DNA from: Patescibacteria group bacterium
Lineage (GTDB): Bacteria; Patescibacteriota; Patescibacteriia; Veblenbacterales; UBA10138
Reading direction: 5' to 3'
Length of the DNA: 64,000 nt
Assembly (NCBI GenBank): GCA_041648575.1
Contig: JBAZOT010000001.1
Coordinates: 31,298 to 95,297, forward strand
Shown: positions 1 to 64,000 of the stretch, one piece after another
How the letters are laid out: the number at the start of each line of letters is the position of its first letter
Position numbering within the stretch: the first letter of the stretch is position 1
Notes under the pieces: generated by a model
Seen by the model: only the letters and a program-made list of their open reading frames with translations
Databases searched by the model: none
Told to the model about the DNA's origin: nothing
Program-made: the position numbers and the translations under genes

Positions 1-1391
1 CCAGTTTCTAATAATGATAAGTCACCGACCAGTTTAGGTTCTAAAACCACGATTTGACGCAGCGCTCGCTGACCTAGTTGGTTAAGCGAATCAGAAAGTT
101 GTTGATACTCTTGTTTTTGATCTTTAGCTTTGCGTGGAAGTTGAGCTAACAATATTCGCGCTTCATCTAAAAGTTTTGCAGCTTTAGCGTCATCGTGATA
201 AATCAAAGATGCTTCAATGGCGCCGCGTTTTTCGGTTATATTATTGATAATCGTCTTATAGTTATTATTATCTGAACCTTGCAGGTTTATTCTACCAGAA
301 AGAACAATACTATAAGAAAAAATAAATACCAAAATTAACACGATTGTCCCTAATACACGATGAATCTGCACTGACGATCGGTATTGCTTGATAATTTTTT
401 CAAAACTAGATATTACATAATTTTTAAGTTCAGAACGACGCCAGGGGATATGAATATTAGTAATTATATTAATTATTTTTTTGGTTAGCCTAACCGTAGT
501 AGAATGTTCACTTTCTTCACTTATTACTGATTGAGATACCGGTTTTGACCGATTGTTATATTGGAAGCTAGCAATATTTTTTAGTGTTGGTAAAAGTCTA
601 ATAATTTTGGCTTTAATATGAAGAAAAAAATTCGGTTTTAAAATATTGGTGGTTCGTTTCGCTGATCTAATTAATTGATTTACTGAATCTTCAGTAGTAG
701 TAATATGTTGTGGCGTGGAAAGATTAAGGATAATTAAGCTTACCGGTGGTTGACGATCCATTTGAGTAATTAATTTTTCAATAATTTTCGTGGCGGAACC
801 AGGTGCAGCCGTACTAATAATTTGTCTTAGTTTATCAACAGAAAAATAATCCATTATTCCAGGGTTTGATAATAATAACGATTCTCCAAGCTTTAGATGG
901 CCGCTAATCAATTGCTGAAAAACTGGTTTTTTACTTATTACAGAATAATCATTATCATTTTGAATACTCGTTTTTACGATATTTGTAAAACGCGTTGTTG
1001 AGATAACAAATGCGCTAGCCGCACCAATCGTTGATACGCAAATTTCCGGATTTCTAAATAAGGCAATAGCCAAATGATAACGTGGCGCTTGGGGATTAAA
1101 AGGGAATGGTGATAGTAAGCGAGCTAATGTTTTATTCACCTCCATTAGAATATTTTCCATTATTTCTTCTGCTAACTCCAAACGGTGTGTTGTTTCGTAC
1201 CATAGACTATCAATACGTGAAAGTAATGCCGCTCCTACACCCTGGGCTGTGGCATAAGGCAGATCTAATTCCCCGACTAATAATAAATGTTCATTATCAC
1301 GCGACCAAACATTAGCCAAACTTGGGGTTTGCATGTTTTCTATCGCCAGCCGGGCTAATTTGATATTGATTATTATTTTTTTTTCACTCAT
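1..1391 (-). CDS. Partial CDS (C-terminus beyond window start): PP2C/SpoIIE-like phosphatase-like domain, then one TM helix and a C-terminal domain
   Basis: Hand translation of the reverse complement from the ATG at 1391 runs to position 1 with no stops. N-terminal region has PP2C-like blocks (…GESLLLSNPGIMDYFSVDKL… resembles the PP2C 'LLLCSDGLxDxVxDxEI' block); a hydrophobic segment VLGTIVLILVFIFSYSIVL follows. The metal-binding DG/SDG motifs look degenerate (SNPG), so it may be a pseudophosphatase. Not in the ORF track because it is incomplete. Confidence 0.45.
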   Translation of the reverse strand, partial: MSEKKIIINIKLARLAIENMQTPSLANVWSRDNEHLLLVGELDLPYATAQGVGAALLSRIDSLWYETTHRLELAEEIMENILMEVNKTLARLLSPFPFNPQAPRYHLAIALFRNPEICVSTIGAASAFVISTTRFTNIVKTSIQNDNDYSVISKKPVFQQLISGHLKLGESLLLSNPGIMDYFSVDKLRQIISTAAPGSATKIIEKLITQMDRQPPVSLIILNLSTPQHITTTEDSVNQLIRSAKRTTNILKPNFFLHIKAKIIRLLPTLKNIASFQYNNRSKPVSQSVISEESEHSTTVRLTKKIINIITNIHIPWRRSELKNYVISSFEKIIKQYRSSVQIHRVLGTIVLILVFIFSYSIVLSGRINLQGSDNNNYKTIINNITEKRGAIEASLIYHDDAKAAKLLDEARILLAQLPRKAKDQKQEYQQLSDSLNQLGQRALRQIVVLEPKLVGDLSLLET

Positions 1392-1564
1392 CGGATATAG
1401 TTATTAACAGATTATTATTCACCTAAATACCATACAAACACAGGAAGAATAACAAGGTAAATAATGAATAAGGTTTACTAATTGACTATATTTAAGTATA
1501 CTATAAGTCAGCGAGACTGAAAATAAGTTAATTTTTATATAAAAATAATAAATGCTAAATTTTT

Positions 1565-2131
1565 ATGCTTGAACAATTGTTTGGTTCACGAACCAGGGTA
1601 AAATTATTAAGACTATTTTTAATAAATCAGGATACTGCTTTTTATGTTAGGGAGATTACTAGAAAAATTGATGAGCAGTTGAATTCTGTTAGAAGGGAGT
1701 TGTCTAATTTATTATCTTTAGGGTTGGTAACTACGGTTAATCAGGGTGAAAAAAAATATTATCAGTTGAATAAAAACTTTGCTCTAGTTAAAGAGTTAAG
1801 TGATCTGCTACTTAAATCACAGATTTTATTAGAGCAGCATTTTATTAAGAACATGAAAGAAACTGGTAAGATTCGTTATTTACTATTAACCGGATCGTTT
1901 ACCGGATTAAAACAATCCCCCACAGATATTTTAATTGTTGGACAGGTAAATAAAGCTATGCTGGTTAATGCGATTGAAAAATTTCAGCGAGAGATAGGTC
2001 GTGAAATTAATTATACTTTACTGTCCACCAGAGATTATAATGAGCGACGTAGTTTGGGAGATAAATTCTTATTAACTGCGATGAATGGCCCCAAAGTAAT
2101 AGTGGTGGACGATATTACTACAGAAGAATAA
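1565..2131 (+). CDS. Winged-HTH transcriptional regulator with a degenerate nucleotidyltransferase-like C-terminal domain
   Basis: N-terminal ArsR-like wHTH pattern (RTRVKLLRLFLINQDTAFYVREITRKI). C-terminal GSFTGLKQSPTDILIVG resembles a minimal NTase GS…D motif but lacks DxD. Confidence 0.4.
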   Translation: MLEQLFGSRTRVKLLRLFLINQDTAFYVREITRKIDEQLNSVRRELSNLLSLGLVTTVNQGEKKYYQLNKNFALVKELSDLLLKSQILLEQHFIKNMKETGKIRYLLLTGSFTGLKQSPTDILIVGQVNKAMLVNAIEKFQREIGREINYTLLSTRDYNERRSLGDKFLLTAMNGPKVIVVDDITTEE

Positions 2132-2135
2132 ATTT

Positions 2136-3113
2136 ATGATTAATGTTTGTATTTTAAGTTCCCAACTACGCTGTCTAACAAATCCTCAGGAGTCAGAGCT
2201 TGTGTCGTTACTAAAAAAGGAGATAGTGTGGGTAGATCTTGAAATTAAAGAAAAAAAGGACGCAAAAATCTTAACTAGTATTTTTAATTTTCATCAACTT
2301 TCGGTTGCTGACTGTTTGGACGATGTCCATTATCCAAAAATAGAGCAATTTGCTGATTATTTGTTTGTGATTTTACATACAGTGGAATCCTTAAAAGGAG
2401 TAACTTATAAGACGAGTGAAGTTGATTTTTTTATTCAGCCCAAATGTTTAATCACTGTTCATCGTGGTTCAGCCGATACTTTAGCTACTATTAGAAAGCA
2501 TTTTTTAATGGGTGGTTTACCAGCCGCAGTGAAGCCAGATTTATTATTTCATGTGATAGCTAGCAAATATGTAGATGAATATTTTCCAGTTTTAGAAATG
2601 TTAGACACCGAGATCGACACCATTGAAGACTCTGTTTTTAAGGGCAAAATACCAACTACCCATGGCGCAGTCGGTTTAACTGGATCAATATTGCAGGTAA
2701 AAAAGAGTATTACGGGCTTAAAGCGTCTATTGACACCCCAACGGGACATTTTTAATCAGCTTAGTCGTAATGAATTTATTCAAATATCAAAAACTACTGC
2801 AGTATATTTCCGTGATATTTATGATCGCTTATTTAGAATAACTGAGATGTTGGATTCGTTTCGGGATATTTTATCATCAACTTTAGAAGCATATTTGTCT
2901 GTGGTTTCAAACAAATTGAATGAAGTTATGAAGGTACTTACTGTGGTAACTGTTATTTTATTGCCATTAACGTTAATTGCTGGAATATATGGTATGAATT
3001 TTCGTTATATGCCAGAATTATACAGTGTCTGGGGATATCCATCTGCATTATTATTAATGGTATTAGTGACGTTGTCTTTGATTTGGTATTTTAAACGCCG
3101 GCATTGGTTGTAG
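2136..3113 (+). CDS. corA: Magnesium/cobalt transporter CorA
   Basis: C-terminal two TM helices with the signature YGMNF motif (IAGIYGMNFRYMPEL); 325 aa, typical CorA length. Confidence 0.85.
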   Translation: MINVCILSSQLRCLTNPQESELVSLLKKEIVWVDLEIKEKKDAKILTSIFNFHQLSVADCLDDVHYPKIEQFADYLFVILHTVESLKGVTYKTSEVDFFIQPKCLITVHRGSADTLATIRKHFLMGGLPAAVKPDLLFHVIASKYVDEYFPVLEMLDTEIDTIEDSVFKGKIPTTHGAVGLTGSILQVKKSITGLKRLLTPQRDIFNQLSRNEFIQISKTTAVYFRDIYDRLFRITEMLDSFRDILSSTLEAYLSVVSNKLNEVMKVLTVVTVILLPLTLIAGIYGMNFRYMPELYSVWGYPSALLLMVLVTLSLIWYFKRRHWL

Positions 3114-3280
3114 TATGATGTTAAATCTTCGTTCGTTGTTTATTGCTTTAGCGGCAGTACTATGGAGTACTGACGCTCTTTTTAGTAAACCCTTAACCCA
3201 AGATTTATCAGCACTGTCAATTGTTTTTTCTGAGCATTTATTAGCCTTAGTGTTTGTGGTACCGATACTGGAATAACTAT

Positions 3281-3682
3281 ATGGCGAAAAAATCCAATTT
3301 CTTAATTGAGAAAAAAGATATTAATTCAGGATATTTATATATCGATGCAGTATCTAGTCACGATTTGCATTTAATGTTATTTAATAAGCATCGAATATTA
3401 AAACAAGTGAGGACAAAGCAGGGCGCTAATACAGAAAAATTCTTATCTATCTTAAATAATTTTCTAGTAGCTGATAAATCAATTTCAATTGGAGGTATGG
3501 TAATTGCGCAAGGGCAGGGGAGTTATTGTCAGAATCGAATAGTAACTGCCATAGCCAATACCTTGGCTTATGTTTGGCAAATATCAGTGGCTCGTATTGA
3601 TATTAAAAAAAATAATCAGGTGTTTACTCATTTATCTCGAGTAAGATTTTCTCAATCTACCAATTCAATCTATTATAATTAA
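3281..3682 (+). CDS. tsaB: TsaB/YeaZ-like protein (inactive Kae1/TsaD paralog), short
   Basis: GMVIAQGQGSYCQNRIVTAIANTLAYVWQI matches the TsaB 'GPGSFTGLRIG…A..LA' block. Likely start is ATG at 3281 (MAKKSNF…) rather than the listed 3254. Confidence 0.45.
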   Translation: MAKKSNFLIEKKDINSGYLYIDAVSSHDLHLMLFNKHRILKQVRTKQGANTEKFLSILNNFLVADKSISIGGMVIAQGQGSYCQNRIVTAIANTLAYVWQISVARIDIKKNNQVFTHLSRVRFSQSTNSIYYN

Positions 3683-3731
3683 TAATACAAATTCAATTTT
3701 TTAAAGGGTAAATATACTGTTTTGTGGTTTT

Positions 3732-3761
3732 ATTACTAGCTTGACAAGCTAGTAATTTTTG
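3732..3761 (+). terminator. Perfect 25-bp palindrome ATTACTAGCTTG-A-CAAGCTAGTAAT followed by TTTTT; intrinsic terminator after the tsaB-like gene (could also act as an operator)
   Basis: Seen directly: 12-bp perfect arms, T5 tract at 3756-3760. Confidence 0.6.
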
Positions 3762-3789
3762 TATCTTATTCGAGATATTAACACATTAA

Positions 3790-3818
3790 TTGACAGTTGT
3801 ATTATTGTGGTGTAAAAT
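3790..3818 (+). promoter_or_regulatory. Sigma70-type promoter for the mraZ operon: -35 TTGACA (3790-3795), 17-bp spacer, -10 TAAAAT (3813-3818)
   Basis: Consensus -35 with exact 17-nt spacer and a 5/6 -10 hexamer, ~100 bp upstream of the mraZ start. Confidence 0.55.
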
Positions 3819-3824
3819 GGAGTA

Positions 3825-3880
3825 GTGGTGGTATAAAGTGGATAAAAGTGGGGATAAGTTTAATCAAACGTGGATAAGTT
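3825..3880 (+). promoter_or_regulatory. MraZ operator: direct repeats GTGG(t)/GTGG(a)/GTGGGG at exact 10-bp period (3828, 3838, 3848) plus a fourth GTGGATAAG at 3870
   Basis: Established: MraZ autorepresses by binding direct GTGGG-type repeats spaced one helical turn apart in its own promoter. Seen: three GTGG repeats at 10-bp spacing immediately downstream of the -10. Confidence 0.6.
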
Positions 3881-3920
3881 AGTTTATTAAGACACAAACA
3901 TTGACTTTTCAACAAATTTT

Positions 3921-4352
3921 ATGTTTATTGGTGAATACCAACATAGCATTGATAATAAAGGCCGTTTGCAAATTCCTGCTAAATTACGCCAAGAATTAGG
4001 TAAAGGAGCTGTAGTAACGCGGGGGATTGATAATTGTTTATTCCTTTATACTAAAAAAGCATGGTTGAGTTTGGCGGAAAAGCTTTCCAAGTTGCCTATT
4101 GGCAAAGCTTCTACTCGCGCTTTTGCTAGATTGATGTTGGCTGGGGCAATGGATGTGGATATTGATAATCAGGGAAGAATGTTGGTCCCTGATTTTTTGC
4201 GCGATTATGCGGCTTTGAAAAAAACAGTGGTAATTGCTGGATTATATAGTCGTTTGGAAATTTGGGATAAAACAGAATGGCAAAAGTATAAACAGGGAAC
4301 GGAAAAGAGTAGTGTAGCGATTGCCGAGACATTGGGTGACTTGGGTGTATAA
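3921..4352 (+). CDS. mraZ: Transcriptional regulator MraZ
   Basis: Duplicated MraZ domain with DxxGR motifs (IDNKGRLQIP… / DNQGRMLVP); first gene of the dcw cluster. Confidence 0.9.
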   Translation: MFIGEYQHSIDNKGRLQIPAKLRQELGKGAVVTRGIDNCLFLYTKKAWLSLAEKLSKLPIGKASTRAFARLMLAGAMDVDIDNQGRMLVPDFLRDYAALKKTVVIAGLYSRLEIWDKTEWQKYKQGTEKSSVAIAETLGDLGV

Positions 4353-4354
4353 AA

Positions 4355-5284
4355 ATGAATACTAAGCATCAGCCCGTTCTTTACACAGAGGCTCTGCAAT
4401 TATTAAAACTTGAAGCCAATGATAATGTTATCGACTGCACAGTTGGGGGAGCTGGTCATAGCGAAGGAATCTTGAAAGCCATAGCGCCCAGAGGAAAACT
4501 ATTGGGATTTGATGCCGACCCTAAGGCCATAAAATTAGTTGAAAAAAAATTAGATCAATATAAAAATCGAGTTACCTTAATTAATTCATCGTTTAGTAAA
4601 TTAGAATATTATGTGGGTCGCTATAATTTTAAGCCTGTGGTTGCCATCCTTTTGGACCTTGGTTGGTCAACCGACCAATTGGTCAATAATAATAGAGGAT
4701 TTTCTTACCAAACAAACGGGTATCTAGACTTACGTTATAATTCGGCTCAAGGTAGAACAGCGGCTGATATCTTAAATCAGGAAACAGAAAAAAATTTACA
4801 ATTGATTTTTAAAAATTACGCTGACGAGCGATTTGCTTTGCCGCTGGCTCGGGCAATAATCCAACAACGGAAAAAGAAGAAATTTGACCGCACTCAAGAC
4901 TTATTGGACGTTATTTATCAAATTAAAAAAGTGAAACGCGGTCAACTGCATCCGGCAACAAAAATTTGGCAAGCATTAAGAATCGCCGTCAATGATGAAT
5001 TTGAAGAGTTAAGGAAAACAATGCCTCAGGCCCTCAATGTCTTAAAGAAACACGGTAGGCTAGCTATTATCAGTTTTCATTCGGGAGAGGATAGAATAAT
5101 TAAAAATTTTATTAAAACTGAGTCAAGAGATTGTCTTTGCTCACCAGAAGTACCCGTTTGCCGCTGCCAGCATCAAGCAAGTTTACGACTAATAACCCGT
5201 AAAGCAATCAAACCTACTTTAAAAGAAATAATAATTAATCCTAGTTCGCATAGCGCTCACTTGCGAATAATGGAAAAAATATAA
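4355..5284 (+). CDS. rsmH: 16S rRNA (cytosine1402-N4)-methyltransferase RsmH (MraW)
   Basis: HQPVL…DCTVGGAGHSEGIL SAM-binding motif; position after mraZ. Confidence 0.9.
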   Translation: MNTKHQPVLYTEALQLLKLEANDNVIDCTVGGAGHSEGILKAIAPRGKLLGFDADPKAIKLVEKKLDQYKNRVTLINSSFSKLEYYVGRYNFKPVVAILLDLGWSTDQLVNNNRGFSYQTNGYLDLRYNSAQGRTAADILNQETEKNLQLIFKNYADERFALPLARAIIQQRKKKKFDRTQDLLDVIYQIKKVKRGQLHPATKIWQALRIAVNDEFEELRKTMPQALNVLKKHGRLAIISFHSGEDRIIKNFIKTESRDCLCSPEVPVCRCQHQASLRLITRKAIKPTLKEIIINPSSHSAHLRIMEKI

Positions 5285-5293
5285 AACAAAAAT

Positions 5294-5635
5294 ATGCCAT
5301 CATATCTAATTAATTCACCTAAAGCCAATTCACAGGTTGATCAAAAAAAAGTTAGCCGAGTTTTAAGCATATCATTATTAACTTCTTTTATAATTCTTTT
5401 AATTGCTTATGTTGTTGAAACTAATGAGTTAGCAACTAAAGGGTATGAAATTAGGGCCTTAGAACAGCAGGTAGAAGCATTAGAGCAAAGTTACGAAGAA
5501 TATGAACTTAAAGCCGGTGAATTGCAGGCCCTTAATAATATGAATAATTTGCAAATAAAGGATTTTGTAGCAGTGGAAAAAGTTGAATATCTAAGTACTA
5601 TACCAACATCTAGTGGAGTAGCGGTTAACCAATAA
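5294..5635 (+). CDS. ftsL: Cell division protein FtsL-like (single TM plus coiled coil)
   Basis: Small bitopic protein with a heptad-like LEQQVEALEQSYEEYELKAGELQALNN, located between rsmH and ftsI as in dcw clusters. Confidence 0.55.
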   Translation: MPSYLINSPKANSQVDQKKVSRVLSISLLTSFIILLIAYVVETNELATKGYEIRALEQQVEALEQSYEEYELKAGELQALNNMNNLQIKDFVAVEKVEYLSTIPTSSGVAVNQ

Positions 5636-5641
5636 TTTTTT

Positions 5642-7393
5642 ATGAATAGCACTGGAACCGGAAACGGAAACGGGAATTTTTTATATAGAAGACTGGCATT
5701 TATTAAGCTAGTTTTTTTGATTATAATTTTTATAGTAATAGTTAGATTATTTGATTTACAAATATTAAATCATGCATGGTATGAAGCATTAGCATCAGGT
5801 CAACACGATGTCTTATCTGAATTAATCCCCAAACGAGGTCAAATATACATTCAAGATAAATATGCAGCCAGCGGCAGAATAATGGCAGCGGTAAATCGAG
5901 ACGCTACGTTACTTTATGCAGTTCCGGAAGAAATTACCGATGTAGATCAGGTGGCGGAAAAACTTAGTCCGTTAATTGATATGGATGTTGAACAGCTAAA
6001 ATTATTAATTAATAAACCAGGAGATCCGTATGAACCGCTACTACATCAAGTACCTGAAGAATTAGTAAAAAATATAAATCAGTTACAACTTGCTGGAATT
6101 AAGTTTACCACTGAAACTATGAGATATTATGCCCCAATTCCAGATCTAGGACAGGTTACGGGTTTTTTAGGTTATAATGAGAATTTAAGGCAAGGGCAAT
6201 ATGGGATAGAGGGTTTTTGGGAAAAAACGCTCGCAGGTAAACAAGGAAGTCTCCGAGCGGAAAAAGATGTGGCGGGAAGTTTAATTGCATTGGGTAAACG
6301 CGATATAATTTCAGCTATTAACGGATCAGACATTGTGTTGACTATAGATTATAATATTCAGTTAGATGCTTGTACTGAATTAGAAAAGGCTGTTAAAAAA
6401 CACGGAGCTGATAGTGGTAGTTTAATAATTATGGATCCGAAAAGTGGAGCTATTAAGGCACTTTGTAATGCGCCAAATTTTGACCCGAATAATTATGGAG
6501 AGGTAGAAAATATTAAATTTTTCACTAATCCAGTTATTTCACATCCTTATGAACCAGGATCGGTATTCAAGCCAATAACTATAGCAGCCGCTTTGCACTC
6601 TGGCGCAGTAACTCCGGAAACTATTTATGAAGATACTGGACAAGTAGTTATCGGTTCAAAGGTAATAAAAAATTCTGATGAACAAGCTCACGGGCAACAA
6701 ACTATGATAAGCGTATTAGAAAAGTCATTAAATACCGGTGCAATTTTTGCCATGCGCCAGGCAGGTGCAGAAAATTTTCAAAAAATGGTAGTTAATTTTG
6801 GCTTTGGTTCTTTATTTAATATTGAATTACCAACCGAGTCAACCGGTGACATTCGGTCAATTTATGAAAATAATGAAATATATTTAGCTACGGCATCTTT
6901 TGGGCAAGGTATATCAGTTACACCATTACAGTTAATTACGGCTTATAGTGCCATTGCTAATCGGGGTATTTTAATGAGACCTTATATTGTAAAAGAAATT
7001 ATAGCCCCAGATGGTCGTAGTGAAATAACGTCAGTACAAGAAATTAGGGCAGTTTTAACACCCATGGAAGCGCGTACTTTAGCAGGCATGATGGTTCAAG
7101 TGGTGGAGGAAGGGCATGGCAAGCGTGCAGGAGTGCCTGGATATTATGTTGCTGGTAAAACCGGTACCGCGCAAGTACCATTACAGAATAAGGCTGGTTA
7201 TGATCCTGATAAAACCATTGGTACATTCGTTGGTTTTGCTCCGGTTGATGATCCCATTTTTGTTATGTTGGTTAAAATTGATAATCCAAAAGATGTCACT
7301 TTTGCTGAAAGTACCGCGGCACCGTTGTTTGGTCGAGTAGCTAAATTCTTGTTAGACTATTATCAGGTGCCTCCAGAGCGTGAGATAAAATAG
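5642..7393 (+). CDS. ftsI: Penicillin-binding protein / peptidoglycan D,D-transpeptidase FtsI
   Basis: N-terminal TM, PBP dimerisation region, transpeptidase motifs (SxxK context …GSVFKP…, SxN, KTGT: AGKTGTAQ). Confidence 0.85.
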   Translation: MNSTGTGNGNGNFLYRRLAFIKLVFLIIIFIVIVRLFDLQILNHAWYEALASGQHDVLSELIPKRGQIYIQDKYAASGRIMAAVNRDATLLYAVPEEITDVDQVAEKLSPLIDMDVEQLKLLINKPGDPYEPLLHQVPEELVKNINQLQLAGIKFTTETMRYYAPIPDLGQVTGFLGYNENLRQGQYGIEGFWEKTLAGKQGSLRAEKDVAGSLIALGKRDIISAINGSDIVLTIDYNIQLDACTELEKAVKKHGADSGSLIIMDPKSGAIKALCNAPNFDPNNYGEVENIKFFTNPVISHPYEPGSVFKPITIAAALHSGAVTPETIYEDTGQVVIGSKVIKNSDEQAHGQQTMISVLEKSLNTGAIFAMRQAGAENFQKMVVNFGFGSLFNIELPTESTGDIRSIYENNEIYLATASFGQGISVTPLQLITAYSAIANRGILMRPYIVKEIIAPDGRSEITSVQEIRAVLTPMEARTLAGMMVQVVEEGHGKRAGVPGYYVAGKTGTAQVPLQNKAGYDPDKTIGTFVGFAPVDDPIFVMLVKIDNPKDVTFAESTAAPLFGRVAKFLLDYYQVPPEREIK

Positions 7394-7399
7394 TTAATT

Positions 7400-8683
7400 A
7401 TGAAGAAAATCATACAATTTATACTTAAAGTTTTGGCTAGATCCACAATTACTAGGTATCAACCAAGGGTAGTGGGAATTACTGGGTCGGTGGGCAAAAC
7501 CTCAACTAAGGAGGCTATAGCTGCTATTTTGGCTTTAAGATATTCTGTTGGGCAAACGAATAAGAATTTTAATAATGAAATTGGTCTGCCCCTGACAATT
7601 ATCGGTGCTAAGAATTCTGGATATAGAAATCCGATTACTTGGTTGATAATTTTTGTTAGGGCTTTATGGCAAATTATTGTCAAGAATAATAAATATCCTG
7701 AATTTTTAATATTGGAAATGGGTATTGATCACAAAGGCGATATGGATTATTTACTTTCAATTGTTCAGCCCGAAGCTGGAGTGTTAACCGCAGTGTCCGA
7801 AGTTCATTTGGAATTTTTAGGTAGTATTGATAACGTGGTTTACGAAAAGGGAAAGTTGTTACGGTCGTTGCCTAAGCAGGGTATTGCAGTAATAAATTGC
7901 GAAGATCAACGCTTATTAACATTGTTAGATAAAATTAAGGCGAAGATCATAACTTTCGGTTTTTCCAATCAAGCACAAGTTTGGGCTGATGGTATTCAAA
8001 TGTCCAAAAATAACAACAACGAGGTGCAGGGTTTGAGTTTTAAATTGCATTATGGTGGGGGAGTAACGCCATTATTGTTGCCGCAGGTTTTAGGCAGACA
8101 TCAAATTAATATTGCACTAGCTGCGGCGGCAATTGGTTTGGGTTTAGAGTTTACTGCTGTTGATGTATCTTCAGCGCTAAGAAATTTTACTTTTCCGCCA
8201 GGCAGAATGAAATTAATACCAGGAGTTAAGAATACAAAAGTTATTGACGATAGTTATAATTCTTCACCTTTAGCTTTAAAAGAAGCACTTAAAACTTTAG
8301 CTGATTTTCCGCTTAATGGGCAAGCAAAGCGCTGGGCAATCTTAGGTGACATGTTGGAATTAGGGGCTGATAGTATTAAGTTGCACCGCGAATGTGGTGA
8401 ATTGGTTGCTAATTTAGGAATTGATTATTTAATGACAGTAGGTGAGCAATCCAGAGATCTTGGTAGGGGCGCGGGAGCGAGCGGGTTTGGGCGTGATAAT
8501 TATGTTCATTTTGCCACTGCTCAAGAAGCAGCCCTGTTTGTTAAAGATAAATTGTGTGAGGGAGATGTATTGTTAATTAAAGGTTCGCAAGGGATTCGTA
8601 TGGAACGGGCGGTTAAAGAACTAATGGCCGATCCTACCAAAGCAAATGATTTATTAGTACGACAATATAAACCTTGGATTTAA
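7400..8683 (+). CDS. murF: UDP-N-acetylmuramoyl-tripeptide--D-alanyl-D-alanine ligase MurF
   Basis: Mur ligase P-loop ITGSVGKTSTKE; middle and C-terminal Mur ligase domains. Follows ftsI directly, so murE is absent here. Confidence 0.85.
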   Translation: MKKIIQFILKVLARSTITRYQPRVVGITGSVGKTSTKEAIAAILALRYSVGQTNKNFNNEIGLPLTIIGAKNSGYRNPITWLIIFVRALWQIIVKNNKYPEFLILEMGIDHKGDMDYLLSIVQPEAGVLTAVSEVHLEFLGSIDNVVYEKGKLLRSLPKQGIAVINCEDQRLLTLLDKIKAKIITFGFSNQAQVWADGIQMSKNNNNEVQGLSFKLHYGGGVTPLLLPQVLGRHQINIALAAAAIGLGLEFTAVDVSSALRNFTFPPGRMKLIPGVKNTKVIDDSYNSSPLALKEALKTLADFPLNGQAKRWAILGDMLELGADSIKLHRECGELVANLGIDYLMTVGEQSRDLGRGAGASGFGRDNYVHFATAQEAALFVKDKLCEGDVLLIKGSQGIRMERAVKELMADPTKANDLLVRQYKPWI

Positions 8684-8695
8684 TATTTTAAAGCT

Positions 8696-9643
8696 ATGTC
8701 AAAAATTTTAATCACTGGAGCTTTTGGACAAATTGGTAGTGAATTAGTTCCAGTACTTCAGCAAAAATATGGATTGGATAATGTTATCGCTGCTGGTCAC
8801 AGCAATTTACCCGAAAAATTTGTCGGAATATCGGAAAAAATATCAATTTCCGATACTAGTTCATTGAATGATGTAATAAAAAAATACAACATTGATACTA
8901 TTTATCATTTAGCATCATTCCTTTCGGCTAAGTGTGAGCGTGATCCGGATTTAGCTTGGCAAGTGAATATGGGTGGTCTAAAAAATATTTTAGACCTTGC
9001 ACGTGATAAAAAGTTAAAGGTTTTTTGGCCCAGTTCAATAGGAGCGTTTGGACCAACTACACCAAAAATTAATACACCTCAGCATACAATTATGGAGCCC
9101 ACAACAATTTATGGCGTTACCAAACTGGCTGGCGAATTATTATGTCAGTATTATTTTTTGAAATACGGCGTCGATGTTAGGAGTGTACGCTATCCTGGTA
9201 TTATCACGTATAAAACAGAGCCGTCTGACGGAACAACAGAATATTCTATAACAATGTTATATGAGGCAGCTAAAGGGGTTAAAGTTTTTAGTTGTTTTTT
9301 AACTGACAATACCTTATTGCCAATGATGTATATTGATGATGCTATTTGGGCGACAATTGCCTTAATGGATGCACCAGCAGAAAATATAAAAATTAGAACC
9401 AGTTATAATTTAGCTGCTATTAGTTTTTCACCCAAAGAATTATTACAGGAAATAAATAAATATATTCCGGATTTTGTTTGTGAATATAAGCCAGATTTTC
9501 ATCAAGCTATTGCTGATTCCTGGCCAAAGACTATTAATGATAATGAGGCCAGAGAGCAATGGGGTTGGGGTCATCAATATGATTTAACCAAAATGACCAA
9601 ATTGATTTTGGATAAATTAAGGGAAAAATTTGGGAAGTCTTGA
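8696..9643 (+). CDS. tdh: NAD-dependent epimerase/dehydratase-family L-threonine 3-dehydrogenase
   Basis: ILITGAFGQIGSEL Rossmann motif, YxxxK (YGVTKLAGE), and GVDVRSVRYPGII / IADSWP blocks characteristic of the short-chain UDP-Gal-epimerase-like TDH family (recalled from memory, not searched). Confidence 0.65.
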   Translation: MSKILITGAFGQIGSELVPVLQQKYGLDNVIAAGHSNLPEKFVGISEKISISDTSSLNDVIKKYNIDTIYHLASFLSAKCERDPDLAWQVNMGGLKNILDLARDKKLKVFWPSSIGAFGPTTPKINTPQHTIMEPTTIYGVTKLAGELLCQYYFLKYGVDVRSVRYPGIITYKTEPSDGTTEYSITMLYEAAKGVKVFSCFLTDNTLLPMMYIDDAIWATIALMDAPAENIKIRTSYNLAAISFSPKELLQEINKYIPDFVCEYKPDFHQAIADSWPKTINDNEAREQWGWGHQYDLTKMTKLILDKLREKFGKS

Positions 9644-9702
9644 AACTATTGACTAAAATAGATTTTTAACGTATTTTTTATTAACTGTTAGTAATATATA
9701 TA

Positions 9703-9762
9703 AGACGCTATCGTCTAGTGGTTGGTCTGCTAGATGCAGATCCTCCTCCGGAGGAGACAACT
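9703..9762 (+). other. tRNA-Glu-like 5' fragment (TATCGTCTAGTGGTTGG resembles the D-arm of the adjacent tRNA-Glu) followed by a GC hairpin CTCCTCC/GGAGGAG; not a foldable tRNA
   Basis: Sequence similarity to the D-arm of the tRNA at 9806-9880. No T-arm, D-stem does not pair. Confidence 0.25.
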
Positions 9763-9805
9763 AAAGTAAGAAATATTTTGGTGTTATTAAAATGAACTAT
9801 CCCAT

Positions 9806-9880
9806 GGCGCATTCGTCTAGTGGCTAGGACACATGGTTCTCATCCATGCAACAGGGGTTCGATTCCCCTATGCGCTACCA
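9806..9880 (+). tRNA. tRNA-Glu (anticodon CUC), CCA encoded
   Basis: Cloverleaf folds by hand: acceptor GGCGCAT/ATGCGCT, D-arm TCGTCTAGTGGCTAGGAC, anticodon stem CATGG/CCATG with loop TTCTCAT, T-arm GGGGTTCGATTCCCC, discriminator A, CCA. Closely parallels E. coli tRNA-Glu. Confidence 0.85.
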
Positions 9881-9892
9881 GTATCATTTATG

Positions 9893-9973
9893 GTGTAGAA
9901 TTGTAATCCGAGCCTGCGCCGTAGACCCGCCTCGGGCGGATTCTTCGGGGTTCAACTCCCGGTAGCGGTCCCA
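9893..9973 (+). other. tRNA-like element: T-arm CGGGGTTCAACTCCCGG, a CCGCC-TCG-GGCGG hairpin (variable-arm-like), 3' TAGCGGT-C-CCA; full cloverleaf not resolved
   Basis: Canonical T-loop TTCAACT plus an encoded CCA seen. No matching 5' acceptor strand and no anticodon stem found by hand. The 3' acceptor strand TAGCGGT (within GGTAGCG, 9961-9967) is complementary to CGCTACC (9873-9879) inside the tRNA-Glu 3' end. Confidence 0.3.
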
Positions 9974-10062
9974 GCTCCCCAGTATCTGGAACGTTTGACG
10001 TTCTTGCTGGGTGGATTTTGGGTAAATAAAAAAACTCAAAAATATATCAAGTAATCTTCTTT

Positions 10063-11460
10063 TTATTTACTAACCAAAAGTTCAGCTGTAATCGAGGTTA
10101 AGTTCCTATCGTTGTAATAATCAGTTAATTGTTGTTGCCAATCTTTGTCCTTAATAGAAATATTAGGTTCTACACCGCGGCCTTCGATCGGTTGATTATC
10201 GTCTCTTAAAGTTACAGCTTTAACTATGAGAGCTGAATATTCAATATTATCCTTAATTATGGTTTTAAGAGGGAAGAAGTTTTCTACAGTACCGCGACCG
10301 CCAGTAGTTTCACCAATTAATATACCGATATTGTATTTTTTTAAAGTGGTAGCCAAAACTTCAGCTGTGGATTGCGTTCCTTTGTCAATCAAAACAATAA
10401 TTCTTCTAAATCGTGCTAAACTTGAAATTTTTTCAGTAACAGTTTTATGCGGTTCAGTTTCACCTTTACGAAAATAATCATAAGCATATTGGTTATGGCC
10501 AATAAAAAAGCCGGCGAGATATGGCAGGGTATCGATATTGCCGCCAAAATTACTTCGTAAATCAATAATCAAAGCTTTTAAGTTATCATTGGCCGTTTCT
10601 TGTAAACGCTGTTTGAATTCGTCAATAGTAGTTGGAGCGATTTGTTTAATTTTTAAATAAAGAATATCTGGCTCGCAGATTTTATAAACTATAGTTGGTT
10701 CAGCTCCTGTTTTATCATATGTAGTCCGCGCCAAAGGATCACCAATGGTTTCAAAAGCACGTTTGGCTGAAGACAATTGTTGTTGAGCTTCTGCAGAAGT
10801 GTCGTCTTTCAAAGTTGTAATTTTATTCTGATAAATTTGGTTGATTTTATCTGGTGGGGCATTTTTATCTACGCCTAAAACAAAATAAAGATCAGTAGTT
10901 GGGTCAGTACTGTTTACTTTATTTCTTAATTCTTGTTGTTTGTCATTACTGTAAAGTCTGCTTCTGTTTTGGGGAGATAGACTTGCTAAAATAGCATCCC
11001 CTAAAGTTACCACCAGTTCTTGTTGTTTAGTTTGGTCATAATTATTCAACCAGTCGTCAAGTAGGTTAACTAAACTAGCGCGTTCGGGTTTTTTTAGGAT
11101 TTGTGGTTTACCAGTTAATTTTTCCACTCCCAGTCGGTATAAATTAGTTAATTGTTCATCAGTTATTTTATCCCAGTGATTTTCCTTAACAGTATCATAA
11201 AGCTCAACTAAAAAAGAGACGTTTTGATTTTGAATTTCAGATTTTTTTTGTAGGCTAATAGTATAGCCCATGCCAGTTAGTAAGCCGAATATAAAAATTG
11301 CTAGAATAACTATCCCGTAACTAATTTTAAGATATATTTTAAATTTAGCAGCAAAATGTAATTTAATCCTCTTGGTATAATTTAGGTTACTTTTTGGAGG
11401 AATAAAATCAGAAGGTGTATTATGCGGTTGGAAGAAATTGTTTTCGTAGTTGTTAGCCAT
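10063..11460 (-). CDS. Carboxyl-terminal processing protease (S41 family), membrane-anchored
   Basis: N-terminal TM; S41 signature IIDLRSNFGGN…; catalytic Ser/Lys region. Confidence 0.7.
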   Translation of the reverse strand: MANNYENNFFQPHNTPSDFIPPKSNLNYTKRIKLHFAAKFKIYLKISYGIVILAIFIFGLLTGMGYTISLQKKSEIQNQNVSFLVELYDTVKENHWDKITDEQLTNLYRLGVEKLTGKPQILKKPERASLVNLLDDWLNNYDQTKQQELVVTLGDAILASLSPQNRSRLYSNDKQQELRNKVNSTDPTTDLYFVLGVDKNAPPDKINQIYQNKITTLKDDTSAEAQQQLSSAKRAFETIGDPLARTTYDKTGAEPTIVYKICEPDILYLKIKQIAPTTIDEFKQRLQETANDNLKALIIDLRSNFGGNIDTLPYLAGFFIGHNQYAYDYFRKGETEPHKTVTEKISSLARFRRIIVLIDKGTQSTAEVLATTLKKYNIGILIGETTGGRGTVENFFPLKTIIKDNIEYSALIVKAVTLRDDNQPIEGRGVEPNISIKDKDWQQQLTDYYNDRNLTSITAELLVSK

Positions 11461-11550
11461 AAGTCTTATTTATTTTATAACACTTTTGCTTTTTTAGCGA
11501 GTAATCTTTTTGTTATTTAATTAAAAATGATATAAAATGACTTTTGTAAT

Positions 11551-11790
11551 ATGCAAAAAACTAGTATTGAAAAGCAAATCATAAAGATTATAGATCAGTT
11601 TAGCCCCTATATTATTGGTCACGGTGGCAGTATTAAGTTTATTAGTTGGGATGCCAAAACAGGGACAGTTGATGTTGAATTATTAGGTGCTTGTCAAAAT
11701 TGTTCAATGTCACATTTAACACTGAAGTATGGTTTAGAACAAGCACTAACAGCAAAAATACCCTCAATAAAAGAAGTTAGATCAGTTTAA
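11551..11790 (+). CDS. NifU-like (Nfu) Fe-S cluster scaffold/carrier domain protein
   Basis: CxxC motif (GACQNCSMS) in a NifU C-terminal-domain context (HGGSIKFISWD…TGTVDVELLGAC). Confidence 0.7.
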   Translation: MQKTSIEKQIIKIIDQFSPYIIGHGGSIKFISWDAKTGTVDVELLGACQNCSMSHLTLKYGLEQALTAKIPSIKEVRSV

Positions 11791-11793
11791 TAG

Positions 11794-12168
11794 TTATTCA
11801 GTTGAATCAGTGTCACTACCTTCCAGTGGTTCTTCATCAGGTAATATTTCCTGTTTAACAACGGGTTTTTTGGTTTCAGCAAAAGGATTGCCAAGAGAAT
11901 CTATTGCCTGTTGATCATATTCCTTTTTGCTTTCTAAAGCAGAAAAAACTTCATTATACAAATTCATATCAATAGTCTTTAAAGATATTTGACTTCGGTA
12001 AATATAAATTTCTTCAGCTTGGGTAAGTGTATTGTAAAAGTAAACATATAAGAAATTAACCAGCCAAATTAATATCACAATAATTACAGCTAGTGTGCCA
12101 ACGGGTAATAATTTTAACAGGGCGCCAGGCGTAACTTTTATTTTTTTAAAAGATAAGTTAAATTTCAT
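11794..12168 (-). CDS. Small membrane-anchored protein with acidic tail, distal gene of the pilus operon (PilP-like?)
   Basis: Single TM, 4-nt ATGA overlap with the pilO stop (translational coupling). Confidence 0.35.
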   Translation of the reverse strand: MKFNLSFKKIKVTPGALLKLLPVGTLAVIIVILIWLVNFLYVYFYNTLTQAEEIYIYRSQISLKTIDMNLYNEVFSALESKKEYDQQAIDSLGNPFAETKKPVVKQEILPDEEPLEGSDTDSTE

Positions 12169-12734
12169 GGTTTATAGTAAGCGTTAGCTAATAGTAGAGT
12201 AGTTATATTGGAATGATTATTAAATACTTCTTGTGGATTTACTGAGCCGGTATTAATTCTAATAGTTGAGATGTTAAGATAATAATCAAGATTTTCTAAG
12301 CCAACTAAGTAGTTCATTAAGTTAGTAAAATTACTAACCAAGGTAATTTGCAGGGGCAAGGTTTTGATTGTTTTTTCCTTTGGAGTGGTTGAGGTAAGTT
12401 TAATATTTGGCACAATGTTATTATTTTCTGACAAATTTTCTAGAGAAGTGAATAAATCTAATTCTTGACCCGATTGAATATAAGCACGATTAAGTAGTAA
12501 AACAGTTGGTTTGATTTGTTGATATTGTTCTAAGGTTTGCTTTAAATTTTGACCACGTAAATAAATTTTTTCGAGTTCTACCCTTTGAGTAAAAATTTCG
12601 TTACTAAGTTCCTTAATTCTAGTAATACAGGGGTAGATTAGTAGAATAATTAGGCCACTAACAATAATAGCCACAGCAGATAAACTGATAATAATTTTTT
12701 GTTTCGGTGGACTGGCTGATGAAAGGAGTAACAT
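12165..12734 (-). CDS. pilO: Type IV pilus assembly protein PilO
   Basis: N-terminal TM, coiled coil, PilO-like periplasmic domain; operon position after pilN. Confidence 0.6.
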   Translation of the reverse strand: MLLLSSASPPKQKIIISLSAVAIIVSGLIILLIYPCITRIKELSNEIFTQRVELEKIYLRGQNLKQTLEQYQQIKPTVLLLNRAYIQSGQELDLFTSLENLSENNNIVPNIKLTSTTPKEKTIKTLPLQITLVSNFTNLMNYLVGLENLDYYLNISTIRINTGSVNPQEVFNNHSNITTLLLANAYYKP

Positions 12735-12737
12735 AAA

Positions 12738-13286
12738 TTAGGGTAATTGGTCAAAATTTATTACAGCAGAAAACTGAAAATTAACATTTGTTTTATCCAA
12801 TAAGTTGGTTAGGGGCCTTGAAACCTTGGATAAATATAATAACTGGTTAAGATTATTTTCCAGTTTAATGAAATCATCTCTGGTTGTGGCCACACCTACT
12901 AAGCTTAATGTTTTAAGTTCTTTGTCAATTGTTAAAGATGAAATGCTAATGTTTGGTGGTACTGCGTTTGTAAAATTAACAAAAAAACTAGACCATTTTA
13001 CAAAATTTTTCTGAATTGCTGATAATTCTCTAAGTGTAGAATTAATTTTAGCTATTTCTGAATCAATTCCTTGGTTGCGTTGAGTCACTAAAGTTGTTTC
13101 AAAAACTAAGGTACTATAATTATCCTCTAGCATTATCCTAGCAGAAACAATCATGGCCGTTATAATAATAGAAAAAATTATTATCAACCAGGCTACTTTT
13201 CTAATGGATAAATAAATAAACTCGAAATGAAGTGATTCTTTTTGTTCAGGACTGATTAAATTAAGCTTTATCATAATCATTTTCAA
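12738..13286 (-). CDS. pilN: Type IV pilus assembly protein PilN
   Basis: Bitopic protein with a PilN-like N-terminus (KLNLISPEQKE), overlaps the pilM stop. Confidence 0.6.
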   Translation of the reverse strand: MKMIMIKLNLISPEQKESLHFEFIYLSIRKVAWLIIIFSIIITAMIVSARIMLEDNYSTLVFETTLVTQRNQGIDSEIAKINSTLRELSAIQKNFVKWSSFFVNFTNAVPPNISISSLTIDKELKTLSLVGVATTRDDFIKLENNLNQLLYLSKVSRPLTNLLDKTNVNFQFSAVINFDQLP

Positions 13287-14334
13287 ATGCTCTTAAAGCT
13301 AATCCGATAGCTGTAGTGTAAGAAAGTAATGCCGATGGCTTATAGGGAGGTGTGACCTTCTTAAGATTACACCACGGGTTACCTAGTTCAACTTTTATTT
13401 TTATTATGTCGGTAATATAGGAATCAATAAATTTAAAATTCGATCCACCACCACACAAAATAATTTTTTTAATAGGATCACCATTAGGGAAATGTTCACT
13501 ATAAAATATAAACGTCTCTTTTATGCGCTTAATTAAATCATCAATAACTTTATATAGAATTTCTCGCATGGCGCCTTCGCATTTTTTAGAGTCAAGACCG
13601 CAAATAATTTTTGCTTTTTCAGCTTCGTCTTCGGAGAAATTAAGTTTTTTGGCTATAATTTCAGTCATTTGATATCCAGAGATTGGCACACTGACAGTAA
13701 ATTGAATGGTGTTTTTATCAACCACACACAAACTAGTATGTGAAGCTCCAAAATCAATAATCATAGTTGCCTCAGTAGAGGGAGGTATATCCTTGTCTAT
13801 TAGGCTACGTACTATGGGTACTGCCTCAATTTCTAGCGCTAAAGTAATTAATTTAGCCTGGGTTAAAGATTCAGTATATGAATTAATGATGTTTTTTGGC
13901 GCTACACCTAATAAAATAGGTATGCGCTGGCTTTTTAATTTAGTATCAACCACCTGCCAATCCCAATATGTTTCGTCAATAGACAAAGGTATGTGGTGTT
14001 CGGCCTCCCATTTAATTGCTTGGGGCATTTCCTCTTTGGTCATTAGTGGAATATCAATCATTTTAATAAATGTTTTAGTTTCTGGTAAACAGGCTACAAC
14101 ATATTGGGTACCAAATTTACCAATTTTTGGATGACTTAATAGTTGATCTACGGCTCGAACAAACTGATCTTTAATAATTATTTCTCCATCAACAATAATT
14201 CCCTTCTCTAGTGCAAGATCACTAATTGCTTTAAGTTTTATTTTTTTGCCCCAGTAGCTGGTAAATTGAATAGCTTTTAGTGACCGTTCACTAATATCTA
14301 ATCCAATAGTATTTGGTTGCTGTTCAATTTCCAT
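13261..14334 (-). CDS. pilM: Type IV pilus assembly ATPase-like protein PilM (actin-like)
   Basis: Actin/FtsA-like fold signatures (IGLDISERSLKAIQF…, DFGASHTSLCVV, ILCGGGS). Confidence 0.8.
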   Translation of the reverse strand: MEIEQQPNTIGLDISERSLKAIQFTSYWGKKIKLKAISDLALEKGIIVDGEIIIKDQFVRAVDQLLSHPKIGKFGTQYVVACLPETKTFIKMIDIPLMTKEEMPQAIKWEAEHHIPLSIDETYWDWQVVDTKLKSQRIPILLGVAPKNIINSYTESLTQAKLITLALEIEAVPIVRSLIDKDIPPSTEATMIIDFGASHTSLCVVDKNTIQFTVSVPISGYQMTEIIAKKLNFSEDEAEKAKIICGLDSKKCEGAMREILYKVIDDLIKRIKETFIFYSEHFPNGDPIKKIILCGGGSNFKFIDSYITDIIKIKVELGNPWCNLKKVTPPYKPSALLSYTTAIGLALRAFENDYDKA

Positions 14335-14335
14335 A

Positions 14336-15550
14336 CTATATTGCTTCGCTTAGACTATACATTGGCATAATTATTGAAACTGCAAAAAAACCAACCGCCA
14401 CTCCTAATATTAGCATTAATATTGGTTCAATTATCGTAGATAGGTTTGACATAATTCTATCAACTTCCTCTTCGTAAAAGGAGGCCAGATCTTCTAGCAC
14501 AGTATCCAAGGTACCAGTTTCTTCACCTACTGCCAGCATTTGGATAACTAATGGTGGAAATAATTTTTTATAAGGAGCCATAGATTGTGATACACTAATC
14601 CCGGTCTTAACTTGATCAGCCGCATTAATCATTGCTTGATGATAGCGGACATTACCTAAAGTGGTAGCGGTTATTTGAAAGGTTTGTACAATTGGGATAT
14701 CAGTTTTCAATAAAGAGGAAAAGGTGCGTGAAAATTTTGCTAAGTTGATTTGTCTGAAAATATTTCCAATCATTGGCAACTTTAAAAGAAAACTATGCCA
14801 GACTATTTTTCCCTGAGTAGATCGTATTGCAAATATGAATAAAGCAATTAGTAACAACGACCCAGCCGCTACCCAGTAGCCATAATCAACTATAAAATTA
14901 CTGATCGCAATCAACACCCTGGTTGGTAATGGTAAGGTGGCACTAACCTCATCAAATAAAGCAGTTATTTGTGGTATAACAAAGACAATCATGGTAATAC
15001 CAATACCTATCATAGCTACGATCACAATAATTGGATAAATAAGGGCGCCTCGTACCTTGGCTACTAAAGTGTGGTTCTTTCTAAGTTGATTAGTGAGGTA
15101 AAGTAATACTTCTTCTAATTTGCCGCTTTTTTCACCAGCCTTAATCATATTTATGAACAACTCGGAAAATATTTTAGAGTAGTGCCCCATCGCATCAGAT
15201 AGGTTTACTCCTTTTTCCACATAAGTTTTTAATTCCTGGAGTATAGTTTTGAATCGTTTATTTTGAGTTTGTTCAGCCAAAGTGTGCAAAGCGGCAGTTA
15301 CTGTTAATCCAGCTTTAAGCATCACTTGTAGATTTTGAGTAAAAAATATTTTATCAACAGCCTTAATACGTTGCCAATTCATAGCGTATTTTAGCCAGTT
15401 TTTTTTGGTGGTGTGATTTAAAAGGGTGGCTTTGGTGAGTAATAGATTCTGTTGACGTAAATAATCAGCCAAAACTTCTTCTGAGGGTAAATCAATTTCA
15501 CCCATTTTAATTTCACCCTTTTCAGTTCTAGCATTGTAAGCGAATTTCAT
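14336..15550 (-). CDS. pilC: Type IV pilus inner-membrane platform protein PilC (GspF family)
   Basis: Two GspF repeats, three TM segments, 404 aa. Confidence 0.85.
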   Translation of the reverse strand: MKFAYNARTEKGEIKMGEIDLPSEEVLADYLRQQNLLLTKATLLNHTTKKNWLKYAMNWQRIKAVDKIFFTQNLQVMLKAGLTVTAALHTLAEQTQNKRFKTILQELKTYVEKGVNLSDAMGHYSKIFSELFINMIKAGEKSGKLEEVLLYLTNQLRKNHTLVAKVRGALIYPIIVIVAMIGIGITMIVFVIPQITALFDEVSATLPLPTRVLIAISNFIVDYGYWVAAGSLLLIALFIFAIRSTQGKIVWHSFLLKLPMIGNIFRQINLAKFSRTFSSLLKTDIPIVQTFQITATTLGNVRYHQAMINAADQVKTGISVSQSMAPYKKLFPPLVIQMLAVGEETGTLDTVLEDLASFYEEEVDRIMSNLSTIIEPILMLILGVAVGFFAVSIIMPMYSLSEAI

Positions 15551-15556
15551 ATTATA

Positions 15557-17302
15557 TTATTCTTTAGTAACCCTGATTATTTCTTCCAAGCTGGTTGATC
15601 CCTTGATGGCTTTTATTATACCATCATAGAACATAGGAATCATACCCTGATCAATAGCCTGTTCTTCAATTTTATCCGATGAGCTTTTATTTAAAATTAA
15701 ATCGGCAATCTCTGGTGACACTTCTAAGATTTCGTAAATTCCCAATCTTCCTTTATAACCATCTTGCCCGCATTGTTTACAGCCAACTGCTTTATAAAAA
15801 GATATTTTATCAATTCCTTCATTGCTCTTAATAATTTTGAATTTGATCAAGGTTTGTAATAATTTGTCGGTGTTAATTTTTTTACCAAGATCGTCAATAT
15901 TTGTTTTTGATAAATGATAAGGGGTCATGCAATTAGGGCAAAGTTTGCGTACTAAACGTTGGCCAACAACTATATTAACAGTTGAAGAAATTAAAAAAGA
16001 TGGAATGCCCATTTGGGAAAGGCGCGGTAGGGTACCAATCGCATCGTTAGTGTGTAGAGTTGATAAAACCAGGTGTCCGGTCATAGCAGAGTGAATAGCG
16101 ATTTCTGCAGTTTCGGTATCACGTATTTCTCCTACCATAATGATATCAGGATCTTGACGTAACAGAGATCGTAAACCATTGGCAAAACTAAAACCAATTC
16201 GTGGACTTACTTGACTTTGGTTAATTCTTGGCATGCGGTATTCAATTGGGTCCTCAATAGTTGAAATATTTACTTCAGGCTTATTCAGCATGTGCATTAT
16301 TGAATACAACGTAGTTGTTTTACCAGAACCAGTGGGGCCAGTAACCAAAATCATGCCGTGAGGTTTTTCAATGTTGCGCTTTATTGTTTCAAGTGGATGA
16401 TTTTGAAATCCTAATTGCTCTAATGTTAATACTTGAGCTGATTCGTGCAACAAACGCATAACAATTTTTTCTCCAGTAAAAACAGGGATTATTGATACGC
16501 GAAAAGACACTTCATATTCACTAGTTTTTATTTTAAAACGGCCGTCCTGAGGTAGTCGGTGTTCGTCTAATTTTAGGTTAGATAAAATTTTTATTCTGGC
16601 TGTAAGACCAGCTTGGACATTTTTAGGTAAAGTCATTACATCGTGTAAGACACCATCAATGCGGTAGCGAACAATAACGTCCGTTTCACTGGGTTCAATA
16701 TGAATATCAGAAGCACGTTCAAAAATCGCATATTCTAATAAGGTATCAACCATACGAACCACTGGTACATCTTCTGCTAATTGTTCAAGTTTTTCGCCGC
16801 TTGCCTCCTCGCTGGAAATTTCTTCGTGAGTTAATGCCTCAAATTCAGCTCGTAGGCTTTTATGATATTGTTTAATAACCTCCTTAATAGACGAGGGGGT
16901 AGTAAGGTGGATCTCAAGCTTGATGTTGAATTTTTTTTCAATAAACTCAAATGTTTGTAAATCGTCAGGATCTATGGTAGCAATTTTGATTGCGTCTTTG
17001 GTTTTATCAAAAGCAATTATACCGTGAGTTTGAGCAATGGGTTCTGGAATTGCCAGTAAAATGTCTTTTCTGATCACGGTATTTTTAAGATCAATAAAAG
17101 GTATTTTAATTTGGTTAGCTACTAATTCATACAGCTTATTTTCGCTGATGATATTGTTGGTCAATAGATATTCCTCCAACAGAAATTTTTTGTTTTTTGC
17201 TTCTGCCTGTATCCGTTTAGACTGTTCTTCTGTAAGAACGGAACTGGCTTGTAATGCTTGGGTAATTTTATCTTGATTAAGCATAATTGTTTTCAAATTC
17301 AC
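15557..17302 (-). CDS. pilB: Type IV pilus assembly ATPase PilB (GspE family)
   Basis: Walker A GPTGSGKTT, Asp/His boxes, tetracysteine motif CPNC…CKQC, N-terminal GspE_N domain. Confidence 0.9.
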   Translation of the reverse strand: MNLKTIMLNQDKITQALQASSVLTEEQSKRIQAEAKNKKFLLEEYLLTNNIISENKLYELVANQIKIPFIDLKNTVIRKDILLAIPEPIAQTHGIIAFDKTKDAIKIATIDPDDLQTFEFIEKKFNIKLEIHLTTPSSIKEVIKQYHKSLRAEFEALTHEEISSEEASGEKLEQLAEDVPVVRMVDTLLEYAIFERASDIHIEPSETDVIVRYRIDGVLHDVMTLPKNVQAGLTARIKILSNLKLDEHRLPQDGRFKIKTSEYEVSFRVSIIPVFTGEKIVMRLLHESAQVLTLEQLGFQNHPLETIKRNIEKPHGMILVTGPTGSGKTTTLYSIMHMLNKPEVNISTIEDPIEYRMPRINQSQVSPRIGFSFANGLRSLLRQDPDIIMVGEIRDTETAEIAIHSAMTGHLVLSTLHTNDAIGTLPRLSQMGIPSFLISSTVNIVVGQRLVRKLCPNCMTPYHLSKTNIDDLGKKINTDKLLQTLIKFKIIKSNEGIDKISFYKAVGCKQCGQDGYKGRLGIYEILEVSPEIADLILNKSSSDKIEEQAIDQGMIPMFYDGIIKAIKGSTSLEEIIRVTKE

Positions 17303-17495
17303 TAGTTTAAGTTTATACTACCTTATAATATTATACCATTAAATTAAGTGAGTCTCAAATCTAATCATTAGGATTGATGGTATTTTTACGATGATTGGAA
17401 TATATGGTCGATTGTAATTTAGCATGACATTTACAAGAAATATACGAGAAATGTAGTTGATAGTTGCCAAAAACACCTAATAAAGATTAAAATCA

Positions 17496-17882
17496 ATGAT
17501 AGTTATGCCTATTCATTTAAATGCTGCTAGAAGTTTTGCTTGGCGTGCTTATTGGCGTTCGCCAAAAGTTTTAGTGCCATTGTGTTTGTCGTTATTTATT
17601 GATGTACTTGTTTGGTTGTTGCCATATTGGCAATTAAGCTTTGATAGTGATTTTTTGACAATTCGTTATTCAATATATGTTGGCACCAATTGGTTAGCAG
17701 CTAAATATTTTATTTTTTTACCAGCTGTTATTTGTTTGATATTTATTATTGTCAATACTTTTATCAGTTATACAGTTGGTAAAATAAGTCTAATTTTACG
17801 TTCGATTATTCTTTGGCAGACAGTAATAATTTGTTTAGCATTTTGTTGGTTAGAGATATTGTTAATTGTATTTAATAGTTAA
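17496..17882 (+). CDS. Hypothetical polytopic membrane protein
   Basis: Four predicted hydrophobic helices; no recognised motif. Confidence 0.3.
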   Translation: MIVMPIHLNAARSFAWRAYWRSPKVLVPLCLSLFIDVLVWLLPYWQLSFDSDFLTIRYSIYVGTNWLAAKYFIFLPAVICLIFIIVNTFISYTVGKISLILRSIILWQTVIICLAFCWLEILLIVFNS

Positions 17883-17890
17883 ACAAAGTT

Positions 17891-18937
17891 TTGTTTATGG
17901 ATATCGTAGCAATTGTGAAAATATTGACACTAACAACTGTGTCATTTATTGTGGCCTTGTTAGCCACGCCTTTGCTAACACATTTTTTGTATAAATATAA
18001 ATTAGGAAAAAATGTGCGTGACGAAATTCAAGCACCAGTGATGTCGAGATTGCATCAAGCAAAAAACGGAACGCCGACTATGGGTGGAATATTAATTTGG
18101 TTGACTACTTTAGTTTTGGCAGTTATTTTTTTCTTTTTAAGTAGTTTGAATATTATACCACCGATAATAAATTTCTTGAGCCGCACTGAAACCTTGTTGC
18201 CATTAGGTGCTTTGGTCGCGTCGGCGCTTGTTGGTTTGATAGATGATTGGTTTAATGTTAAAGGATTAGGTGCGCGTGGAGGAGGATTAAAAATGCGTCA
18301 TAAGTTATTAATTTATAGCGCCATCGCAATTGTCGGAGCTTGGTGGTTTTATTATAAATTAGACTGGACAATATTATATTTACCCGGTTTAGGAAATATT
18401 GATATTGGTTGGTGGTATATCCCCTTATTCATTTTTATCATTGTTGCAACTTCTTTTTCTGTAAACGAGATCGACGGTTTAGACGGACTAGCTGGGGGTA
18501 CTTTGTTGGCTGCCTTTGGTGCATTTGGTGCTATAGCGTTTATAGAAGGAAAAATTGATTTAGCAGCTTTTTGTGGAGTAATTGTTGGAAGTTTATTAGC
18601 TTTTTTATGGTTTAATATTAATCCTGCCAGATTTTTTATGGGAGACACCGGCGCCATGTCATTAGGTGTAACCTTGGGTATAGTAGCCATGTTAACTAAT
18701 ACCGTTTGGTTGTTACCAGTAATTGGTTTATTATTTGTAGTTGAATCACTTTCGGTAATTGTACAGGTGATATCCAAAAGAACTACCGGAAAAAAGATTT
18801 TTCTTTCTAGCCCTTTGCATCACCATTTAGAAGCAATTGGTTGGCCCGAGCCTAAAATAGTAATGCGTTTTTGGGTAATAGCCGGAGTAATGGCTGTCAT
18901 CGGGGTCATTTTGTTTTTAGTAGATAAAGTTGCTTGA
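17891..18937 (+). CDS. mraY: Phospho-N-acetylmuramoyl-pentapeptide transferase MraY
   Basis: Polytopic membrane protein with MraY motifs (GLIDDWFNVKG, NEIDGLDGLAGG, FMGDTGAMSLG). Confidence 0.85.
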   Translation: MFMDIVAIVKILTLTTVSFIVALLATPLLTHFLYKYKLGKNVRDEIQAPVMSRLHQAKNGTPTMGGILIWLTTLVLAVIFFFLSSLNIIPPIINFLSRTETLLPLGALVASALVGLIDDWFNVKGLGARGGGLKMRHKLLIYSAIAIVGAWWFYYKLDWTILYLPGLGNIDIGWWYIPLFIFIIVATSFSVNEIDGLDGLAGGTLLAAFGAFGAIAFIEGKIDLAAFCGVIVGSLLAFLWFNINPARFFMGDTGAMSLGVTLGIVAMLTNTVWLLPVIGLLFVVESLSVIVQVISKRTTGKKIFLSSPLHHHLEAIGWPEPKIVMRFWVIAGVMAVIGVILFLVDKVA

Positions 18938-20312
18938 AATTATGTATTTGAAAAATAAAAAAGTTTTAGTAGTTGGTTTAGGTTTACAAGGTGGGGGAGT
19001 AAGCACGGTTAAATGGTTGGTTGAGCAAGGGGCAAAAGTCACAGTTACTGATTTAAAAACCAAAAAACAATTAATCAGAAGTGTGCGGTCTTTGAAAGGT
19101 TGTCCGGTAGTTTATAGATTAGGTGGGCATAATTTAAAAATATTAAAAGGTCAAGAATTAATAGTACAAAATCCGGCGGTTCCGAATGATTCTAAAATAA
19201 TTAAAGCTGCTGTTACTCAAGCATTACCAATTGAAAACGAAGCAAGTCTTTTTTTTAAATTTTGTTTAGCACCAATAATTGCCATAACTGGTAGTAAAGG
19301 AAAATCCACTGTGACGGCCTGGTTGGGAAAAATATTTTCCTCGTATAATAAAAAAACTGTAGTTGCGGGAAATATTAAAGACCGATTGATGTTAGACGAA
19401 TTGCCACATGTTAAACCGAATACACCAGTCATCTTAGAGTTATCTTCTTGGCATTTAGAAGGTTTGTCACGCTGGCGTTTAAGTCCGCAGGTTGCACTTA
19501 TTACCAATATTTTACCTGATCATTTAAATCGTTACCGTACAATTGATGATTATGTAAAAGCAAAAACGAATATTTTTAAATTTCAGAAAAAAAATGATTT
19601 GGTGGTGTTAAATTACGATAATCAGGTTACTCAAAGATTAAGTCGTAAAATTTCAAGTCGATTATTCTGGTATAGTACAACTCATATAGTTGCCAATGGT
19701 TGTTATATAAAAAAGGGTTATGTTTATTATTGTTACCATGGCAAATCGCAGAAAATATATAGCGTAAAAAGTATAAAATTACTTGGACAGCATAATTTAT
19801 CTAATGCTTTAGCTGTTACTACTTTAGCTAAAGTTGCGGGTATGCCCACAAAATTTATTAGGCAAGGGATAAAAGAATTTAAGGGTTTGCATTCACGACT
19901 AGAGCTGGTGGCTAGTAAGCATGGTGTAAAATATTATAATGACACTACAGCGACTATTCCTTTGGCAACACTAGCAGCTTTGGATTCATTTAAACAAAAG
20001 TCAATCACTCTAATTGCGGGGGGGGCAGATAAAAAATTGGATTTTTGTACGCTGGCTAAACAAATTAAGAAACAGGTAAATAAATTAATACTATTACCCG
20101 GAACAGCAACGGATAAACTGAAACGTGAATTATCCCCGAAATATCAATTTTATTTAGTAAATAGTATGCGTCAGGCGGTAAAGCTAGCCGCTCGAGTTAC
20201 ACCTAACGGTGGTGTGGTAATTATGTCTCCAGCCGCAGCAAGCTTTGGATTATTTGTAAATGAATGGGATCGTGGAGAGCAATTTATTAAATCGGTTAAA
20301 TTGTTGAATTAA
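18930..20312 (+). CDS. murD: UDP-N-acetylmuramoylalanine--D-glutamate ligase MurD
   Basis: Mur ligase P-loop GSKGKSTVTAW, N-terminal Rossmann VVGLGLQGGG; position after mraY. Confidence 0.85.
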   Translation: MLEIMYLKNKKVLVVGLGLQGGGVSTVKWLVEQGAKVTVTDLKTKKQLIRSVRSLKGCPVVYRLGGHNLKILKGQELIVQNPAVPNDSKIIKAAVTQALPIENEASLFFKFCLAPIIAITGSKGKSTVTAWLGKIFSSYNKKTVVAGNIKDRLMLDELPHVKPNTPVILELSSWHLEGLSRWRLSPQVALITNILPDHLNRYRTIDDYVKAKTNIFKFQKKNDLVVLNYDNQVTQRLSRKISSRLFWYSTTHIVANGCYIKKGYVYYCYHGKSQKIYSVKSIKLLGQHNLSNALAVTTLAKVAGMPTKFIRQGIKEFKGLHSRLELVASKHGVKYYNDTTATIPLATLAALDSFKQKSITLIAGGADKKLDFCTLAKQIKKQVNKLILLPGTATDKLKRELSPKYQFYLVNSMRQAVKLAARVTPNGGVVIMSPAAASFGLFVNEWDRGEQFIKSVKLLN

Positions 20313-20315
20313 TTT

Positions 20316-21443
20316 ATGCTGAAGCTTAAACAAACTTCATCGGTTGATTATATTTTTATAATTTTATCTTTTGTGATTGTTGGTTTAGGATTATTATTGT
20401 TGTCATCAGCGTCATCGGTGGTATCTTTTCAAAAATTTGGATTTAGTTACTATTATGTTCAGCGGCAATTGTTATATGGTTTATTGCCTGGTATAATTTT
20501 ATTTTTGATTCTATCAAAAATTGATTATCATCGAATAGTAAAATATGCCTTGCCAGTTTTTATTGCAAGTATCATAACCTTAATTGCCGTATTAATTCCC
20601 CAAGTTGGTTCCGGTTTTGGTGGAGCTAGCCGTTGGCTAGATCTTGGTTGGTTTAGTTTTCAGCCGTCAGAAATTGCTAAATTGTCATTGCTTATATATT
20701 TAGCATATTGGTTTGATATAAAAGGTATAGAAGAAATAAGAACCTGGAAACAGGGAACACTGCCGTTTATTATTATAATAGGTACTGTATCGGTATTATT
20801 AATAATGCAACCAGATATGGGTACAATGATGGTAATTATTTTAAGCGCCATGATTCTTTATTTTTTAGCTGGTGCTCGATTGTTCAATATTATTACTTTA
20901 ATGTTTGCGGGTAGCGGTTTATTATATTTTTTAATTAAGATTGCTCCTTATCGGTTAAGTCGCCTAACGGTTTTTTTAAATCCCGAATCTGATCCACAAG
21001 GCATTGGTTATCATATCAATCAAGCCTTATTAGCAGTTGGATCAGGGGGGTTTTGGGGTTTAGGGCTGGGGCATTCGCGGCAAAAATATCAATATTTACC
21101 AGAGGTGACTGGTGATTCAATTTTTGCTGTAGTGGCTGAGGAGTTGGGTTTTTTATTAACGACCGTGCTTATTATTTTATTAGCGTCATTAATTTTGCGC
21201 GGTTTTAGAATTGCCAAACAAGCGCCAGATAATTTGGGTAAATTATTAACATCTGGTATTATGGTTTGGCTAGGATTACAAACTTTTATTAATATCGCGG
21301 CTATGCTTAACTTATTGCCATTAACTGGTATACCTTTGCCATTTATTTCGCACGGCGGTTCAGCTATGGTTGTGGGTTTAGCAGCTTTGGGTATAATTGT
21401 TAATATCTCGAGTCAAGCTCGGGTAGTGGAGACAAGAAGATGA
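20316..21443 (+). CDS. ftsW: Peptidoglycan glycosyltransferase / lipid II flippase FtsW (SEDS family)
   Basis: 10-TM SEDS protein with conserved blocks (QPSEIAKL, PDMGT, SHGGSAM). Confidence 0.85.
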   Translation: MLKLKQTSSVDYIFIILSFVIVGLGLLLLSSASSVVSFQKFGFSYYYVQRQLLYGLLPGIILFLILSKIDYHRIVKYALPVFIASIITLIAVLIPQVGSGFGGASRWLDLGWFSFQPSEIAKLSLLIYLAYWFDIKGIEEIRTWKQGTLPFIIIIGTVSVLLIMQPDMGTMMVIILSAMILYFLAGARLFNIITLMFAGSGLLYFLIKIAPYRLSRLTVFLNPESDPQGIGYHINQALLAVGSGGFWGLGLGHSRQKYQYLPEVTGDSIFAVVAEELGFLLTTVLIILLASLILRGFRIAKQAPDNLGKLLTSGIMVWLGLQTFINIAAMLNLLPLTGIPLPFISHGGSAMVVGLAALGIIVNISSQARVVETRR

Positions 21444-22507
21444 AGATCATATTAAGCGGTGGTGGTACTTTGGGTTCTGTTACGCCTTTATTGGCGTTGG
21501 TTGATCAGTTAAAACAAGATCAGTCTATTGATTTTTTATGGTTGGGAACCAAAGCGGGCCCAGAACACTTTTTAGTTGAACAGGCACAACTAAAATTTAT
21601 TGCTATTCCTGCGGGCAAGTGGCGCAGATATTTTAGTTTAAAAAATATTTTTGATATATTGAAGGTGTTAACTGGTTTGATTAAGTCTTTGTATTTAATG
21701 TATAAGCTAGATCCTCAAGTTGTAGTGGTAGCTGGCGGATTTGTTGGCGTTCCAGTTGGTTGGGCAGCTTGGGCTTGGGGTGTACCGTTAATTATTCATC
21801 AGCAGGATGTGGAAATTGGTTTAGCAAATCGATTGTTAGGTTGGTGCGCGGCTAAAATCACCACTACTTGGCCTGTAGCTTCTGGTGGTTTTTTTCCTGA
21901 TAAAACAAAAGTTATTGGTACGCCGCTACGGAAAATTTTTCAACAACCAGTTGATAAACAACAGATATTATCTGCCTTGGGATTTAATGAAAACTTACCG
22001 GTTATATTGGTTATTGGTGGTGGTACTGGAGCAGAATTTCTAAATAAATTAATTGCCCAAAATTTAGATGGGTTAAAAAAAGTATGTCAAATAATTCATA
22101 TAACTGGAATAAATAAATCTGCTAATCATAATAGCGACAAGAATTATAAAACTTACGAACTAGTAACAAATAAAATATCTGAATATTTAGCAGTGGCGGA
22201 TTTAGTTTTGAGCAGGGCAGGCATGGGATTAATATCAGAGCTGGCTTATTTTGCTAAGCCTTCAATAATAGTGCCTTTACCAAACACACATCAAGAGAAA
22301 AATGCTCAATATTTACACCAGCATAATGCGGCGTTGGTTATTGAGCAGTCCCAGTTGACTGGAGATAAATTAATTAATATAGTACATAGGCTAAATAGCG
22401 ATCCAGAGTCATTGATTAAGTTAGGAATAAATCTTAAGGCTTTGTTTCCCCAGAACTCTGCTGGTCAACTAGCCGAGATAGTAATGCGGGCTGCAAAAAA
22501 AATATGA
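21440..22507 (+). CDS. murG: UDP-GlcNAc:undecaprenyl-PP-MurNAc-pentapeptide GlcNAc transferase MurG
   Basis: GT28 N-terminal glycine-rich motif (LSGGGTLGSVTP), C-terminal GT-B half. Confidence 0.85.
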   Translation: MKIILSGGGTLGSVTPLLALVDQLKQDQSIDFLWLGTKAGPEHFLVEQAQLKFIAIPAGKWRRYFSLKNIFDILKVLTGLIKSLYLMYKLDPQVVVVAGGFVGVPVGWAAWAWGVPLIIHQQDVEIGLANRLLGWCAAKITTTWPVASGGFFPDKTKVIGTPLRKIFQQPVDKQQILSALGFNENLPVILVIGGGTGAEFLNKLIAQNLDGLKKVCQIIHITGINKSANHNSDKNYKTYELVTNKISEYLAVADLVLSRAGMGLISELAYFAKPSIIVPLPNTHQEKNAQYLHQHNAALVIEQSQLTGDKLINIVHRLNSDPESLIKLGINLKALFPQNSAGQLAEIVMRAAKKI

Positions 22508-23907
22508 ATATTACACAGGCACAAAGAATTTATATGATTGGAATAAAAGGAGTAGGTATGACTGCGCTGGCGCAAATTTTAAAACAACAAGGAAAGATTG
22601 TTTCTGGTTCTGACACCACAGAAAAATTTTTTACCGATAAAGTTTTATCCAAAGCCGGGATTGATCTAAAGGAAGATTTTAAAATATCTAATGTTCCTGA
22701 TCAGGTTGATTTGGTAATATATTCATCAGCTTATAATGAAGCTAATCCAGAAGTTAATGCTGCCAAGGAACGTAATTTACCTATATTGACTTATGCTGAA
22801 GCTTTAGGTGAATTAACCAAGCTTAATAAATCTATTGCCGTTGCAGGGAGTCACGGAAAAACTACAGTAGCTGCAATGTTGGCTTTTATATTAAAACAAG
22901 CAGGATTGTCACCCACGGCAGTTGTTGGCTCACAAGTACCGCAGTGGCAAGGTAATGCTCTAATCGGTTTTGGTGAATTATTTGTTTTTGAGGCAGATGA
23001 ATATCAAAACAAATTCAATTATTTTTTTCCTCAAGCTGTTGTGTTAACTAATATTGATTGGGATCATCCAGATTTTTTTAAAACTCCAGAATCGTACTTT
23101 GATGCCTTTGTAAAATTTTTACAAAAAATTCCGTTAGACGGATTTGTGGTGGCGAATTATGATAATGATTTAGTGCGCCAGGCTGTAACAGAAGCTGGGC
23201 TTAAGCCCGAGCAAATATCAAGTTACGGTTTAACTGCTGGTTTTTGGCAATTGGAAAGAATGTGGCTAGATCAGGGCAGTTGGCATTTTTCTGCTAATGG
23301 TGGAGAAGAATTTTTAGGTGATTTTTGGTTAAAATTGGTTGGCAGCCATAATGTATCTAATGCTTTAGCAGCCCTAGCCTGCGCCAGGCGATTGGGTGTT
23401 GATATAGAAGTAATTAGAAAATCATTAGCCGAGTTTTCTGGTACCAGTCGCAGATTTGAGTATAAAGGAAAATTAACTAACCAAGTAATTATTATTGATG
23501 ATTATGCCCATCACCCACGGGAAATATTAGCCAGTTTAAAAGCAGCGCGTGATTATTACCCTTATAAAAATATTCGAGTGGTTTTTCATCCTCATACTTT
23601 TTCTAGAACCAAGGCATTGCTTACTGATTTTGGTATAAGTTTTAAAGACGCTGATGAAGTAATTGTGTTAGATATTTATGCATCAGCCCGTGAAACTACA
23701 GGTGATATTACTTCTGAACAATTAGTTGAGGAAATAATTAAACATCATCCGAAAGTAATATATCAGCCCAAAATATCAGATGTAGTAGAATATTTGGCTA
23801 ATTCTTTAAGTCGCAGCGATTTAGTGATCACTATGGGTGCTGGTGATGTGTGGAAAGTAGGGGATGAGCTGATAAAAAAATTGGGTTTAACACAGGACAA
23901 TAATTAA
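22504..23907 (+). CDS. murC: UDP-N-acetylmuramate--L-alanine ligase MurC
   Basis: IGIKGVGMTALA N-terminus, P-loop GSHGKTT, Mur ligase C-terminal domain. Confidence 0.85.
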   Translation: MNITQAQRIYMIGIKGVGMTALAQILKQQGKIVSGSDTTEKFFTDKVLSKAGIDLKEDFKISNVPDQVDLVIYSSAYNEANPEVNAAKERNLPILTYAEALGELTKLNKSIAVAGSHGKTTVAAMLAFILKQAGLSPTAVVGSQVPQWQGNALIGFGELFVFEADEYQNKFNYFFPQAVVLTNIDWDHPDFFKTPESYFDAFVKFLQKIPLDGFVVANYDNDLVRQAVTEAGLKPEQISSYGLTAGFWQLERMWLDQGSWHFSANGGEEFLGDFWLKLVGSHNVSNALAALACARRLGVDIEVIRKSLAEFSGTSRRFEYKGKLTNQVIIIDDYAHHPREILASLKAARDYYPYKNIRVVFHPHTFSRTKALLTDFGISFKDADEVIVLDIYASARETTGDITSEQLVEEIIKHHPKVIYQPKISDVVEYLANSLSRSDLVITMGAGDVWKVGDELIKKLGLTQDNN

Positions 23908-23961
23908 TTCTTCCTGGTTTCCAATTATAATTATAGCAGCGGTATAAGATGTAAATGACAT

Positions 23962-23981
23962 TGGGGATTTTTGTCCGATCG
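23962..23981 (+). terminator. Intrinsic terminator after murC: 14-bp perfect palindrome TGTCCGATCGGACA followed by TTTTT
   Basis: Seen directly. Confidence 0.6.
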
Positions 23982-24039
23982 GACATTTTTCCCCGATTTA
24001 ATTCCAACCAAAAGCGTAGAGGAAGTATTATCCAAAAAT

Positions 24040-24072
24040 GAAAAAGCCGACCAACGATTGTTCGTGATCGGC
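24040..24072 (-). terminator. Minus-strand intrinsic terminator (GCCGATCACGAAC…GTTGGTCGGC followed by TTTTTC) after the small ORF at 24079-24270
   Basis: Inverted repeat followed by a T-run on the minus strand. Confidence 0.5.
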
Positions 24073-24078
24073 AATTAT

Positions 24079-24270
24079 TTATGGGCGCGGGGAGTCGGGC
24101 AGTATATAATCTGCACCAGTGATTAATACAATTACTATTGCTAAGATCGCAATTATTACTAGTATGAGAATTTGTTTTCCCATACTCAGACCAGTTTGGT
24201 CGATAATGTTTAATAACATTTTAGTTTTCCTATTTGTTTTTGAGAGATTGTTTAACTTTTTTAAAACCAC
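24079..24270 (-). CDS. Small single-TM hydrophobic peptide (34-63 aa depending on start)
   Basis: ORF with a basic N-terminus then ILILVIIAILAIVIVLITG. Own terminator downstream. Sits in a GC-elevated insert. Alternative start MLLNII at 24219. Confidence 0.4.
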   Translation of the reverse strand: MVLKKLNNLSKTNRKTKMLLNIIDQTGLSMGKQILILVIIAILAIVIVLITGADYILPDSPRP

Positions 24271-24284
24271 AAACTAATTGCGAG

Positions 24285-24323
24285 CTTAAAAAAGTTTGGG
24301 AGAACTAAGATTTTAGTTCTCCC
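24285..24323 (-). terminator. Minus-strand intrinsic terminator: 11-bp perfect stem GGGAGAACTAA/TTAGTTCTCCC followed by a T6 run
   Basis: Seen directly downstream of the lipoprotein gene end (24416). Confidence 0.6.
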
Positions 24324-24415
24324 GGGCCTTATTTTTCGGTGCCTTGCCCTTTGGCACCTCGCATTTTATGAAAGTTTATCACCTTCAATAAAAAGGCATA
24401 TATGCTCCTTTGTTT

Positions 24416-24934
24416 TTATCGATTCAGTGATTTTATTTGTTGCACCAATTCCGCGTGAGGAATGGTGGTTGATCTTGAATCAGTATTTATGTAATAAACT
24501 GATTCAGTATTTTCATTTATTGGTTGATTAGGGACTGTTTGTCCCTTTACTTCCAATTTACCTCGCCAGACTATTCTGGCGGTACGGCCGTGACGCAATT
24601 CCATTGACGCGGAAGCAACAACGCTGTCACGACCGCTGGATGTAATAATACTAACGGTCCAGACTACCTGAACTCGGTAGTCTGCGTATTTGGAATTATA
24701 GCGACGATCAATTGTCGCAATTTCTTTTTGATCCTGTCCAATCATTCCAGGATCAAGGTCATATTCATCTACTAAGCCACCTTCAGCAGAGAATAATCTT
24801 ATTACGATCGATCTCCCCAATGGGTCCCTGTTTTCCATTACATAGGTTACAAAGACCTCTGGTGCGAAAGTAAATCGATCGCAGCCAACTATTAGTGTTA
24901 ATGCTAAAAGCATTAACACAAGTTTCGTTTTCAT
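24416..24934 (-). CDS. Lipoprotein (signal peptide plus lipobox LIVGC), unknown function
   Basis: MKTKLVLMLLALTLIVGC-DR lipobox; RBS AAGGAAG upstream. Local GC ~42-45% against ~33% for the window. Confidence 0.6.
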   Translation of the reverse strand: MKTKLVLMLLALTLIVGCDRFTFAPEVFVTYVMENRDPLGRSIVIRLFSAEGGLVDEYDLDPGMIGQDQKEIATIDRRYNSKYADYRVQVVWTVSIITSSGRDSVVASASMELRHGRTARIVWRGKLEVKGQTVPNQPINENTESVYYINTDSRSTTIPHAELVQQIKSLNR

Positions 24935-24960
24935 TTTTTTCTTCCTTATGATATTATTTT

Positions 24961-25113
24961 TTCTTTCTTATTAATCTGGAGGAAGTGTCTGGATTTATAT
25001 CCGCTGCTCGCGGATGTATCCAAGACTAAGCAATGTCCCAAGTAGCGCCCAGTCGAAACCAAGGCTACTAAAGTAAATTGCCAACTCTCTCCTCCAAGTT
25101 AATAAGAAAGAAA
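24961..25113. repeat. ~153-bp element bounded by ~24-bp imperfect terminal inverted repeats (TTCTTTCTTATTAATCTGGAGGAAG … TCCTCCAAGTTAATAAGAAAGAA) with internal hairpins; MITE-like or a structured 5' leader RNA
   Basis: The inverted arms share a 12/12 identical core (AATAAGAAAGAA) plus flanking matches. An internal GGATTTATATCCGC…GCGGATGTATCC hairpin lies inside. The element sits directly 5' of the lipoprotein start codon on the minus strand. Confidence 0.5.
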
Positions 25114-25206
25114 TTTTGTTAATGAACTTCCCGCCTGAATAAGTAATTTTTATTTACTCAGGTAGGAAGGAGAAAGAGATTTTTTTCTTTCTCCTTTAAG
25201 AAGTGA

Positions 25207-25395
25207 TTATCTGGTGTGAATCGCCGAGATCATGTCTCTGGCTATCAGTACATCAATGACGAGCAGGATGATGCAGATAATCGGCAGTGCGTCTGAGTGA
25301 TTTATCCAAACTTTATTAGCTTGGAGAATGACACCCGTTCCAAGGTTGAGGCATAGAAACAATATCAGTCCTATCCAGAATTTTTCGCGATTCAT
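25207..25395 (-). CDS. Small two-TM membrane protein (62 aa)
   Basis: Two hydrophobic helices. Followed on the minus strand by the GGAGAAAGA…TCTTTCTCC hairpin at 25168-25193. Confidence 0.35.
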   Translation of the reverse strand: MNREKFWIGLILFLCLNLGTGVILQANKVWINHSDALPIICIILLVIDVLIARDMISAIHTR

Positions 25396-25845
25396 TTTTT
25401 TATCCTTATGTAATGAGCAATATGTTAAATAAAAAGGTGTTTATCTCGATATCAGATTGAGCTTGCTTTCCGTATCTGCTAATTCGACCCAGTAAATATT
25501 TTTTTATTATCGCTTATTCGACTGCGATTCAGATACACCCAAATTTATGAGCTTATTCATGAATGAATATTAACGGGACAAGCTGCAACCGGTTGTGCTT
25601 GCCAAATACTGATACCTAGATAAACACCTTTAGTTTAGCCCCAAGCACCTGGGTTGTTTCTGGATTTTAATTTAACAGTTTAGTATAGGGTATAATGATA
25701 TTTTTGTCAATAGTTATGGAACAATAGTTATTAAACCCCTTTGTTTTTAGGCTCCAATTAATCTTTTATTGCTAAATTTAGCCAAAAAGCATGGTTAATT
25801 AGTTGATTGTTCCACCAACTTAAACTAGTCTTAAAATAGGATATT

Positions 25846-26826
25846 ATGAAAGACATATTTGACACTCTAAAAGAAAATATTGGGTCGAACATTAAACTTA
25901 ACGAGTCGCTTAGTAGGCATACTAACTTTAAAATAGGTGGGCCAGCTAAATATTATTTTGAGGCATTGACTAGTACTGATTTGGAGCGTGCTGTTCAAAC
26001 TGCGCGTGAGTTGCAAATTCCAACAATAGTGCTTGGGGGAGGGGCTAATGTATTGGTGTCGGATAATGGTTTTGCAGGTTTGGTTATTATTGCTAAAAAT
26101 CAAATCTGGTCGATCAATGGTAATTTAGTTAGCGCCGAAGCTGGGGTGAATTTGGGTTTTTTAGTTTCACAAACCGTATCTGCAGGCTTGGCAGGGCTTG
26201 AACCTTTGGTAGCAATTCCTGGATCAGTAGGCGGCGCGGTTTATGGTAATGCTGGATTGCCGCAAATAGCCAAAGGATGTATTGGCGATTGGATTTATGA
26301 AGTAACAGTTTTGGGTGATGATAAAATTGTTAAGCTGAATAACAAGCAGTGCAAATTTAGTTATCGTAACTCGTTATTTAAACAAACCAAAGACATAATA
26401 TTAAGCGTTATTTTAGAATTGAAGCCAGCAGATAAGTTGGTAAGTGAAAAATTAATTAAAAAATATATTGCCCAAAGAAAAGGCCAGCCGTATCATCTTC
26501 CATCAACAGGTTGCATTTTTACAAATGTGGAAGTAAAAACTAAAAAACAAGAAGCAGAAATCAAAAATAAAATAACTAGCGAGCCGAAGCTAGATGATTT
26601 CTTATTACGTGGGCAAATTCCTGCCGGTTGGCTAATTGAACTAGCTGGATTAAAAGGAAAAATTATCGGTGGGGTACAGGTGTCAACCGATCATGCAAAT
26701 TATATTGTTAATATAAATAATGCCAAAGCTGAACACGTGGTTATGCTGATTTCTTTTATTAAGCAGCAAGTGCGTGATAAATTTGGAATTCAATTAAAAG
26801 AAGAGGTACAGTATATTGGGTTTTAA
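25846..26826 (+). CDS. murB: UDP-N-acetylenolpyruvoylglucosamine reductase MurB
   Basis: FAD-binding PCMH domain (NFKIGGPAKYY…LGGGANVLVSD), MurB C-terminal domain with conserved Ser (PSTGCIF). Confidence 0.8.
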   Translation: MKDIFDTLKENIGSNIKLNESLSRHTNFKIGGPAKYYFEALTSTDLERAVQTARELQIPTIVLGGGANVLVSDNGFAGLVIIAKNQIWSINGNLVSAEAGVNLGFLVSQTVSAGLAGLEPLVAIPGSVGGAVYGNAGLPQIAKGCIGDWIYEVTVLGDDKIVKLNNKQCKFSYRNSLFKQTKDIILSVILELKPADKLVSEKLIKKYIAQRKGQPYHLPSTGCIFTNVEVKTKKQEAEIKNKITSEPKLDDFLLRGQIPAGWLIELAGLKGKIIGGVQVSTDHANYIVNINNAKAEHVVMLISFIKQQVRDKFGIQLKEEVQYIGF

Positions 26827-26876
26827 AAAAGCGTCTAGTTTGGCTAGACGCTTTGTAAGTTAGTTGTTAAAGCCAG

Positions 26877-27842
26877 TTAATTTTTGTTCTCAATGAACAA
26901 GTGCGAAATTGACGTGCCTCGATGTGCGGCAGAAATAGCGGCGGCAAATATATCAGTCACCGATATTATATTAAGTTTGGTGTGAAAATCAGCATCTGGT
27001 TGAAGAGGAATAGTATCGGTAACTGTTAAGCTTGTTAATTTACTTTTTTGTATCATTCTCACCGCATCGCCAGACATAAGAGAGTGTATGCCACAGGCAT
27101 GAATTTCGTTTGCTTCCATTTCGCGCAGCTTGGTTGTCGCGTTGAAAAAAGTACCAGCGGTGTCAATTAGGTCGTCTAGGAGCAAACAATTTTTTCCGGA
27201 TACATTTCCACTAATTCGCATCTCTTTAATAGCGTTTGGTCGTGGTCGGCGTTTGGTGATAAAAGCGATATCTACTGCGTTTAGATAGTCTGCATATTTT
27301 TCAATACGCTTACTGCCCCCAACATCTGGTGATACAAGGACCAAGTTTTTTATATGCATACGTTTAATTGCTGGTATCAGATTTAGTGAAGCAAATAAAT
27401 GATCAACCGGTATTGGGTCAAAAAATCCGACAATTTGATCAGCGTGCAGATCCATGGTTATAACTCTATCTGCGCCGGCGTTTACAATTTCATTGGCCCA
27501 GCGTAAAGCCGTGATATCCATACGAGGACTTGATTTTCGATCATCTCTCCCTTCAAAATATGTAATTACCACAGTCACGCGACTGGCGGAAGCTAATTTT
27601 GCTGCGTGAATAAGATATTTTAAATTTTCTAATCTGACAGCAGAACCAATTGGTGAGGTTCCATGTAAACTAGCAATAATATATATATCGTTTCCGCGGA
27701 TACTACGGCTGAATTGTCGTTTTTTGTTTCCGTCTGCATAATTAGTCATTGTGATCGGAATTAAATTTGTATGAAGTAAATGTGCTACTTTGGACGAAAA
27801 ATTAGCATCTGATTGTGTACTAGCGATAGTTAGCTTATTCAT
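26877..27842 (-). CDS. prs: Ribose-phosphate pyrophosphokinase (PRPP synthetase)
   Basis: Prs motifs DLHADQIVGFF and PRPP-binding VLVSPDVGG…LLDDLIDTAGT. Confidence 0.85.
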   Translation of the reverse strand: MNKLTIASTQSDANFSSKVAHLLHTNLIPITMTNYADGNKKRQFSRSIRGNDIYIIASLHGTSPIGSAVRLENLKYLIHAAKLASASRVTVVITYFEGRDDRKSSPRMDITALRWANEIVNAGADRVITMDLHADQIVGFFDPIPVDHLFASLNLIPAIKRMHIKNLVLVSPDVGGSKRIEKYADYLNAVDIAFITKRRPRPNAIKEMRISGNVSGKNCLLLDDLIDTAGTFFNATTKLREMEANEIHACGIHSLMSGDAVRMIQKSKLTSLTVTDTIPLQPDADFHTKLNIISVTDIFAAAISAAHRGTSISHLFIENKN

Positions 27843-27959
27843 TATTGATCTCCTTATAATAGACGCTGTTATATGAAAATTATTTTAAGATTCGATTTTT
27901 GTTTGGTAAATTACCTTAACACTAGGTAGAGTCTGGCGTCAAGCTTGATTTAGTAGCAA

Positions 27960-27977
27960 CAACTTGTTTACAAGTTG
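27960..27977. promoter_or_regulatory. 18-bp perfect palindrome CAACTTGT-TT-ACAAGTTG in the divergent prs/hpf intergenic region (candidate operator)
   Basis: Seen directly; 8-bp arms with a 2-bp centre. Confidence 0.35.
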
Positions 27978-28020
27978 CTTAATATTATCTAAACTTAATA
28001 TCATATAAAGTTTTCCACAG

Positions 28021-28341
28021 ATGGATATTATAATTAGTGCAAAAAATTTCAAACTTACTCCTTCGCTGATTACTTATACTGAAGAAAAAGTTGGTAAAGT
28101 GGAGCGTTTTTGGGGTGAGATTATTCGGGCCAATGTTGAGTTATCAGTTGGCCGTGTTAAATCTGCAGGCAATATTTCGCAAGTTAGAGTTTGGCTAGAG
28201 GTGTCGGGGCCTGATATCGAGGCCGAGTCTGAAGCAGCTGACATGCATGCAGCTATAGATTTAGTGGTTCCTAAATTGGAAAGTCAAATTCGCAAAATGC
28301 GCGGTAAGGTGTTAAGCCGACAAAGAAAATTAAAATCATAA
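28021..28341 (+). CDS. hpf: Ribosome hibernation promoting factor (RaiA/HPF, S30AE family), short form
   Basis: MDIIISAKNFKLTPSLITYTEEKVGKVERF… typical S30AE N-terminus; 106 aa. Confidence 0.8.
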   Translation: MDIIISAKNFKLTPSLITYTEEKVGKVERFWGEIIRANVELSVGRVKSAGNISQVRVWLEVSGPDIEAESEAADMHAAIDLVVPKLESQIRKMRGKVLSRQRKLKS

Positions 28342-28343
28342 AA

Positions 28344-29708
28344 ATGAAAAGTAGAAAGAAATTTTGGAAATTAGGCAGAGCAGATTTAAATACTGATTAT
28401 TTTGATATTAACAAAAATGGTCAACTAGTAGTTAAAGAGGGGAATTATCAATACAATTTATTTGATCTAACGCGTAAATTTAACACTTCACTAGAATTAG
28501 TATTTCCTTTTATTATTGAAAAGCGATTGCAGGAATTAATAGCGATTTTTAATAAGTGGATTAAAGCGTATCGTTATCGGGGCAAATTTTTTTATCATTA
28601 CCCAATGAAAGTAAACCAGAATAAGGAATTTGTGCTGCCGATAATTTCTGAAGGTGGAAATATTGAGGTAACAAGTGCCAACGAATTGTGGTTGGTTAAG
28701 CGGTTGTGGGAGCAAGGTCAGTTTAATACTAGAATCAGAGTAATTTGTAATGGACCAAAAACTAATTATTATTTGTCACTTATTTCTGAATTAAGAGAAA
28801 AGGGTTTACAAATAACACCGATTATTGAAGATATGGATGAGGTAGTGTCCATTAATGGTTTTAAAGGTGATGTTGGGATACGACTGGACCCAGATGTTAG
28901 AATACGAGCACATTGGGACAAGAAATTTGGCCGATTTGGTTTACCGGCTAAAGAAATATTAAAATTAGGACGCATTAGAAATTTAAAATTACTGCACTAT
29001 CACATGTCAACACAGATTGAATATCAAGAGGATTTGATTGCACCATTAAAAAAAGCCCTTAATCTGTATGTTAAACTGCATAAAACTAATCCTAATTTAG
29101 ATATGATTGATTTAGGTGGTGGCTTGCCTGTGCCTTATGAAGGAACGCCGCTGTATAATACCGAAGCTATTGTTAAACGAATTATTAGGAATATTCAGCG
29201 AACAACAGATCGTGCTGGAGTTCCTAATCCTGATATCTTGGTAGAGTGGGGAAGTTATTTAGTGGCACCAGCACAAATGACAATTTATCGGGTGTTGAAT
29301 GAAAAGCCAATTGAAAACGCTATGGCGAAAAAATGGTATGTGGTTGACGGAAGTTTTATGAACGATTTAAAAGATACTTGGGCTATTCATCAAAAATGGC
29401 AAGTAGTGCCGATTAATAATTTACATGCTAAAAAATTAACCAGGGTGTGGTTAGCTGGTCTGTCTTGTGATTCAGATGATAAATATACTGCTGGTGGGGA
29501 ATATATTTTATTGCCTCGATTGGAAGACTTAGAAAACGGTGATCAGCAGTTTGTAGCCATGCTTTCTACTGGCGCTTATCAAGATTCCCTAGCATCACAT
29601 CATTGCTTATTATCATCACCAGCTAAGATAATTGCTCAAAATGGGGTTTTAATGGTGGCGAGAAAAAGAGAGAGCGCAGAAGAAGTAGGTAAACAATTTG
29701 GGTGGTAA
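28344..29708 (+). CDS. speA: Biosynthetic arginine decarboxylase-like PLP enzyme (SpeA family, short)
   Basis: YPMKVNQ PLP-lysine motif characteristic of SpeA; immediately followed by agmatinase. Confidence 0.65.
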   Translation: MKSRKKFWKLGRADLNTDYFDINKNGQLVVKEGNYQYNLFDLTRKFNTSLELVFPFIIEKRLQELIAIFNKWIKAYRYRGKFFYHYPMKVNQNKEFVLPIISEGGNIEVTSANELWLVKRLWEQGQFNTRIRVICNGPKTNYYLSLISELREKGLQITPIIEDMDEVVSINGFKGDVGIRLDPDVRIRAHWDKKFGRFGLPAKEILKLGRIRNLKLLHYHMSTQIEYQEDLIAPLKKALNLYVKLHKTNPNLDMIDLGGGLPVPYEGTPLYNTEAIVKRIIRNIQRTTDRAGVPNPDILVEWGSYLVAPAQMTIYRVLNEKPIENAMAKKWYVVDGSFMNDLKDTWAIHQKWQVVPINNLHAKKLTRVWLAGLSCDSDDKYTAGGEYILLPRLEDLENGDQQFVAMLSTGAYQDSLASHHCLLSSPAKIIAQNGVLMVARKRESAEEVGKQFGW

Positions 29709-30588
29709 TAATTTTATGAAACTTAAGTATCAAAAAGAACCATTTAATTTTGGGGGATTAGAGCCAGCCACTTGGGATAAGGCAAGGGTGGCGGTTTTAC
29801 CAATCCCTTATGAAAGCACAACCACTTATGGCGGCGGTACGGCTCGGGGTCCATCTGCTATTATTGACGCTTCGCGGCATATGGAATTATGGGATATAGA
29901 GTTAGGCAAGGATTTTTCTCGTCTTGGTTTTTTTACTTTTCCGGAATTAGAACCAGATATGTCTGGTCCAGAACAAACCATGGGTCGTATTCAAGATGCT
30001 GTAGCTGAAATAGTAAAAGATGAAAAATGGCCTTTGGTGTTAGGTGGCGAACATTCAATAACACCAGCGGTAGTGGCGGCGGTGCAGAGTAAATACAAAA
30101 AATTATCAGTATTACAAATAGATGCGCATACTGATTTGCGGAATGAATACCAAGGCACTAAATATAGTCATGCTTGTGCCATGCGACGTGTTTATGACTT
30201 AAATATTCCAACTGCAGCAGTTGGTATTCGTTCGGTTAGTGAAGAAGAAACAAAGTTTATTAGTAATGCCAAACTTGCCAGTAGAATTTTTTATGCACCT
30301 GAGATTCCAGTTGATACAGTATTAAAATGCTTAAGTGATTATGTATATATCACGGTAGATGTAGATGGTTTTGATTCTAGTATTATGCCCGGAACCGGTA
30401 CCCCTGAACCAGGAGGGTTAAACTGGTATCAGGTTATTGATTTATTGCGTGCTGTTGGTAAGCAGAAAAAAATTGTCGGAGCTGATATTGTGGAATTAGC
30501 ACCAATCCCTGGCCAGCCGGCAGAGGATTTCTTAGCTGCGAAATTAGCTTATAAAATTATTGGTTATTCTTTTTTTGGTAGGAAGTGA
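29698..30588 (+). CDS. speB: Agmatinase (arginase/ureohydrolase family)
   Basis: Mn-binding motifs GGEHSIT, DAHTD, VDVDGFD (ureohydrolase signature). Confidence 0.8.
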   Translation: MGGNNFMKLKYQKEPFNFGGLEPATWDKARVAVLPIPYESTTTYGGGTARGPSAIIDASRHMELWDIELGKDFSRLGFFTFPELEPDMSGPEQTMGRIQDAVAEIVKDEKWPLVLGGEHSITPAVVAAVQSKYKKLSVLQIDAHTDLRNEYQGTKYSHACAMRRVYDLNIPTAAVGIRSVSEEETKFISNAKLASRIFYAPEIPVDTVLKCLSDYVYITVDVDGFDSSIMPGTGTPEPGGLNWYQVIDLLRAVGKQKKIVGADIVELAPIPGQPAEDFLAAKLAYKIIGYSFFGRK

Positions 30589-30629
30589 ATTAATCTGTTA
30601 ATTTGATTCAATTTTTGTAATAAAAAAGA

Positions 30630-30662
30630 GCCATCTGATTTTTTTAATGAAAATCAAATGGC
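30630..30662 (-). terminator. Hairpin GCCATCTGATTTT…AAAATCAAATGGC with a T-run on the minus strand; terminator for the minus-strand operon, possibly bidirectional
   Basis: Seen directly between the convergent speB and 30684-31247 genes. Confidence 0.5.
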
Positions 30663-30683
30663 CCAACCAGCTACTTAGTAGCC

Positions 30684-31247
30684 TTATTTAGTCACTTCCT
30701 CAAATGTGACCTGAGTGTGCTGTTCATTCGCAAATTTTGCGAAATATAGTTTGAAATTAGTACCGGTGAAGAAATGCTTCACCAGAAACTTCGAGACTTT
30801 GCTTAGATCTACTTTTTGTCTTTCAGCCATATCTCGCAGACTGCGTAGGAAGGTATTGGTTCCAATTTTCTCCCGCAGCGATTCATAAGCTTGGCAGTCT
30901 TCGTGATTAATAAGGATAACCACTTTGACCGAATGGAAATGATCAAGTATAAACTCGATCTGCTCCTTAGTCACCTTGAAGTGCTTAGGGAGCGCATCCA
31001 TTTCTGACAACGAACTGATGCCGCCCGGGATAATAATGGGTACATATTTTCCTTGAGCAAGTTCTAGGCATCCTTTTTCTTGTTGGCCTTCGATGAAATT
31101 ACGGAAGGCATTTTGAAAGCGGGGATCGTCGCAGTGAATTATGATGGCTTCGGGGTTTGAATCAAGGTCGACTGGAAATTCCAACACGGTCGTAAATTTT
31201 TCAACAGTTCCTGTTGGTGCAATATTAGATTTATCTTTTTCAGCCAT
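30684..31247 (-). CDS. Beta-carbonic-anhydrase-like protein (CxDxR … HxxC motifs), third gene of the NfeD-flotillin operon
   Basis: HCDDPR (Cys-x-Asp-x-Arg) and HEDCQ (His-x-x-Cys) at beta-CA-like spacing (~65 aa); lacks the usual Gly after Cys. Confidence 0.4.
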   Translation of the reverse strand: MAEKDKSNIAPTGTVEKFTTVLEFPVDLDSNPEAIIIHCDDPRFQNAFRNFIEGQQEKGCLELAQGKYVPIIIPGGISSLSEMDALPKHFKVTKEQIEFILDHFHSVKVVILINHEDCQAYESLREKIGTNTFLRSLRDMAERQKVDLSKVSKFLVKHFFTGTNFKLYFAKFANEQHTQVTFEEVTK

Positions 31248-31337
31248 AGATTATATTCCTCTTGTTATTGGCAAATCAATTAAATATTATGTGGGAGAGT
31301 TTTGTACTCTCCCACTGTTTTTTCCTTTGCATGTTGC

Positions 31338-33104
31338 TTAGGCTTCGACTGTGGTATGTTTTGGGTGTTCCTCCTTGAATTTCAGCCCAGGAAGTAATTT
31401 CTCGATTTCATCAGGTTTAATCCCAATTTTTTCAAGAAAGCCGGTGATGTCCATTTTCAACGCCTTCATTTGCGTGAAGACTTTAAAAATAATATTAGGA
31501 ACGAGAGTGCTCATTCGCTCAATACCGCCATCACCGTTTTTTCCTCCGCCCAAATCGACAATTGAGATATTGTCGATGTTGCTTAAACCAGCGGCTGTCG
31601 ACCGGAAGATTGATTCCATGACTTTCGAGCCAGCTTCGCCAGCTTCCTCAAGCAGTCGCGGTAACCGATCTAGAATGAGTAGCAGTTTGGCTGCCTCACT
31701 CATTTCCATCATTGCCACATTCATGGCTTTGGCGCCATCAGCATCAGCTAGTAAGCCTTGTTTCTTACCTTCAGCTTCAGCTAGTAGGTATTGTTTCTTA
31801 CCTTCAGCATCAGCTAGTAAGCCTTGTTTCTTACCTTCAGCTTGAGCTAACAGTATTGCCCTTTGGCCGTCAGCATCAGCGAGCATGACCTTGAGTTTCA
31901 ACGCTGCTTCACCTTCACCCTTCAGGGTGTCGGCATCTTTTTTACCTTCAGCTTCCGTTTTCAGAGCGATAGCTAAGGCTTCAGCTTCCAATTCGCGTTT
32001 TCTCTTAGCCGCTACAGCTTCAATCTCGATTTTCTTTCGAGCGGCATCCGCATTGATTTCTATCTGCTTGCGATTGGCTTCGGCCTGCATGATAATTGAT
32101 GCATTAAGTTCAGCTTTTTTGCGTTCTGCTTCTTTTTCCTCAACAGCAATTTGTGCTTGTTTTCCCGCGGCATCTCGTTTGGCCTCGGCAATTTTCAATT
32201 GTTCTTGTTGAGCTGCTAAGGCAATCGACTTTGCTGTTTCCGCTTTAGCCACCTCATTAGCTGTCGAGACCTGGTATTGTGCTTTTTTTATGTCCCGGTC
32301 TTTTTCAGCCTCCGCTATCAACGCCTCATTTTTAGCTTTGACAAGAGCGGCTTCTTTGAGCGCATCAGATGTTTTAACCTGCGTATCCCTGTCGGCTTCT
32401 GCTACCTTGACGGCGGCATCTTTTTTAGCCTCGGCTACTGCTTTTTTACCAAGAGCATCAATGTAGCCCTCGGCGTCCTTTACTTCTTGGATGACCAAGG
32501 TGACGATTTCAATACCCAGCCGTTTTAGTTCCTCTTTTGATTCTTCCACGACCTTTTTATTGTACTCGTCTCGCTTTCGCAGGAGCCCATCGATGTCCAG
32601 ATTTCCGATAATAGATCGGTTGTGGCCCTGGAGGATATTTTGAACAATTTTATGAATCTCATCCTCGGCTTTTCCAAGAAAGTTTTCCGCGGCATTCATT
32701 AAATCCTCTGGTGCCGTGCCAATTTTGCAGGTGGCGACACCTTTAACATTAATCGGTACATTATCTTTGTTCGGGATTTCTTTCTCATCGATGTTGATTT
32801 GAAAGGCTGTTGTGGAAAGTTCTGCGAAATTTTCAACAAACGGGATTACGATGCCACCACCCGAGGGAACAACCTTAAAACCAAATGTTCTTTTTGGTGC
32901 TAGTTTAGCGCCATCCTTTTCCACAGCTTTATCCCGGGGATCGGAATAAGTGTATTTTCGGCCGTAGTAAATTCCTACTCTTCCAGGAGGAATTTTTTTG
33001 TAACGACTGGCCATGACTCGTAGTGTAAATAAAATACCAAATACTACGAGTAGTATCATTATTGGTACGAAAACGCTTCCGAAGAAATTTCCTATTGCGT
33101 CCAT
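31338..33104 (-). CDS. floT: Flotillin-like SPFH/band-7 protein with C-terminal EA-rich repeats (FloT-like)
   Basis: N-terminal TM, SPFH domain, long Ala/Glu/Lys coiled coil with repeated LLADAEGKKQG units. Confidence 0.8.
   Translation of the reverse strand: MDAIGNFFGSVFVPIMILLVVFGILFTLRVMASRYKKIPPGRVGIYYGRKYTYSDPRDKAVEKDGAKLAPKRTFGFKVVPSGGGIVIPFVENFAELSTTAFQINIDEKEIPNKDNVPINVKGVATCKIGTAPEDLMNAAENFLGKAEDEIHKIVQNILQGHNRSIIGNLDIDGLLRKRDEYNKKVVEESKEELKRLGIEIVTLVIQEVKDAEGYIDALGKKAVAEAKKDAAVKVAEADRDTQVKTSDALKEAALVKAKNEALIAEAEKDRDIKKAQYQVSTANEVAKAETAKSIALAAQQEQLKIAEAKRDAAGKQAQIAVEEKEAERKKAELNASIIMQAEANRKQIEINADAARKKIEIEAVAAKRKRELEAEALAIALKTEAEGKKDADTLKGEGEAALKLKVMLADADGQRAILLAQAEGKKQGLLADAEGKKQYLLAEAEGKKQGLLADADGAKAMNVAMMEMSEAAKLLLILDRLPRLLEEAGEAGSKVMESIFRSTAAGLSNIDNISIVDLGGGKNGDGGIERMSTLVPNIIFKVFTQMKALKMDITGFLEKIGIKPDEIEKLLPGLKFKEEHPKHTTVEA
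31735..31866. repeat. Tandem 33-nt DNA repeat (~3.5 copies) inside the flotillin gene, encoding the (L)LA(D/E)AEGKKQ(G/Y) repeats
   Basis: cagctagtaagccttgtttcttaccttcagcat repeated on the + strand; also generates the spurious antisense ORFs 31351-31845 and 31885-32211. Confidence 0.8.
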
Positions 33105-33157
33105 GATTATTCTCCATTATTTTGTTTGTAATTTGTGATTTATGATCGTACAAAAAC

Positions 33158-33688
33158 TCAAGTTAGTGTTACTAGTAATTCGCTTCCGTTGTTACCGACA
33201 ATTTTTATTGCCCGGCCTTTTTCTATTGGCTCGCCGTTTTGTGAGCGGGCTAGGTAAGTTTTGTAAGCACCATAGACGGTAACGCTAATTTCTCCTATTC
33301 CATTTTTACTGATGGAAGTTACAACTGACCCGATTAATCCGATGGTGGCTGATGTTGGAATAAGTGAAGTTCCTTGTTGTTTATACATCAGGCTTAAGCC
33401 AAAAAACATTAGCCCAGCGACTATAACGCCAAACAATATGCCGATTAGGGATGACGCAACTATATCGACATTATAATATCTTGCGATTGCACCGGCTGCT
33501 CCGAATACCATAATACCAGTAGCAATAACCTTGGTACTAAAAATACTGATGGTAGTTTCCGAAGTGCCTTCATGATCAATGGTTGTATCGTGGTCGGTAT
33601 CAGTAGAAACATCATGATCATGACCAAAGATTAGTGAAGATGCTAGCCAAATAATGCCAGCAATAGCCAACGCGATGAATATTGGCAT
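33158..33688 (-). CDS. NfeD-family membrane protein (flotillin-associated, C-terminal OB-fold)
   Basis: TM segments plus the C-terminal GEISVTVYG…KGRAIKIVGNNGSELLV NfeD beta-barrel motif; directly upstream of the flotillin gene. Confidence 0.75.
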   Translation of the reverse strand: MPIFIALAIAGIIWLASSLIFGHDHDVSTDTDHDTTIDHEGTSETTISIFSTKVIATGIMVFGAAGAIARYYNVDIVASSLIGILFGVIVAGLMFFGLSLMYKQQGTSLIPTSATIGLIGSVVTSISKNGIGEISVTVYGAYKTYLARSQNGEPIEKGRAIKIVGNNGSELLVTLT

Positions 33689-33898
33689 GATTTACTCCTT
33701 TCGTTGAATGTGAAACATTGTTATTTAATTGTGAATTTTATCAATATTTATATTTATATTTATCGCAACACCTTAACATAAGGCTGTTTTTTTGTCAATG
33801 TTTATAATATTTGGTTATAATATTTTATCAAATTGTCAATACTTTAACTAAGATTACAAATAATGTTAATTTTATTAAATATATTAAATAGAAAAATC

Positions 33899-33932
33899 AG
33901 CCTCCCTAATAGATTTTATGGGGAGGCTTTTT
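33899..33932. terminator. Terminator hairpin AGCCTCCC…GGGAGGCT followed by TTTTT (T-runs on both strands); ends the minus-strand gene 33967-34503
   Basis: Seen directly. Confidence 0.6.
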
Positions 33933-33966
33933 GATGTAAATATATTTTTACTTAACAATTTGGTGT

Positions 33967-34503
33967 TTAGGCATTAATATTCTCTTTGGCTATATTTTTC
34001 TTCACAGTTGTAATAATAGCTGGCCAATCATATGCCTCGGGTCTTAATAGTGTTTCATCTACACCATGAGTTAATATTGGGAGTTTAACGAAGTAAACGA
34101 TTGTTGAAAGTTCATTCGCGGTTTGCATTTCTTGTTTTGTAATATACCATTGATTAGGCTCTTGTTTCCCTAATGAATTAACTAGTGCTATGGTTTCATG
34201 GTTGCAACTATGCGGACGTAATCCCACGATTATAAGTGGGTAATGTCTTTTTGCCGCTTCCTTGCAAAGAGTAATACAATTGAGCGGTTGCGAATCGCAC
34301 CCGTTGGCTAAAGGTATATCAAATTCAGTGAGCATAATATAATCTTTCTCGCTGAGATTAGATGCTTCTTTTTCTAACCGAATTTGATCAAAAACAGATA
34401 ATGCTTGGTTATAACTTTGCGCAATGCGAATATTATGTATTCCTTGAATTTGTTTCAACAGTGCAACAGAAGCAGTGTTCAGTGTAACGATTATAATGTT
34501 CAT
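33967..34503 (-). CDS. Hypothetical protein with a degenerate CheY-like receiver-type N-terminus (no conserved Asp pair)
   Basis: MNIIIVTLN… beta-alpha pattern with IMLTEFDIPL in place of the phospho-acceptor LLDxxMP; identity weak. Confidence 0.3.
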   Translation of the reverse strand: MNIIIVTLNTASVALLKQIQGIHNIRIAQSYNQALSVFDQIRLEKEASNLSEKDYIMLTEFDIPLANGCDSQPLNCITLCKEAAKRHYPLIIVGLRPHSCNHETIALVNSLGKQEPNQWYITKQEMQTANELSTIVYFVKLPILTHGVDETLLRPEAYDWPAIITTVKKNIAKENINA

Positions 34504-34613
34504 TTTTAACTCCTATATTAATTGGTTATTATTTAATTTTTATTTATTTAAGGCTAACATTATATTTCCGTCTTGTCAAGAGTATAAAAATATAGTAAAG
34601 TAAATTCTACTCT

Positions 34614-37334
34614 ATGTCATTTTTAACTAAACTATTTGGTGACCCAAACGCTAAGGTAATTAAGACTTTGGAACCAATAGTCCAGAAAATAAATTCTTTA
34701 GAGCCAGAAGTGCAAAAGTTGACAAATGAGGCACTAAAAGGTAAATCTCAAGAATTTAAGGATCGATTGTCTAAAGGAGAAACTTTGGATGATTTGTTGC
34801 CCGATGCATTTGCTTGTGTTAGGGAGGCGGCCAAGCGCACTTTGGGTCAACGTCATTTTGATGCGCAATTAATCGGCGGTATTGTTTTACATCGCGGACA
34901 AATCGCGGAAATGAGAACTGGTGAAGGAAAAACTTTAACTGCTACTTTGGCTGTATATTTAAATGCCTTATCAAGCAAGGGCGTGCACGTGGTAACGGTA
35001 AATGATTATTTATCGCGACGTGATGCTGTGTGGATGGGGCAAATTTATTACGCTCTTGGTTTGGTGGCTGGTTGTATTAATCACGAGCGGTCGTTTATTT
35101 ACAGCCCAGAAGTAATTCACGAGGATGCTTCATATAACAAGTTAAAGGAGGTTACTCGGCAGGAGGCGTATCAGGCTGATATTACTTATGGAACCAATAA
35201 CGAATTTGGTTTTGATTATTTGCGCGACAATATGGTTTGGCAACTGCAGCAAAAAGCACAACGCGCGCTTAATTATGCCATTGTTGACGAAGTTGACTCC
35301 ATATTGGTAGATGAAGCTAGAACGCCGTTAATTATTTCTGCGCCAGCCGAAGAAGCAGTTGAGAAATATTATGATGTGGCTCGGTTTTTAGCTGGTTTGC
35401 AAGAAAATACTGATTATAATGTTGATGAAAAAATGCATGCCGCCACGTTTAGTGAAGAAGGTGTAACTAGGGCAGAAAAATGGCTGGGCGTGGAAAATTT
35501 GTATACTGGAGCAGATGTGGAAATAATCCATCTACTAGAGGCTGGTTTGAAAGCCAAAGCTTTGTTTAAACGGGATAAGCAATATGTGGTACGCGATAAC
35601 GAAGTGGTAATTGTGGATGAGTTTACTGGTAGGCTGATGTTTGGCCGGCGATATTCCGAGGGGTTGCATCAAGCTATCGAAGCCAAGGAAAATGTAAAAA
35701 TTCAACGGGAAAGTATGACTATGGCCACAGTCACATTTCAAAATTATTTTAGAATGTATGAAAAATTAGCTGGCATGACTGGTACAGCTGCTACTGAAGC
35801 AGAGGAATTTTCTAAAATATATGATTTGGAAGTAGTCACTATACCAACCAATAAACCAATGATTCGTTTGGATGCTTCAGATTTAATTTATAAAACAGAG
35901 CAGTCAAAATTTGACGCTGTGGTTCAGGAAATCAAAACGAGACACGAAGCGGGTCAGCCAGTATTGGTTGGTACTATTTCCATTGCTAAGAATGAAATTT
36001 TGGATGAAATGTTAAAACGTGAAGGAGTACCTCATGAAGTATTAAATGCTAAGAACCACGCGCGTGAAGCAAGTATAATTGCGCAAGCGGGTCGTAGGGG
36101 CGCTGTGACATTAGCTACTAACATGGCGGGACGCGGCGTAGATATTATTTTGGGTGGCTTTCCATTGGATCAAATCGAAGCTGAATTTATCAAACAAGCA
36201 GGTGGTTTGCATGTAATTGGTACAGAGCGCCATGAATCGCGACGTATTGATAACCAGCTAAGAGGCAGATCGGGCCGCCAAGGTGATCCTGGGTCGTCAC
36301 AATTTTTTGTTAGCTTGGAAGACGACTTAATGAGAATTTTTGGCGGTGAAAGAGTAAAAATGATGATGGAGCGACTAGGATTGCCAGATGATGTACCTAT
36401 TACTAACGCTATAGTTTCTAAATCAATTGCCGCAGCTCAAAAAAAAGTTGAAGGTGATAATTTTGATATTAGAAAACATTTGGTTGATTATGACGATGTT
36501 TTAAATAAACAGCGTGAGGCAATCTACCGTCGACGAGTAGAGATTTTAGATTTAGCTGAAGAAAATCCAGCTGAGTTGAAGAATTTGGTTTTAGAACAAG
36601 TAACGGCAGAAATTGCTAGTGTGGTATCATTTCATACGGCCTTAACAGATGAAAAAGAATGGAATTTGCAGGAAATTTATGAAGTAATCAACACAATTTT
36701 TCCGGTGTCGCTCGAGGTTAGAAAAAAACTTAATGAGATAGAAGAGCAAGCGGGTGATGCTTCAGCCGATGCTAAGGCGCGAAATAAACTAATTAACTAT
36801 TTAACTAAATTAGCAACTGAGGAATATGAAACTCATGAGCAACAATTAATTAAGCAAGCGGAAAAATTACAGCAGGGTGATCCGGAAAAAATTATGCGCA
36901 ATGTAGAACGTACAATTTTACTGCGATCCTTGGATAATCATTGGGTAAAACATTTAACTTCTATAGATCACCTTAGGGTTGGTATTGGGCTTAGGGGGTA
37001 TGGTCAGCGTGAACCGTTGGTTGAGTATAAGCGCGAGAGTTATAAAATGTATCAGGATTTGATTGCACTAATTAGAAATTCAGTTGTTTATTCAATTTAT
37101 AAGACTGAATTAACCCAAAGAATGGCTGGAGCTACTGAAGCGCCAGTTAGAAAAACTCAAGAATTAGGGCCGGCTAAAACGAGTTCTACCCAAAATATGA
37201 TGTTTGGCGCTACTTCTTCTACAGCCACAGTTCCGCAGAGTAAAATTAAAGATGCCCAAGGGCACAAAGTCGGCCGCAACGACCCTTGCCCGTGTGGTTC
37301 TGGTAAAAAGTACAAGCGATGTCACGGTAGATAG
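34614..37334 (+). CDS. secA: Preprotein translocase ATPase SecA
   Basis: DEAD-motor motifs (MRTGEGKTLTATL, VDEVDSILVDEARTPLIIS), preprotein-binding and HSD domains, C-terminal Zn finger CPCGSGKKYKRCHG. Confidence 0.95.
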   Translation: MSFLTKLFGDPNAKVIKTLEPIVQKINSLEPEVQKLTNEALKGKSQEFKDRLSKGETLDDLLPDAFACVREAAKRTLGQRHFDAQLIGGIVLHRGQIAEMRTGEGKTLTATLAVYLNALSSKGVHVVTVNDYLSRRDAVWMGQIYYALGLVAGCINHERSFIYSPEVIHEDASYNKLKEVTRQEAYQADITYGTNNEFGFDYLRDNMVWQLQQKAQRALNYAIVDEVDSILVDEARTPLIISAPAEEAVEKYYDVARFLAGLQENTDYNVDEKMHAATFSEEGVTRAEKWLGVENLYTGADVEIIHLLEAGLKAKALFKRDKQYVVRDNEVVIVDEFTGRLMFGRRYSEGLHQAIEAKENVKIQRESMTMATVTFQNYFRMYEKLAGMTGTAATEAEEFSKIYDLEVVTIPTNKPMIRLDASDLIYKTEQSKFDAVVQEIKTRHEAGQPVLVGTISIAKNEILDEMLKREGVPHEVLNAKNHAREASIIAQAGRRGAVTLATNMAGRGVDIILGGFPLDQIEAEFIKQAGGLHVIGTERHESRRIDNQLRGRSGRQGDPGSSQFFVSLEDDLMRIFGGERVKMMMERLGLPDDVPITNAIVSKSIAAAQKKVEGDNFDIRKHLVDYDDVLNKQREAIYRRRVEILDLAEENPAELKNLVLEQVTAEIASVVSFHTALTDEKEWNLQEIYEVINTIFPVSLEVRKKLNEIEEQAGDASADAKARNKLINYLTKLATEEYETHEQQLIKQAEKLQQGDPEKIMRNVERTILLRSLDNHWVKHLTSIDHLRVGIGLRGYGQREPLVEYKRESYKMYQDLIALIRNSVVYSIYKTELTQRMAGATEAPVRKTQELGPAKTSSTQNMMFGATSSTATVPQSKIKDAQGHKVGRNDPCPCGSGKKYKRCHGR

Positions 37335-37398
37335 CTTTTTTGTATAATTAAAGTTCAATATGCCACAACTTTTATTTAATGAAATAAATCTAGCGCAG

Positions 37399-37448
37399 TC
37401 CCGTAGTGAAGTGACACTTCTACTACTAGGATAAGAAGTGTCACGGGA
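37399..37448 (+). other. Strong hairpin after secA: 11-bp perfect stem GTGACACTTCT/AGAAGTGTCAC (12-nt loop) extended by TCCCGT/ACGGGA; no U-tract
   Basis: Seen directly. Confidence 0.5.
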
Positions 37449-37476
37449 AATAATTTAACCTTTAAAAAACGTACCT

Positions 37477-37938
37477 ATGCATAATCCCGAAAAAGAAACT
37501 GGCGAGATAAAAGGAGAGTTGGAATTAGTTTTTACTGGAGATGAATTTATTTTACCTAGTGATACGCGAATTTTAGAGCCCGTGCGAAATGAGCTGGAAA
37601 GAAGATTGTTGGCCGCTGGTTGGGTTGAAGAGAAGATTGAGAAGGTTTTAGTGGCAGTTGATGAAGCAATTACTAACGCTGTTAAGCATGGCAATAAAAA
37701 TAAACCAGAAGCCAAGGTTTATATCAGATTAACCCTTGATAATTTAGATTTTAAAGTTGTAATTCGTGATGAGGGTAGCGGTATTCCAGATGATCAGGTG
37801 CCGGATCCGCGTCAGCAAGAGAATATAACCAAAGCTGATGGTCGTGGTATTTTTTTAATGAAACAACTTAGCGACAAAACAGAATTTAATGGGCCAGAAG
37901 TCATATTATATTTTAAAAATGATGTTCAGATAAATTAA
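37477..37938 (+). CDS. Anti-sigma-factor-type serine kinase (RsbW/SpoIIAB-like HATPase_c)
   Basis: VAVDEAITNAVKHG N-box, VVIRDEGSGIPD G1 box, GRGIFLMKQLSD G2 box; 153 aa. Confidence 0.7.
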   Translation: MHNPEKETGEIKGELELVFTGDEFILPSDTRILEPVRNELERRLLAAGWVEEKIEKVLVAVDEAITNAVKHGNKNKPEAKVYIRLTLDNLDFKVVIRDEGSGIPDDQVPDPRQQENITKADGRGIFLMKQLSDKTEFNGPEVILYFKNDVQIN

Positions 37939-37988
37939 AAAGTGTTGAGACTATCCGTTATTTTTACAATGGTGGTCATGGAAAATAA

Positions 37989-38507
37989 TTTAATATTTTA
38001 ATAAGTAAATTTATTCAATCAGCGCCTATACAACAAGACGAAGATGAAAGATTACAAGCATTAATAAATTTAGGCTTATTAGATACCGAGCCCGAGGAGA
38101 GGTTTGATAATATTACCAATGAGGCAATTAAGATTTTTAACGTTCCTATTTCTACTATTTCGCTACTTGATAAGGATCGTGAATGGTTTAAATCGTCAAT
38201 CGGATTAGATAATAGAGAAGGTCCGAGAAATACATCTTTTTGCGGACATGCTATTTATGCCAAAATTATTTTTATAGTTGAGGATACATTAACTGATTTG
38301 CGTTTTAAAGATAATCCTACGGTAATAAATCCACCGAAGATTCGTTTTTATGCTGGCGTGGCGTTATATGACAAGACCGGTAATTATCCAATAGGAGTTT
38401 TATGTATAAAAGATATTAAGCCAAGAAAATTTACTCCGGCTGATATTGATAAGTTGGTGGAGTTGGCTAAGAAAGCAGAACAGGAATTGAATAGGACTTA
38501 TAACTAA
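37989..38507 (+). CDS. Stand-alone GAF-domain protein; no canonical start codon in frame (possible frameshift or non-canonical start)
   Basis: Open frame 37989-38507 encodes a full GAF consensus (…ERLQALINLGLLDTEPEERFDNITNEAIKIFNVPISTISLLDKDREWFKSSIGLD…SFCGHAI…IRFYAGVAL…IGVLCIKD). There is no ATG/GTG/TTG in frame before the internal TTG at 38298 reported by the ORF track. The nearest ATGs (37969/37978) are in frame +1 and hit a stop after 10 codons. Confidence 0.5.
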   Translation, partial: FNILISKFIQSAPIQQDEDERLQALINLGLLDTEPEERFDNITNEAIKIFNVPISTISLLDKDREWFKSSIGLDNREGPRNTSFCGHAIYAKIIFIVEDTLTDLRFKDNPTVINPPKIRFYAGVALYDKTGNYPIGVLCIKDIKPRKFTPADIDKLVELAKKAEQELNRTYN

Positions 38508-38758
38508 AAATAAATAATTATAATTAATTATCAATTTATGAATGAAAGTGCAGAAATGAAAACATTAGAGCCATTGACTCCTGAATAGGAGATTGAGGCC
38601 ATTCGGCAGGAGATTTATATGATGGGAGCAAACGATTCAGAGTTTTCTGCCATTGATGATATTTTAGAACGATTGAAGAATAAAGTAATCGATACAGAGC
38701 AAGCAATTACCGAAGCAACAAAAATAAAAAACAATAAACAAGATTATCATTAAAAAAG

Positions 38759-39397
38759 TTATTTTAATTTATTTAAAATAAATCCGCCATTTGGTAAATA
38801 GCGGATTTTTTTAAGACGCGGATCAGGTTTTGGTTTTTCCTGATCAAATATTGTTTTAACCTCAAGATTTTTTAAAAATCTTAAAGTTAATAATTCTTGG
38901 GAAGATTTTTTCCAGATTTGTCCAAAGTCACCAATTGTGCCCTTGTTGGTTAGGGTATTAGAAACTTCAAAATGAATAGTAGTTTCTCTGTCGTCAACTT
39001 TTAATGTCCAGGGGCTCTTTTTAAGGGTGGCAAAGTATTTAGCATCAATGATGTCTAATGGAAAATTAAAAACAAAATTTATTTTTCCTTCTACTACATC
39101 CAAAGTCCAGTAGATTGGATTTTTTAATGAATCAGAATTTAAGTAGGTTCCTGTCCCCCAGCAAATAATTCCAGTAGACCTTTCTGCTTGGTAATTTTTC
39201 TGCTCATGAAAAATTGTTTTTAGTACGTGGATATCGATTACTTGATGTTCAATGAAATCGGGTAATTCTATTAATTCTGATTGCGCCCAGGTAATTTGCC
39301 CTAGCAACAAAATCATTAAGATTATTAAAATAACGATTTTCATCTTGTGTCTCCTTTTTATTGTAATTGTGTTTGTTTGAATGCACTTTATAATCAA
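38759..39397 (-). CDS. Secreted hypothetical protein (signal peptide; true start probably MKIVIL at ~39343)
   Basis: Sec signal MKIVILIILMILLLGQITWAQSE; no other recognised domain. Confidence 0.4.
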   Translation of the reverse strand: MIIKCIQTNTITIKRRHKMKIVILIILMILLLGQITWAQSELIELPDFIEHQVIDIHVLKTIFHEQKNYQAERSTGIICWGTGTYLNSDSLKNPIYWTLDVVEGKINFVFNFPLDIIDAKYFATLKKSPWTLKVDDRETTIHFEVSNTLTNKGTIGDFGQIWKKSSQELLTLRFLKNLEVKTIFDQEKPKPDPRLKKIRYLPNGGFILNKLK

Positions 39398-39469
39398 ATT
39401 TATAATTTGTCAATCAATAAGGTAACGCTTGCTAGATGATTGAGGAAATGTTAAGATTTAAGCAAATTT

Positions 39470-40045
39470 ATGATAGATGAATCGATTTTTACTGATAATA
39501 ATCAACAACGTCATCACAAACCAGCTAAGCCACCAATTTCAGAACGGCTTACGGTAACGGCAATTACTTTGTCTATAATTTTAGTACTGGCTTTGGTAGT
39601 GTTACAAATTAAGGCGTTGTATGATGTTAATCGGTATTTTAATCCGCATTACCAAGTTTGTACCCAACAATTAACTGAGCCAGGATACGGTGACTGTTCT
39701 GGCGAAGCTTATGCTTGGGAGCGCATATTATTGTGGAGTTATTTAAGCGGTGGATTATTTTTAATTTATTTAATTTTGGCGCTAGTTTTTAGAAAAAGAA
39801 AGAATTACACTTGGCAAATGGCGTTATTTAGGGTTTTTACTGTGCTCACTTTTTTTGCTACTGTGGTAATGATTGCCTATTTAAATCAATATTTATTTGA
39901 ATATCATCAAGATATTGCTTGGTATGTGGCTTTAGGTCTAGTGGTAATTTTATCAATTGCACTGGTTATTTATATCGAGCGTCGTCGCCTACAAAAAAAA
40001 TTAGCAGGCAAACCAGCTAATAGTTATGTCAAAAATATCATCTAA
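39470..40045 (+). CDS. Hypothetical integral membrane protein (4 TM)
   Basis: Hydrophobicity only. Confidence 0.35.
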   Translation: MIDESIFTDNNQQRHHKPAKPPISERLTVTAITLSIILVLALVVLQIKALYDVNRYFNPHYQVCTQQLTEPGYGDCSGEAYAWERILLWSYLSGGLFLIYLILALVFRKRKNYTWQMALFRVFTVLTFFATVVMIAYLNQYLFEYHQDIAWYVALGLVVILSIALVIYIERRRLQKKLAGKPANSYVKNII

Positions 40046-40718
40046 AAAGAAAATTGCAGTGTTGGATATTGATGGAACTATTTTTCGTTCTTCCTTGCAG
40101 CGCGAGTTATTAATGTCGTTGGTTTATTTTGGCGTTTTTCCACCAATAGTAAAAAAGGAATTGGAAAAAAATTATTATGCGTGGGTAAACCGCGCTGGTT
40201 CTTATGAAGATTATATCAATAAAGTTGTTCAGTCATATCAGCAGCGAATTAATGGTGTATTGGTTAGCGATGTCAGAAGAGTAGCCAATATTGTGATTGA
40301 ACAGCAAAAATACCGAGTTTACACTTATACGCGCGAATTGATTAAAGAATTACGCAAAGATTATCGTCTGGTGGCCATATCCGGTTCACCAATTGAAATA
40401 GTCAAAGAGTTTAACAGGATTTGGAAATTTGATGCTGTTTATGGTTTGGTGTTTGAAGTTGAAGATGATCGTTATACAGGCGTGATAAAATTTTTGCCAA
40501 TTAGAGACAAGAAATCAGTAATTGAACAATATGTTGCGGAAGAGCAGTTGTCATTAAAAAATTCTATTGGTATAGGTGATACTGAATCGGATTCCAGTTT
40601 TTTAGAGGTGGTGGATAAACCAATTTGCTTTAATCCCAATCACGCTTTGTATGAAATTGCCAAGAAGAACAAGTGGGAAATCGTAATTGAACGCAAGGAT
40701 GTAATTTATCATTTGTAA
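40026..40718 (+). CDS. HAD-superfamily hydrolase (phosphoserine-phosphatase-like subfamily IB)
   Basis: Motif I DIDGTI, motif II S/T (AISGSP), motif IV GDTESD. Confidence 0.65.
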   Translation: MSKISSKKKIAVLDIDGTIFRSSLQRELLMSLVYFGVFPPIVKKELEKNYYAWVNRAGSYEDYINKVVQSYQQRINGVLVSDVRRVANIVIEQQKYRVYTYTRELIKELRKDYRLVAISGSPIEIVKEFNRIWKFDAVYGLVFEVEDDRYTGVIKFLPIRDKKSVIEQYVAEEQLSLKNSIGIGDTESDSSFLEVVDKPICFNPNHALYEIAKKNKWEIVIERKDVIYHL

Positions 40719-40756
40719 TTAACGTCGCATTAATAGAATTATTTGATTGATAAGTT

Positions 40757-41353
40757 ATGGAAACAGAGATTGAGGCAAAATTTTTGGATGTTGATCCCAA
40801 TCAGTTACGTCAGCTGTTAAAAAAATTAGGAGCTAAGTTAATTCATAAGGAAAGATTAATGAGGCGTCAAACCTTTGATTTGCTGGATTTGTTATTAAAA
40901 AATAAAGGCGGTTGGGTAAGAGTTCGTGACGAGGGTGATAAAATTACCCTGTCATATAAACAAGAAAAAGATCGTACTTTATATGGTATAAGAGAACTTA
41001 CGGTTGAGGTTTCGGATTTTGATTTAACTTGCGAGTTGCTAGAAACAATTGGTTTGGTAAAAAAAGGATATCAAGAAACTAAAAGGGAAACATGGATTTT
41101 AGATGAATGCGAAGTTACTATTGATACTTGGCCATGGATTCCTACGACAGTGGAAGTAGAGGGGAGTACTGAAAAATTAGTTAGACAGGTGTCTGGAAAA
41201 TTAGCTTTGGATTGGTCACATGTTTTACACGGTAGCGTGTCAATTGCCTATCAAAAATATTTTAAAGTGACTGATGATGAAATTAATGAATATCCAACTA
41301 TTACTTTTGGACCAGTGCCTGACTGGTTAGAGAAAAAAAGAATTAAAAAATAG
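40757..41353 (+). CDS. CYTH-domain protein (class IV adenylate cyclase / triphosphatase family)
   Basis: N-terminal EIEAKF (ExExK) hallmark and central acidic strands (VRVRDEGD, ELTVEV) typical of CYTH/CyaB. Confidence 0.65.
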   Translation: METEIEAKFLDVDPNQLRQLLKKLGAKLIHKERLMRRQTFDLLDLLLKNKGGWVRVRDEGDKITLSYKQEKDRTLYGIRELTVEVSDFDLTCELLETIGLVKKGYQETKRETWILDECEVTIDTWPWIPTTVEVEGSTEKLVRQVSGKLALDWSHVLHGSVSIAYQKYFKVTDDEINEYPTITFGPVPDWLEKKRIKK

Positions 41354-41358
41354 TTGTT

Positions 41359-41859
41359 ATGGATATTTTTTCTCACGGTTTGTGGACCAGTGTAATTTAT
41401 AGTCGTATTCAGTGGTGTATTAGACTGTGGGCAATATTATTTGGCGTGTTGCCAGATTTATCATCTTTTGGTATTTTGTTTATTCAATCTTTGTTTGGCG
41501 GCAGGTTATTTGGTCCACCGCAGATTCATTTGGTTCCTGATTATATTTACGTATTATATAACATTAGTCATAGTTTGATTATTTGGCTGGGAATTTTTTT
41601 GGTTATCTGGTTAATTTATAAAAAACCTTGGTGGCCGCTGGCTGCTGCCGTGATTCATATTGTAATTGATATACCTTCGCATGCAGCTGACTTTTTCCCC
41701 ACACCTTTCCTCTGGCCGCTGTCTTCATACACTTTTGATGGTTATTCTTGGGCCCATCCCAATTTCATGATCGTGAACTATGGTTTACTGATAATAACTT
41801 ATATTGTCTGGTATTTACTGATACGTAAGCATTCAAAAATAAAAAAATTAATGGTTTGA
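41359..41859 (+). CDS. Membrane-bound metal-dependent hydrolase-like protein (YdjM/DUF457-like)
   Basis: 4 TM with conserved His positions (MDIFSHG…, HIVIDIPSH); weak assignment. Confidence 0.35.
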   Translation: MDIFSHGLWTSVIYSRIQWCIRLWAILFGVLPDLSSFGILFIQSLFGGRLFGPPQIHLVPDYIYVLYNISHSLIIWLGIFLVIWLIYKKPWWPLAAAVIHIVIDIPSHAADFFPTPFLWPLSSYTFDGYSWAHPNFMIVNYGLLIITYIVWYLLIRKHSKIKKLMV

Positions 41860-41917
41860 CGAGAGATAAAAATAATACTATAATGATTAATCTCTATGTA
41901 ATAGAGTAATATTAGTT

Positions 41918-43678
41918 ATGAAAATAATTACTAAACAAACTTATAAAGTTTTTTGGCAGCACGCGGTTCGTTACCGCCTGCTTTTTTGGATTATTGTATT
42001 GGCTATTGCTTTGGCAGCTATTATGCCGATTATTGTTCCGTTTTATTATAAAAAATTTATTGATGTGGTGGTGGCAGGATCGTCGGTAAATAACATTGTC
42101 GAACAGTTAAGAAATATCATTTGGTTTATTTTGTTGCTTAATGGAATAGAGTGGTTATTATATCGGGTGGCCTCTTATGCAAATAATTATTTTCAACCCA
42201 AAGTTATTTCTGATTTATATAACACCAGTTTTGACTATTTACATCATCACTCTTTTGGTTTTTTTATAAATCGTTTTGTTGGTGCCCTAGTGAGAAAGGT
42301 TGGTCGCTTTGTGCGAGGTTTTGAAGATATCAGCGATTCTCTATATTGGAATTTATTGCCAACAGCCGTTAGGGTATTATCTGTTTTAATAGTTATGTTT
42401 TGGTTATATCCGCTGTTGGGTTTTATTTTATTGGGTTGGACTATACTGTATTTAACAATTAATTATATTTTGACTTTGCGGAAATTGAAATTGGATGAGG
42501 CCGCTGCAGCTATGGATAGTCGGGTAACTGGTTATTTAGCTGATACTATAACTAATAATGCTAATGTTAAAGTATTTGTTGGTTTAGAACACGAACGAGC
42601 TGGTTTCGGTGGATTAACCCAGGAGCAATTTTTATTAACCAAAAAAAGTTGGAATTTTGATTCTAATATCGAAAGTGTTCAAGGCGCTTTTATGGTTATA
42701 TTAGAGTTTGCCGTTTTTTATGCGGCAATTTCTCTGTGGCAGAAAGGTCTGTTAACGGTTGGAGGATTTGTTTTGATTCAAAGCTATATTATTCAGGTAT
42801 TTATGCGTTTGTGGGATTTTGGCAGAGTTATTCGCCGTATTTATAGGAATTTAGCAGATGCTGAAGAAATGGTGGAGATATTATATACTCCGCACCAAGT
42901 TAAAGATGCCCCCGGGGCTGAAAAACTTATCGTGACTAAAGGCGATGTTGAATTTAAAAATGTTTGTTTTAATTACTCCCAAGAATTAGATGTAATTAAT
43001 GATTTTAATCTGCAAGTTACTCGAGGTGAAAAAGTTGGTTTGGTTGGCCCATCAGGCGCTGGCAAATCCACTTTAGTGTCCTTAATATTTAGATTTTTTG
43101 ATGTAACTAGTGGCGGAATTTTTATTGATGGCCAAAATATTTCGCAGGTGACCCAAGAATCTTTACGCAACCAAGTTAGTTTAGTACCGCAGGATCCGGT
43201 GTTGTTTCACAGAACTCTGTTGGAAAATATTAGATACGGACGCAGAGATGCTAGCGACGAAGAGGTAGTGGTCGCAGCCAAGTTGGCGCACTGTGATGAA
43301 TTTATTAATCGTTTGCCCCAAAGTTACCAAACCTTTGTTGGGGAGCGCGGTATTAAATTGTCTGGCGGAGAACGTCAGCGTGTGGCAATCGCCAGAGCTA
43401 TTTTAAAAAATGCCCCAATTTTAGTGTTGGACGAAGCCACTTCCAGTTTAGATTCTCACGCCGAGTCTATTATTCAGGATGCTTTAACCAATTTAATGAA
43501 AGGAAGAACTACTATTGTTATTGCTCACCGGCTCTCTACTATCATGAAAATGAATAGGATCATTGTTTTATGCCAAGGTAAGATTCAGGAAGTGGGTAGC
43601 CATCAGGAATTGTTGAAAAAATCAGGCGGTTTATATCAATCCCTGTGGCGGTTGCAAGCCGGCGGTTTTATTACTTAA
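41918..43678 (+). CDS. ABC transporter, fused permease/ATPase exporter (MsbA/ABCB type)
   Basis: 6-TM domain plus NBD with Walker A GPSGAGKST, signature LSGGERQR, Walker B ILVLDEATS. Confidence 0.85.
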   Translation: MKIITKQTYKVFWQHAVRYRLLFWIIVLAIALAAIMPIIVPFYYKKFIDVVVAGSSVNNIVEQLRNIIWFILLLNGIEWLLYRVASYANNYFQPKVISDLYNTSFDYLHHHSFGFFINRFVGALVRKVGRFVRGFEDISDSLYWNLLPTAVRVLSVLIVMFWLYPLLGFILLGWTILYLTINYILTLRKLKLDEAAAAMDSRVTGYLADTITNNANVKVFVGLEHERAGFGGLTQEQFLLTKKSWNFDSNIESVQGAFMVILEFAVFYAAISLWQKGLLTVGGFVLIQSYIIQVFMRLWDFGRVIRRIYRNLADAEEMVEILYTPHQVKDAPGAEKLIVTKGDVEFKNVCFNYSQELDVINDFNLQVTRGEKVGLVGPSGAGKSTLVSLIFRFFDVTSGGIFIDGQNISQVTQESLRNQVSLVPQDPVLFHRTLLENIRYGRRDASDEEVVVAAKLAHCDEFINRLPQSYQTFVGERGIKLSGGERQRVAIARAILKNAPILVLDEATSSLDSHAESIIQDALTNLMKGRTTIVIAHRLSTIMKMNRIIVLCQGKIQEVGSHQELLKKSGGLYQSLWRLQAGGFIT

Positions 43679-43783
43679 TAGCATTAATAATGTACAGTTA
43701 ATCAAATTTCCTTGTCAACGATTTACTAATATGTTACTATATTCCTGTTACCTCGGGTTTTCCCTTGGTATTTTTTCTCAAAA

Positions 43784-45574
43784 ATGCCTAATAATAACAA
43801 AACTCATCAACCAGACAACGAACAGGAATCAAACTCACCTTTAGCTTTTTTAAAGTGGATATCTTGGCCACTAGTTAAGTTGGGTAAGTTAATGTTTGGC
43901 AACATGAACCAACGCAAGCAGATGTGGTATTTGCTGGTGGGTATTTTGGCCATGTCTTTATTTACAGGTTTAATTGATTGGCCCAAAGTACCGAATTGGG
44001 TTCCGGGAACCAGTTTTTGGAATAAATTTAATGTGCAATTAGGGTTAGATTTACAGGGCGGTAGTCATCTAGTATATCAAGCAGATCTAAGTGGTATTCC
44101 CCCAGGAGAGGAGTCGTCAGCGGTAGAGGGGGTAAGGGATGTTATTGAAAGAAGGGTTAATTTTTTTGGTGTATCTGAACCAGTGGTGCAAACTAATAAG
44201 GCAGGAGATAATTGGCGAGTCATTATAGAATTACCTGGTATTAAAGATGTCAACGAAGCTATTAAGCTGATTGGTGAAACTCCAATATTGGAATTTAAAG
44301 AACAAGCCCCGGTACCAGTTCAACCAATCGATACAGAAACAGATGCGCGTGAACGTGCGGATAGCGTTTTAACAGACGCCTTAAAGCCCAAAACTGACTT
44401 TGCGGCATTGGCTAAAGAATTTTCAGAAGATGAAGGGTCACGTGAACAGGGTGGTGATTTGGGGTGGTTTAAGGCGGGTGTAATGGTACCCGAATTTGAG
44501 CAAGCTGTAATGGAATTAAAAGTAGATCAGATCAGTAAAACCTTGGTGCAAACGCAGTTTGGTTTTCATATTATCAAAAAGACTGGTGAGCGCCAGATTG
44601 CAGAAGGAGAACAAGAAGTTACAGAATACCAAGCTAGTCATATTTTGATTAAAACACCTAATGTTCAAGTTGGTGAAAACTGGCAAGCAACTGGCCTGTC
44701 TGGTAAGCAACTTAAACGCGCTCAAGTACAATTTGACAGTAGCGCTGGTTTACCAGAAGTACAGTTAGTTTTTAATGATGAAGGTAAGGATTTATTTGGC
44801 GAAATTACTGCTCGTAATGTAGGTCAACCAGTAGCTATTTTTTTAGATGGCGTACCTATTAGCGTTCCTACAGTACAGCAAGCAATAACTGGTGGAGAAG
44901 CAGTAATCACAGGAAATTTTTCCTTGACCGAAGCCAAGCAGTTGGTACAGCGCTTAAACGCTGGTGCCTTACCAGTTCCGATTCATTTAATTAATCAGCA
45001 GGTGATAGACGCAACTTTGGGTAAAGAATCTGTGGAAAAAAGTTTGTTAGCCGGCATCATTGGTTTATTGGCTGTGGCTTTGTTTATGATTATTTATTAT
45101 CGTTTGCCAGGATTTTTATCAGTATTAGCATTGTCTATTTATACTTTGATTACCTTTGCCATATTTAAATTATGGCCTATAACTTTAACCTTGCCTGGTA
45201 TCGCTGGTTATATTTTGTCTATTGGCATGGCGGTTGATGCTAATGTTTTAATTTTTGAAAGATTGAAAGAAGAGTTGCGGGCTGGCAAACCATTGCCGCA
45301 TGCGATAGAAGAGGGCTTTAAGCGCGCTTGGACTTCTATTCGCGATTCCAATATATCAAGTTTAATTACTTCTATTATTTTGATTTGGTTTGGCTCGTCC
45401 TTAATTAAGGGTTTTGCTATTACTTTGTCAATTGGTATTTTAATAAGTATGTTTTCAGCCATTACTATTACGAGGACTTTTTTGCGTTTGTTGGCCACTG
45501 GTAAATTTAATCAATTAACTTTTTTATTTGGCGTGTCTAAAAAGAAGCTGGCTGTACAGCAAAAAGTATTATGA
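43784..45574 (+). CDS. secD: Protein translocase subunit SecD with an embedded parvulin-type PPIase domain in the periplasmic region
   Basis: SecD blocks ([57 protein letters not shown]). A segment inserted between them carries GGDLGWF … FGFHIIK followed by ASHILIK (parvulin/PpiC signatures). Confidence 0.8.
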
Positions 45575-46464
45575 TAAGTTTTATTAAACATCGTTATATT
45601 TCCTATAATTTTTCGCTTACTTTGATAATTATTAGTATTGTGAGCTTATCGTTATGGGGATTAAAATTAGGAATTGATTTTACCGGCGGGTCGCTCTTGC
45701 AGGTTGAGTTTCCGTCTGGCCGTCCATCCAATCAAGAACTGCAAGAGGTTTTATCTCCTTTGAATTTTGGTAATTTATTAATACAGCCATCGGGAGATAG
45801 TGATGTCATGGTACGTTTACGTGATCTTAACGAAGACGAGCATCAGCAATTATTAGCTTCCTTAAAAGCAAAGTATAGCGATATTAGCGAAAAGAGATTT
45901 GAATCTGTCGGGCCGACTTTGGGCGCTGAACTGTGGAGAAAGGCGTTGTGGGCGATTGGCGTGGCGTTATTTTTTATTATTATTTATATTGCCTGGGCTT
46001 TCCGTAAAGTAACTCGTCCCGTGGCGTCGTGGAAATATGGTTTAACAGCAGTTATAGCGCTAGCGCACAATACTGTTATTACTGTTGGTATTTTTAGTGT
46101 ACTAGGACATTTTTGGGGAGTAGAGGTAGATAGTTTATTTGTGTCAGCGCTTTTAACACTGCTTGGTTTTTCAGTTCACGATACCATTGTAGTATATGAT
46201 CGCACGCGCGAGAATATTTTTAGGCACAGTGTTGAGAGTTTTGCCGATACTGTTAATAAAAGTCTTAATGATACTTTGGTTCGCTCTATTAATACGGGTC
46301 TAGCTACGTTGCTGGTGCTGGCGGCACTTTATTTTTTTGGCGGCGAGAGTATTCATTTTTTTGCCTTGGCACTGATTATTGGTATTGCTATTGGGACCTA
46401 TTCTTCAATTTTTGTAGCATCACCGCTGTTAGTTGATTGGTTTAAATTATCACAGCGTAAATAA
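45571..46464 (+). CDS. secF: Protein translocase subunit SecF
   Basis: [14 protein letters not shown]-terminal motif and 6 TM; overlaps the secD stop. Confidence 0.85.
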
Positions 46465-46488
46465 TAAATTAACTTACCACCACCCGAT

Positions 46489-47181
46489 ATGGGCGAAGTA
46501 AGAAAAAAATATTTATTAATCCCGTCCATATTAGTATTCGGGCTGTTTTATTGTTTGGTAGTGCAAGCAGCGGCGACAATATTTTTAATACCTGATCAAG
46601 GCGAGTATGTGTTAAAAAGTAATTTTTCAGTTAAGGTATTGCTTAAAGCCGAAGAACCACAATCAACCCAGGTTAGTGCTAGTTTGGTTTTTGAACCAAC
46701 CAATTTACAGGTAGTTAGTTTAAATTTAAATAATTCTAAAATTAAAAAATGGCTAGTGGAACCGTCGTATTCTAATGCTAAGGGAATAATATCGTTTATA
46801 GGCATTTTAAATAATGAGAACCAAAACACGATTCAATATAATTTATTAGAGGTAACATTCAAACCTATAAAATTAGGAAAGACTTCTGTGCAAATAAATT
46901 TTGGTAAAGTGATAGATGAACAAGACTACAATACTGTGGGATCACTTGGGTCAGCAGAATTTAATATAATCGAGTCGCAGGCTAGCACTGATTCTGATAA
47001 TCAAGCGTTGAATAATAATGAAATTAAACAAGTGAATAAATCTGATATAATAGAATTTAATCAATCGTCTAGTAAGAGATTTGATTATAACGCTTTTTTG
47101 CCACTTTATGTAGCATTATTTATATTACTTTTGATAATAGTATTAGTGATTATATTTCTACAAAACAGGCCAATTAATTAA
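46489..47181 (+). CDS. Hypothetical cell-surface protein (signal peptide, beta-rich ectodomain, C-terminal TM anchor)
   Basis: Topology only. Confidence 0.35.
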   Translation: MGEVRKKYLLIPSILVFGLFYCLVVQAAATIFLIPDQGEYVLKSNFSVKVLLKAEEPQSTQVSASLVFEPTNLQVVSLNLNNSKIKKWLVEPSYSNAKGIISFIGILNNENQNTIQYNLLEVTFKPIKLGKTSVQINFGKVIDEQDYNTVGSLGSAEFNIIESQASTDSDNQALNNNEIKQVNKSDIIEFNQSSSKRFDYNAFLPLYVALFILLLIIVLVIIFLQNRPIN

Positions 47182-47240
47182 AATTTGACTGTTATATTGT
47201 TACTTGATATACTCCTACCATATAAGTATGAGTAATTTTT

Positions 47241-47648
47241 ATGTTTGGATTATCAACAAAAGGCGAATATGGCTTAAGTTTACTAGAAAGTTTGGCTTAT
47301 GAGCCAACTACAGTTGTTTCTCTTAAAAAAATTGCCAAAGCCAAGAAGTTACCTATAAAATATTTGGAACGTTTGGCCTCATCGCTTAAACGTGCTGGCT
47401 TAATTAAAAGTAAGGAGGGCGCTAAGGGTGGTTATTATTTAGCCAAACCAATAGCCCAAATAAAATTAATTGATGTGATCAAAATTTTAGAGGGAGATTT
47501 AGCACCAACTATTTGTACAGGCGATCATCTAAAATGCCCTAGGCAGGATACTTGCACTATGAAACAAGGTTGGCTAGGGGTACGTAATAAAATTTATTTT
47601 ATTTTATCAAGCTATACTTTAGCAGATTTATTTAAGAATAATAATTAA
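47241..47648 (+). CDS. Rrf2-family transcriptional regulator (IscR/SufR-like, Cys cluster ligands)
   Basis: N-terminal Rrf2 wHTH (KGEYGLSLLESLA…) and CxxxxxC…C (CTGDHLKCPRQDTC); heads the suf operon. Confidence 0.7.
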   Translation: MFGLSTKGEYGLSLLESLAYEPTTVVSLKKIAKAKKLPIKYLERLASSLKRAGLIKSKEGAKGGYYLAKPIAQIKLIDVIKILEGDLAPTICTGDHLKCPRQDTCTMKQGWLGVRNKIYFILSSYTLADLFKNNN

Positions 47649-47659
47649 CAAATAAAAAT

Positions 47660-48271
47660 ATGTTTACTTTACTTAAATTACCATATGCTTATGATGCTCT
47701 AGAACCCTATTTTGATAAACAGACAATGGAATTGCACCATTCTAAACACCACGCTACCTATGTGACTAAACTTAACGAGGCTTTAGCTAATGCACCAGAG
47801 CTCTATACTAAATCTATAGAAGAATTGCTGGTTAATTTAAATGTTGTACCAGAGAATATACGAACCGTGGTTACTAATCACGGCGGTGGACATTATAATC
47901 ACTTATTTTTTTGGAGTATTATCCAGCCGCCAATAGGCAATGGTGGAGAACCGGAAGGCGAATTAGCCAGTGCTGTGGATCGTGATTTTGGTGACGTTAC
48001 AAAATTTCGTGATGATTTTACCAAAGCTGCAGTGAGTATTTTTGGCAGCGGTTGGGCATGGTTGGTAGCTAATCGGGATAATAAACTTTCTATTATTACT
48101 ACTGCTAATCAGGACAGTCCCATTACCCAGGGTTTAAAACCTCTATTAACAATAGATGTTTGGGAACACGCTTATTATTTAAAATATCAAAACAAGCGAG
48201 CTGATTATATTGATGCCTGGTGGAAAATAGTTAATTGGCAGGAAGTTAGTCGGAAGTTTGCTAAAAAATAA
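47660..48271 (+). CDS. sodA: Fe/Mn superoxide dismutase
   Basis: LPYAYDALEPY…HHSKHH and DVWEHAYY metal-ligand motifs. Confidence 0.9.
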   Translation: MFTLLKLPYAYDALEPYFDKQTMELHHSKHHATYVTKLNEALANAPELYTKSIEELLVNLNVVPENIRTVVTNHGGGHYNHLFFWSIIQPPIGNGGEPEGELASAVDRDFGDVTKFRDDFTKAAVSIFGSGWAWLVANRDNKLSIITTANQDSPITQGLKPLLTIDVWEHAYYLKYQNKRADYIDAWWKIVNWQEVSRKFAKK

Positions 48272-48273
48272 AT

Positions 48274-49020
48274 ATGTCCAAGTTGCTACAAATAAAAAAA
48301 CTTTGCATTAGCGTTGGTAGTAACGCCATCATTGATATTTCAGATTTAGCTATAAATCTTGGTGAAATTCACGCGCTGATGGGACCAAATGGTTCTGGTA
48401 AGTCAACTTTGGCACAAGTGATAGCGGGAAATCCATCATATACTATCAAACAAGGAGCAATTTATTTTTTAGGTAAAAAAATAAATCAGTGGTCGCCTGA
48501 AGAAAGAGCGCGAGCGGGAATATTTTTAGCTTGGCAACATCCCCACAGTATCGCTGGTTTGGCAGTAAGGGATTTTTTACGCACTATTTATAATAATTTA
48601 TTGAGTGTTAAAAATAAAAAAATATTGTCAGTTACGGATTTTAATAAATTATTACTTGATCAAGCATCGAGTTTGGATTTGCCAGTAGAATTATTAGAGC
48701 GTCCGGTAAATGAAGATTTTTCAGGAGGAGAAAAAAAGAAATTAGAAATCTTACAACTGTTATTACTTAAACCAAAATTGGCAATTATAGATGAAATTGA
48801 TTCGGGTTTAGATATAGACGCATTAAAGGTTATTGCCAGAGTTATTGGCAAGCGGAAAAATATGGGTATTTTAGTCATTACTCATTATCAGAGAATTTTA
48901 AAATATTTAAAACCAGACTATGTACACGTTTCCATTAATGGAAAAATTGTAAAAAAAGGGAAAGCAGAATTGGCAAATCAGATAGAGCGGCTTGGTTATA
49001 AATTTTTAAATTTTAAATAA
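48274..49020 (+). CDS. sufC: Fe-S cluster assembly ATPase SufC
   Basis: Walker A GPNGSGKST, ABC signature FSGGEKKK, Walker B LAIIDEIDSGLD. Confidence 0.85.
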   Translation: MSKLLQIKKLCISVGSNAIIDISDLAINLGEIHALMGPNGSGKSTLAQVIAGNPSYTIKQGAIYFLGKKINQWSPEERARAGIFLAWQHPHSIAGLAVRDFLRTIYNNLLSVKNKKILSVTDFNKLLLDQASSLDLPVELLERPVNEDFSGGEKKKLEILQLLLLKPKLAIIDEIDSGLDIDALKVIARVIGKRKNMGILVITHYQRILKYLKPDYVHVSINGKIVKKGKAELANQIERLGYKFLNFK

Positions 49021-49024
49021 ACTA

Positions 49025-50422
49025 ATGAATCGTCATCAGTTGTCAACAACAAAATATGCTTATGGTTTTCATGATAATTTAAAGCCGGTCTATTCTATAC
49101 CTCGTGGCTTGTCAGCTGCTGTAGTTGCTGAATTATCCAGTATCAAATCAGAACCTCAGTGGCTCAAAAAAATACGTCATCATTCCTTGAAAATTTTTGA
49201 ACAAAAAAAATTGCCCAATTGGGGAGGTGATTTAAGTAAATTGGATTTTAGTAAAATTCAATATTATATTAAACCAACAGAGCGTCAAGTAAGCAGTTGG
49301 CAGCAAGTGCCTAAAGTCATAAAAAATACTTTCGATCGACTTGGTGTTCCGCAGGCCGAACGAAGATTTTTAGCCGGTGCTGGTGCACAATATGAATCCG
49401 AAATGATTTATCACCATTTGCAGGAGGCATGGCTTAAAAAAGGAGTTATTTTTTCTGATTTAGAAACAGCTATCAAGAAATATCCAGATTTAGTAAAAAA
49501 ATATTTTGGCAGTGTGGTACCAGCTGGTGATAATAAATTTGCCGCACTTAATTCAGCTGTTTGGTCTGGTGGTAGTTTTGTCTATGTGCCAAAAAATGTT
49601 CAGGTTACAATTCCCTTGCAAGCATATTTTCGGCTTAATTCTCAAAATATGGGACAATTTGAACGAACTTTAATTATTGCTGATGAGGGAAGTTTTGTTC
49701 ATTATATTGAGGGTTGTACAGCGCCAATTTATGCAGTTGATTCATTACACGCCGCAGTGGTAGAAGTGATTGCACATAAGTATTCACGCATTCGTTATAC
49801 CACCCTGCAGAATTGGTCAGCTAATGTTTATAATTTGGTAACCAAGCGTGCGGTAGCACACGAAGGTGCCATAATTGAATGGGTGGATGGAAATTTTGGC
49901 AGCAAATTAACTATGAAATATCCGGCTGTAATTTTAAAGGGTAGGGGTGCGCACGCTAATATTTTATCCATGGCTATAGCTAGGCGCAGCCAGCATCAAG
50001 ATGTCGGAGCTAAAGTTATTCATATGGCGCCCGATACCAGCTCGCAAATAGTTTCTAAATCAGTAAGTAGTGGGGGTGGTAGATGCAGTTATCGCGGATT
50101 GGTTAAAGTTAATAAAGGTGCCACTAAAGTAAAATCTAAGGTACAATGTGACGCTTTGTTATTGGATAAACATTCTCGATCAGACACTTATCCTAAAATG
50201 CAAGTTTATGAACACGATTGTCAAATAGAACATGAAACCACAGTTTCCAAAATAGGCGATGAGCAATTATTTTATTTAAAAAGCCGCGGTTTAAGTGAAA
50301 TAGAAGCTATATCTTTAATCGTCGGTGGATTTATTGAGCCAGTAGCCAAAGAATTGCCTATGGAATATGCTGTGGAATTAAATCGTTTAATTAATCTGGA
50401 AATGGAAAATTCAATTGCCTAA
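49025..50422 (+). CDS. sufB: Fe-S cluster assembly protein SufB
   Basis: 465 aa SufB/SufD-fold protein with conserved SufB C-terminal blocks; follows sufC. Confidence 0.8.
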   Translation: MNRHQLSTTKYAYGFHDNLKPVYSIPRGLSAAVVAELSSIKSEPQWLKKIRHHSLKIFEQKKLPNWGGDLSKLDFSKIQYYIKPTERQVSSWQQVPKVIKNTFDRLGVPQAERRFLAGAGAQYESEMIYHHLQEAWLKKGVIFSDLETAIKKYPDLVKKYFGSVVPAGDNKFAALNSAVWSGGSFVYVPKNVQVTIPLQAYFRLNSQNMGQFERTLIIADEGSFVHYIEGCTAPIYAVDSLHAAVVEVIAHKYSRIRYTTLQNWSANVYNLVTKRAVAHEGAIIEWVDGNFGSKLTMKYPAVILKGRGAHANILSMAIARRSQHQDVGAKVIHMAPDTSSQIVSKSVSSGGGRCSYRGLVKVNKGATKVKSKVQCDALLLDKHSRSDTYPKMQVYEHDCQIEHETTVSKIGDEQLFYLKSRGLSEIEAISLIVGGFIEPVAKELPMEYAVELNRLINLEMENSIA

Positions 50423-50424
50423 TT

Positions 50425-51195
50425 ATGCAAGCTAAATCTGGAAAATTTGAAATTTTACCAAACAGGCTGCGGCGAGGTGTATTTGATCTAAATTTTCCTC
50501 ACCAACTAAACAGCAATTGTCTAATACATCTTGATAAATCTATTAAGAAAGATTTACAATTAAATTTTTCATTAAACTCTGGCGCAACAGTTAGGTTAAT
50601 TATTTACGGCAATCCTGAAAATATTAACTGCAGTGTTAATATTAAACAAGCAGCAGGTAGCCAGCTTATTTTTTATTCCATAATTGCAGGGACAAAGAAA
50701 ATTATTAATAAATTAAACGTAGATTTAAACCAGCGGGCAGCTAGATTTGATGGTAAAATATTTTATTTTGGCACAGCTAATGATTTGCAGGAGCAAGTTA
50801 CCAAAGTTGAGCATCGGGCACCAGCCACTTTTGCTAGGGTTAGTCATAAGCGAGTGCAGATTGATAAGTCGCAAACAATAAATTATGGTATGATTAAAGT
50901 TGATAAAAAGGCGGATAAGACCGATACTCTTTTATCAGATAGAACATTACTTTTAGGGAAAAACAGTTCAGCCGAATTTGTGCCTTCATTGGAAATATTA
51001 ACAAGTAACGTTAAAGCATCGCACCAGGCCAGCTGCGGTCAAATATCAAATCAAGATATATTTTATTTACAGTCCCGCGGATTAAGCATATCCCAGGCAC
51101 AAAAACTAATTATTAGTGGATTTATTAAAGAAATTTTACCATCCAGCGGCAGAATAACTAATTGGTTAAGTAAAAAGACAAATAATTATGTTTAA
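50425..51195 (+). CDS. sufD: Fe-S cluster assembly protein SufD (short)
   Basis: SufB/D beta-helix family paralog (…QDIFYLQSRGLS…QKLIISGF) in the sufB-sufS interval. Confidence 0.6.
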   Translation: MQAKSGKFEILPNRLRRGVFDLNFPHQLNSNCLIHLDKSIKKDLQLNFSLNSGATVRLIIYGNPENINCSVNIKQAAGSQLIFYSIIAGTKKIINKLNVDLNQRAARFDGKIFYFGTANDLQEQVTKVEHRAPATFARVSHKRVQIDKSQTINYGMIKVDKKADKTDTLLSDRTLLLGKNSSAEFVPSLEILTSNVKASHQASCGQISNQDIFYLQSRGLSISQAQKLIISGFIKEILPSSGRITNWLSKKTNNYV

Positions 51196-52408
51196 TGTTA
51201 ATATCATTAGAAATCAGTTCCCATTTTTTAAACAGAAAAAAAATAATAAAAATTGGGCATTCTTAGATAATGCGGCGTCTTCGCAAAAACCTGAAATCGT
51301 GTTACGCGCGATGGATGAATTTTATCGAACCACCTATGCTAATATTCATCGCGGTATTTATGACATAGCAGAAGTAGCTACGACGAAATTTGAACAAGCG
51401 CGCGATATGGTAGCTAAATTTATTAATGCTCCGAGTTCCGATAATATTATTTTTACCAAGAACGCGACTGAAGCAATTAATTTGGTTGCTTATACTTTAG
51501 GTACAACATTCAAGCCTAATGAGGAAATATTGCTAAGTGAAATGGAGCATCATGCAAATTTAATACCTTGGCAGCAAGTGGCACGGCGCATGGGCGCTAA
51601 ATTACGTTTCATTCCTGTTACTCAAGATTATCGATTAGATTTAGCCAAGCTTGATGAACTTCTTAATAATAAAACTCGTTTAGTAAGTATTGTTGCCATG
51701 TCTAATACTTTGGGAACTATTAATGATATAAAATATATCATTGATAAGGCTCGAAAATTGGGTGCACTGGTCTTGGTTGACGGTGCGCAAGCGGTGGTTC
51801 ATAATCCGATAAATGTTCAGCAACTTGATTGTGACTTTTTAGTTTTTTCAAGTCACAAAATTTATGGTCCATCTGGTATTGGTGCGCTTTATGGAAAAAA
51901 AGAAATACTTGAATCATTGCCGCCATTTTTAACCGGCGGACACATGATTGCTGATGTGGGGTGGAATAATGCTACATGGAGTGAGGTGCCAGGAAAATTT
52001 GAAGCAGGTACGCCGCCTATTACTGAAGCTATTGGTTTTGCAGAGGCAATCAGGTTTATTCAAGAAATTGGTTGGACCGCGATTGAAAATTATGAACAAG
52101 AATTAACTAATTATGCTTTAGAACAATTAAAAATGATTAATGGTTTGCAATTATTTGGTCCGGCAGATAACCATGATCGTGGTGCATTATTTTCTTTTAC
52201 TTTAAACAAGTTTCATGCGCACGACATCGCAGGTGTATTAAATGAATTAGGTATAGCAGTTAGAGCGGGGCATCATTGTACCGCGCCGTTGCATAAAAAA
52301 TTTGGATTAATTGCCACCACCAGAGCCAGTTGTGCAATTTATAATACTAAAGAAGATATCGATAGGCTAGTTGATGGAATTAAACAAGTCCAAAAAATAC
52401 TAACGTAA
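51188..52408 (+). CDS. sufS: Cysteine desulfurase SufS (class V aminotransferase, group II)
   Basis: PLP-lysine SSHKIYGP and active-site loop RAGHHCTAP. Confidence 0.85.
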   Translation: MFNVNIIRNQFPFFKQKKNNKNWAFLDNAASSQKPEIVLRAMDEFYRTTYANIHRGIYDIAEVATTKFEQARDMVAKFINAPSSDNIIFTKNATEAINLVAYTLGTTFKPNEEILLSEMEHHANLIPWQQVARRMGAKLRFIPVTQDYRLDLAKLDELLNNKTRLVSIVAMSNTLGTINDIKYIIDKARKLGALVLVDGAQAVVHNPINVQQLDCDFLVFSSHKIYGPSGIGALYGKKEILESLPPFLTGGHMIADVGWNNATWSEVPGKFEAGTPPITEAIGFAEAIRFIQEIGWTAIENYEQELTNYALEQLKMINGLQLFGPADNHDRGALFSFTLNKFHAHDIAGVLNELGIAVRAGHHCTAPLHKKFGLIATTRASCAIYNTKEDIDRLVDGIKQVQKILT

Positions 52409-52453
52409 TTATTAATTTTTTCATCACGAATTTTAATCTTAAATTTTTTTATT

Positions 52454-52819
52454 GTGGATTTATATCAGGCTAATATTTTAGATCACTACAAACACCCTCG
52501 GCATAAAGGTAAGTTAAAAAATGCGACTGTGCTGGGTGAACACAATGTGCCGTCATGTGGTGATAGTTTGATTATAGAATTGCAAATAGACCGCGGCAAG
52601 ATTATTGATGCTGCCTTTAACGGTGAGGGTTGTGTTTTGTCGCAAGCATCTGCTTCAATTTTATTAGACGAAATAATTGGTAAAACAGTTACTCAAGTAT
52701 TAACGTGGGATAAAAAAAAGATTCTGGATTTGCTTAATATTGAAATTGGACCAAACCGCCAAAAATGCGCCACGTTATCTTTGGATGCCTTAAAACAAGC
52801 ACTAATTAGAAGTAATTAA
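52454..52819 (+). CDS. sufU: SufU/IscU-like zinc-dependent sulfurtransferase scaffold
   Basis: Three conserved Cys in NifU-N context (SCGDSL, GEGCVLSQAS, QKCATL). Confidence 0.75.
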   Translation: MDLYQANILDHYKHPRHKGKLKNATVLGEHNVPSCGDSLIIELQIDRGKIIDAAFNGEGCVLSQASASILLDEIIGKTVTQVLTWDKKKILDLLNIEIGPNRQKCATLSLDALKQALIRSN

Positions 52820-52847
52820 TTCTGTTGATACTAGTAATGCTAGATTT

Positions 52848-53294
52848 TTAAATAGATGAAGTTGGCGGCAAAAGTGCCGTCCTTTTTTTATTTATTATGC
52901 CAACGATTATAGCGAAGACAAATAAAATCGCGTGAAAAAAATTTTCCACCACTTCTAAATGAAAAATATCAAATAGATTTGGTAAAGTTAAGCCAGCTAG
53001 CAGCATTAACATAACAAAAGCAGTTACTACTTCCAGATAACGCTTAAGCCACAAAACATATTGGGAAAACCAACCCAAGCTTATTCCAATTAATCCTAAT
53101 ATAAAATAAACAGCGCTTTGCCAAATATCTAACTCAACCACATAAGGAATTTTTACTATAAAGATACCAAATAAACCAACCCCCATTAAGATAATCCCCG
53201 TAATTCTTGCAAAGTATTTTATCATACAATTATTGTATACTTTTTTTATATTTTTTGCGAGCGCCAGTCTTGTACAATACAAGACGAGCCCCAA
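52848..53294 (-). CDS. Hypothetical small polytopic membrane protein (likely true start MIKYF at ~53222)
   Basis: 4 TM; the listed ORF begins with TTG. Confidence 0.35.
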   Translation of the reverse strand: MGLVLYCTRLALAKNIKKVYNNCMIKYFARITGIILMGVGLFGIFIVKIPYVVELDIWQSAVYFILGLIGISLGWFSQYVLWLKRYLEVVTAFVMLMLLAGLTLPNLFDIFHLEVVENFFHAILFVFAIIVGIINKKRTALLPPTSSI

Positions 53295-53567
53295 ATAAGG
53301 ATTGCTTCCAACGTAAAATGAGTTTCAAAGAGGCTCTATTCCACGAAGGCGTGAGTTCGTCTATAATTGAAGTATATGACACTTAGTTCTCAACTTCGGA
53401 ATACCCCTTCGACCACACAAAAGATCCTTCTTCAAGGCTACCGAAACTAATCTTTTATAAGCAAAAACTTTTTCAGAACCAGTTTTTAAATATCTTTAAA
53501 AATTTTCTGTCTCCGCTTTTCAAAAATTTTCCACCGCGAACATTTTGGTCTTTCTGCCCAACATTCT

Positions 53568-53609
53568 CAGTATGAAAGAAAAAGGCACACCGTTGATGCA
53601 GTGTGCCTT
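53568..53609 (-). terminator. Minus-strand intrinsic terminator GGCACAC-N9-GTGTGCC followed by TTTTTCTTTC, after the beta-barrel gene
   Basis: Seen directly. Confidence 0.65.
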
Positions 53610-53629
53610 CATAATTACTACAGATACAA

Positions 53630-54463
53630 TTACAGATATACCTGAACGTACAAATTCGTGAGCTTAGAATGATATTGCCATCCCATTCCCACGAGTGTCT
53701 GAATGCCGTTTGGCCCCTGATAGACCTTAGTCCACCCGAGTTCCAGGTGGTCGAACGAGCGACTGTATTTGTTGTAGTTTGCCGTAACATAGGGGGCAAA
53801 CCATTTTGCGCGATATTCAACAAATCCGGTTGTGACCTTGTCATTCGCAACGAACCATTTCAGGGTCATTTCATCACATTCCACACCCGCTGCAATTCCT
53901 TTCCTCACTGTACTCGCAAATCCTCCGAGTTTGAGTGTGCCCAAAACAGTTTTCTGTTCGAGACACGCGTTCCATTCAATTTTTTTGTGGGGAGCTAAAT
54001 AGTAGCTTCCAACCTGGATAAATGGTCCATTAGCAAACTGCCGCGAGATTGCGAGTCCCGTTCCAACTCCGGGTATTGCCGCAATTGCTGGGGGTTCGAA
54101 GTGACCGCCCGACGTGAGTGGCATAGGCCGCATGATGAGCGTAATAGGACGAGGCATAAACCCTCCGGCGATTTTTATGGTTCCGAAATCCTTCGAAAGC
54201 ACGAACTTTCCGAAAACCGAATTACTGCTGGGAGAGAAGTCGTACCCTGCCCATGCACCCAGCTCAATGCTCTCAAATAGTGGGGCGGTAAAATCGCCAC
54301 CAACCCGAATACTTGCCTCGTGTGTGATCGTCAACTCGCTGTTGTAGCTACCGGTATAGAGGATGCCGGCGTATGTTTTCGTAACCTTAAGCGAGTCAAG
54401 TTGAGCAAAAGAAAAAGCGGTAAAAGCGAGAAGCAGCGTGAAAACAACAATAAGGTGTTTCAT
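53630..54463 (-). CDS. Outer-membrane beta-barrel-like protein (Sec signal peptide plus amphipathic beta-strand pattern), in a GC-rich (~50%) islet
   Basis: Start MKHLIVVFTLLLAFTAFSFA-QL (signal peptide, AXA-type cleavage), RBS AAAGAGGA. Body shows alternating hydrophobic/aromatic residues with frequent G/Y/F/W and a C-terminal …YVQVYL. GC markedly above the window average. The overlapping ORFs 53473-53850 and 53669-53998 are judged spurious. Confidence 0.5.
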   Translation of the reverse strand: MKHLIVVFTLLLAFTAFSFAQLDSLKVTKTYAGILYTGSYNSELTITHEASIRVGGDFTAPLFESIELGAWAGYDFSPSSNSVFGKFVLSKDFGTIKIAGGFMPRPITLIMRPMPLTSGGHFEPPAIAAIPGVGTGLAISRQFANGPFIQVGSYYLAPHKKIEWNACLEQKTVLGTLKLGGFASTVRKGIAAGVECDEMTLKWFVANDKVTTGFVEYRAKWFAPYVTANYNKYSRSFDHLELGWTKVYQGPNGIQTLVGMGWQYHSKLTNLYVQVYL

Positions 54464-54627
54464 AATATATCCTCTTTTTTTGTTAAGGAACTCTTGGGAT
54501 CTGCCCAAGTCAGTGCAAGTTTATCTTGCTAATAAATTACAATTTTCTATTTTTATTTAATAAATTAGTATAGACCTTAAGCTAATTTTTGTCAAGCGAA
54601 TGCTGTTAATGCTATACTTATTGTGCT

Positions 54628-55614
54628 ATGAACAAAGTTTGTGTTATTGGTGGCGCTACCTGGGATGTACTACTCACATCTAATGAAGCTAAATTTGTGA
54701 ATGTCAAAAGCGGTGGCCGTAAACAGCAAGCGTTAGCTTTTTTATATGGAGCAAAAATTGATACCATTGGCAGTGAATATTCTTTTGGTGGTGGAGCAGC
54801 CAATGTTTCAGTTGGTTTACGGCGATTGGGGATTCCAGTAGATATTGTTACACAGTTGGGAAACGATTGGCGCAGTAAAGATATAATTAATCATTTAAAA
54901 CAAGAGGGTGTTGGAATTAGCAATGTTATTTTTGATAAAAAAGCGTATTCAGCCATTTCTTTTATTATTACGTCAGGTGGCGCGCATGAACATGTAGCAT
55001 TTGTAGATCGGGGAGCAACTTTAAACTTTAATATTAATACTCAACTAGCAATTAAACCATTTCAATGGTTTTATATTACTTCTCTGGCTAATCCATCGTG
55101 GTTTAAATATATGGCCAGTTTTTTACGTCAGGCTAAGGTTAATCAAAAAAACGTTTTTTGGAATCCCGGCAGTTTACAACTTAAATCACCCAAACAATTA
55201 AGACCATTACTTAAATATTTAACTGTGTTGGATTTAAATAAAGATGAGGCTTTTAAATTGGTTTATGATTTTGGATTTCGGCCACATTCCATTGTTGAAG
55301 TAATGAGGATTATCCAGAAATTAGGCGTTAAAATTGTAATTGTAACTGCCGGTGCAAGCGGAGCGTATTGTTTGGCAGATGATAGAGTTGTTTTTTGCCC
55401 ATCCTTTCATGTAAAACCTAAAAATACTATTGGTGCAGGCGATGCTTTTGGATCTGGTTGGCTGGCAGGTTTTTTGAATTCACGTGGCGATATTAAACAA
55501 GCCATGCGGTGGGGTATGGCTAATAGCAATTCAGTAATTATGAAAGTGGGGGCACAAAAGGGATTATTACAAAAAACTAAATTATTAAATTTTGTTAAGC
55601 GCTATGGAAAATAA
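54628..55614 (+). CDS. PfkB-family carbohydrate kinase (ribokinase/fructokinase-like)
   Basis: N-terminal GG motif (FGGGAANVSVGLRRLG) and C-terminal anion-hole GAGDAFGSGWLAG. Confidence 0.8.
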   Translation: MNKVCVIGGATWDVLLTSNEAKFVNVKSGGRKQQALAFLYGAKIDTIGSEYSFGGGAANVSVGLRRLGIPVDIVTQLGNDWRSKDIINHLKQEGVGISNVIFDKKAYSAISFIITSGGAHEHVAFVDRGATLNFNINTQLAIKPFQWFYITSLANPSWFKYMASFLRQAKVNQKNVFWNPGSLQLKSPKQLRPLLKYLTVLDLNKDEAFKLVYDFGFRPHSIVEVMRIIQKLGVKIVIVTAGASGAYCLADDRVVFCPSFHVKPKNTIGAGDAFGSGWLAGFLNSRGDIKQAMRWGMANSNSVIMKVGAQKGLLQKTKLLNFVKRYGK

Positions 55615-56182
55615 ATTGGTACCAATTGAAATATCAGCACGGCATGTGCATTTATCTGACGTTGATCTAGAAAATTTATTTGGTAAAGATTATCAATTGC
55701 GGGTAGACAGAAAAATTTCTCAGCCTGGACAATTTGCTGCCAAAGAAAAGGTTTCTATTAAAACGAATAACGGAGAATTGTCAGTTAGAGTTATTGGTCC
55801 AACCCGTGATCAAACACAAGTTGAGCTTGCTGTAACTGATTGTATTAAATTAGGAATTAAGCCGGAAGTTCGCCTTTCTGGTGATTTAGTAAATACTCCC
55901 GGTTGTATTTTAGTAGGGCCCAAAAGCGAAGCGATATTAACACAAGGCGTGATGGTAGCCCAAAGACATTTGCATATTAACCCCGAGCAAGCTGAGCAGT
56001 ATAATTTAAAGAATGACGATGTTATTTGTATAAAAGTTGGCAGCAGCCGTAAAGTTATTTTTCATCAAGTAATCGTAAGGTGTCATTCGGGCGTAGATGA
56101 ACTTTCCTTTATGATAGATACAGACGAGGCCAACGCTGCTGGTTTAATAGGCGGAGAACAGGGTGAAATAATTATTAGATAG
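55592..56182 (+). CDS. pduL: Phosphate acyltransferase PduL (phosphotransacetylase, PduL type)
   Basis: Duplicated PduL motifs (ISARHVHLS… and AQRHLHIN…), DTDEANAAG near the C-terminus. Confidence 0.75.
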   Translation: MLSAMENKLVPIEISARHVHLSDVDLENLFGKDYQLRVDRKISQPGQFAAKEKVSIKTNNGELSVRVIGPTRDQTQVELAVTDCIKLGIKPEVRLSGDLVNTPGCILVGPKSEAILTQGVMVAQRHLHINPEQAEQYNLKNDDVICIKVGSSRKVIFHQVIVRCHSGVDELSFMIDTDEANAAGLIGGEQGEIIIR

Positions 56183-56188
56183 ATATTT

Positions 56189-57355
56189 ATGATTATTGAT
56201 CATAAAACACAATATATTCTAGTTTTAAATGCCGGAAGCGCTACTTTGAAATGGGCTTTGTATACGAGCAGTGATTTGCAAGAGTGCGGGCGCGGTGCAG
56301 TAGAACGCATTGGTTTAGCAAATTCTTTTAGTGAAAATAGGATTGCTGGCAAATTGATAGTGAATAAACAAAAAATCAGCAGTCACAACCAAGCACTAAC
56401 ACAGGTTTTAAAATTAATTGCTTGGCACCATATTCCATTGTCACGCATTATCAAAGTAGGGCATCGAGTAGTTCATGGTGGTGATAAATTTATTAAACCC
56501 ACTAAATTAAGCCAAAAAGTGATTCAGCAGTTGAGCGTCTATAACAATTTAGCGCCGCTGCATAATCCAATTGAATTAGAAACAATTAAGCAGTCGTTTA
56601 AATTTTTAGGTACGACTGAACACTGGGCAGTGTTTGATACAGCGTGGTTTGCTGATTTACCAGATTATGCCAAATATTATGCCTTGCCTTTGGATTTACA
56701 AAAAAAGAAAAATATCAGACGCTTTGGTTTTCATGGTATTTCTCACCAGTATGTTGCCACCAAAGCTGCCGGATTATTAAATAAAAATTTAGCAGAAGTG
56801 AACTTGATTACTTGTCACCTGGGAAGCGGTTCAAGCGTCACTGCGGTAAAAAATGGTAAAGTGGTTGATACGTCGTTTGGCTTTACTCCGCTAGAGGGTT
56901 TAATGATGACCACGCGACCCGGGGACGTTGATCCGGGTTTGATATTGTATTTATTTGAAGAATTAAAATTAAAACCAGCAGTAGTTAAAAAAATGTTGAA
57001 TGATGAGTCAGGTTTAATGGGAATAGCTGGTGTAAAAGATATGAGGGAAGTTTTAACTCGGGCTGGTTATGAGGTGTTAGGATATAAATCACGGAAAAAT
57101 TATAGCGTCCAAGAAAAAATTAATGCAAAATTAGCGCTAAAAATGTTTATTTATCGAGTACAAAAATATCTGGGCGCTTATGCTGCGATTTTGGGTAAAG
57201 TAGATGCCATTGTGTTTACTGGCGGTATTGGTGAGCGTAATGAAACTATCCGCACTTTCATTATGAAGGGACTACCAACGCTTAAACATATTCAGGAATT
57301 TGTTATTCCTGCTAACGAGGAGCTAGCGATTGCTAGGGAGATAGTTAAATTATAA
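56189..57355 (+). CDS. ackA: Acetate kinase
   Basis: ILVLNAGSATLKWALY N-terminus, HLGSGSSVTAV, ASKHP-family fold, 388 aa. Confidence 0.85.
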   Translation: MIIDHKTQYILVLNAGSATLKWALYTSSDLQECGRGAVERIGLANSFSENRIAGKLIVNKQKISSHNQALTQVLKLIAWHHIPLSRIIKVGHRVVHGGDKFIKPTKLSQKVIQQLSVYNNLAPLHNPIELETIKQSFKFLGTTEHWAVFDTAWFADLPDYAKYYALPLDLQKKKNIRRFGFHGISHQYVATKAAGLLNKNLAEVNLITCHLGSGSSVTAVKNGKVVDTSFGFTPLEGLMMTTRPGDVDPGLILYLFEELKLKPAVVKKMLNDESGLMGIAGVKDMREVLTRAGYEVLGYKSRKNYSVQEKINAKLALKMFIYRVQKYLGAYAAILGKVDAIVFTGGIGERNETIRTFIMKGLPTLKHIQEFVIPANEELAIAREIVKL

Positions 57356-57430
57356 ATAATTATTTATAGTAAGTCTACTTGAAACGGGGATGAGTTAGAG
57401 TTTAGTGTTAATGAAGTTGTTGTATAAAAT

Positions 57431-58516
57431 ATGAAAAAAGAAGATGAATATATAAGCATAATTAGATCATCCGGCTTACGTCACGTCAGTTCTAGAAATC
57501 TACCCTTGATAACGGTTAGCTGTATTTTTTTTGGTTATAATGAAATACTTAAAAGTCAGGTTGGTTATCAATACGGCACAATTGCTAATATTGGCATAAA
57601 AGATAATGCATATTTTCTGATCAATGAGGATAAAATTGGTAGGTTATTCGATAAATTTGTAAGTAAGAGAAAAGAAAAAATTTTAATAAAAAAATTTTCT
57701 AAAAAATTAATTGATAATAAAAGTGTTTTGAAATCTTTGATGTCTAAAAATTATTTCAATTCACTTCCAACTATTTTAGACTTGTATCTCCAAGTGCTAG
57801 GTCAAATTGGTTTTTATAATTCTATGATGAGGTATATCAAGGATGATAAAAACAAAGCCAAATATTGGCGAAGTTTGTTTAATTTTGTATCAAAAGATAA
57901 AGATAGGGTAGCAAACTTAATTTATTGCGTTATTGAACCTTTATTAAAAAAAAGTTGCCAGAGTATAGGTAGAGATTTTAATTTTGATGGTGATCTTTTA
58001 AAATATATGACTTTACGGGAGATGCAAGAGTATTTATTAACAAAAAGAATAAATAAAAAAATATTACTAACTTTAAAGAAAAGGAGAGAAGGTTATGTTT
58101 ATTTATATTATAAAGAAAAAGATTATGTACTAATTGATAAACCTTTTGTTCATAAAGTATATAAGGAATTTATTATTCCGAAAAAAATAGTTAATATAAT
58201 AAAAGGCGTGCCGGCTTATCCTGGTAAAGTTGTTGGAAAAGTATTTAATACTTTTCATGGTTTAAAAACAGTCAAGCATGGTAGTATATTAGTTACAAAT
58301 GTCACCAATCCGAAAGATAATGTTTTATTAAAAAAGTTTGCTGCTATTGTCACTAATGAAGGTGGTTTACTCTCGCATGCTTCAATAATCTCAAGAGAGT
58401 TTAAAATTCCTTGTATTATTGGTACCAAAATAGCTACGCAAATATTTAAAGACGGGGATAGAGTGGAAGTAGATGCTAATAAGGGGATAGTTAAATTATT
58501 AAAAAAGAAAAGTTGA
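57431..58516 (+). CDS. Protein with C-terminal PEP-utilizing-enzyme mobile (phosphohistidine swivel) domain; N-terminal 270 aa unassigned
   Basis: C-terminus …TNEGGLLSHASIISREFKIPCIIGTKIATQ…DGDRVEVDANKGIV matches the GG-x-SHAAI-x-RE-x-x-P-x-VVG swivel His motif. Confidence 0.6.
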   Translation: MKKEDEYISIIRSSGLRHVSSRNLPLITVSCIFFGYNEILKSQVGYQYGTIANIGIKDNAYFLINEDKIGRLFDKFVSKRKEKILIKKFSKKLIDNKSVLKSLMSKNYFNSLPTILDLYLQVLGQIGFYNSMMRYIKDDKNKAKYWRSLFNFVSKDKDRVANLIYCVIEPLLKKSCQSIGRDFNFDGDLLKYMTLREMQEYLLTKRINKKILLTLKKRREGYVYLYYKEKDYVLIDKPFVHKVYKEFIIPKKIVNIIKGVPAYPGKVVGKVFNTFHGLKTVKHGSILVTNVTNPKDNVLLKKFAAIVTNEGGLLSHASIISREFKIPCIIGTKIATQIFKDGDRVEVDANKGIVKLLKKKS

Positions 58517-59988
58517 TGGATAATCGTAACTTATTGAAACAAATTAATAAGGTTGATTGGGAATATGTTATTAATCGCCGGGAAGCGTTGCTATTTCGAT
58601 CTCTGACAGATACTTGCTATCAGTATCAAGTCATTGGCATCCATTGGAAACCTAAATACATTTTGCGTTTAATAAGCGGAGAATTTTATCATAGCCACCA
58701 CGAGTTGGAGGGGTTGCGTAACAGCATAGCTGAGTATAGTGATAGATTGGGAACTGATTTTAAAACAAGACTCCTAAAGTATATTGGTAATCTAGATAGA
58801 TTAGCATCCCGAATTGAGGAAATTGATTGTAATAAATTAAACCATCGTCAGATTATAAGTTTGCTCGTTTCCTATTATCAAGCGGCACTTAAAGCGCATT
58901 GTTTTTTATTACCTTTTCCAGTAGGAGATAGTATTATTGCCTCAGAAATAATCAAGTTGCTCCTTACTGCCTCAGATGAGCAAAAACGTCGGTGGTTGGC
59001 TATTTTATCTTCTCCAGCTAAAGAAAATAGCCATACCCAAGAAGAGCGCTCGTTATATCGTTTGGCTATTGCCTATCAAGTAAATAAACAGCAATATATC
59101 AGATTACTACGAAAGCATGTTAATAAATATGCCTGGATAGGAGCACGGGGATATTATTTTGATAATGCCTGGAACAAAAAAGATATTGAAGCTAGGGTTA
59201 AAAATTTATTTTTTCAAGGTAAAAATCCTGCCAAAGAGCTTAAATATCTTGATAATTTCCAAAAAGACCAGAAACGTGCCAGGACTGAATTAATTAAAGA
59301 GCTTAAGATAGATAAAAACCCCCGCCTTTATAGATTAGTTAAACTAGCTTCTGAATTTGCTTATATACGCACTTGGCGTACTGATTTAATCTATAGAGCA
59401 GGTTACAAAGTGCGCCATCTTTTTTATAAGGTGGCTGATAATTTAGATGTTTCCCACAGCGACATTATTTATCTGACATTTCAGGAAATTATTACTTCGG
59501 CAAAAAAAGGTGAGTCATCAATACCAAAAAGTGAAATAATTAAACGCCAACAATTTTTCGCTGCCTTCTTATTACAAGGTAAATATCAAGTTTTGTCTGG
59601 TAATATTTGGAAGCAGCTGTTAAAAAATTATAAGCATTCATCTAAACAGGAAACAGAATTCACTGGTACGTCTGCCTATACAGGTAAAGTCATCGGTAAA
59701 GCAAAAATAGTGATGCAAATTCGTGATATAAGTAAAGTTCAGGCTGGCGATATATTAGTGGCGCCTATGACTTTTCCAAATTTTATTGCAGCCATGGAAA
59801 AAGCCAGTGCTTTTGTGACTGACGAAGGTGGAATATTATGTCACGCCGCTATTATTTCTCGCGAAATGAAAAAACCTTGTATAATAGGCACTAAAATTGC
59901 TACTCAAGTTTTGAAGGATGGTGATTTAGTAGAGGTAGATGCCAATAAAAGGATTGTAAAAATATTAAAAAAATCCCGATTCAAGTAA
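58513..59988 (+). CDS. Paralogous protein with C-terminal PEP-utilizing-enzyme mobile domain; N-terminal ~400 aa unassigned (RPH/PEP-synthase-like middle domain?)
   Basis: C-terminus …TDEGGILCHAAIISREMKKPCIIGTKIATQ…DGDLVEVDANKRIV; start overlaps the upstream stop (ATGA). Confidence 0.6.
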   Translation: MMDNRNLLKQINKVDWEYVINRREALLFRSLTDTCYQYQVIGIHWKPKYILRLISGEFYHSHHELEGLRNSIAEYSDRLGTDFKTRLLKYIGNLDRLASRIEEIDCNKLNHRQIISLLVSYYQAALKAHCFLLPFPVGDSIIASEIIKLLLTASDEQKRRWLAILSSPAKENSHTQEERSLYRLAIAYQVNKQQYIRLLRKHVNKYAWIGARGYYFDNAWNKKDIEARVKNLFFQGKNPAKELKYLDNFQKDQKRARTELIKELKIDKNPRLYRLVKLASEFAYIRTWRTDLIYRAGYKVRHLFYKVADNLDVSHSDIIYLTFQEIITSAKKGESSIPKSEIIKRQQFFAAFLLQGKYQVLSGNIWKQLLKNYKHSSKQETEFTGTSAYTGKVIGKAKIVMQIRDISKVQAGDILVAPMTFPNFIAAMEKASAFVTDEGGILCHAAIISREMKKPCIIGTKIATQVLKDGDLVEVDANKRIVKILKKSRFK

Positions 59989-60015
59989 TTTTTGAATCGG
60001 GATAATTATTAGACA
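59983..60015. terminator. 11-bp perfect hairpin TCCCGATTCAA/TTGAATCGGGA between the convergent genes (includes the stop of the upstream gene); bidirectional terminator
   Basis: Seen directly. Confidence 0.55.
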
Positions 60016-60035
60016 ACTTTCACCCACTATGATTT

Positions 60036-60623
60036 TTAATCATTGAGGTATTCAAACACCCCTGCGTTAGGATTGTATCTGAAAATATGAATTAGATCTT
60101 TCCACATTTCTTCACTGCGAGCCCATCCTTTAAGCATTTCAGTATTAGTAACTCCTCTAGCCCAACCAATAAGTCCCGCGACTATCGGTCTGTGTGTACC
60201 AATTAGTACTTTTACTTCTCCTGACATGTCTTGAGATAGATGTGACATTCGTAGATTATTGGTAACAAATAATATGGCGTTCTTTTGCCAATAATCGTAC
60301 CATTCTTTTTCACATTGGGGATAAAAATATGTTTTTCCACTTTGTCGACTAGCATGTTGACCAAGAAGACGGCTTGTCCGCCAATCCATATTAAGAGCCA
60401 TACACAGTATTGAATTGACATCATTACCGCGACATAACCGCGATGAGTACGCGAGATCGAATGGTCCTAATTCCTTGATTTTAGGAACAATGGATTGTAT
60501 CTGCATCATTCCTTGTTCATTCATTGGGGGATTTGATAGTAACACTGGGTCTTCAGTTGTTTGAAATTTCATCTTATCACCATGCACGACGAATACAATT
60601 GTAAAGATCATTATTTTCTCCAA
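60036..60623 (-). CDS. Histidine phosphatase superfamily (phosphoglycerate-mutase-like) protein
   Basis: N-terminal VFVVHGD (RHG-like) and a second His block IGTHRPIV; assignment moderate. Confidence 0.45.
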   Translation of the reverse strand: MEKIMIFTIVFVVHGDKMKFQTTEDPVLLSNPPMNEQGMMQIQSIVPKIKELGPFDLAYSSRLCRGNDVNSILCMALNMDWRTSRLLGQHASRQSGKTYFYPQCEKEWYDYWQKNAILFVTNNLRMSHLSQDMSGEVKVLIGTHRPIVAGLIGWARGVTNTEMLKGWARSEEMWKDLIHIFRYNPNAGVFEYLND

Positions 60624-60756
60624 GTTTTGTTTTTCATTAGTTATTTTGTTTTAAAATCAATTAAGTCTAGCAAGGAGATGTTTATTTGTCAAGAGTTAGA
60701 ATAATTGCAATAATTAGAATAGATTGCTTCACCCCGTCTGACGGGGTTCGCAATGA

Positions 60757-61030
60757 CTATCAAGGGTTTATGAGTAAACGTTCACTTAAATTAGAAATAA
60801 TGCAAAAAATGACTGAATTAGCTACAGCTGGTTTTGGCTTGGTAGCAGCATTGGCTTGGAACGATGCTATTCAATCTTTATTTAAAAAATTATTTGGTAC
60901 ACAGTCAGAGGTTTGGGCAAAATTTGTTTACGCCTTAATTATTACTGGATTAGTCGTACTGATAACTATGCGTTTAGGAAACTTGGTAGATAAACTTAAA
61001 CATCAAGATAATAATGATAGCGAAAAATAA
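60757..61030 (+). CDS. Small two-TM membrane protein (91 aa); the ORF-track start at 60686 (TTG) is probably too far upstream
   Basis: ATG at 60757 (MSKRSLKLE…), two hydrophobic helices. The region upstream of that ATG is occupied by hairpins. Confidence 0.4.
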
Positions 61031-61037
61031 AATGTAC

Positions 61038-61099
61038 TGTCATTGCGAGCGAAGCGAAGCAATCTAGATTACTTCGTCGCTAAAGCTCCTCGTAATGAC
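61038..61099 (+). repeat. 31-nt TGTCATT…AATCTAGA element (61038-61068) inside a long imperfect hairpin with its inverted partner GTCATTACGAG (61089-61099)
   Basis: Shares its 7-nt prefix and 8-nt suffix at identical 31-nt length with 63017-63047. An inverted GTCATTGCGAA copy lies at 60747-60757. Confidence 0.5.
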
Positions 61100-61124
61100 T
61101 AAAAAGAATTATCATTTGTAAAAT

Positions 61125-62921
61125 ATGAAAGATTTGCGTGTGAATAATTTGAACTGGAAAATTGGCGGTCAAGCTGGTTATGGTATTTTATCAGCTGGAG
61201 AGATTTTTGCTTATTCATGCCTGCGAGGTGGTTTAGAAACTTTTGCTTATTTAGAATATCCTTCATTAATTCGTGGCGGGCACAATACTTATCAAGTATG
61301 GGTGCGAGATGATAATGTGCAATCTCACTCTTCACAAGTCGACTTGTTAGTGGCACTTAACAAGGAAACTATTGATCGTCATATTAACGAACTTAATGAA
61401 GGCGGTGTTTTGATGTATGACACAAATGATAAATTTTTAAATGAGTGGACTTGCCCCCGACAGGATATTATTTGTTTTGGCATGCCGCTTGGTAGTTTAG
61501 CGGAAAAAGCTGGTGGCCAAAAAATGATGAGTAATGTGGCAGGCGTGGCTGCCTCTTTTGCCTTGGTTAAATATCCATTTGAATTAATAGAAGAATTTAT
61601 TACCCGAGCTTTTAAAAAAAAGGGTGAGGAAGTTGTTGATATAAATTTGGAAGTAGCGCGTGTTGCTTATGAACATGCGATTAAAAATTTCACTGGCAAG
61701 TTTGCTTGTGAATTAAAACCCAAGAAGGTTAAAGAAAAAAGAATGCTAATTAATGGCAATGAAGCCATAGCTATGGGTGCTATTAAAGCTGGATTGAAAT
61801 TTTTTGCTGCTTACCCAATGACGCCAGCTTCGTCAATTTTACATTATTTAGCCAGTCAAGAAAGAAATTATAGTATTGTGGTTAAGCAAACTGAAGACGA
61901 AATATCAGCCATGAATATGGTTGCTGGTGCTGGCTTTACTGGGGTGCGGGCAATGACTGCAACCTCGGGTGGTGGTTTTGCCCTGATGAGTGAAGCTTTG
62001 GGTTTGGCTGGCATGGTGGAATCACCAGCAGTAATTGCTTTGGTACAACGCCCAGGACCAGCTACTGGCCTGCCCACTTGGACTGAACAAGGAGATTTGC
62101 GTTTTGCCATGCACGCCGGGCAAGGAGATTCGCCGCGCGTTATTTTAGCTCCAGGCGATCCAGAAGAATGCTTTTTTATGACTTTTGAAGCATTCAATAT
62201 TGCGGAAAAATATCAATTGCCAGTAATTATTTTAAGTGATAAATATTTAGCTGAAGCTAAGCAATCGATTCCTTTTTTTAAAACCGATAAATTAAAAATT
62301 GATAGGGGAGATATTGTTAATTCTGTTAATCAATTGGAATATGATAGATTTAATCGTTATGCTGATAGCACTACAGGGGTTTCAGCTAGAACCTTGCCTG
62401 GAACACTCGGCGGAATTTTTACTGCTAATAGTGATGAACATGATGTTACTGGTTTAGTGGAAGAGAGCGAGGAAAATAGAAAAATCATGATGGATAAAAG
62501 AATGCGTAAATTGCAATTATTAAAAAATGGAATTAAAGATTCGGTTAAACTTTATGGACCAAAAAATGCTGATATTACTATCGTTGGTTGGGGATCTACT
62601 AAAGGGGCGATACTTGAGGCTATGAAGATGATCGAGAGCGAGTCTATGAAGGCGAAGTCCGGTACCGAAACGCGTAGCGGGTCTGGTACGCGGGTAAACT
62701 TTTTACAGATAAGATTATTAAGTCCCTTTCCTGTAAAAGAAGTAGATAGTGTTTTACGTCAAGCTAAATATCGGTTGTTAATTGAAAATAATTTTTCCGC
62801 ACAACTTGGTGGATTAATTCGTGAGAAGACAGGTATTGAGATAACCGATAAGCTTTTAAAGTACGACGGCCGACCAATACATCCAGAAGAAGTGATTGAG
62901 AAAGTTAATTCAATCAGGTAA
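61125..62921 (+). CDS. 2-oxoacid (pyruvate/2-oxoglutarate):ferredoxin oxidoreductase, fused gamma + alpha subunits
   Basis: N-terminal gamma-subunit domain (GGQAGYGILSAGEIFAYSC), then alpha-subunit POR_N domain (INGNEAIAMGAIKAGLKFFAAYPMTPASSIL) and alpha domain III. No beta (TPP/Fe-S) subunit follows. Confidence 0.8.
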   Translation: MKDLRVNNLNWKIGGQAGYGILSAGEIFAYSCLRGGLETFAYLEYPSLIRGGHNTYQVWVRDDNVQSHSSQVDLLVALNKETIDRHINELNEGGVLMYDTNDKFLNEWTCPRQDIICFGMPLGSLAEKAGGQKMMSNVAGVAASFALVKYPFELIEEFITRAFKKKGEEVVDINLEVARVAYEHAIKNFTGKFACELKPKKVKEKRMLINGNEAIAMGAIKAGLKFFAAYPMTPASSILHYLASQERNYSIVVKQTEDEISAMNMVAGAGFTGVRAMTATSGGGFALMSEALGLAGMVESPAVIALVQRPGPATGLPTWTEQGDLRFAMHAGQGDSPRVILAPGDPEECFFMTFEAFNIAEKYQLPVIILSDKYLAEAKQSIPFFKTDKLKIDRGDIVNSVNQLEYDRFNRYADSTTGVSARTLPGTLGGIFTANSDEHDVTGLVEESEENRKIMMDKRMRKLQLLKNGIKDSVKLYGPKNADITIVGWGSTKGAILEAMKMIESESMKAKSGTETRSGSGTRVNFLQIRLLSPFPVKEVDSVLRQAKYRLLIENNFSAQLGGLIREKTGIEITDKLLKYDGRPIHPEEVIEKVNSIR

Positions 62922-63016
62922 TTTTTTAACAATTAGACATCTCAATTAATTTTGTCATCCCGAACTTGTTTCGGGATCTCATAAAGATGCTGAAATAAAT
63001 TCAGCATGACCAACTG

Positions 63017-63047
63017 TGTCATTCAAGCCACTAAGCTGGAATCTAGA
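63017..63047 (+). repeat. Second copy of the 31-nt TGTCATT…AATCTAGA element, preceded by TGTCAT-hairpin (62953-62982) and the ATGCTGAA/TTCAGCAT hairpin
   Basis: See 61038-61068. Confidence 0.5.
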
Positions 63048-63140
63048 AACAAAGAAGATAAAAAGTTAACAAAATGAGCCCCATCACGATTGAATTGATG
63101 ATTAAAACATGATATAATTATTTTGATTAGTATCTTATCT

Positions 63141-63395
63141 ATGACACATCCCAAAACCATTCCTAAAGATCTTTTTCCAGTACTGTGGTCTTATGATGTG
63201 GCCAAGCTTGACCCCTGGCGTGATCGACATTCGATAATTGTGAATACCGTTAACTACGGCGACCTTAAACAATGGCGGTGGTTGGTGGAAAGCTATGGTA
63301 CCAAGGAAGTGCAGCAAGTACTCGGAGAAGCCAAGAGCTCCACAGTACTCCGCCGCCGAGCGCGCAAGCTTTTCTCCTTACTCTTAACAGTATGA
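63141..63395 (+). CDS. Small protein upstream of the AbiEii-like nucleotidyltransferase (putative cognate antitoxin partner)
   Basis: Stop lies 8 nt before the ATG of the AbiEii-like gene; GC ~45%. Conserved-looking WSYDVAKLDPWRDRHSIIVNTVNYGDLKQWRW segment. Family assignment uncertain. Confidence 0.4.
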   Translation: MTHPKTIPKDLFPVLWSYDVAKLDPWRDRHSIIVNTVNYGDLKQWRWLVESYGTKEVQQVLGEAKSSTVLRRRARKLFSLLLTV

Positions 63396-63402
63396 ACCTG
63401 TT

Positions 63403-64000
63403 ATGCACCGTGAGGCTTTAACCGAAGAGGGGGCGAAGCTCTGGCCGCAGTTGGCCAGCTTGGGCGATTTTTATTTGGCTGGTGGCACGGCCGTGGCTTT
63501 GCAGCTGGGGCACCGCGTGTCGGTTGATTTTGATTTTTTTAGCGATAAGTCCCTCTCGCTTGATTTGTTACCCTCTATTGAGCGGCTTTTTAACGAACAA
63601 AAACAACGAATTATGGTGAATAATAGTGAAGAATTAACACTCCTGATCAGCGACACCAAACTTACTTTTCTCAAATATCCCTTTCCACTGCTCTATCCCA
63701 CAATTCTCGTGGAGAGGGTACAGCTGGCGACGATTGCTGAACTCGCCGCCATAAAAGCTTACACTATTGGACGACGGGGTAGTTTTAAGGATTACTTTGA
63801 TTTGTATAGCATTTTACAGTCAGGATATGCTTTAACCACCGTGATTGCCGACGCAGAAAAAAAGTACCGCGATAACTTCAACTCCCGACTATTCTTAGAA
63901 CAGCTTGTGGATCTATCGGACATTACCGACTCTGCTTTACGTTTTTTGGTGCCGGTTATATCGCCGCCAGAGGTTGAACAATTCTTTTCTGGCGCTGTGA
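63403..64000 (+). CDS. Nucleotidyltransferase AbiEii/AbiGii toxin-family protein (DUF1814-like), partial: continues past window end
   Basis: N-terminal LAGGTAVALQLGHRVSVDFDFF matches the AbiEii 'GGTAL…R.S.DlDF' NTase motif. GC ~48% against ~33% background. Confidence 0.6.
   Translation, partial: MHREALTEEGAKLWPQLASLGDFYLAGGTAVALQLGHRVSVDFDFFSDKSLSLDLLPSIERLFNEQKQRIMVNNSEELTLLISDTKLTFLKYPFPLLYPTILVERVQLATIAELAAIKAYTIGRRGSFKDYFDLYSILQSGYALTTVIADAEKKYRDNFNSRLFLEQLVDLSDITDSALRFLVPVISPPEVEQFFSGAV

Follow-up and report, generated by a model that had tools for sequence, protein, structure and literature searches.

The described systems closest to the element reported here are the leader-trailer stalks of rRNA transcripts, in whose leaders boxB precedes boxA, and mRNA leaders that are processed by RNase III or act as 5' stabilisers, among them S. 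aureus cspA, E. coli pnp/rnc, the sites of phages T7 and SP82 and the STAB-SD of B. thuringiensis cryIIIA. In leaders of the second kind, processing and half-life are set by a long stable duplex and/or by an SD-like polypurine tract well ahead of the SD. We know of almost no regulatory RNAs described in the Patescibacteria/CPR, whose genomes are tiny.

The element lies within the cell-wall (dcw) cluster of the window, by which we mean the whole 64-kb stretch of DNA analyzed. It is one of two adjacent RNA structures, the other being called RNA-A here, that are both better conserved than the neighbouring proteins and are both placed ahead of fast-evolving surface lipoproteins and membrane proteins. 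With the rRNA leader-trailer stalks and their boxB-boxA the locus shares a strong consensus promoter, a hairpin, a boxA-like GYUCUUUAACAA and a long-range helix of about 25 bp around a folded RNA, and both are long untranslated transcripts; the difference is that the RNA enclosed here is about 105 nt long, is not rRNA (no Rfam 5S/16S match) and is followed by a protein-coding gene. The long stable duplex and/or the SD-like polypurine tract well upstream of the SD are shared with the cspA, pnp, T7, SP82 and STAB-SD leaders, but those are simple hairpins or short motifs, whereas the element adds two conserved hairpins and has its GGAGG locked in a helix. A structured leader or processing stalk is of a known kind; the architecture and the clade are new. 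Both the element and RNA-A are absent from Rfam, and a literature search found no description of either.

Position and fold of the element

A repeat search placed the arms of the element at 24960-24983 and 25090-25113, each 24 nt long, 92% complementary and spaced 106 nt apart, and the arm pattern occurred twice in the 64-kb window against 0.00 expected. The original prediction of inverted-repeat arms of about 24 bp was borne out, except that it had described minor indels; there were none, the arms differing by two substitutions. The inner hairpin GGATTTATATCCGC/GCGGATGTATCC that it had placed between the arms was located at 24991-25021, its single occurrence in the window. A closed multi-stem RNA on the minus strand had also been proposed, and the minus-strand fold of a 176-nt stretch agreed with this, having an energy of -64.8 kcal/mol (z = -7.9 against dinucleotide shuffles); the plus-strand fold of the same stretch gave -59.7 kcal/mol (z = -7.0).

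In the minus-strand fold a P1 helix of about 25 bp (25089-25113 with 24960-24984) closes a three-way junction that carries P2 and P3. Fold and alignment together divide the 5' strand of P1 (25089-25113, minus strand) into a pyrimidine-rich, covarying lower part, UUUCUUUCUUAUUAA, and a purine-rich, nearly invariant upper part, UUGGAGGAG; the 3' strand (24960-24984, minus strand) reads CUUCCUCCAG A UUAAUAAGAAAGAAA and holds an invariant CCUCC. Between the upper and lower helix sits a conserved C•A / U•G irregularity, alignment column 21/227 being unpaired (C•A) in most sequences and column 22-226 being U·G or C-G. J1/2 (25083-25088, minus strand) is the purine-rich single strand AGAGUU. P2 (25029-25082, minus strand) is a long irregular hairpin with the apex YUGGU-N4-ACUGR, whose tandem U·G/G·U pairs are kept in 8-9 of 10 sequences, and P3 (24987-25026, minus strand) is a hairpin with the A-rich asymmetric internal loop AUAA that contains the inner hairpin named above. 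The G•A pairs needed for a K-turn or loop E in P2 or P3 are not conserved.

Three resemblances were considered and set aside. 5S rRNA has the same topology, an end-closed three-way junction, but there was no Rfam match and the CCGAAC and loop E motifs were lacking. Likenesses to RNase P CR-I and to the 16S 5' AGAGUU were supported by no covariance model.

The lipoprotein gene (24416-24934, minus strand) encodes a fast-evolving protein of 172 aa with the lipobox LIVGC. Its SD, AAGGAAG (24941-24947, minus strand), and its ATG (24932-24934, minus strand) are reached from P1 via a 12-nt A/U-rich linker and lie 13-28 nt beyond the 3' arm; no terminator was found between P1 and the SD in the window. 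The 5' arm in the window is able to pair alternatively with the SD region.

Conservation, covariation and strand

The lipoprotein is an orphan: a search of 5.8 billion proteins gave a single homologue, at 51% identity. Syntenic loci, which are denoted by L numbers, were fetched via this homologue and via MurB homologues (59-76% identity), and share the gene order murC – small minus-strand gene(s) – long gap – murB. The element was detected by blastn, nhmmer and a covariance model once in each of 10 further distinct genomes, and its position in all of them was murC – small envelope gene – element – RNA-A – murB, in the same orientation and directly before the small gene, the exception being L025, which is without RNA-A. 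The sample comprises 11 distinct sequences of a single clade. Two source organisms bear the names Candidatus Kerfeldbacteria and Candidatus Veblenbacteria; NCBI taxonomy lists these as distinct candidate phyla within the Parcubacteria group. Since the element of L002 is 92% identical to that of the window, compared with 76% for MurB (protein) and 51% for the lipoprotein, and the surrounding sequence is unalignable, the element is under stronger constraint than its neighbours.

When the 11 homologues were folded singly, each showed the same P1/P2/P3 architecture with a P1 of 25-28 bp. In every homologue the P1 double strand consists of 15 bp, the C•A and a further 9-11 bp, a length that corresponds to an RNase III stalk (at least about 20 near-continuous bp). 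Ten sequences were aligned with MAFFT, and the RNAalifold consensus had 33 pairs surviving the alignment. Standard pairs occupied 93.0% of the cells, against 43-57% with the partners slid by 1-3 columns. Covariation, which the original prediction had suggested checking, was found as compensatory changes at 16 pairs, and none of 500 shuffles matched the observed values. In lower P1, taken by itself, 13/19 pairs were compensatory; P2 was 93% paired, with compensatory change at 3 pairs, and for the lower parts of P2 and P3 the covariation support comes from the individual folds and not from the alignment test. Nearly invariant were the upper 9-11 bp of P1 (GGAGG.../...CCUCC), with the GGAGG kept in 10/10 sequences, the irregularity below them and the P2 apex UGGU/ACUG with its tandem wobbles.

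The best-conserved part of the element is the top of P1 and not the junction. J1/2 reads AGAGUU or AAAAAA or bears a hairpin, and six relatives carry an additional hairpin, P1a, at this place, which makes the junction four-way. One additional hairpin stands 3' of P3 in L018, P3 itself is replaced in the distant relatives by an 8-bp stem, an AAA bulge and GCC-UUCG-GGC, and the hairpin loops are variable. A frame of 31 codons starting from the UUG after GGAGG was discarded as a coding sequence; the changes in L002 are mostly non-synonymous and the hairpin insertions of other relatives break the frame.

These features bear on the proposal that the element is a cis-regulatory RNA whose P1 is made by the arms. 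Covariation, G·U bias and fixed position uphold a structured leader RNA on the minus strand, but not the label of riboswitch. Purine, TPP, lysine and other riboswitch aptamers likewise have an end-made helix that closes a multi-way junction in a leader before the SD. As a sensor, the RNA would bind a ligand or protein at the junction, P2 or P3 and so alter translation of the envelope gene, for example by a freed CCUCC of the 3' arm masking the SD. The conserved multi-stem fold directly before the SD is what such a sensor would have, as are the invariant GGAGG paired to an invariant, anti-SD-like CCUCC 45-60 nt ahead of the start codon, the alternative pairing of the 5' arm seen in the window and the small envelope proteins encoded downstream in every locus. 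That alternative pairing is, however, not conserved in L006 or L014, and a P1 of 25-28 bp exceeds the length of a switch helix 3-5 times. Such a helix is far too stable to come apart when a ligand is lost, and it would already be in place by the time RNA polymerase reaches the SD. No switchable expression platform was recognized, as no terminator follows P1 and the SD lies outside the structure. Nor are there riboswitch-like conserved junction or pocket nucleotides across the family, J1/2 and J3/1 varying by subgroup and accepting the inserted hairpin, the loop sequences varying, and two subgroups building P3 differently. The downstream genes form no coherent gene set and there is no Rfam family. 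Because of the 25-28-bp P1, the variable junction, the two builds of P3 and the differing kinds of downstream genes, a metabolite switch and with it a classical riboswitch is unlikely, and we regard a sensor of any kind as rather improbable.

The strand was judged from several asymmetries. In the alignment G·U cells numbered 49 and A·C cells 11, the sense fold was more stable than the antisense fold in 10/11 sequences, and RNAalifold gave -56.9 kcal/mol with 59 pairs for the sense and -47.9 kcal/mol with 49 pairs for the antisense. Because G·U exceeds A·C, the sense fold is the stabler and a conserved sigma-70 promoter lies upstream on that strand, the RNA is assigned to the minus strand, which is the lipoprotein sense. 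The opposite assignment would be a plus-strand antisense sRNA that starts from the extended -10 TGATATTAT (24949-24957), ends at UUUUGUU (25114-25120) and acts on the lipoprotein leader. It could draw on a promoter-like site at 24928-24957, a conserved short U-run 3' of the stem on the plus strand and the plus-strand z-score of -7.0. In this A/T-rich region, however, promoter-like matches are no more numerous than chance would give (5 found, 5.4 expected), and L002 has not kept the -10. P2 fails on the plus strand, where its G·U pairs become A·C, the antisense covariance model reaches 34 bits where the sense one reaches 186 bits, and the conserved U-run is better read as the complement of a boxA-like motif. 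We consider such an sRNA very improbable.

Copy number and database searches

The inverted repeats had been given a second reading, that of a miniature inverted-repeat transposable element (MITE) inserted in the leader, for which several copies and target-site duplications (TSD) would be expected; a single conserved copy upstream of homologous genes would point to a regulatory RNA. A blastn search of the element against the 64-kb window returned the self-match only, and a covariance model built from five homologues and run unfiltered over the window scored 186.5 bits at the element and 19 bits at the next distinct site. Across 190 kb of related loci there was one copy per locus, counted per stretch of 10-64 kb rather than per complete genome, and this copy always preceded a small envelope gene, in seven loci a homologous lipoprotein. 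Neither a target-site duplication was found, the flanks GATATTATTT and TTTTGTTAAT having just a T-run in common, nor any element-like sequence in collections of plasmids, phages and viral contigs.

The element resembles MITEs in its size (153 bp), its 24-nt terminal inverted repeats and its intergenic position, and the same reading would extend to any other DNA-level palindrome, such as a transposon remnant, a recombination site or a cruciform. It differs from them in being single copy in the window and in the relatives, and in having no TSD. Its terminal sequence is not fixed but covaries between the arms, with both sides changed in 13 of the 19 lower pairs, and the strand-specific wobbles (49:11 for G·U against A·C) are an asymmetry not expected of DNA structure. 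The same syntenic, orthologous site is moreover filled in 11/11 genomes. The MITE reading is refuted as far as computational tests allow, and a DNA-level palindrome of whatever sort has a negligible probability. The element is firmly shown to be a single-copy, conserved, structured RNA domain of the minus strand.

Rfam 15 gave no match in the window at gathering thresholds, none at E<=10 in the 1.5 kb of 24400-25900 or in the 191-nt element slice alone, and none in seven related loci, in keeping with the earlier remark that no known riboswitch consensus could be recognized. JGI metagenome contigs were scanned with the exact pattern TTTCTTTCN{7,11}TGGAGGNGAGAGTT, and the only two matches were chance ones within coding DNA; the pattern was too strict, as it missed the diverged JGI copies L013, L018, L020 and L025 that were later reached via MurB. 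A MurB search of genome contigs gave two distant Desulfobacterales loci and nothing nearer among the matches listed.

Transcription unit

The element had been placed between the promoter region and the RBS AAGGAAG of the lipoprotein gene. The RBS is where it was said to be, but the nearest sigma-70 promoter does not adjoin the element; this promoter, the consensus TTGACA-17-TATACT at 25682-25710 (minus strand), is about 570 nt upstream and is the sole good minus-strand promoter upstream of the element, none being found between 25113 and 25680. TTGACA-17-TATAnT is kept in 11/11 loci with a perfect -35. A conserved TTGACA/TTAACA just before P1 was tried as an alternative and rejected, as no -10 is present at 16-18 nt.

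Between the promoter and the element lies RNA-A (25430-25675, minus strand), the second conserved structured RNA, which is unannotated. Its parts are a 5' hairpin bearing a GUGCUUG loop, a long-range helix of 21 bp that closes RNA-A and shows compensatory changes, a further hairpin whose loop, AGUCGAAUAA, is conserved, and a U-tract. There was no match of RNA-A to Rfam. A Pistol ribozyme inside RNA-A scored 16 bits against a threshold of 34.5 bits with 35 model positions missing, and was treated as chance.

In L025, where RNA-A is absent, a gap of about 45 nt separates the promoter from P1, and this promoter is predicted to drive the element directly. In L009 and L024 there is no space for a promoter of the element's own, because the element begins right after the U-tract of RNA-A (about 15-25 nt past it). 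The arrangement in L025 and the lack of promoter space in L009 and L024 tie the element to the sigma-70 promoter.

The spacer between RNA-A and the element is variable, from about 15 nt in L009 to about 430 nt in L014. In the window it contains a 62-aa hydrophobic ORF (25207-25395, minus strand) that is not conserved and is absent from L002, and in L018 a 95-aa ORF. Hairpin 1 (25168-25195, minus strand; AAGGAGAAAGA/UCUUUCUCCUU) follows the 62-aa ORF and is weak here, but terminator-like in relatives (in L020, GGGAGCAG..CUGCUCCC + U5). Hairpin 2 (25129-25167, minus strand), with a CUUCC...GGAAG base, stands just 5' of the boxA-like motif described below. At the other end of the element every locus lacks a terminator after P1 and has an A/U-rich linker with an SD and start codon 20-40 nt downstream. 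The order of these signals suggests that the element is transcribed by read-through within a long untranslated leader that runs from the promoter through RNA-A to the small envelope-protein gene.

The gene at the end of this leader is not always the same. The lipoprotein family was found downstream in seven loci, at 20-55% identity (window against L014, pairwise E 7e-10), and the downstream ORF of L018, L021 and L025 is an unrelated small membrane protein; the genes of all loci encode small envelope proteins. Because the downstream ORF differs between loci, the RNA has persisted where its supposed target has been replaced, which speaks for an autonomous function. The element could accordingly be a free-standing, stable, trans-acting ncRNA, such as a 6S-like RNA polymerase decoy or an RNP scaffold, made in one transcript with RNA-A by way of a strong rRNA-type promoter; the long helix joining its ends would be protective and the downstream ORF would merely use the read-through, like ygfA behind 6S RNA. 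Besides the unrelated downstream ORFs, the perfect-consensus promoter in 11/11 loci and the pairing of 5' and 3' ends, typical of stable RNAs, argue for such an RNA.

The comparison with 6S RNA (ssrS) is a loose one. Both have 160-200 nt, a long end-pairing stem, an open purine-rich centre and an irregular distal stem, the G-C-rich top, the purine-rich junction with hairpins and the irregular distal P2 of the element all recalling 6S; 6S RNA is, and the element would be, co-transcribed with a downstream ORF with no terminator between. The literature searched reports no 6S RNA for these bacteria. When the 6S layout was compared, the length and the two long stems fitted, and the 'bubble' corresponded to a 6-nt strand and a hairpin-bearing strand, and the junction is far smaller than the 6S central loop. 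The element does not score with the Rfam 6S models or any other, even at E<=10 on the 191-nt slice, and is restricted to its clade. No terminator or defined 3' end is found past P1, and an SD with an ORF in the same orientation always follows 20-40 nt downstream. The family is also narrow, the scan of JGI contigs having given two chance matches, though with a pattern too strict for diverged members. An ncRNA of this sort is the main rival of the processing or stability cassette favoured below, though less likely than not. The more specific proposal that the element and RNA-A are an undescribed pair of abundant housekeeping-type trans RNAs of Parcubacteria-group CPR bacteria, excised after being made like rRNA with a consensus promoter, boxA and a double-stranded processing stalk, one of them perhaps a 6S-type regulator or the core of a new RNP, is less probable still, and we hold it to be unlikely.

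The boxA-like motif and a possible role of the leader

Directly 5' of P1 lies a conserved, single-stranded, boxA-like motif of 14 nt, GUUCAUUAACAAAA (25114-25127, minus strand), preceded by a hairpin in most loci (Hairpin 2 in the window). The homologous site reads GCUCUUUAAC in L009, GCUCUUUGAC in L006 and GUUCUUUAAC in L020. It was compared with the boxA consensus GYTCTTTAANA of Baniulyte et al. (PMC5725501), which was derived for gamma-proteobacteria and may not be that of this clade; against this gamma-proteobacterial consensus the homologous site is perfect in L009 and L020, has one mismatch in the window, L002 and L006, and has at least two mismatches in L007, L014, L018, L024 and L025. 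Across all fetched loci there were 3 distinct perfect matches, 2 of them at the homologous site before P1. The motif is A/U-rich, and sites with one mismatch are no commoner in the window than by chance (15 found, 22 expected). BoxA is known in mRNA 5' UTRs and ahead of long untranslated CRISPR transcripts, where it counters Rho (PMC5725501, PMC7665894). Rfam detected no rRNA operon in the window or the related loci.

The long double strand, the fixed G/C-rich top, the boxA-like site and the untranslated stretch of 0.2-1 kb lead us to favour, tentatively and with a confidence that falls short of even, a role of the element in processing or stability: it would be a cassette of the long untranslated leader that supplies an RNase III-type stalk, the boxA-like motif standing before it. 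P1 would be a perfect-length double-stranded substrate for RNase III-type cleavage. Cleavage, or the sheer stability of the 5' structure, would set the 5' end and the half-life of the downstream mRNA, and would free or shield a folded core of about 130 nt. The conserved GUUCNUUAACAAAA motif before P1 may act like boxA by loading Nus factors, which would keep Rho from stopping RNA polymerase over the long untranslated stretch. We infer RNase III cleavage, the boxA function, any effect on the mRNA and, for the source genome, read-through from the promoter.

Several observations sit poorly with a processing or stability cassette. Read-through of the terminator-like end of RNA-A has to be assumed, and an RNase III site needs a hairpin only, which leaves the conservation of P2, P3 and the invariant GGAGG/CCUCC unexplained. 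The boxA-like site of the window has one mismatch and a chance-level frequency, and the downstream ORF is unrelated in L018, L021 and L025 as against the lipoprotein of seven loci. If the processing/boxA model is true, these bacteria have turned signals of rRNA-style transcription and maturation to a second use in an mRNA leader; a trans-acting RNA would represent a new stable RNA class. Under either reading, a covariance-model survey and metatranscriptome end-mapping can now start from the motif.

A twin layout is present elsewhere in the window, at 54478-54595 (minus strand), where a promoter of the same type precedes a hairpin and GUUCCUUAACAAAA, with the SD of a gene for a secreted protein next in line. 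A similar motif stands at the 5' end of the Band_7 mRNA in L021.

A second structured RNA upstream of the element

The element, a conserved minus-strand structured RNA in which helix P1 closes hairpins P2 and P3, is preceded by a second conserved structured RNA that carries no annotation (RNA-A, window 25430-25675, minus strand). RNA-A follows a sigma-70 promoter of consensus type, TTGACA-17-TATACT (25682-25710, minus strand). It was found in 10 of the 11 syntenic loci, window included, with a length of 150-270 nt, and gave no match in Rfam. Its 5' hairpin presents GUGCUUG in the loop, and its closing helix is a long-range pairing of 21 bp showing compensatory changes among loci. A further hairpin has a conserved loop, AGUCGAAUAA; some genomes contain its GUCGAAUAAGC motif more than once. 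RNA-A also includes a U-tract. In locus L021 RNA-A could be seen only partly, since the ENA scaffold has stretches of N (4632-4732 and 9433-9522), either gaps or masked sequence, that interrupt it and a neighbouring gene. A Pistol ribozyme hit to the AGUCGAAUAAGCGAUAAUAAA hairpin (window 25491-25523, minus strand) scored 16.1 bits against a threshold of 34.5, with 35 model positions deleted, and was judged to be due to chance.

Between RNA-A and the element, the window has a spacer with a 62-aa ORF (25207-25395, minus strand) that is preceded by an SD and encodes two hydrophobic segments. L002 lacks this ORF, and at the corresponding position L018 has an unrelated 95-aa ORF; small genes seem able to insert into the spacer.

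Junction of the element and downstream gene

In six relatives (L007, L009, L014, L020, L021 and L024) a G+C-rich hairpin, for example GUCCGCC...GGCGGAU, is added between P1 and P2 at J1/2 (9374-9330 in L007), indicating that the junction tolerates a fourth helix. The lipoprotein gene downstream of the element (window 24416-24934, minus strand) has orthologous positions in L002, L006, L007, L009, L014 and L020. Together with the window protein these form a very fast evolving family (20-55% identity) without a Pfam domain, sharing the N-terminal motif C-x4-6-P-x-[IL]-x-V-T-Y-x-M-x-N-x-D. A search among 5.8 billion proteins returned a single match.

Promoters and boxA-like motifs at other leaders

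The window has more perfect TTGACA-N16-18-TAnAnT sites than expected (7 against 1.2), among them those at 3790-3818, 22061-22090, 39385-39413, 43689-43718 and 60664-60692. This suggests that canonical sigma-70 promoters are in use in these bacteria and can be recognised from the sequence. The RNA-A promoter has a twin, TTGACAAAAATTAGCTTAAGGTCTATACT, in the interval 54478-54595 (minus strand). Behind it come the hairpin CUUGGGCAGAUCCCAAG, then GUUCCUUAACAAAA, the motif also found 5' of the element, and then the SD and start codon (ATG) of an ORF for a secreted protein (53630-54463). This boxA-like signal may recur in leaders of this genome. In L021 a Band_7-family gene has a strong promoter of the same design as that of RNA-A, CTTGACAAAAATTACCTGAAGAGCTATAGT (9822-9880, minus strand), and GUUCUUUAAAAA lies exactly at its predicted transcript start. 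GUUCUUUAAAAA matches GYTCTTTAANA perfectly, a boxA consensus derived for gamma-proteobacteria (PMC5725501). The sole Rfam or ARAGORN match across the 64-kb window was a tRNA-Glu (CUC) at 9806-9880 on the plus strand.

Follow-up and report, generated by a model that had tools for sequence, protein, structure and literature searches.

The P1 head of SecDF binds unfolded preprotein at the exit of SecYEG, as is known from structural work on the Thermus and Deinococcus proteins. It swings between the F and I forms about the hinge between P1 base and P1 head, powered by protons that pass through the membrane domain. The described systems closest to the protein discussed here, as far as the export motor is concerned, are SecDF of Thermus thermophilus (3AQP, 5YHF) and of Deinococcus radiodurans (5XAN), both of which are driven by the proton motive force (PMF) and have a mobile P1 head. 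The handover of the exported chain from SecDF to extracytoplasmic folding factors is known mainly through transient, low-resolution interactions.

On the side of the folding factors, PrsA of Bacillus and other Firmicutes is a membrane-anchored parvulin foldase for secreted proteins; it is a separate lipoprotein whose parvulin, with its strands in the canonical order, is set in an N/C chaperone domain. In E. coli, SurA and PpiD-YfgM are parvulin chaperones that dock on the Sec holo-translocon in a non-covalent and transient manner, and their parvulins are canonical as well. All AlphaFold models of the E. coli proteins set the parvulin domains of SurA on the P1 head of SecDF (PMC9987972), and PpiD-YfgM is reported to associate with SecYEG (PMC9643414). 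Mycoplasma pneumoniae possesses two surface lipoproteins with a parvulin PPIase domain, Mpn444 and Mpn436, that are crosslinked to SecD, and the crosslink of Mpn444 to SecD was described recently (bioRxiv 10.1101/2024.09.05.611430). Because SurA is modelled on the P1 head and Mpn444 is crosslinked to SecD, a partnership between parvulins and SecD is supported independently of the protein described below.

The window, i.e., the whole 64-kb stretch of DNA that was analysed, encodes a SecD of a Patescibacteria bacterium which likely carries a single circularly permuted parvulin in its P1 domain and may act as a translocon-tethered foldase. Where Thermus SecDF has a 43-aa linker, this protein has a 132-aa segment with a whole parvulin, and SecD and SecF are separate polypeptides here. 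It differs from PrsA in that SecD serves as the host, the strands are permuted and an N/C domain is absent, and from SurA and PpiD in that the link to the translocon is covalent and the chaperone modules are lacking. The Mycoplasma proteins are similar in so far as a reduced-genome organism places a parvulin PPIase beside SecD at the translocon exit; however, Mpn444 and Mpn436 are separate, trimeric proteins with a propeller and a chaperone-like domain, and no fusion is involved. The features of the locus are as follows (all on the + strand, positions being those of the window):

43784..45574, +, secD gene, 596 aa, stop codon included (ORF list)
44126..44305, +, N-terminal portion of the P1 base, residues 115-174, whose last strand is the conserved PILEFKEQ (PF21760 SecD_1st, E 1.3e-16)
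44306..44335, +, N-terminal linker of the insert, residues 175-184 (coil and no strand in the AlphaFold2 model)
44336..44605, +, predicted parvulin core α1-α2-α3-β2-α4-β3-β4, residues 185-274
44612..44653, +, putative relocated β1 strand, residues 277-290, with H286 (AlphaFold2, de-permutation and conservation)
44654..44680, +, C-terminal linker of the insert, residues 291-299, TPNVQVGEN (low confidence in the AlphaFold2 model)
44681..44977, +, P1 head subdomain, residues 300-398 (PF22599, E 4.8e-29, profile positions 19-114 of 114)
44984..45493, +, SecD membrane domain, residues 401-570, containing D485 (Pfam SecD_SecF_C)
45571..46464, +, secF, 297 aa, with a four-base overlap (ATGA) at the stop of secD (ORF list and TIGR00966)

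The identity of the host protein was examined with the NCBIfam and Pfam models. TIGR01129, the model for SecD, matched residues 86-567 with 399 bits against a cut-off of 244.4, and the Pfam domains follow in the order SecD_1st (115-174), Rotamase (181/183-267), SecDF_P1_head (303-398) and SecD_SecF_C (401-570). The protein has the layout of a SecD, with an N-terminal TM helix, a large extracytoplasmic P1 domain composed of base and head, and a five-helix RND-like bundle. The partner gene secF lies directly adjacent, its 297-aa product reaching 293.9 bits with the SecF model TIGR00966 (cut-off 160). On alignment with Thermus SecDF, D485 pairs with the proton-path residue Asp340 (AVD485AN vs AVD340GN), and it is invariant in 116 homologs. 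The 596-aa protein is thus identified by homology as SecD of the proton-driven motor SecDF, and it would be expected to stimulate export in a PMF-dependent manner. The genes around secDF are ordinary housekeeping genes; an ABC exporter is found upstream of secD, and a 230-aa ORF without assignment, an Rrf2 regulator, a 203-aa ORF and Suf genes are found downstream of secDF.

The alignment with Thermus SecDF also defines the insert. Residues 82-172 correspond to residues 31-116 of the Thermus protein and residues 305-571 to 160-426, so that 132 residues (173-304) lie between the aligned blocks. The parvulin sits at the junction of P1 base and P1 head, after the strand …LEFKEQ, which was found at residues 169-174 in the AlphaFold2 model. 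The initial annotation had reported a 596-aa SecD with an insert of ~130 aa at 44290-44690. These coordinates translate to residues ~170-303 and agree with the insert delimited here; the size holds for the distance between the SecD blocks, but when the replaced 43-aa Thermus linker is subtracted, the net gain is only ~89 residues. The motifs it had listed are all present in the quoted order, namely ILEFKEQ (168-174), GGDLGWF (223-229), FGFHIIK (259-265), ASHILIK (284-290) and the downstream SecD block (297-310). The N-terminal linker of the insert is proline-rich, varies in length and sequence among homologs and has a pLDDT below 50 at residues 179-181; the C-terminal one likewise varies among homologs, with a pLDDT below 50 at residues 294-296 and a block mean of 62. 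The insert is predicted from these features to be tethered by two short flexible linkers.

A parvulin domain embedded in the insert, as proposed in the initial annotation, was recognized by two Pfam profiles, both far above their cut-offs: Rotamase_3 (PF13616) with E 1.7e-26 and 93.5 bits (cut-off 22.5), and Rotamase (PF00639) with E 3.3e-23 and 82.9 bits (cut-off 21.7). The best sequence match of the insert is the second parvulin domain (P2) of SurA, with E 1e-24. The NCBIfam models of PrsA, SurA and PpiD matched the parvulin part only and remained far under their cut-offs (71.7 vs 361 for PrsA and 66.6 vs 394 for SurA). A chaperone of the PrsA, SurA or PpiD type was ruled out on the basis of these scores, together with the absence of the helical N/C module and the fact that the flanks are SecD P1. 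No second parvulin gene was found elsewhere in the 64-kb window.

The full SecD was modelled by AlphaFold2 from an alignment of 116 homologs, and the secondary structure was read from DSSP strings. The mean pLDDT was 85.3, with values of 90-97 across residues 190-290 (10-residue block means), and the insert is predicted to form a parvulin fold, i.e., a four-stranded antiparallel sheet with four helices. Helices were found at residues 185-200, 206-213 and 217-220, followed by a strand at 225-230, a helix at 236-244 and strands at 255-257, 260-274 and 277-290. The canonical order of a parvulin is β1-α1-α2-α3-β2-α4-β3-β4, and the order here is α1-α2-α3-β2-α4-β3-β4-β1. Because the strand order departs from the canonical one, the insert is classified as a permuted parvulin homolog that is non-canonical in topology. 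The model had a pTM of only 0.62, and it therefore predicts with low confidence where the parvulin sits with respect to the P1 head and base.

It is the strand β1 of parvulins that bears the first active-site histidine, and several observations concern this strand. The match to PF00639 spans profile positions 13-96 of 97, with positions 1-12, which correspond to β1, missing, and the match to PF13616 begins only at profile position 29 of 116. In the AlphaFold2 model no strand lies upstream of α1, residues 175-184 being coil only, and β4 (260-274) and the trailing strand (277-290), separated by a two-residue break, form one hairpin. In a de-permutation test, the trailing segment was cut, placed before α1 in silico and rescored with the Pfam profiles. 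The match to PF00639 then covered profile positions 1-96 of 97 and rose from 86.9 to 93.7 bits, while that to PF13616 rose from 98.4 to 105.6 bits and its start moved from profile position 31 to 13; the gain in score was modest, at ~7 bits. The trailing strand would be the partner of β2, as its free edge is the sole long one available, and this pairing gives the canonical 2-1-4-3 order of the sheet. Its position between β4 and β2 and the geometry of His262 and His286 are predicted readings of the model. A mutual-information scan of the trailing strand against the core gave the pair E228 (β2)-R285 (10/10), found in one clade only; since it is confined to that clade, the covariation offers weak support and may be phylogenetic. 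Taken with the conservation of the histidine in the trailing strand, the absence of β1 from the Pfam matches, the gain on de-permutation and the hairpin with β4 bear out the permutation proposed in the initial annotation and support the reading that a true circular permutation underlies the reversed order of the strands.

The parvulin active site is complete only when the trailing strand is counted in the domain. All four residues of the parvulin PPIase site are then present, namely H286, D216, T257 and H262, which correspond to H59, C113, T152 and H157 of Pin1 as judged from alignments of Pin1, Par14 and PrsA. D216 also occupies the position of D74 in Par14, an aspartate being present at the Pin1 C113 site in many parvulins. 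D216 belongs to the motif SED, GGDLGWF forms β2, and M234, F238, T257 and FGFHIIK, with H262, complete the signature of the core. Among the 116 homologs, H262 and T/S257 are conserved in all (116/116), H286 in 113/116 and D216 in 104/116. The same applies to F238 (116/116) and to I287 (114/116) and L288 (115/116) of the trailing strand, and the residues of the proline pocket (L226, M/F234, F238) are strongly conserved in the single-unit family. This pattern of conservation indicates that the catalytic residues of the insert are under selection.

The survey of SecD orthologs that had been suggested along with the initial annotation found the insert to be widespread: the 120 closest homologs in the database are 58-100% identical and lie on separate contigs, and SecD and Rotamase Pfam domains are present together in 120/120 of them. 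The named homologs are all annotated only as 'protein translocase subunit SecD', with Patescibacteria group, Veblenbacteria, Kerfeldbacteria and Parcubacteria as named sources, and all reliably labelled members among these 120 are Patescibacteria. A profile of the insert and its SecD flanks was also searched against 1.84 billion cluster representatives (50% identity), which returned 903 proteins at E ≤ 1e-30. When the best 150 of these 903 representatives were classed with local HMMs, 49 proved to be SecD-parvulin fusions and 101 were non-SecD proteins with 2-6 tandem parvulin units. A 905-aa representative, P0140, had two matches to the profile of the SecD C-terminal membrane domain and resembles a fused SecDF. 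Species-representative genomes with the junction include, among the matches listed, Buchanan-, Komeili-, Uhr-, Falkow- and Magasanikbacteria and Parcubacteria, the closest of the species-representative matches listed being 55% identical to the protein of the window. Some loci are labelled Lysobacteraceae, Gammaproteobacteria or Binatia. The label 'Lysobacteraceae' of one of these (L003) is not credible, given its GC content of 29.7%, and another locus (L026, Gemmatimonadaceae) was rejected as a SecD fusion, since it encodes a SurA-like protein instead. Two loci with a GC content of 62-64% (L009 and L018) are genuine two-unit SecD genes, and their non-CPR database labels are provisional. Judged from these sequences, the fusion is a family trait of many CPR lineages; neither strict confinement to Patescibacteria nor spread beyond them is claimed.

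Of the SecD fusions identified in the set of cluster representatives, roughly one in three contains two parvulin cores, in the linear order core 1, 'ASHILI' strand, core 2 and trailing strand. In the AlphaFold2 model of one such protein (P0057), unbroken strand runs were found at residues 250-272 and 358-381, which, as predicted, would mean two permuted domains in tandem. In the two-unit proteins, the middle strand has its histidine in 23/24 and β4 of core 2 in 24/24, whereas the histidine is lost from β4 of core 1 (0/24) and largely from the trailing strand (3/24), where arginine occurs in 12/24. Read in this way, unit 2 would be canonical and active and would sit within the hairpin of unit 1, which would be permuted and degenerate. 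Since AlphaFold2 and conservation disagree on the cores to which the β1-like strands belong, strand assignment in the SecD-parvulin family is non-trivial.

Circular permutation through duplication and trimming of tandem domains is known, for example, from saposin and swaposin and from DNA methyltransferases. The insert of the window is collinear with the first parvulin domain (P1) of SurA, minus its β1, plus the inter-domain linker and β1 of SurA P2; it thus follows the course of a tandem-parvulin array that is read with a shift of one strand. Because of this collinearity, and because proteins with tandem parvulins are abundant among its nearest relatives, an out-of-register tandem origin fits, and the permutation probably arose via the capture or trimming of a tandem-parvulin stretch with an offset of one strand. 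The alternative wording of the initial annotation, a 'partially duplicated' domain, does not apply to this one-core protein, but duplication is relevant to its origin in view of the SurA collinearity and the two-unit relatives.

Three other explanations of the insert were weighed. That the fusion results from an assembly or gene-calling artefact, by which a parvulin fragment was joined into secD, was considered because the window probably comes from a metagenome-assembled genome. It can practically be dismissed, since the reading frame is unbroken over 43784..45574 (+) and the architecture is shared by at least 120 different proteins, encoded on separate contigs and 58-81% identical, as well as by many species-representative genomes. 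Also very improbable is a domain without permutation, in which a normal N-terminal β1 has diverged beyond recognition and ASHILIK is a structurally irrelevant leftover of a lost second parvulin. A vestigial strand of this kind is conceivable in that the insert runs collinearly through SurA P1 into β1 of P2 and relatives with two units exist, but residues 175-184 are proline-rich, variable and predicted as coil with low pLDDT, and ILEFKEQ, which precedes them, is the strand of the P1 base that SecD proteins have universally, paired with LEFR of Thermus in the alignment. The trailing strand, for its part, belongs to the most highly conserved segments of the insert and is predicted as a hairpin with β4 at a pLDDT above 90, and the loss of its central strand would keep a parvulin sheet from folding.

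A somewhat stronger case, though still an unlikely one, can be made for a parvulin that is intact but catalytically unimportant and serves as a holdase, a docking module or a spacer enlarging P1, in the manner of PpiD or SurA P1. Parvulin domains with a good sequence are sometimes catalytically weak or silent, as in SurA P1 and PpiD, and inactive or dispensable parvulin domains of Sec-associated chaperones were indeed among the structure matches of the insert (2kgj and 8zht for PpiD, 2pv1 for SurA P1). Unit 1 of the two-unit relatives has been retained even though the histidine of its β4 is missing in 24/24, and variation in the size of P1 appears to be tolerated in general, E. coli SecD aligning only from query residue 359 on. 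However, the single-unit family strongly conserves all four tetrad positions together with the proline pocket, which would be needless in a mere spacer.

The most likely role of the permuted parvulin is that of a translocon-tethered prolyl isomerase or holdase for emerging secretory proteins, a plausible reading drawn from sequence and from analogy; it is favoured because the insert is placed at the base-head junction on two linkers and because its catalytic residues appear to be under selection. The domain would begin at α1 and close with β1, which would fold back on β4 and supply the second active-site histidine. The P1 head would take up unfolded secretory proteins as they leave SecYEG and swing with proton flow, and the attached parvulin may bind the captured chains and isomerise their Xaa-Pro bonds, as a foldase or a holdase. 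In this way, the SecD parvulin may fill the role played by a separate PrsA, PpiD or SurA in other bacteria. A more far-reaching proposal, which is tentative and rather doubtful as a whole, is that of a pull-and-fold machine, in which the parvulin rides on the base-head hinge and each swing passes the unfolded chain to the isomerase. Under this proposal the fusion would replace free foldases of the PrsA, PpiD or SurA type in CPR, and the permutation would have been selected because both termini then lie at the other end of the sheet, which turns the active site toward the substrate groove of the head.

That SecD and Rotamase domains occur together can be seen from existing, precomputed Pfam annotations. 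The searchable literature, which is mostly without subscription-journal papers, yielded no account of a parvulin fused to SecD or of a parvulin with permuted topology, so this is not proof; within that literature, the domain seems to be the first parvulin for which a natural circular permutation can be traced. A natural covalent fusion of a parvulin with the P1 domain of SecD is 'Rosetta-stone' evidence for the joint action of the two activities, and it may provide a compact single-polypeptide system for structural and biochemical work on the handover step. It would also represent a clean case of a permutation accompanying domain insertion, and it adds to the view that CPR bacteria with reduced genomes economise on envelope proteostasis.

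Two parvulin cores were found at the insertion site of the window SecD in P0057, P0064, P0071 and P0106 (685-691 aa), which are cluster representatives matching the profile of the insert and its SecD flanks. Two-unit SecDs are also encoded at related loci in other genomes:

L009, 2056..4209: two-unit SecD, 717 aa
L018, 779..2908: two-unit SecD, 709 aa

The chain runs from core1 through a middle strand and core2 to a trailing strand, and AF2 predicted a tandem pair in which both domains are permuted. The conservation of histidine points to another arrangement. In the alignment of the two-unit relatives, the residue is kept in the middle strand (23/24) and in β4 of core2 (24/24); it occurs in none of the 24 sequences at β4 of core1 and in three of 24 in the trailing strand. 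This pattern fits a degenerate permuted domain whose hairpin would enclose a canonical, active one.

The two-unit SecDs also contain a conserved Cys-x6-Cys pair, with the consensus ASHILICYxGAxxC (residues 270-285 in P0057), which is absent in the window SecD. It is located in a 13-residue coil C-terminal to the middle β1-like strand, modelled by AF2 with a pLDDT of about 89-90, and may form an extracytoplasmic disulfide.

The window SecD begins with an extension of about 40 residues ahead of the first TM helix (residues 1-45; window 43784..43920), in which AF2 placed a helix at 19-38 and gave a pLDDT of 48-59 across the first 20 residues. Many SecD homologs are shorter, at 545-560 aa, and begin close to where M41 or M47 lies in the window protein, so the true secD start codon may be downstream of the ORF start. 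The following features are found 3' of secF:

46489..47181, + strand: 230-aa ORF directly 3' of secF, with hydrophobic segments at its N- and C-terminus
47241..52408, + strand: Fe-S cluster assembly genes

A Pfam scan of the 230-aa ORF gave nothing at E ≤ 1e-5; it may share a transcript with secDF and encode a surface-anchored protein. The Fe-S cluster assembly genes form a cluster of the ordinary kind, with, in order, an Rrf2-family regulator, a 203-aa ORF, a SufC-like ABC ATPase, a SufB/D-core protein, a 256-aa ORF and a SufS-like class-V aminotransferase.

CPR-type SecD-parvulin genes were also observed on contigs in bins labelled as non-CPR:

L003, JAACEG010000012.1: labelled Lysobacteraceae
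L010, L011, L018-L020 and L025: labelled 'uncultured Gammaproteobacteria'

The GC content of L003 (29.7%) is incompatible with Lysobacteraceae, and these loci likely reflect mis-binning or mislabelling in public MAGs.

Non-SecD proteins with two to six tandem parvulin units account for 101 of the best 150 representative matches (of 903), among them P0125, P0137, P0151 and P0185; these proteins are up to about 1040 aa long and far more repetitive than SurA. A Gemmatimonadaceae MAG (L026, 2353..3687) encodes a 444-aa SurA-like protein with one full parvulin, a lone β1-like strand (VRARHILI) and then non-parvulin sequence, sharing the core-plus-extra-β1 pattern of the SecD insert, though outside SecD. 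In P0140 (905 aa), a single parvulin insert is accompanied by two matches to the SecD C-terminal membrane-domain profile, which suggests a fused SecDF; the parvulin insert would then exist in SecDF of either format, split or fused.

What the first reader, a model, noticed from the sequence alone, without database searches (positions are those of the whole stretch)
57431..59988. Translationally coupled pair of paralogous proteins ending in PEP-utilizer phosphohistidine swivel domains but lacking ATP-grasp/PEP-binding domains
Both proteins (361 and 491 aa) end in the unmistakable GG-x-[SC]HA-[SA]I-ISRE-x-K-x-PCIIG swivel-His motif of PEP synthase/PPDK/rifampin-phosphotransferase enzymes. Their N-terminal regions are unrelated to the nucleotide-binding or PEP/pyruvate-binding domains and only weakly similar to each other. 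They overlap by ATGA and sit directly downstream of pduL-ackA and near the POR gene, i.e. within the pyruvate/acetyl-phosphate node. They could be components of a split phosphotransfer enzyme whose catalytic domains are encoded elsewhere. They could also be RPH-like small-molecule phosphotransferases missing the ATP-grasp domain, or a new phosphorelay using acetyl-phosphate or PEP.
Basis: partly seen in the sequence, partly recalled or inferred. Interest (0 to 1): 0.55.

Follow-up and report, generated by a model that had tools for sequence, protein, structure and literature searches.

The report
Split rifampin-phosphotransferase-like dikinase subunits
These two adjacent genes in an ultrasmall (CPR/Patescibacteria) bacterium most likely encode the substrate-binding, phosphate-carrying halves of split ATP-dependent small-molecule kinases, whose ATP-binding half is a separate gene not found in the DNA examined; they belong to a large, apparently undescribed family of such genes in CPR bacteria and DPANN archaea.

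Summary
ORF1 (57431-58516, 361 aa) and ORF2 (58516-59988, 490 aa) are intact, tightly coupled genes. Each ends in a PF00391 swivel domain with the catalytic His, and neither has an ATP-grasp or PEP-binding domain. The overlap is TGATG (1 nt), not ATGA.

The missing ATP-grasp partner appears in relatives. It is fused to ORF2-type proteins (P0066 and five others), adjacent to an ORF1 orthologue (L084), and in the same array as an ORF2 orthologue (L085). It occurs exactly once in 29 of 79 related loci. It was not found in about 72 kb of this genome.

In CPR/DPANN genomes these genes form arrays of up to 13 paralogues. N-domains have diverged (23% identity) while swivel domains have not (55%). Polyproteins join one ATP-grasp domain to up to five modules, and a small histidine-phosphatase-like gene is a recurrent neighbour, as here at 60036-60623. 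The pduL-ackA adjacency is not conserved. Substrates are unknown.

The parts
57431..58516 (+). ORF1, 361 aa. Short-form H-type dikinase subunit: reduced helical N-domain (about residues 1-250) plus C-terminal phosphohistidine swivel domain.
58274..58486 (+). ORF1 swivel domain (PF00391, residues 282-352). Catalytic His316 is at nt 58376-58378.
   Evidence: His316 is invariant in the family alignment A2.
58516..59988 (+). ORF2, 490 aa from the ATG (491 aa from the TTG at 58513). Long-form H-type dikinase subunit: RIF-binding-domain-like helical N-domain (about residues 1-375) plus swivel domain.
59740..59949 (+). ORF2 swivel domain (PF00391). Catalytic His443 is at nt 59842-59844, preceded by an invariant Cys.
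58513..58518 (+). Gene junction TTGATG. The ORF1 stop TGA (58514-58516) overlaps the ORF2 ATG (58516-58518) by one base.
   Evidence: Gene calls on the duplicate contig L002 show the same 1-nt overlap.
60036..60623 (-). Small divergent histidine-phosphatase-superfamily gene (195 aa), convergent with ORF2. It is a recurrent neighbour of swivel-gene arrays.
   Evidence: Pfam His_Phos_1 E=1.2e-3, 18.9 bits, below the 21.7-bit cutoff. Family members pass the cutoff (L009, 39.7 bits). His_Phos-like genes occur in 22 of 79 loci, mostly within 250 bp of a swivel gene. Alignment A3.
59973..60003 (.). 12-bp-stem palindromic hairpin between the convergent ORF2 and His_Phos-like genes. It is a likely bidirectional terminator and contains the ORF2 stop codon in its loop.
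   Evidence: This is a consensus scan only.
54628..57355 (+). Upstream genes of the probable operon: pfkB-family kinase, PduL and AckA. These are context only; the association is not conserved.
   Evidence: Pfam. There is a 75-nt gap to ORF1 with no terminator-like site on the + strand. PduL and AckA are absent from all other loci.

Best explanation
ORF1 and ORF2 are two paralogous H-type subunits (substrate-binding domain plus phosphohistidine swivel domain) of a split, RPH-like small-molecule dikinase. Inferred mechanism, by homology to RPH, PpsAB, CreHI and HpeHI: a separate ATP-grasp protein of about 312 aa (PPDK_N, the I-type subunit, encoded elsewhere in this genome) binds ATP. The swivel His (His316 or His443) attacks the beta-phosphate. 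The gamma-phosphate is released as Pi and AMP leaves. The swivel domain then swings back onto its own helical N-domain and phosphorylates a hydroxyl group of the bound small molecule. Because the two N-domains differ, the two proteins should have different substrates. Across CPR and DPANN the system looks like one conserved ATP-grasp engine serving many diverged substrate adaptors. The adjacent small histidine-phosphatase-like protein probably either hydrolyses the phosphorylated product or resets the phospho-His. Shown here: domain content, fold, intact catalytic His, family size, gene arrays, and fusion or adjacency to PPDK_N in relatives. Inferred: ATP dependence, the trans-acting partner in this genome, small-molecule substrates, and the phosphatase role.
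Against: No PPDK_N gene lies in the 64-kb window or in the roughly 8 kb upstream of it, so the partner in this genome is unproven. ORF1 and ORF2 score far below every curated NCBIfam cutoff, for example 72 bits against 999 for RPH. Their N-domains are shorter than those of RPH or HpeH, and only 171 residues of ORF1 align to RPH. No substrate can be named. The fold evidence comes from predicted structures, not solved ones. HpeH and HpeI form no stable complex in vitro, so one ATP-grasp protein serving many partners is plausible but untested.
Confidence: 0.72

Rival explanations
1. ATP-grasp-independent phosphotransfer. The swivel His is charged by another donor, such as acetyl-phosphate from the adjacent PduL/AckA, PEP, or a phosphorylated small molecule. 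The pair would then act as a phosphorelay or as a transphosphorylase between two small molecules.
For: The pair is probably co-transcribed with pfkB-pduL-ackA (75-nt gap, no terminator). No PPDK_N lies in about 72 kb of this genome. HpeH alone transfers phosphate from 4-phosphoacetophenone to acetovanillone (PMC12167813).
Against: PduL and AckA are absent from all 78 other loci. Orthologues of both proteins sit beside PPDK_N or are fused to it. No PEP-binding domain recurs near the arrays.
Confidence: 0.1
2. The same split-dikinase chemistry, but the biological role is inactivation of antibiotics or xenobiotics (an RPH-like resistance battery) rather than metabolism or scavenging.
For: RPH is the closest structure. 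Tandem arrays with fast-diverging binding domains resemble a detoxification repertoire. rph-like hits have been counted in CPR resistome surveys (PMC8651080).
Against: The ORF2 orthogroup is conserved at 45-49% identity across CPR and DPANN and has many invariant Arg, Trp and His residues in the N-domain. That fits a common metabolite better than a variable toxin. The associated phosphatases would undo a detoxifying phosphorylation.
Confidence: 0.15
3. Degraded fragments of a single ppsA or ppdK gene (pseudogene).
For: JGI names some homologues 'pyruvate, water dikinase' or 'phosphoenolpyruvate synthase/pyruvate phosphate dikinase'. The swivel domain is most similar in sequence to PEP synthase.
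Against: Each ORF has its own complete swivel domain, whereas a ppsA gene has one. Both have hundreds of full-length homologues of the same length. AF2 folds are compact and confident. The N-domains do not align to any PEPS or PPDK domain.
Confidence: 0.01
4. Component of an anti-phage defence system.
For: Tandem, rapidly diversifying paralogues are common in defence islands.
Against: None of ORF1, ORF2, the phosphatase-like protein or a stand-alone PPDK_N hits PADLOC. The neighbours here are housekeeping genes.
Confidence: 0.02

Closest known systems
Two-component small-molecule dikinases: HpeHI (Rhodococcus), PpsAB phenylphosphate synthase (Thauera aromatica) and CreHI (Corynebacterium glutamicum); ORF1 and ORF2 correspond to the H/A subunit
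   Same: The ATP-grasp domain is on a separate polypeptide. The other subunit carries an RPH-type helical substrate-binding domain followed by a C-terminal swivel domain with the catalytic His within about 50 residues of the C-terminus. RPH is the only solved structure aligning beyond the swivel domain.
   Different: HpeH has a stated theoretical mass of 71.1 kDa, so it is much longer than ORF1 (361 aa) and ORF2 (490 aa). The PRK08296-type NCBIfam models (about 570-630 profile positions), which I take from memory to represent PpsA-like proteins, match only the swivel region. The characterised systems are described as one H and one I component; here there are many H genes per I gene, and in this window the I gene is not adjacent. 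Characterised substrates are phenolics in aromatic catabolism, and nothing suggests that here.
Rifampin phosphotransferase (RPH; Listeria monocytogenes 5HV1/5FBS) and PRK06241-type one-piece relatives
   Different: RPH has an N-terminal fused ATP-grasp domain, which is absent here. Identity is only 17-20%. Scores are far below the RPH equivalog cutoffs.
Prodiginine-condensing enzymes PigC, RedH and HapC
   Same: NCBIfam alignments cover ORF2 residues 245-486 against the C-terminal 240-250 residues of PigC and RedH.
   Different: Those enzymes are about 880 aa, one-piece, and include an ATP-grasp domain. They act in pigment biosynthesis clusters, and there is no such context here. Scores are 68-77 bits against cutoffs of 1300-1350.
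PEP synthase, PPDK and PTS enzyme I
   Same: The swivel phosphohistidine domain. The best sequence match is PEP synthase 8a8e.
   Different: No PPDK_N and no PEP-utilizers_C TIM-barrel domain. The N-domains are unrelated. Residue -2 relative to the His is Leu, not the regulatory Thr.

Membership tests
H-type subunit of two-component RPH-like small-molecule dikinases (HpeH/PpsA/CreH) | C-terminal swivel domain with the catalytic His in a GGxxxH motif near the C-terminus | tested here: met
   PF00391 E=2e-22 and 8e-24. His316 and His443 are present and are invariant or nearly invariant in the family alignments.
H-type subunit of two-component RPH-like small-molecule dikinases (HpeH/PpsA/CreH) | RIF-binding-domain-like helical substrate-binding domain N-terminal to the swivel domain | tested here: met
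H-type subunit of two-component RPH-like small-molecule dikinases (HpeH/PpsA/CreH) | A separate ATP-grasp (PPDK_N) partner gene in the same genome | tested here: inconclusive
Orthologues elsewhere are adjacent to PPDK_N or fused to it.
H-type subunit of two-component RPH-like small-molecule dikinases (HpeH/PpsA/CreH) | ATP-dependent phosphorylation of a small molecule through phospho-His, yielding AMP and Pi | not testable with these tools
   This needs biochemistry.
Curated NCBIfam equivalogs (RPH NF041857/NF000283, PRK08296, PRK06241, PigC, RedH) | Whole-protein score above the curated cutoff | tested here: not met
   The best scores are 91-114 bits against cutoffs of 578-1700. The proteins belong to no curated family.
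PEP synthase / pyruvate phosphate dikinase | Three-domain architecture: PPDK_N, swivel, and PEP-utilizers_C (PEP/pyruvate-binding TIM barrel) | tested here: not met
One-piece rifampin phosphotransferase (RPH) | N-terminal ATP-grasp domain fused in the same polypeptide | tested here: not met
   No PF01326 in either ORF.
Histidine phosphatase superfamily branch 1 (for the neighbour gene at 60036-60623) | Pfam PF00300 above threshold, with the RHG catalytic motif | tested here: inconclusive
   The window protein scores 18.9 bits against a 21.7 cutoff, while relative L009 scores 39.7 bits. The motif is xHGDK with no preceding Arg. Arg65 is invariant, and the second His (THRP) is present only in this subgroup. 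There is no specific SixA match.

The most novel reading that the evidence does not exclude
CPR bacteria and DPANN archaea use a modular 'one engine, many adaptors' dikinase platform. A single, highly conserved stand-alone ATP-grasp protein charges the swivel His of up to a dozen or more paralogous adaptor subunits with diverged binding pockets; sometimes these are concatenated into polyproteins of up to 2711 aa. With the associated His-phosphatase-like and HD-domain hydrolases, the platform would phosphorylate, and so trap or activate, a wide range of host-derived small molecules. That would make it a major and so far unrecognised metabolic investment of these reduced-genome episymbionts. ORF1 and ORF2 would be two such adaptors working in trans with a distant ATP-grasp gene.
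Probability: 0.35. Interest if true: 0.8.

Novelty: new variant of a known kind. Interest (0 to 1): 0.6.

Why it matters
1. Annotation. Public sources label these proteins 'PEP-utilizing enzyme', 'phosphoenolpyruvate synthase/pyruvate phosphate dikinase' or 'pyruvate, water dikinase'. They have no PEP/pyruvate-binding domain, so metabolic reconstructions of CPR/DPANN genomes that count them as PEP synthase or PPDK would wrongly infer gluconeogenic capacity.

2. Biology. Arrays of up to 13 such genes fill most of a 20-kb stretch. On my own estimate of about 1 Mb for these genomes (one complete example here is 977 kb), that is roughly 2% of the genome and implies an important function, possibly scavenging or trapping of host metabolites, or detoxification.

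3. Enzymology. Characterised two-component dikinases are described as one H and one I component. A single ATP-grasp protein serving many swivel partners, with natural polyprotein versions, would be a new organisational principle for this enzyme class and a natural library of substrate-binding modules.

Tried and rejected
- **Pseudogene fragments of ppsA/ppdK.** Rejected: each protein has its own swivel domain, full-length homologues and a confident fold.
- **Link to the acetyl-phosphate/pyruvate node.** Rejected as a conserved feature: pduL and ackA occur in none of the 78 other loci.
- **ORF1-ORF2 as an obligate conserved pair.** Not supported. Orthologues occur separately. Only the sister genome (P0002/P0122 on one 151-kb contig) keeps the pair, and L003 has a distant ORF1-like gene two genes away.
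- **SixA identity for the neighbouring phosphatase-like gene.** No specific NCBIfam match.
- **Locating the ATP-grasp partner in this genome.** This failed four ways. tblastn and an HMM search of the window found nothing. Contig look-ups by P0001 and by the POR protein found no record. A look-up from the window start gave only about 8 kb more, with no PPDK_N. A homologue search for a PPDK_N protein on a 147,232-bp contig found none among the 120 hits listed, which is not conclusive.
- **afdb50 fold search.** The library was unavailable.
- **Pocket analysis.** Model coordinates are not exposed, so this could not be done.
- **Defence system.** No PADLOC hits.
- **Literature.** Searches for a description of the CPR/DPANN arrays found nothing. 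Only a count of rph-like hits turned up.

Full report
**Observation**

The window carries two same-strand ORFs at 57431-58516 (361 aa) and 58513/58516-59988 (491/490 aa). Pfam detects only PF00391, the mobile swivel domain of PEP-utilising enzymes, at each C-terminus (E=2.3e-22 and 7.6e-24). It finds no PPDK_N and no PEP-utilizers_C domain. The catalytic motifs are EGGLLSHASIISRE (His316) and EGGILCHAAIISRE (His443).

The junction is AGT-TGA-TGG. Upstream lie a pfkB-family kinase, PduL and AckA. Downstream lie a convergent small gene, a DUF5654 gene and POR. The window is an ordinary Patescibacteria chromosome segment, with a dcw cluster, type IV pilus genes, SecA, SecDF, Suf and SOD.

**What the proteins are**

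NCBIfam hits reach upstream of the swivel domain only for RPH, PRK06241, PigC and RedH-type models. For example, ORF2 residues 247-486 align to RedH 633-879. All scores are far below the curated cutoffs. A profile search of PDB sequences shows the same pattern. PEP synthase is the best match for the swivel domain, and only RPH (5fbs/5hv1) extends further upstream.

ORF1 and ORF2 are homologous over their C-terminal 186 columns (hhalign probability 100). They also share the same order of secondary-structure elements, and ORF1 looks like a shortened version of ORF2.

This is the same result reported for HpeH, the substrate-binding and swivel subunit of the two-component dikinase HpeHI. Its partner HpeI is a stand-alone ATP-grasp protein, and its homologues are PpsAB and CreHI (PMC12167813). 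RPH itself consists of an ATP-grasp domain, a RIF-binding domain and a His swivel domain (PMC4844700 abstract).

**The missing ATP-grasp partner**

The window has no PPDK_N domain, by tblastn or by an HMM built from 21 stand-alone PPDK_N proteins. The roughly 8 kb upstream of the window has none either. The link shows up in relatives:
- P0066 is PPDK_N fused to an ORF2 orthologue that is 43% identical over the full length.
- Five more one-piece proteins have the order PPDK_N, ORF2-type N-domain, swivel.
- In L084 (Woesearchaeota) an ORF1 orthologue (54% identical) is immediately followed by a 312-aa PPDK_N gene.
- In L085 an ORF2 orthologue (46% identical) lies in an array that ends with a 315-aa PPDK_N gene.

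**The wider system**

I fetched 78 loci from species-representative genomes. By their record titles these are 45 CPR, 14 DPANN or unclassified archaea, and the rest carry other or generic labels. I scanned them with my own HMMs.
- There are 281 swivel-domain genes in 81 loci. The median is 3 per locus and the maximum 13, and 22 loci have five or more.
- The genes fall into two size classes, 340-400 aa and 430-530 aa.
- Of 198 consecutive same-strand pairs, 118 are 20 nt or less apart, or overlap.
- PPDK_N occurs exactly once in 29 of 79 non-redundant loci, alongside 1-10 swivel genes.
- Polyproteins exist: PPDK_N plus five modules (L045, 2711 aa), five swivel domains plus a C-terminal PPDK_N (L010, 2374 aa), and others.
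- Unbiased clustering of all neighbouring ORFs found PPDK_N to be the only strongly recurrent partner family.
- Next most frequent are four sub-clusters of histidine-phosphatase-like proteins, together present in 22 of 79 loci and mostly within 250 bp of a swivel gene. The short form is usually on the opposite strand, as at 60036-60623 here.
- HD-domain proteins recur in 6 loci, and one (P0114) is fused to an ORF2-like protein. Cytidylyltransferase-like proteins recur in 5 loci.
- The catalytic His is present in 273 of 275 motif-matched swivel domains.
- Within arrays the N-domains share a median 22.7% identity, against 54.7% for the swivel domains.
- The stand-alone PPDK_N family is very conserved: the top 120 hits are 61-100% identical and 309-332 aa long.
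- An exhaustive search with the ORF2 N-domain alone finds 683 cluster representatives at 50% identity.

**Mechanism**

My best explanation (confidence about 0.72) is that ORF1 and ORF2 are H-type subunits of a split RPH-like dikinase. A trans-acting ATP-grasp protein would pyrophosphorylate the swivel His. Pi would be released, and the swivel domain would return to its own N-domain to phosphorylate a small-molecule hydroxyl group.

Domain content, fold, an intact catalytic His and the genomic linkage to PPDK_N in relatives are shown here. ATP dependence, the existence of the partner in this genome, and the substrates are inferred. The high conservation of the ORF2 orthogroup (45-49% identity between CPR and DPANN, with invariant Arg, His and Trp residues in the N-domain) favours a common metabolite over a xenobiotic, but that is also inference.

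**Rivals**

A phosphorelay fed by acetyl-phosphate or PEP rests only on local gene order, which is not conserved. It keeps some weight because HpeH alone can exchange phosphate between substrates and because the partner gene was not found here. The pseudogene and anti-phage-defence readings are rejected.

**Novelty**

Split dikinases are known. I did not find the following described in the searchable literature (only rph-like hit counts in PMC8651080):
- the shortened H-type subunits;
- many H-type genes per ATP-grasp gene, arranged in arrays;
- the polyproteins;
- the phosphatase association in CPR and DPANN genomes.

I therefore rate this a new variant of a known kind.

Noticed in passing
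window 43784-45574 (+): The SecD homologue carries a PpiC-type peptidyl-prolyl isomerase (Rotamase) domain at residues 181-267, between the SecD_1st and P1-head subdomains. This is an unusual fusion of a translocon subunit with a foldase.
   Followed up: no
window 53630-54508 (-): A 292-aa protein with an N-terminal signal-peptide-like segment, no Pfam hit, and a sequence that reads as beta-rich and porin-like. That would be odd for a presumed single-membrane Patescibacterium.
   Followed up: no
L045 4154-12289; L010 2559-9683; L070 6824-11677: Giant uninterrupted ORFs (2711, 2374 and 1617 aa) that join one PPDK_N domain to 3-5 complete modules of N-domain plus swivel. In L010 the PPDK_N domain is C-terminal.
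   Followed up: partly
L006 4103-4699, L033 11028-11633, L042 4316-4918, L050 14676-15290, L062 6355-6963, L080 11810-12403; protein P0114: An HD-domain protein of about 200 aa recurs next to swivel arrays in six loci. In P0114 an HD domain is fused to the C-terminus of an ORF2-like protein.
   Followed up: partly
L025 7797-8210, L047 7563-7976, L057 9166-9600, L064 3317-3790, L079 3242-3652: A small cytidylyltransferase-like protein (PF01467, about 137 aa) recurs beside the arrays. This hints that some phosphorylated products could be further nucleotide-activated.
   Followed up: no
all swivel domains in L005-L082: Residue -2 relative to the catalytic His is Thr in 182 of 275 domains, the position of the regulatory Thr in PEP synthase and PPDK. 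It is Leu in 68 domains, including ORF1 and ORF2. Some paralogues might therefore be regulated by phosphorylation while these two are not.
   Followed up: no
record titles of L007/L058/L062, L011, L021, L029, L043, L059, L063, L067, L073, L020, L070, L064, L068: Several loci with typical CPR/DPANN-style arrays come from MAGs labelled Gammaproteobacteria, Planctomycetota, Methanosarcinales, Methylomirabilota or Bdellovibrionales. This could be mis-binning, mislabelling or a wider distribution.
   Followed up: no
window 40757-41353 (+): A CYTH-domain protein (triphosphate tunnel metalloenzyme family), followed by a 166-aa ORF with no Pfam hit.
   Followed up: no

Follow-up and report, generated by a model that had tools for sequence, protein, structure and literature searches.

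The window, a stretch of 64,000 nt from a genome-reduced Patescibacterium, ends inside a cassette of about 1.0 kb that comprises a candidate promoter, the gene for an 84-aa DUF6922 protein and the gene for a 204-aa DUF1814/AbiEii-family nucleotidyltransferase (NTase). The cassette lies downstream of the alpha gene of a two-subunit 2-oxoacid:ferredoxin oxidoreductase (Table 1). The alpha subunit matched TIGR03710 (2-oxoacid:acceptor oxidoreductase subunit alpha) with 650 bits (cut-off 482.75) over model positions 2-561 of 561, and contains the Pfam domains POR (gamma, aa 17-183), POR_N (aa 218-390) and PFOR_II (aa 510-568). It is therefore the full-length gamma-alpha fusion that a preliminary description of this DNA had recognized. 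That description had the gene ending in alpha domain III; in Pfam naming, domain II stands at the end and gamma, which is domain III, is N-terminal. We take the two-subunit (alpha-beta) enzymes of the TIGR03710 type to be the Sulfolobus-type OFOR, or KorAB.

As had been described, no beta gene follows alpha within the window, and none was seen elsewhere in its 64,000 nt; the sole gene pair of similar size, at 43784/45571, encodes SecD/SecF and not oxidoreductase subunits. On the source contig (L073), which is identical to the window at window positions 60001-64000, an intact beta gene (porB) was found past position 64,000 on the strand of alpha, starting 728 nt beyond the NTase stop. The beta subunit has the N-terminus MSTTKDFETKQFPTWCPGCG and the Cys motif FPTWCPGCGDFG. 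Both subunits share the layout of two-subunit oxidoreductases, namely an alpha with gamma, domain I and domain II, and a beta with a TPP-binding domain and an N-terminal Cys motif. Along the source contig, alpha is followed by the hairpins, the cassette, a relic of the alpha 3' end with the same hairpins, a third palindrome, a membrane-like ORF of 116 aa (ORF116) and beta. Thus, alpha and beta are neither adjacent nor overlapping here, being parted by 1824 nt with three foreign or variable ORFs, whereas in the relatives L004-L006 they overlap by 14 nt (L005 and L006) or are 36 nt apart. The operon is otherwise intact, porB has been neither lost nor relocated, and the enzyme is not broken. Consequently, the proposal that the module might displace porB did not hold, since all that was displaced is a 35-codon relic of alpha. 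Beta may be expressed by read-through or from signals of its own. Genes for a PduL-type phosphotransacylase and an acetate kinase lie upstream of the operon, which fits fermentation of pyruvate to acetate; the apparent lack of porB is an effect of the window end, and the fermentative pyruvate-to-acetate module of the genome is complete.

Table 1. Features from the alpha gene to the beta gene, in window coordinates (window-equivalent beyond 64,000).
Feature	Position	Strand	Remarks
Alpha subunit (gamma domain + domains I and II), two-subunit 2-oxoacid:ferredoxin oxidoreductase	61125..62921	+	598 aa, intact; TIGR03710, Pfam
Direct repeat copy 1, 208 nt	62817..63024 (L073 8072-8279)	+	last 35 codons of alpha, stop and both hairpins
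Hairpin 1	62957..62977	+	8-bp stem, ATCCCGAA-CTTGT-TTCGGGAT
Hairpin 2	62986..63010	+	ATGCTGAA-ATAAA-TTCAGCAT
Junction segment, repeat copy 1 to conserved cassette	63025..63087	+	GC 0.365; no counterpart in cassettes L076 and L077
Promoter-like site	63090..63118	+	TTGAAT, 17-nt spacer, TATAAT with TG before it; consensus match only
DUF6922 protein, 84 aa, presumed antitoxin or regulator of the NTase	63141..63395	+	PF21956
DUF1814/AbiEii-family NTase, 204 aa, presumed toxin	63403..64000, on to 64017	+	PF08843
Direct repeat copy 2 (off-window)	64044-64251 (L073 9299-9506)		repeat search of source contig
Beta subunit P0268, 295 aa (off-window)	64746-65633 (L073 10001-10888)	+	intact; TPP_enzyme_C + PFO_beta_C

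The NTase gene ends 17 nt beyond the window, which leaves 5 of the 204 residues outside, and its product is 100% identical to P0001 (204 aa). The protein matched PF08843 (AbiEii) with 48.1 bits (gathering score 22.5; E = 1.9e-12), residues 22-168 covering profile positions 14-200 of 238, and the same Pfam family was found in 120/120 NTase homologues among the matches listed. Its N-terminus, LAGGTAVALQLGHRVSVDFDFF, carries the motif GGTA...R.S.DFDF that had been quoted for an AbiEii/AbiGii-family NTase, and this assignment was borne out. DUF1814 proteins have four motifs: hG[G/S] (I), R...DhD (II), K amid hydrophobic residues and then R (III), and +DxxD (IV) (PMC3985639). All four are present (G27 G28; R38-V-S40-V-D42-F-D44; K118...R125; K129-D130-Y-F-D133), and across 35 NTase homologues each of their residues is either invariant or conserved in at least 90%: G27, G28, R38, S40, D42, K118, R125, D130 and D133 are invariant, and D44 and K129 nearly so. 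The family-specific Arg of motif II and the +DxxD of motif IV are thus both invariant or nearly so. Moreover, the invariant S40 lies two residues before D42 with R38 ahead of it, and this R-x-S-x-D corresponds to R76/S78/D80 of MenT3. The AlphaFold model (pLDDT 95.4) is predicted to have the pol-beta NTase fold of solved DUF1814 proteins. Foldseek searches of the PDB with this model returned JHP933, MenT1 and MenT4 as top matches (E = 3e-6 to 7e-4; TM-scores 0.44-0.62), together with the aminoglycoside nucleotidyltransferase ANT(2'')-Ia and poly(A) polymerases. A sequence search of the PDB with the NTase, profile included, gave no match, and the PADLOC AbiEii models scored only ~24 bits.

The small protein matched PF21956 (DUF6922) with 43.6 bits (cut-off 27), which was its sole Pfam match at E <= 0.1. 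An AbiEi/COG5340 partner had been suggested for this position; AbiEi models gave no match to the 84-aa protein at E <= 0.1 and PADLOC none, and the partner is instead DUF6922, a small, all-helical protein without detectable AbiEi similarity. Its predicted structure has four helices (pLDDT 87), and a structure search with this model found no match to AbiEi (6y8q), to the chains of the MenAT1 complex or to any solved chain; nor is DUF6922 homologous to a known MenA. In 73/73 testable metagenomic loci, the ORF immediately preceding the NTase, in the same orientation, encodes a DUF6922 protein; this strict linkage makes DUF6922 the partner of a compact branch within the AbiEii/MenT superfamily of toxins. 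Our literature search found no mention of DUF6922.

The pair had been called compositionally foreign on a GC content of 45-48%, and the comparison with the other genes agrees. The small ORF has a GC of 0.482 and a GC3 of 0.494, and the NTase gene 0.464 and 0.497, against means of 0.363 +/- 0.036 (GC) and 0.290 +/- 0.051 (GC3) for 50 window ORFs, so that the pair stands ~4 sd out on GC3. The step is sharp, from 0.45 in the cassette to 0.33-0.36 in the flanking repeats, 0.34 in ORF116 and 0.37 in beta. The promoter-like region is kept in a related cassette (L076), whose blastn homology to the source begins at L073 8343 (window 63088), and comparable TGnTATAAT boxes occur upstream of DUF6922 at other loci. 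The insert consists of the two genes only and has no recombinase or transposase gene, the repeat search of the source contig revealed no terminal inverted repeats, and the flanking repeats at cassette loci are locus-specific and 17-208 nt long. An integrase-borne integrative element or a transposon was rejected on these grounds.

Two hairpins were confirmed between alpha and the GC-rich pair, where the preliminary description had placed hairpins. The second has no T-run after its stem, and terminator prediction made no call; the hairpin region folds with -24 kcal/mol (z = -2.9 against shuffles). Both hairpins are part of a 208-nt direct repeat whose two copies bracket the DUF6922/NTase pair at a spacing of 1227 nt. 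The copies are imperfect (85% identical), and the loop of hairpin 1 in copy 2 is the reverse complement of that in copy 1. Copy 2 is a decayed alpha C-terminus that encodes LIYERININISNKSLKYDDRPIHPEEVIEKVNSIR followed by a stop, with another in-frame stop just upstream of the relic. Its divergence is uneven, being 39% over the first 36 nt (61% identical), where many non-synonymous changes occur, and ~10% thereafter. The diverged first 36 nt also fit plain decay.

The closest relative, L075, has 89% identical alpha and 88.5% identical beta subunits and lacks the pair. Nucleotide homology between the source and L075 stops at L073 8139 and restarts at 9995, and the alpha-beta spacer of L075 is non-homologous to that of the source; therefore, there is no clean "empty site". 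The pair is also absent between alpha and beta in six other Patescibacteria relatives (L001-L006). Related cassettes have other neighbors: among those 71-75% identical, L076 adjoins DUF5654, whose gene precedes alpha in this lineage, and L077 adjoins unrelated genes, a 60% relative (L078) lies between PfkB and FBA genes, and at dozens of loci the DUF6922/NTase module adjoins unrelated genes. The pair is frequent in Patescibacteria and in metagenomes from groundwater, and Bacteroides plasmids carry it as well. On the Aquifex plasmid ece1, related pairs have other TA genes as neighbors, and the NTase there has a small upstream ORF that gave no match to the DUF6922 profile. Repeats of host gene ends surround the cassette at 14/56 loci, against 9/350 shifted control intervals (Fisher p = 6e-8).

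The cassette in the alpha-beta spacer is a selfish insertion of an ordinary kind that has left an instructive scar. The earlier proposal of a horizontally acquired, AbiEii TA-like module at the place expected for porB gained support from the foreign GC, the promoter-like site, the 208-nt repeat, the absence from L075 and six relatives, and the other contexts elsewhere. A porB immediately downstream of a pair conserved in relatives had been named as the finding that would speak for an ancient arrangement. In fact, porB does lie roughly downstream, though the relic and the 116-aa ORF intervene, and conservation of the pair was not found. Since the pair is not conserved in relatives and porB is not immediately adjacent, "inserted rather than ancient" stands.

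In our judgment, this is probably a self-promoted, horizontally acquired TA-like cassette that was inserted by recombination with DNA of a related strain, displacing the resident 3' end of alpha. The donor DNA would come from a related strain that already carried alpha, hairpins and cassette, and would recombine homologously within alpha, while an illegitimate join would connect its far end, just past the NTase stop, to a point within the 3' end of the resident alpha. Such homology-facilitated illegitimate recombination ("C-terminal displacement") would regenerate an intact alpha and leave the resident 3' end as a relic farther downstream. Integration of a circularized repeat-plus-cassette unit by a single crossover (Campbell-type) would yield the same product. 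At the source, the relic follows immediately on the incoming DNA, and, going by the codon bias across loci, its differences from the functional end are of the kind seen between alleles. The illegitimate joint (CTT|ATT) has at most 3 nt of possible microhomology, and an exact-match metagenome scan found no donor allele. Precedent exists for homology-facilitated illegitimate recombination and 3'-end displacement (PMC5361080), and natural competence has been reported for Patescibacteria (PMC10633639). In the C-terminal displacement arrays of Rhs/CDI toxins and of Vibrio cholerae T6SS effector-immunity genes (PMC5361080), an incoming allele with cargo likewise recombines in the conserved 5' part, and the resident 3' end becomes a downstream orphan relic that differs from the new end as alleles do. 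Here, however, a metabolic housekeeping gene has had its end displaced, and where those arrays carry a toxin tip and the cognate immunity gene, the cargo is a TA-like cassette. Relic gene ends around cassettes are a readable footprint of foreign-gene entry into extremely compact genomes without obvious mobile-element machinery.

Alternatively, the flanking repeat could be a target duplication that arose in situ during insertion, through replication slippage or widely staggered breaks, for instance, and has since decayed, with no second allele or homologous anchor. The exact bracketing of the cassette by the repeat agrees with this, and the many non-synonymous changes at the start of copy 2 and the in-frame stop before it are those of a decaying pseudogene; moreover, in a compact genome both neighbors would stay intact only if the insertion duplicated the overlapping gene ends, and alpha and beta overlap in L005 and L006. 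We nevertheless consider an in-situ duplication unlikely. Across loci, the differences between repeat copies fall on codon positions 1, 2 and 3 in the ratio 17:11:47 (chi-square p = 3e-7), a third-position bias that makes the copies look like two alleles; 47/75 third-position differences exceed those of a neutral relic, with p ~0.012 against a rough expectation set at 51% on positions 1 and 2. In L161, third positions account for 9/10 repeat differences, and the relic still codes for an identical 34 residues. The very uneven divergence of the source repeat also argues against a simple duplication, as do the repeat lengths of 17 to 208 nt, which are unlike a transposase footprint. Finally, a single event cannot yield the composite relic of L001, which consists of a beta 5' end fused to an alpha 3' end and is flanked by two different cargo genes; such a relic is to be expected if two alleles were joined.

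With all its catalytic motifs retained, the NTase would, if it acts like the MenT and AbiEii toxins, attach nucleotides to the 3' ends of tRNAs and thereby arrest translation. DUF6922, translated just upstream on the same transcript, would neutralize it, perhaps by binding and causing the NTase to phosphorylate itself at the invariant Ser40, which corresponds to Ser78 of MenT3. Together the two would act as an addictive and/or abortive-infection module. AbiE (AbiEi/AbiEii) is an abortive-infection TA system of Streptococcus agalactiae and Lactococcus (Dy et al. 2014, PMC3985639) that has been reclassified as type VII (bioRxiv 10.64898/2026.01.19.700257). It shares with the present pair the bicistronic layout, in which a small gene precedes that of a DUF1814 pol-beta-type NTase, the Pfam AbiEii match with motifs I-IV (GG; R..S.D.D; K.......R; KDxxD), and a patchy distribution with mobility. 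In contrast, its antitoxin is the two-domain wHTH protein AbiEi/COG5340 of ~200 aa and not an 84-aa all-helical DUF6922, and the NTase here is ~30% shorter. MenAT of Mycobacterium tuberculosis, especially MenAT1 (PMC7450476, PMC10435456, PMC11375011), is similar in its compact DUF1814 toxin (MenT1, ~190 aa; fold match to the NTase model at E = 4e-5 to 7e-4), in a small antitoxin unrelated to COG5340, and in a conserved Ser two residues ahead of the first catalytic Asp, which is the auto-phosphorylation site (MenT3 S78, before D80); nucleotide addition to tRNA acceptor stems may be common to both. The pair differs from MenAT in that the NTase has no sequence-level similarity in the PDB profile search, DUF6922 has no detectable structural likeness, the MenAT1 complex included, and the host is a Patescibacterium. 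The best structural match (E = 3e-6, TM 0.6) is JHP933 (PDB 4o8s, 4ok0), a DUF1814 NTase of the Helicobacter pylori plasticity zone. JHP933 is likewise a strain-variable, horizontally moving gene, but has 232 aa and 16-17% identity to the NTase. We know of no DUF6922 partner of JHP933. DUF6922 offers a test case for whether antitoxin-induced auto-phosphorylation extends to another unrelated antitoxin fold.

It is rather improbable that the pair is neither a TA nor an abortive-infection system, with a non-toxic NTase that nucleotidylates RNA or a small molecule or performs a resistance-type modification, and with DUF6922 as its subunit, specificity factor or regulator. The four DUF1814 toxin motifs, including the motif II Arg and the +DxxD motif IV, and the Ser at the MenT phosphorylation site are conserved, and the best fold matches are DUF1814 proteins, even though the NTase is only remotely similar to proven toxins and ANT(2'')-Ia and poly(A) polymerases were also returned. 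The predicted DUF6922 structure has no antitoxin-like fold, and the cassettes lie inside housekeeping operons and not in defence islands, both of which would suit a non-toxic enzyme; however, the architecture is that of a classic TA system, in that a small first gene and a larger enzyme gene are closely coupled, with a candidate promoter of their own, patchy distribution and foreign composition, and the Aquifex plasmid holds related pairs amid other TA genes. More tentatively, cassettes of DUF6922 and a compact NTase may form a recombinase-free mobile TA family of ultra-small bacteria that spreads between related genomes on the ends of conserved housekeeping genes, by one-sided homologous recombination or by Campbell-type integration of an excised repeat-plus-cassette circle, and leaves long allelic duplications of host gene ends; DUF6922 would then be a new antitoxin class controlling a DUF1814 toxin, possibly by induced Ser40 auto-phosphorylation. 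We regard this wider proposal as possible but doubtful.

It is very improbable that the pair was not inserted at all but has long belonged to the oxidoreductase operon as a functionally linked accessory, such as a regulator of the enzyme. The strand shared with alpha and beta, the tight packing and the L076 copy next to DUF5654 would fit such a role, but the pair is missing between alpha and beta in L001-L006 and L075, its GC3 is 4 sd from host genes, an alpha relic flanks it, and elsewhere the module adjoins unrelated genes. Hardly credible is a metagenome assembly artefact, in which a free circular element or strain variant was threaded into the chromosome at the shared repeat: although the source contig comes from a MAG, Logan unitigs end within the repeat, and the contig with the nearest alpha in the species-representative genome set (L007, 81% identical) stops exactly at the alpha stop, the repeat copies differ at ~15% of positions with identical stretches of only 32-35 nt, so that a k = 141 contig tells them apart, the private variants of each copy are linked to their own flank, the independent Logan contigs L072 and L074 (SRR8449827) contain the copy 1 repeat-to-cassette junction and both copy 2 junctions with 0 mismatches, and the same kind of structure occurs in many unrelated samples. 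The start of repeat copy 2 is also present on the tail of L072.

A horizontally acquired module of the AbiEii family lies at the junction between the alpha (gamma-alpha fusion) and beta (porB) genes of a two-subunit 2-oxoacid:ferredoxin oxidoreductase, which confirms the observation made in the preliminary description. The module is a pair of genes, a small ORF followed by a nucleotidyltransferase (NTase) ORF. Searches with family models matched the NTase to AbiEii (PF08843); the small ORF, for which an AbiEi/COG5340 match had been envisaged, matched no AbiEi model and belongs to Pfam DUF6922. Both ORFs are GC-rich (0.48 for DUF6922 and 0.46 for the NTase, with GC3 of 0.49 and 0.50, respectively) compared with the window background of 0.363 +/- 0.036 for GC and 0.290 +/- 0.051 for GC3 (50 ORFs). 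The NTase ORF lacks five residues at the window end and is otherwise 100% identical to P0001, a 204-aa protein of a Patescibacteria MAG annotated at NCBI as an AbiEii/AbiGii toxin family protein; the family assignment is already in public records. No Rfam model scored above its gathering score in the spacer, and the hairpin region 3' of alpha has a folding energy of -24 kcal/mol (z = -2.9).

Coordinates of the oxidoreductase genes, the cassette and its repeats, the alpha-beta spacers of related genomes, and other features discussed in the text
Feature	Window or window-equivalent	Other sequence	Strand	Remarks
alpha subunit	61125-62921	L073 6380-8176	+	598 aa, complete; Pfam, NCBIfam
Repeat copy 1	62817-63024	L073 8072-8279
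Hairpin 1	62957-62977			3' of alpha stop
Hairpin 2	62986-63010			3' of alpha stop
Promoter-like site	63090-63118			TTGAAT, 17 nt, TG-TATAAT; consensus match only
DUF6922 ORF	63141-63395	L073 8396-8650		84 aa; Pfam, 43.6 bits
NTase ORF	63403 to past window end	L073 8658-9272		Begins 7 nt after DUF6922 ORF; PF08843, 48.1 bits (cut-off 22.5)
Repeat copy 2	64044-64251	L073 9299-9506
Hairpin 1, second copy		L073 9440-9460
Third palindromic element	64244-64320	L073 9499-9575		After repeat copy 2
ORF116		L073 9611-9961		116 aa, membrane-like; no Pfam family
beta subunit (P0268)	64746-65633	L073 10001-10888	as alpha	295 aa; TPP_enzyme_C + PFO_beta_C
RecJ, then RNase H		L073, downstream of beta
Spacer, source contig		L073 8177-10000		TA-like pair (+ ORF116)
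Spacer, closest relative		L075 5551-6000		Unrelated 131-aa ORF only
Spacer		L001 11786-13443		Membrane ORFs, 119 aa + 381 aa
Composite relic		L001 12164-12258		Between the two cargo ORFs
Spacer		L002 11783-12505		233-aa ORF
Spacer		L003 11777-12713		308-aa endonuclease/exonuclease/phosphatase-family ORF
Spacer		L004, L005, L006		Empty: 36-nt gap or 14-nt overlap
Related pair		L076 52-1196		75% identical
SecD	43784-45574		+	Rotamase_3, aa 181-267
292-aa ORF	53630-54508		-	GC 0.478, GC3 0.505
361-aa and 491-aa ORFs	57431-59988		+	Adjoining

The beta gene was sought beyond position 64000. Contig L073 (ENA ERZ27249422 k141_390592), which we reached through the NTase homologue P0001 and then from a relative's beta subunit to the members of the beta clusters, is identical to the window across 60001-64000 (window position = L073 + 54745). 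On this contig, beta starts 728 nt past the NTase stop, intact and co-oriented with alpha; the suggestion that the module had possibly displaced porB is therefore not borne out. A Shine-Dalgarno-like AAGGTAAGGGG is kept upstream of the beta ATG. Moreover, the spacer between the NTase gene and beta showed no terminator-like site, so read-through expression of beta is plausible. An exact 49-nt probe for the junction after the NTase stop found no match among JGI metagenome contigs.

The pair is bracketed exactly by two copies of an imperfect 208-nt direct repeat, which are 85% identical and spaced 1227 nt from start to start. Each copy contains the final 35 codons of alpha, the stop codon and both hairpins. 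Copy 1 belongs to the working alpha and retains homology to alpha of the nearest relative, and copy 2 translates as LIYERININISNKSLKYDDRPIHPEEVIEKVNSIR followed by a stop. Relative to copy 1, copy 2 is 61% identical over its first 36 nt, shows mostly synonymous differences over the next stretch, and then shares 32 identical bases. The two copies of hairpin 1 have the same stems with a reverse-complemented loop (CTTGT vs ACAAG), and this palindrome appears to have been flipped in one of them. GC content changes in a sharp step between segments, from 0.33-0.36 in the repeats to 0.45 in the cassette, 0.34 in ORF116 and 0.37 in beta. Each hairpin occurs once in the 64-kb window, which argues against a dispersed MITE-like repeat and means that the 208-nt repeat is not, at least there, two chance copies of a common element. 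After copy 2 lies a third, compound palindromic element (GTCATTCCCGCGTGGGCGGGAATCC...CCGGAATGAC) with sub-threshold Rfam matches to WsnRNA46 and FtrB.

The repeat-cassette-repeat structure is real and not an assembly confusion. Logan unitigs L072 and L074 (SRR8449827), which come from a separate assembly of this sample set, reproduce three repeat junctions with zero mismatches, namely the downstream one of copy 1, where the repeat meets the cassette, and those on either side of copy 2. In addition, the longest identical stretch common to both copies is about 35 nt, so a contig built at k = 141 cannot confuse them.

Scanning species-representative genomes with alpha identified Patescibacteria relatives at 62-81% identity, and the DUF6922-NTase pair is absent between alpha and beta in six of them (L001-L006) as well as in the closest genome (L075, GCA_043806155.1), whose alpha and beta are 89% and 88.5% identical to those of the source. 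Nucleotide homology between the latter and the source ends 37 nt before the alpha stop and restarts 6 nt before the beta start. Because relatives without the pair carry other ORFs or nothing at this position, the alpha-beta spacer is a hypervariable cargo slot in this Patescibacteria lineage, and the pair is one among alternative cargos. Most spacer inserts differ in GC content from their neighbours (for example, 0.40 vs 0.54 in L001), and mutual homology between the small spacer ORFs of different genomes was not demonstrable (best E-value 0.004 over 32 residues). Between the two cargo ORFs of L001 lies a composite relic in which 16 codons from the beta start (94% identical) run straight into about the last 12 of alpha; it looks like the product expected when two alleles of this locus are joined illegitimately. 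In L007, whose alpha (81% identical) is the nearest in the species-representative set, the contig ends at 11758, at most 3 nt from the end of the alpha gene; such a break would be expected if the alpha 3' end is repeated in that genome as well.

Direct repeats recur around related cassettes elsewhere. With 300-nt flanks, a same-strand repeat across the cassette was found in 14 of 56 loci; for control intervals of matching size, placed at other positions within these loci, the count is 9 of 350 (odds ratio 12.6, Fisher p = 6e-8). The 14 include one locus counted twice and two low-complexity matches. Each locus has its own repeat, of 17-208 nt, which usually corresponds to the 3' end of the host gene on the upstream side: in L161 it comprises 122 nt from the end of a histidine-kinase gene, and L119, L077, L088, L099, L128 and L134 are further examples. 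L078 and L084 differ in that their repeat comes from the 5' end of the aldolase gene on the downstream side. Between the repeats, the cassette-specific part measures 892-1257 nt and ends 0-60 nt past the NTase stop in nine of the 12 repeat-bearing loci, with larger distances of 139 nt in L128 and 292 nt in L134.

Differences between repeat copies inside host reading frames are distributed 17:11:47 over codon positions 1:2:3 (chi-square p = 3e-7); in L161, nine of ten are third-position differences and the relic's 34 encoded residues are unchanged. With this bias the copies resemble alleles shaped as coding sequence in separate genomes, rather than a working gene end and a relic decaying in place, which the bias disfavours at p of about 0.01 under a rough expectation, set by ourselves, of 51% of differences on positions 1 and 2. 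Together with the composite relic of L001, the codon bias points to recombination with DNA from related strains, by which we infer that the cassette entered. The cassette would be joined homologously on one side and illegitimately on the other, as in homology-facilitated illegitimate recombination. Bacteria capable of natural transformation are documented to join DNA in this way, and the mechanism has been put forward to explain 'C-terminal displacement' arrays (PMC5361080); among Patescibacteria, natural competence is known from the Saccharibacteria group (PMC10633639). Alternatively, a circle carrying repeat plus cassette may have been excised and then integrated by a Campbell-type single crossover, which would leave the same product. 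Insertion of the integrase, transposase or integron type is ruled out, as the repeats vary by locus and no shared terminal motifs, inverted repeats or recombinase gene were found in the cassette segments.

The NTase is a divergent, compact branch of the AbiEii/MenT superfamily. Residues invariant or nearly so among 35 homologues (G27 G28; R38-x-S40-x-D42-x-D44; K118...R124 R125; K129-D130-x-x-D133) correspond to the four defining motifs of DUF1814/AbiEii, and mutagenesis of AbiEii has shown that its toxicity requires each of them (PMC3985639). R38, S40 and D42 align with R76, S78 and D80 of MenT3, in which S78 is the auto-phosphorylation site that antitoxins exploit to inactivate MenT toxins and the D80A mutant is catalytically dead (PMC11375011, PMC7450476); the same control via auto-phosphorylation has been reported for AbiEii (bioRxiv 10.64898/2026.01.19.700257). 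The AlphaFold model is confident (pLDDT 95.4), and the solved structures that match it best are those of the DUF1814 proteins JHP933, MenT1 and MenT4 (E = 3e-6 to 7e-4, TM 0.44-0.62). Searching PDB sequences with either the NTase itself or the 35-sequence profile gave no meaningful match, and the PADLOC AbiEii models scored about 24 bits at most. By analogy with these toxins, the NTase would nucleotidylate tRNA 3' ends and halt translation unless restrained by DUF6922, and the pair would act as an addictive and/or abortive-infection module. Such behaviour would explain how cassettes persist inside essential operons of very small genomes.

The DUF6922 ORF lies directly upstream of the NTase on the same strand in all 73 metagenomic loci with enough upstream sequence. 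This strict linkage, the upstream position, the small size, the 7-nt spacing or overlap and the shared promoter suggest that DUF6922 is the antitoxin, a role drawn from architecture only. An exhaustive HMMER search (E <= 0.001) returned 199 DUF6922 cluster representatives, mostly of 80-120 aa, compared with only two proteins from a word-index homology search; conserved positions include W16, the N-x-G of an 'NYG' motif (N38, G40), W47 and Y52. A search of the longer DUF6922 proteins revealed no fusion to the NTase; the fusions seen there involve host genes and are apparently due to read-through. In homologues such as P0326 and P0311 the domain is in frame with a fragment of a host protein (the ribosomal L19e C-terminal domain; an RMMBL fragment), and these may represent further cassettes abutting displaced host gene ends, one apparently archaeal.

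More than 1200 NTase homologues were found, nearly all of 204-210 aa, and a metagenome scan with the 35-sequence NTase alignment yielded 80 loci. The L076 pair lies 2 nt upstream of a DUF5654 gene on a contig of 45% GC (0.456), in line with the composition of the cassette, and L076 may be a donor-like lineage. DUF5654 precedes alpha in the lineage studied here; the L076 position is a second insertion slot around the same operon. Other cassettes lie between unrelated ORFs (L077, 71% identical) or between the PfkB and fructose-bisphosphate aldolase genes (L078-L082, 60%). Distant relatives at 30-33% identity are plasmid-borne: some lie on ece1 of Aquifex aeolicus, among other TA genes, and others on plasmids of Bacteroides, where the ORF upstream of the NTase relative matches the DUF6922 profile built here. 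Searches of viral contigs and phage records found no relatives, close or distant. Across L083-L162, cassette GC is mostly below that of the flanks (mean difference -0.045; below -0.05 in 31 of 68), and the source window and one further locus are the only ones in which it is clearly above. TA insertions are common; the analysis adds that the partnership with DUF6922 is strict, that this branch of the toxins is compact, and that allelic duplications of gene ends recur and record cassette entry into compact genomes.

The host gene is a gamma-alpha fusion, as previously described: Pfam places a gamma-type POR domain at aa 17-183, POR_N at 218-390 and PFOR_II at 510-568, and TIGR03710 (NCBIfam) matches end to end (650 bits, cut-off 482.75). 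Its last domain is thus II in Pfam naming, not III as first stated. Upstream lie genes for PfkB, a PduL-type phosphotransacylase and acetate kinase, two ORFs with a PEP-utiliser domain, a histidine-phosphatase-like gene (minus strand) and DUF5654, a fermentative pyruvate-to-acetate context. The genes at 43784/45571 were ruled out as a second alpha/beta pair, being SecD/SecF; the periplasmic region of this SecD contains an inserted PPIC-type peptidyl-prolyl isomerase (rotamase) domain. The adjoining 361-aa and 491-aa ORFs, whose sole recognisable domain is a C-terminal PEP-utilising 'mobile' domain, separate acetate kinase from DUF5654, two genes that directly adjoin in L004, L005 and L007; the 361-aa ORF has a very low GC content (0.27). 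Finally, the 292-aa ORF on the minus strand is as atypical in composition as the cassette; its N-terminus resembles a signal peptide, and its sequence, with no Pfam family, is porin-like and rich in beta-strands. This is odd for a Patescibacterium, and the ORF may be another foreign gene.
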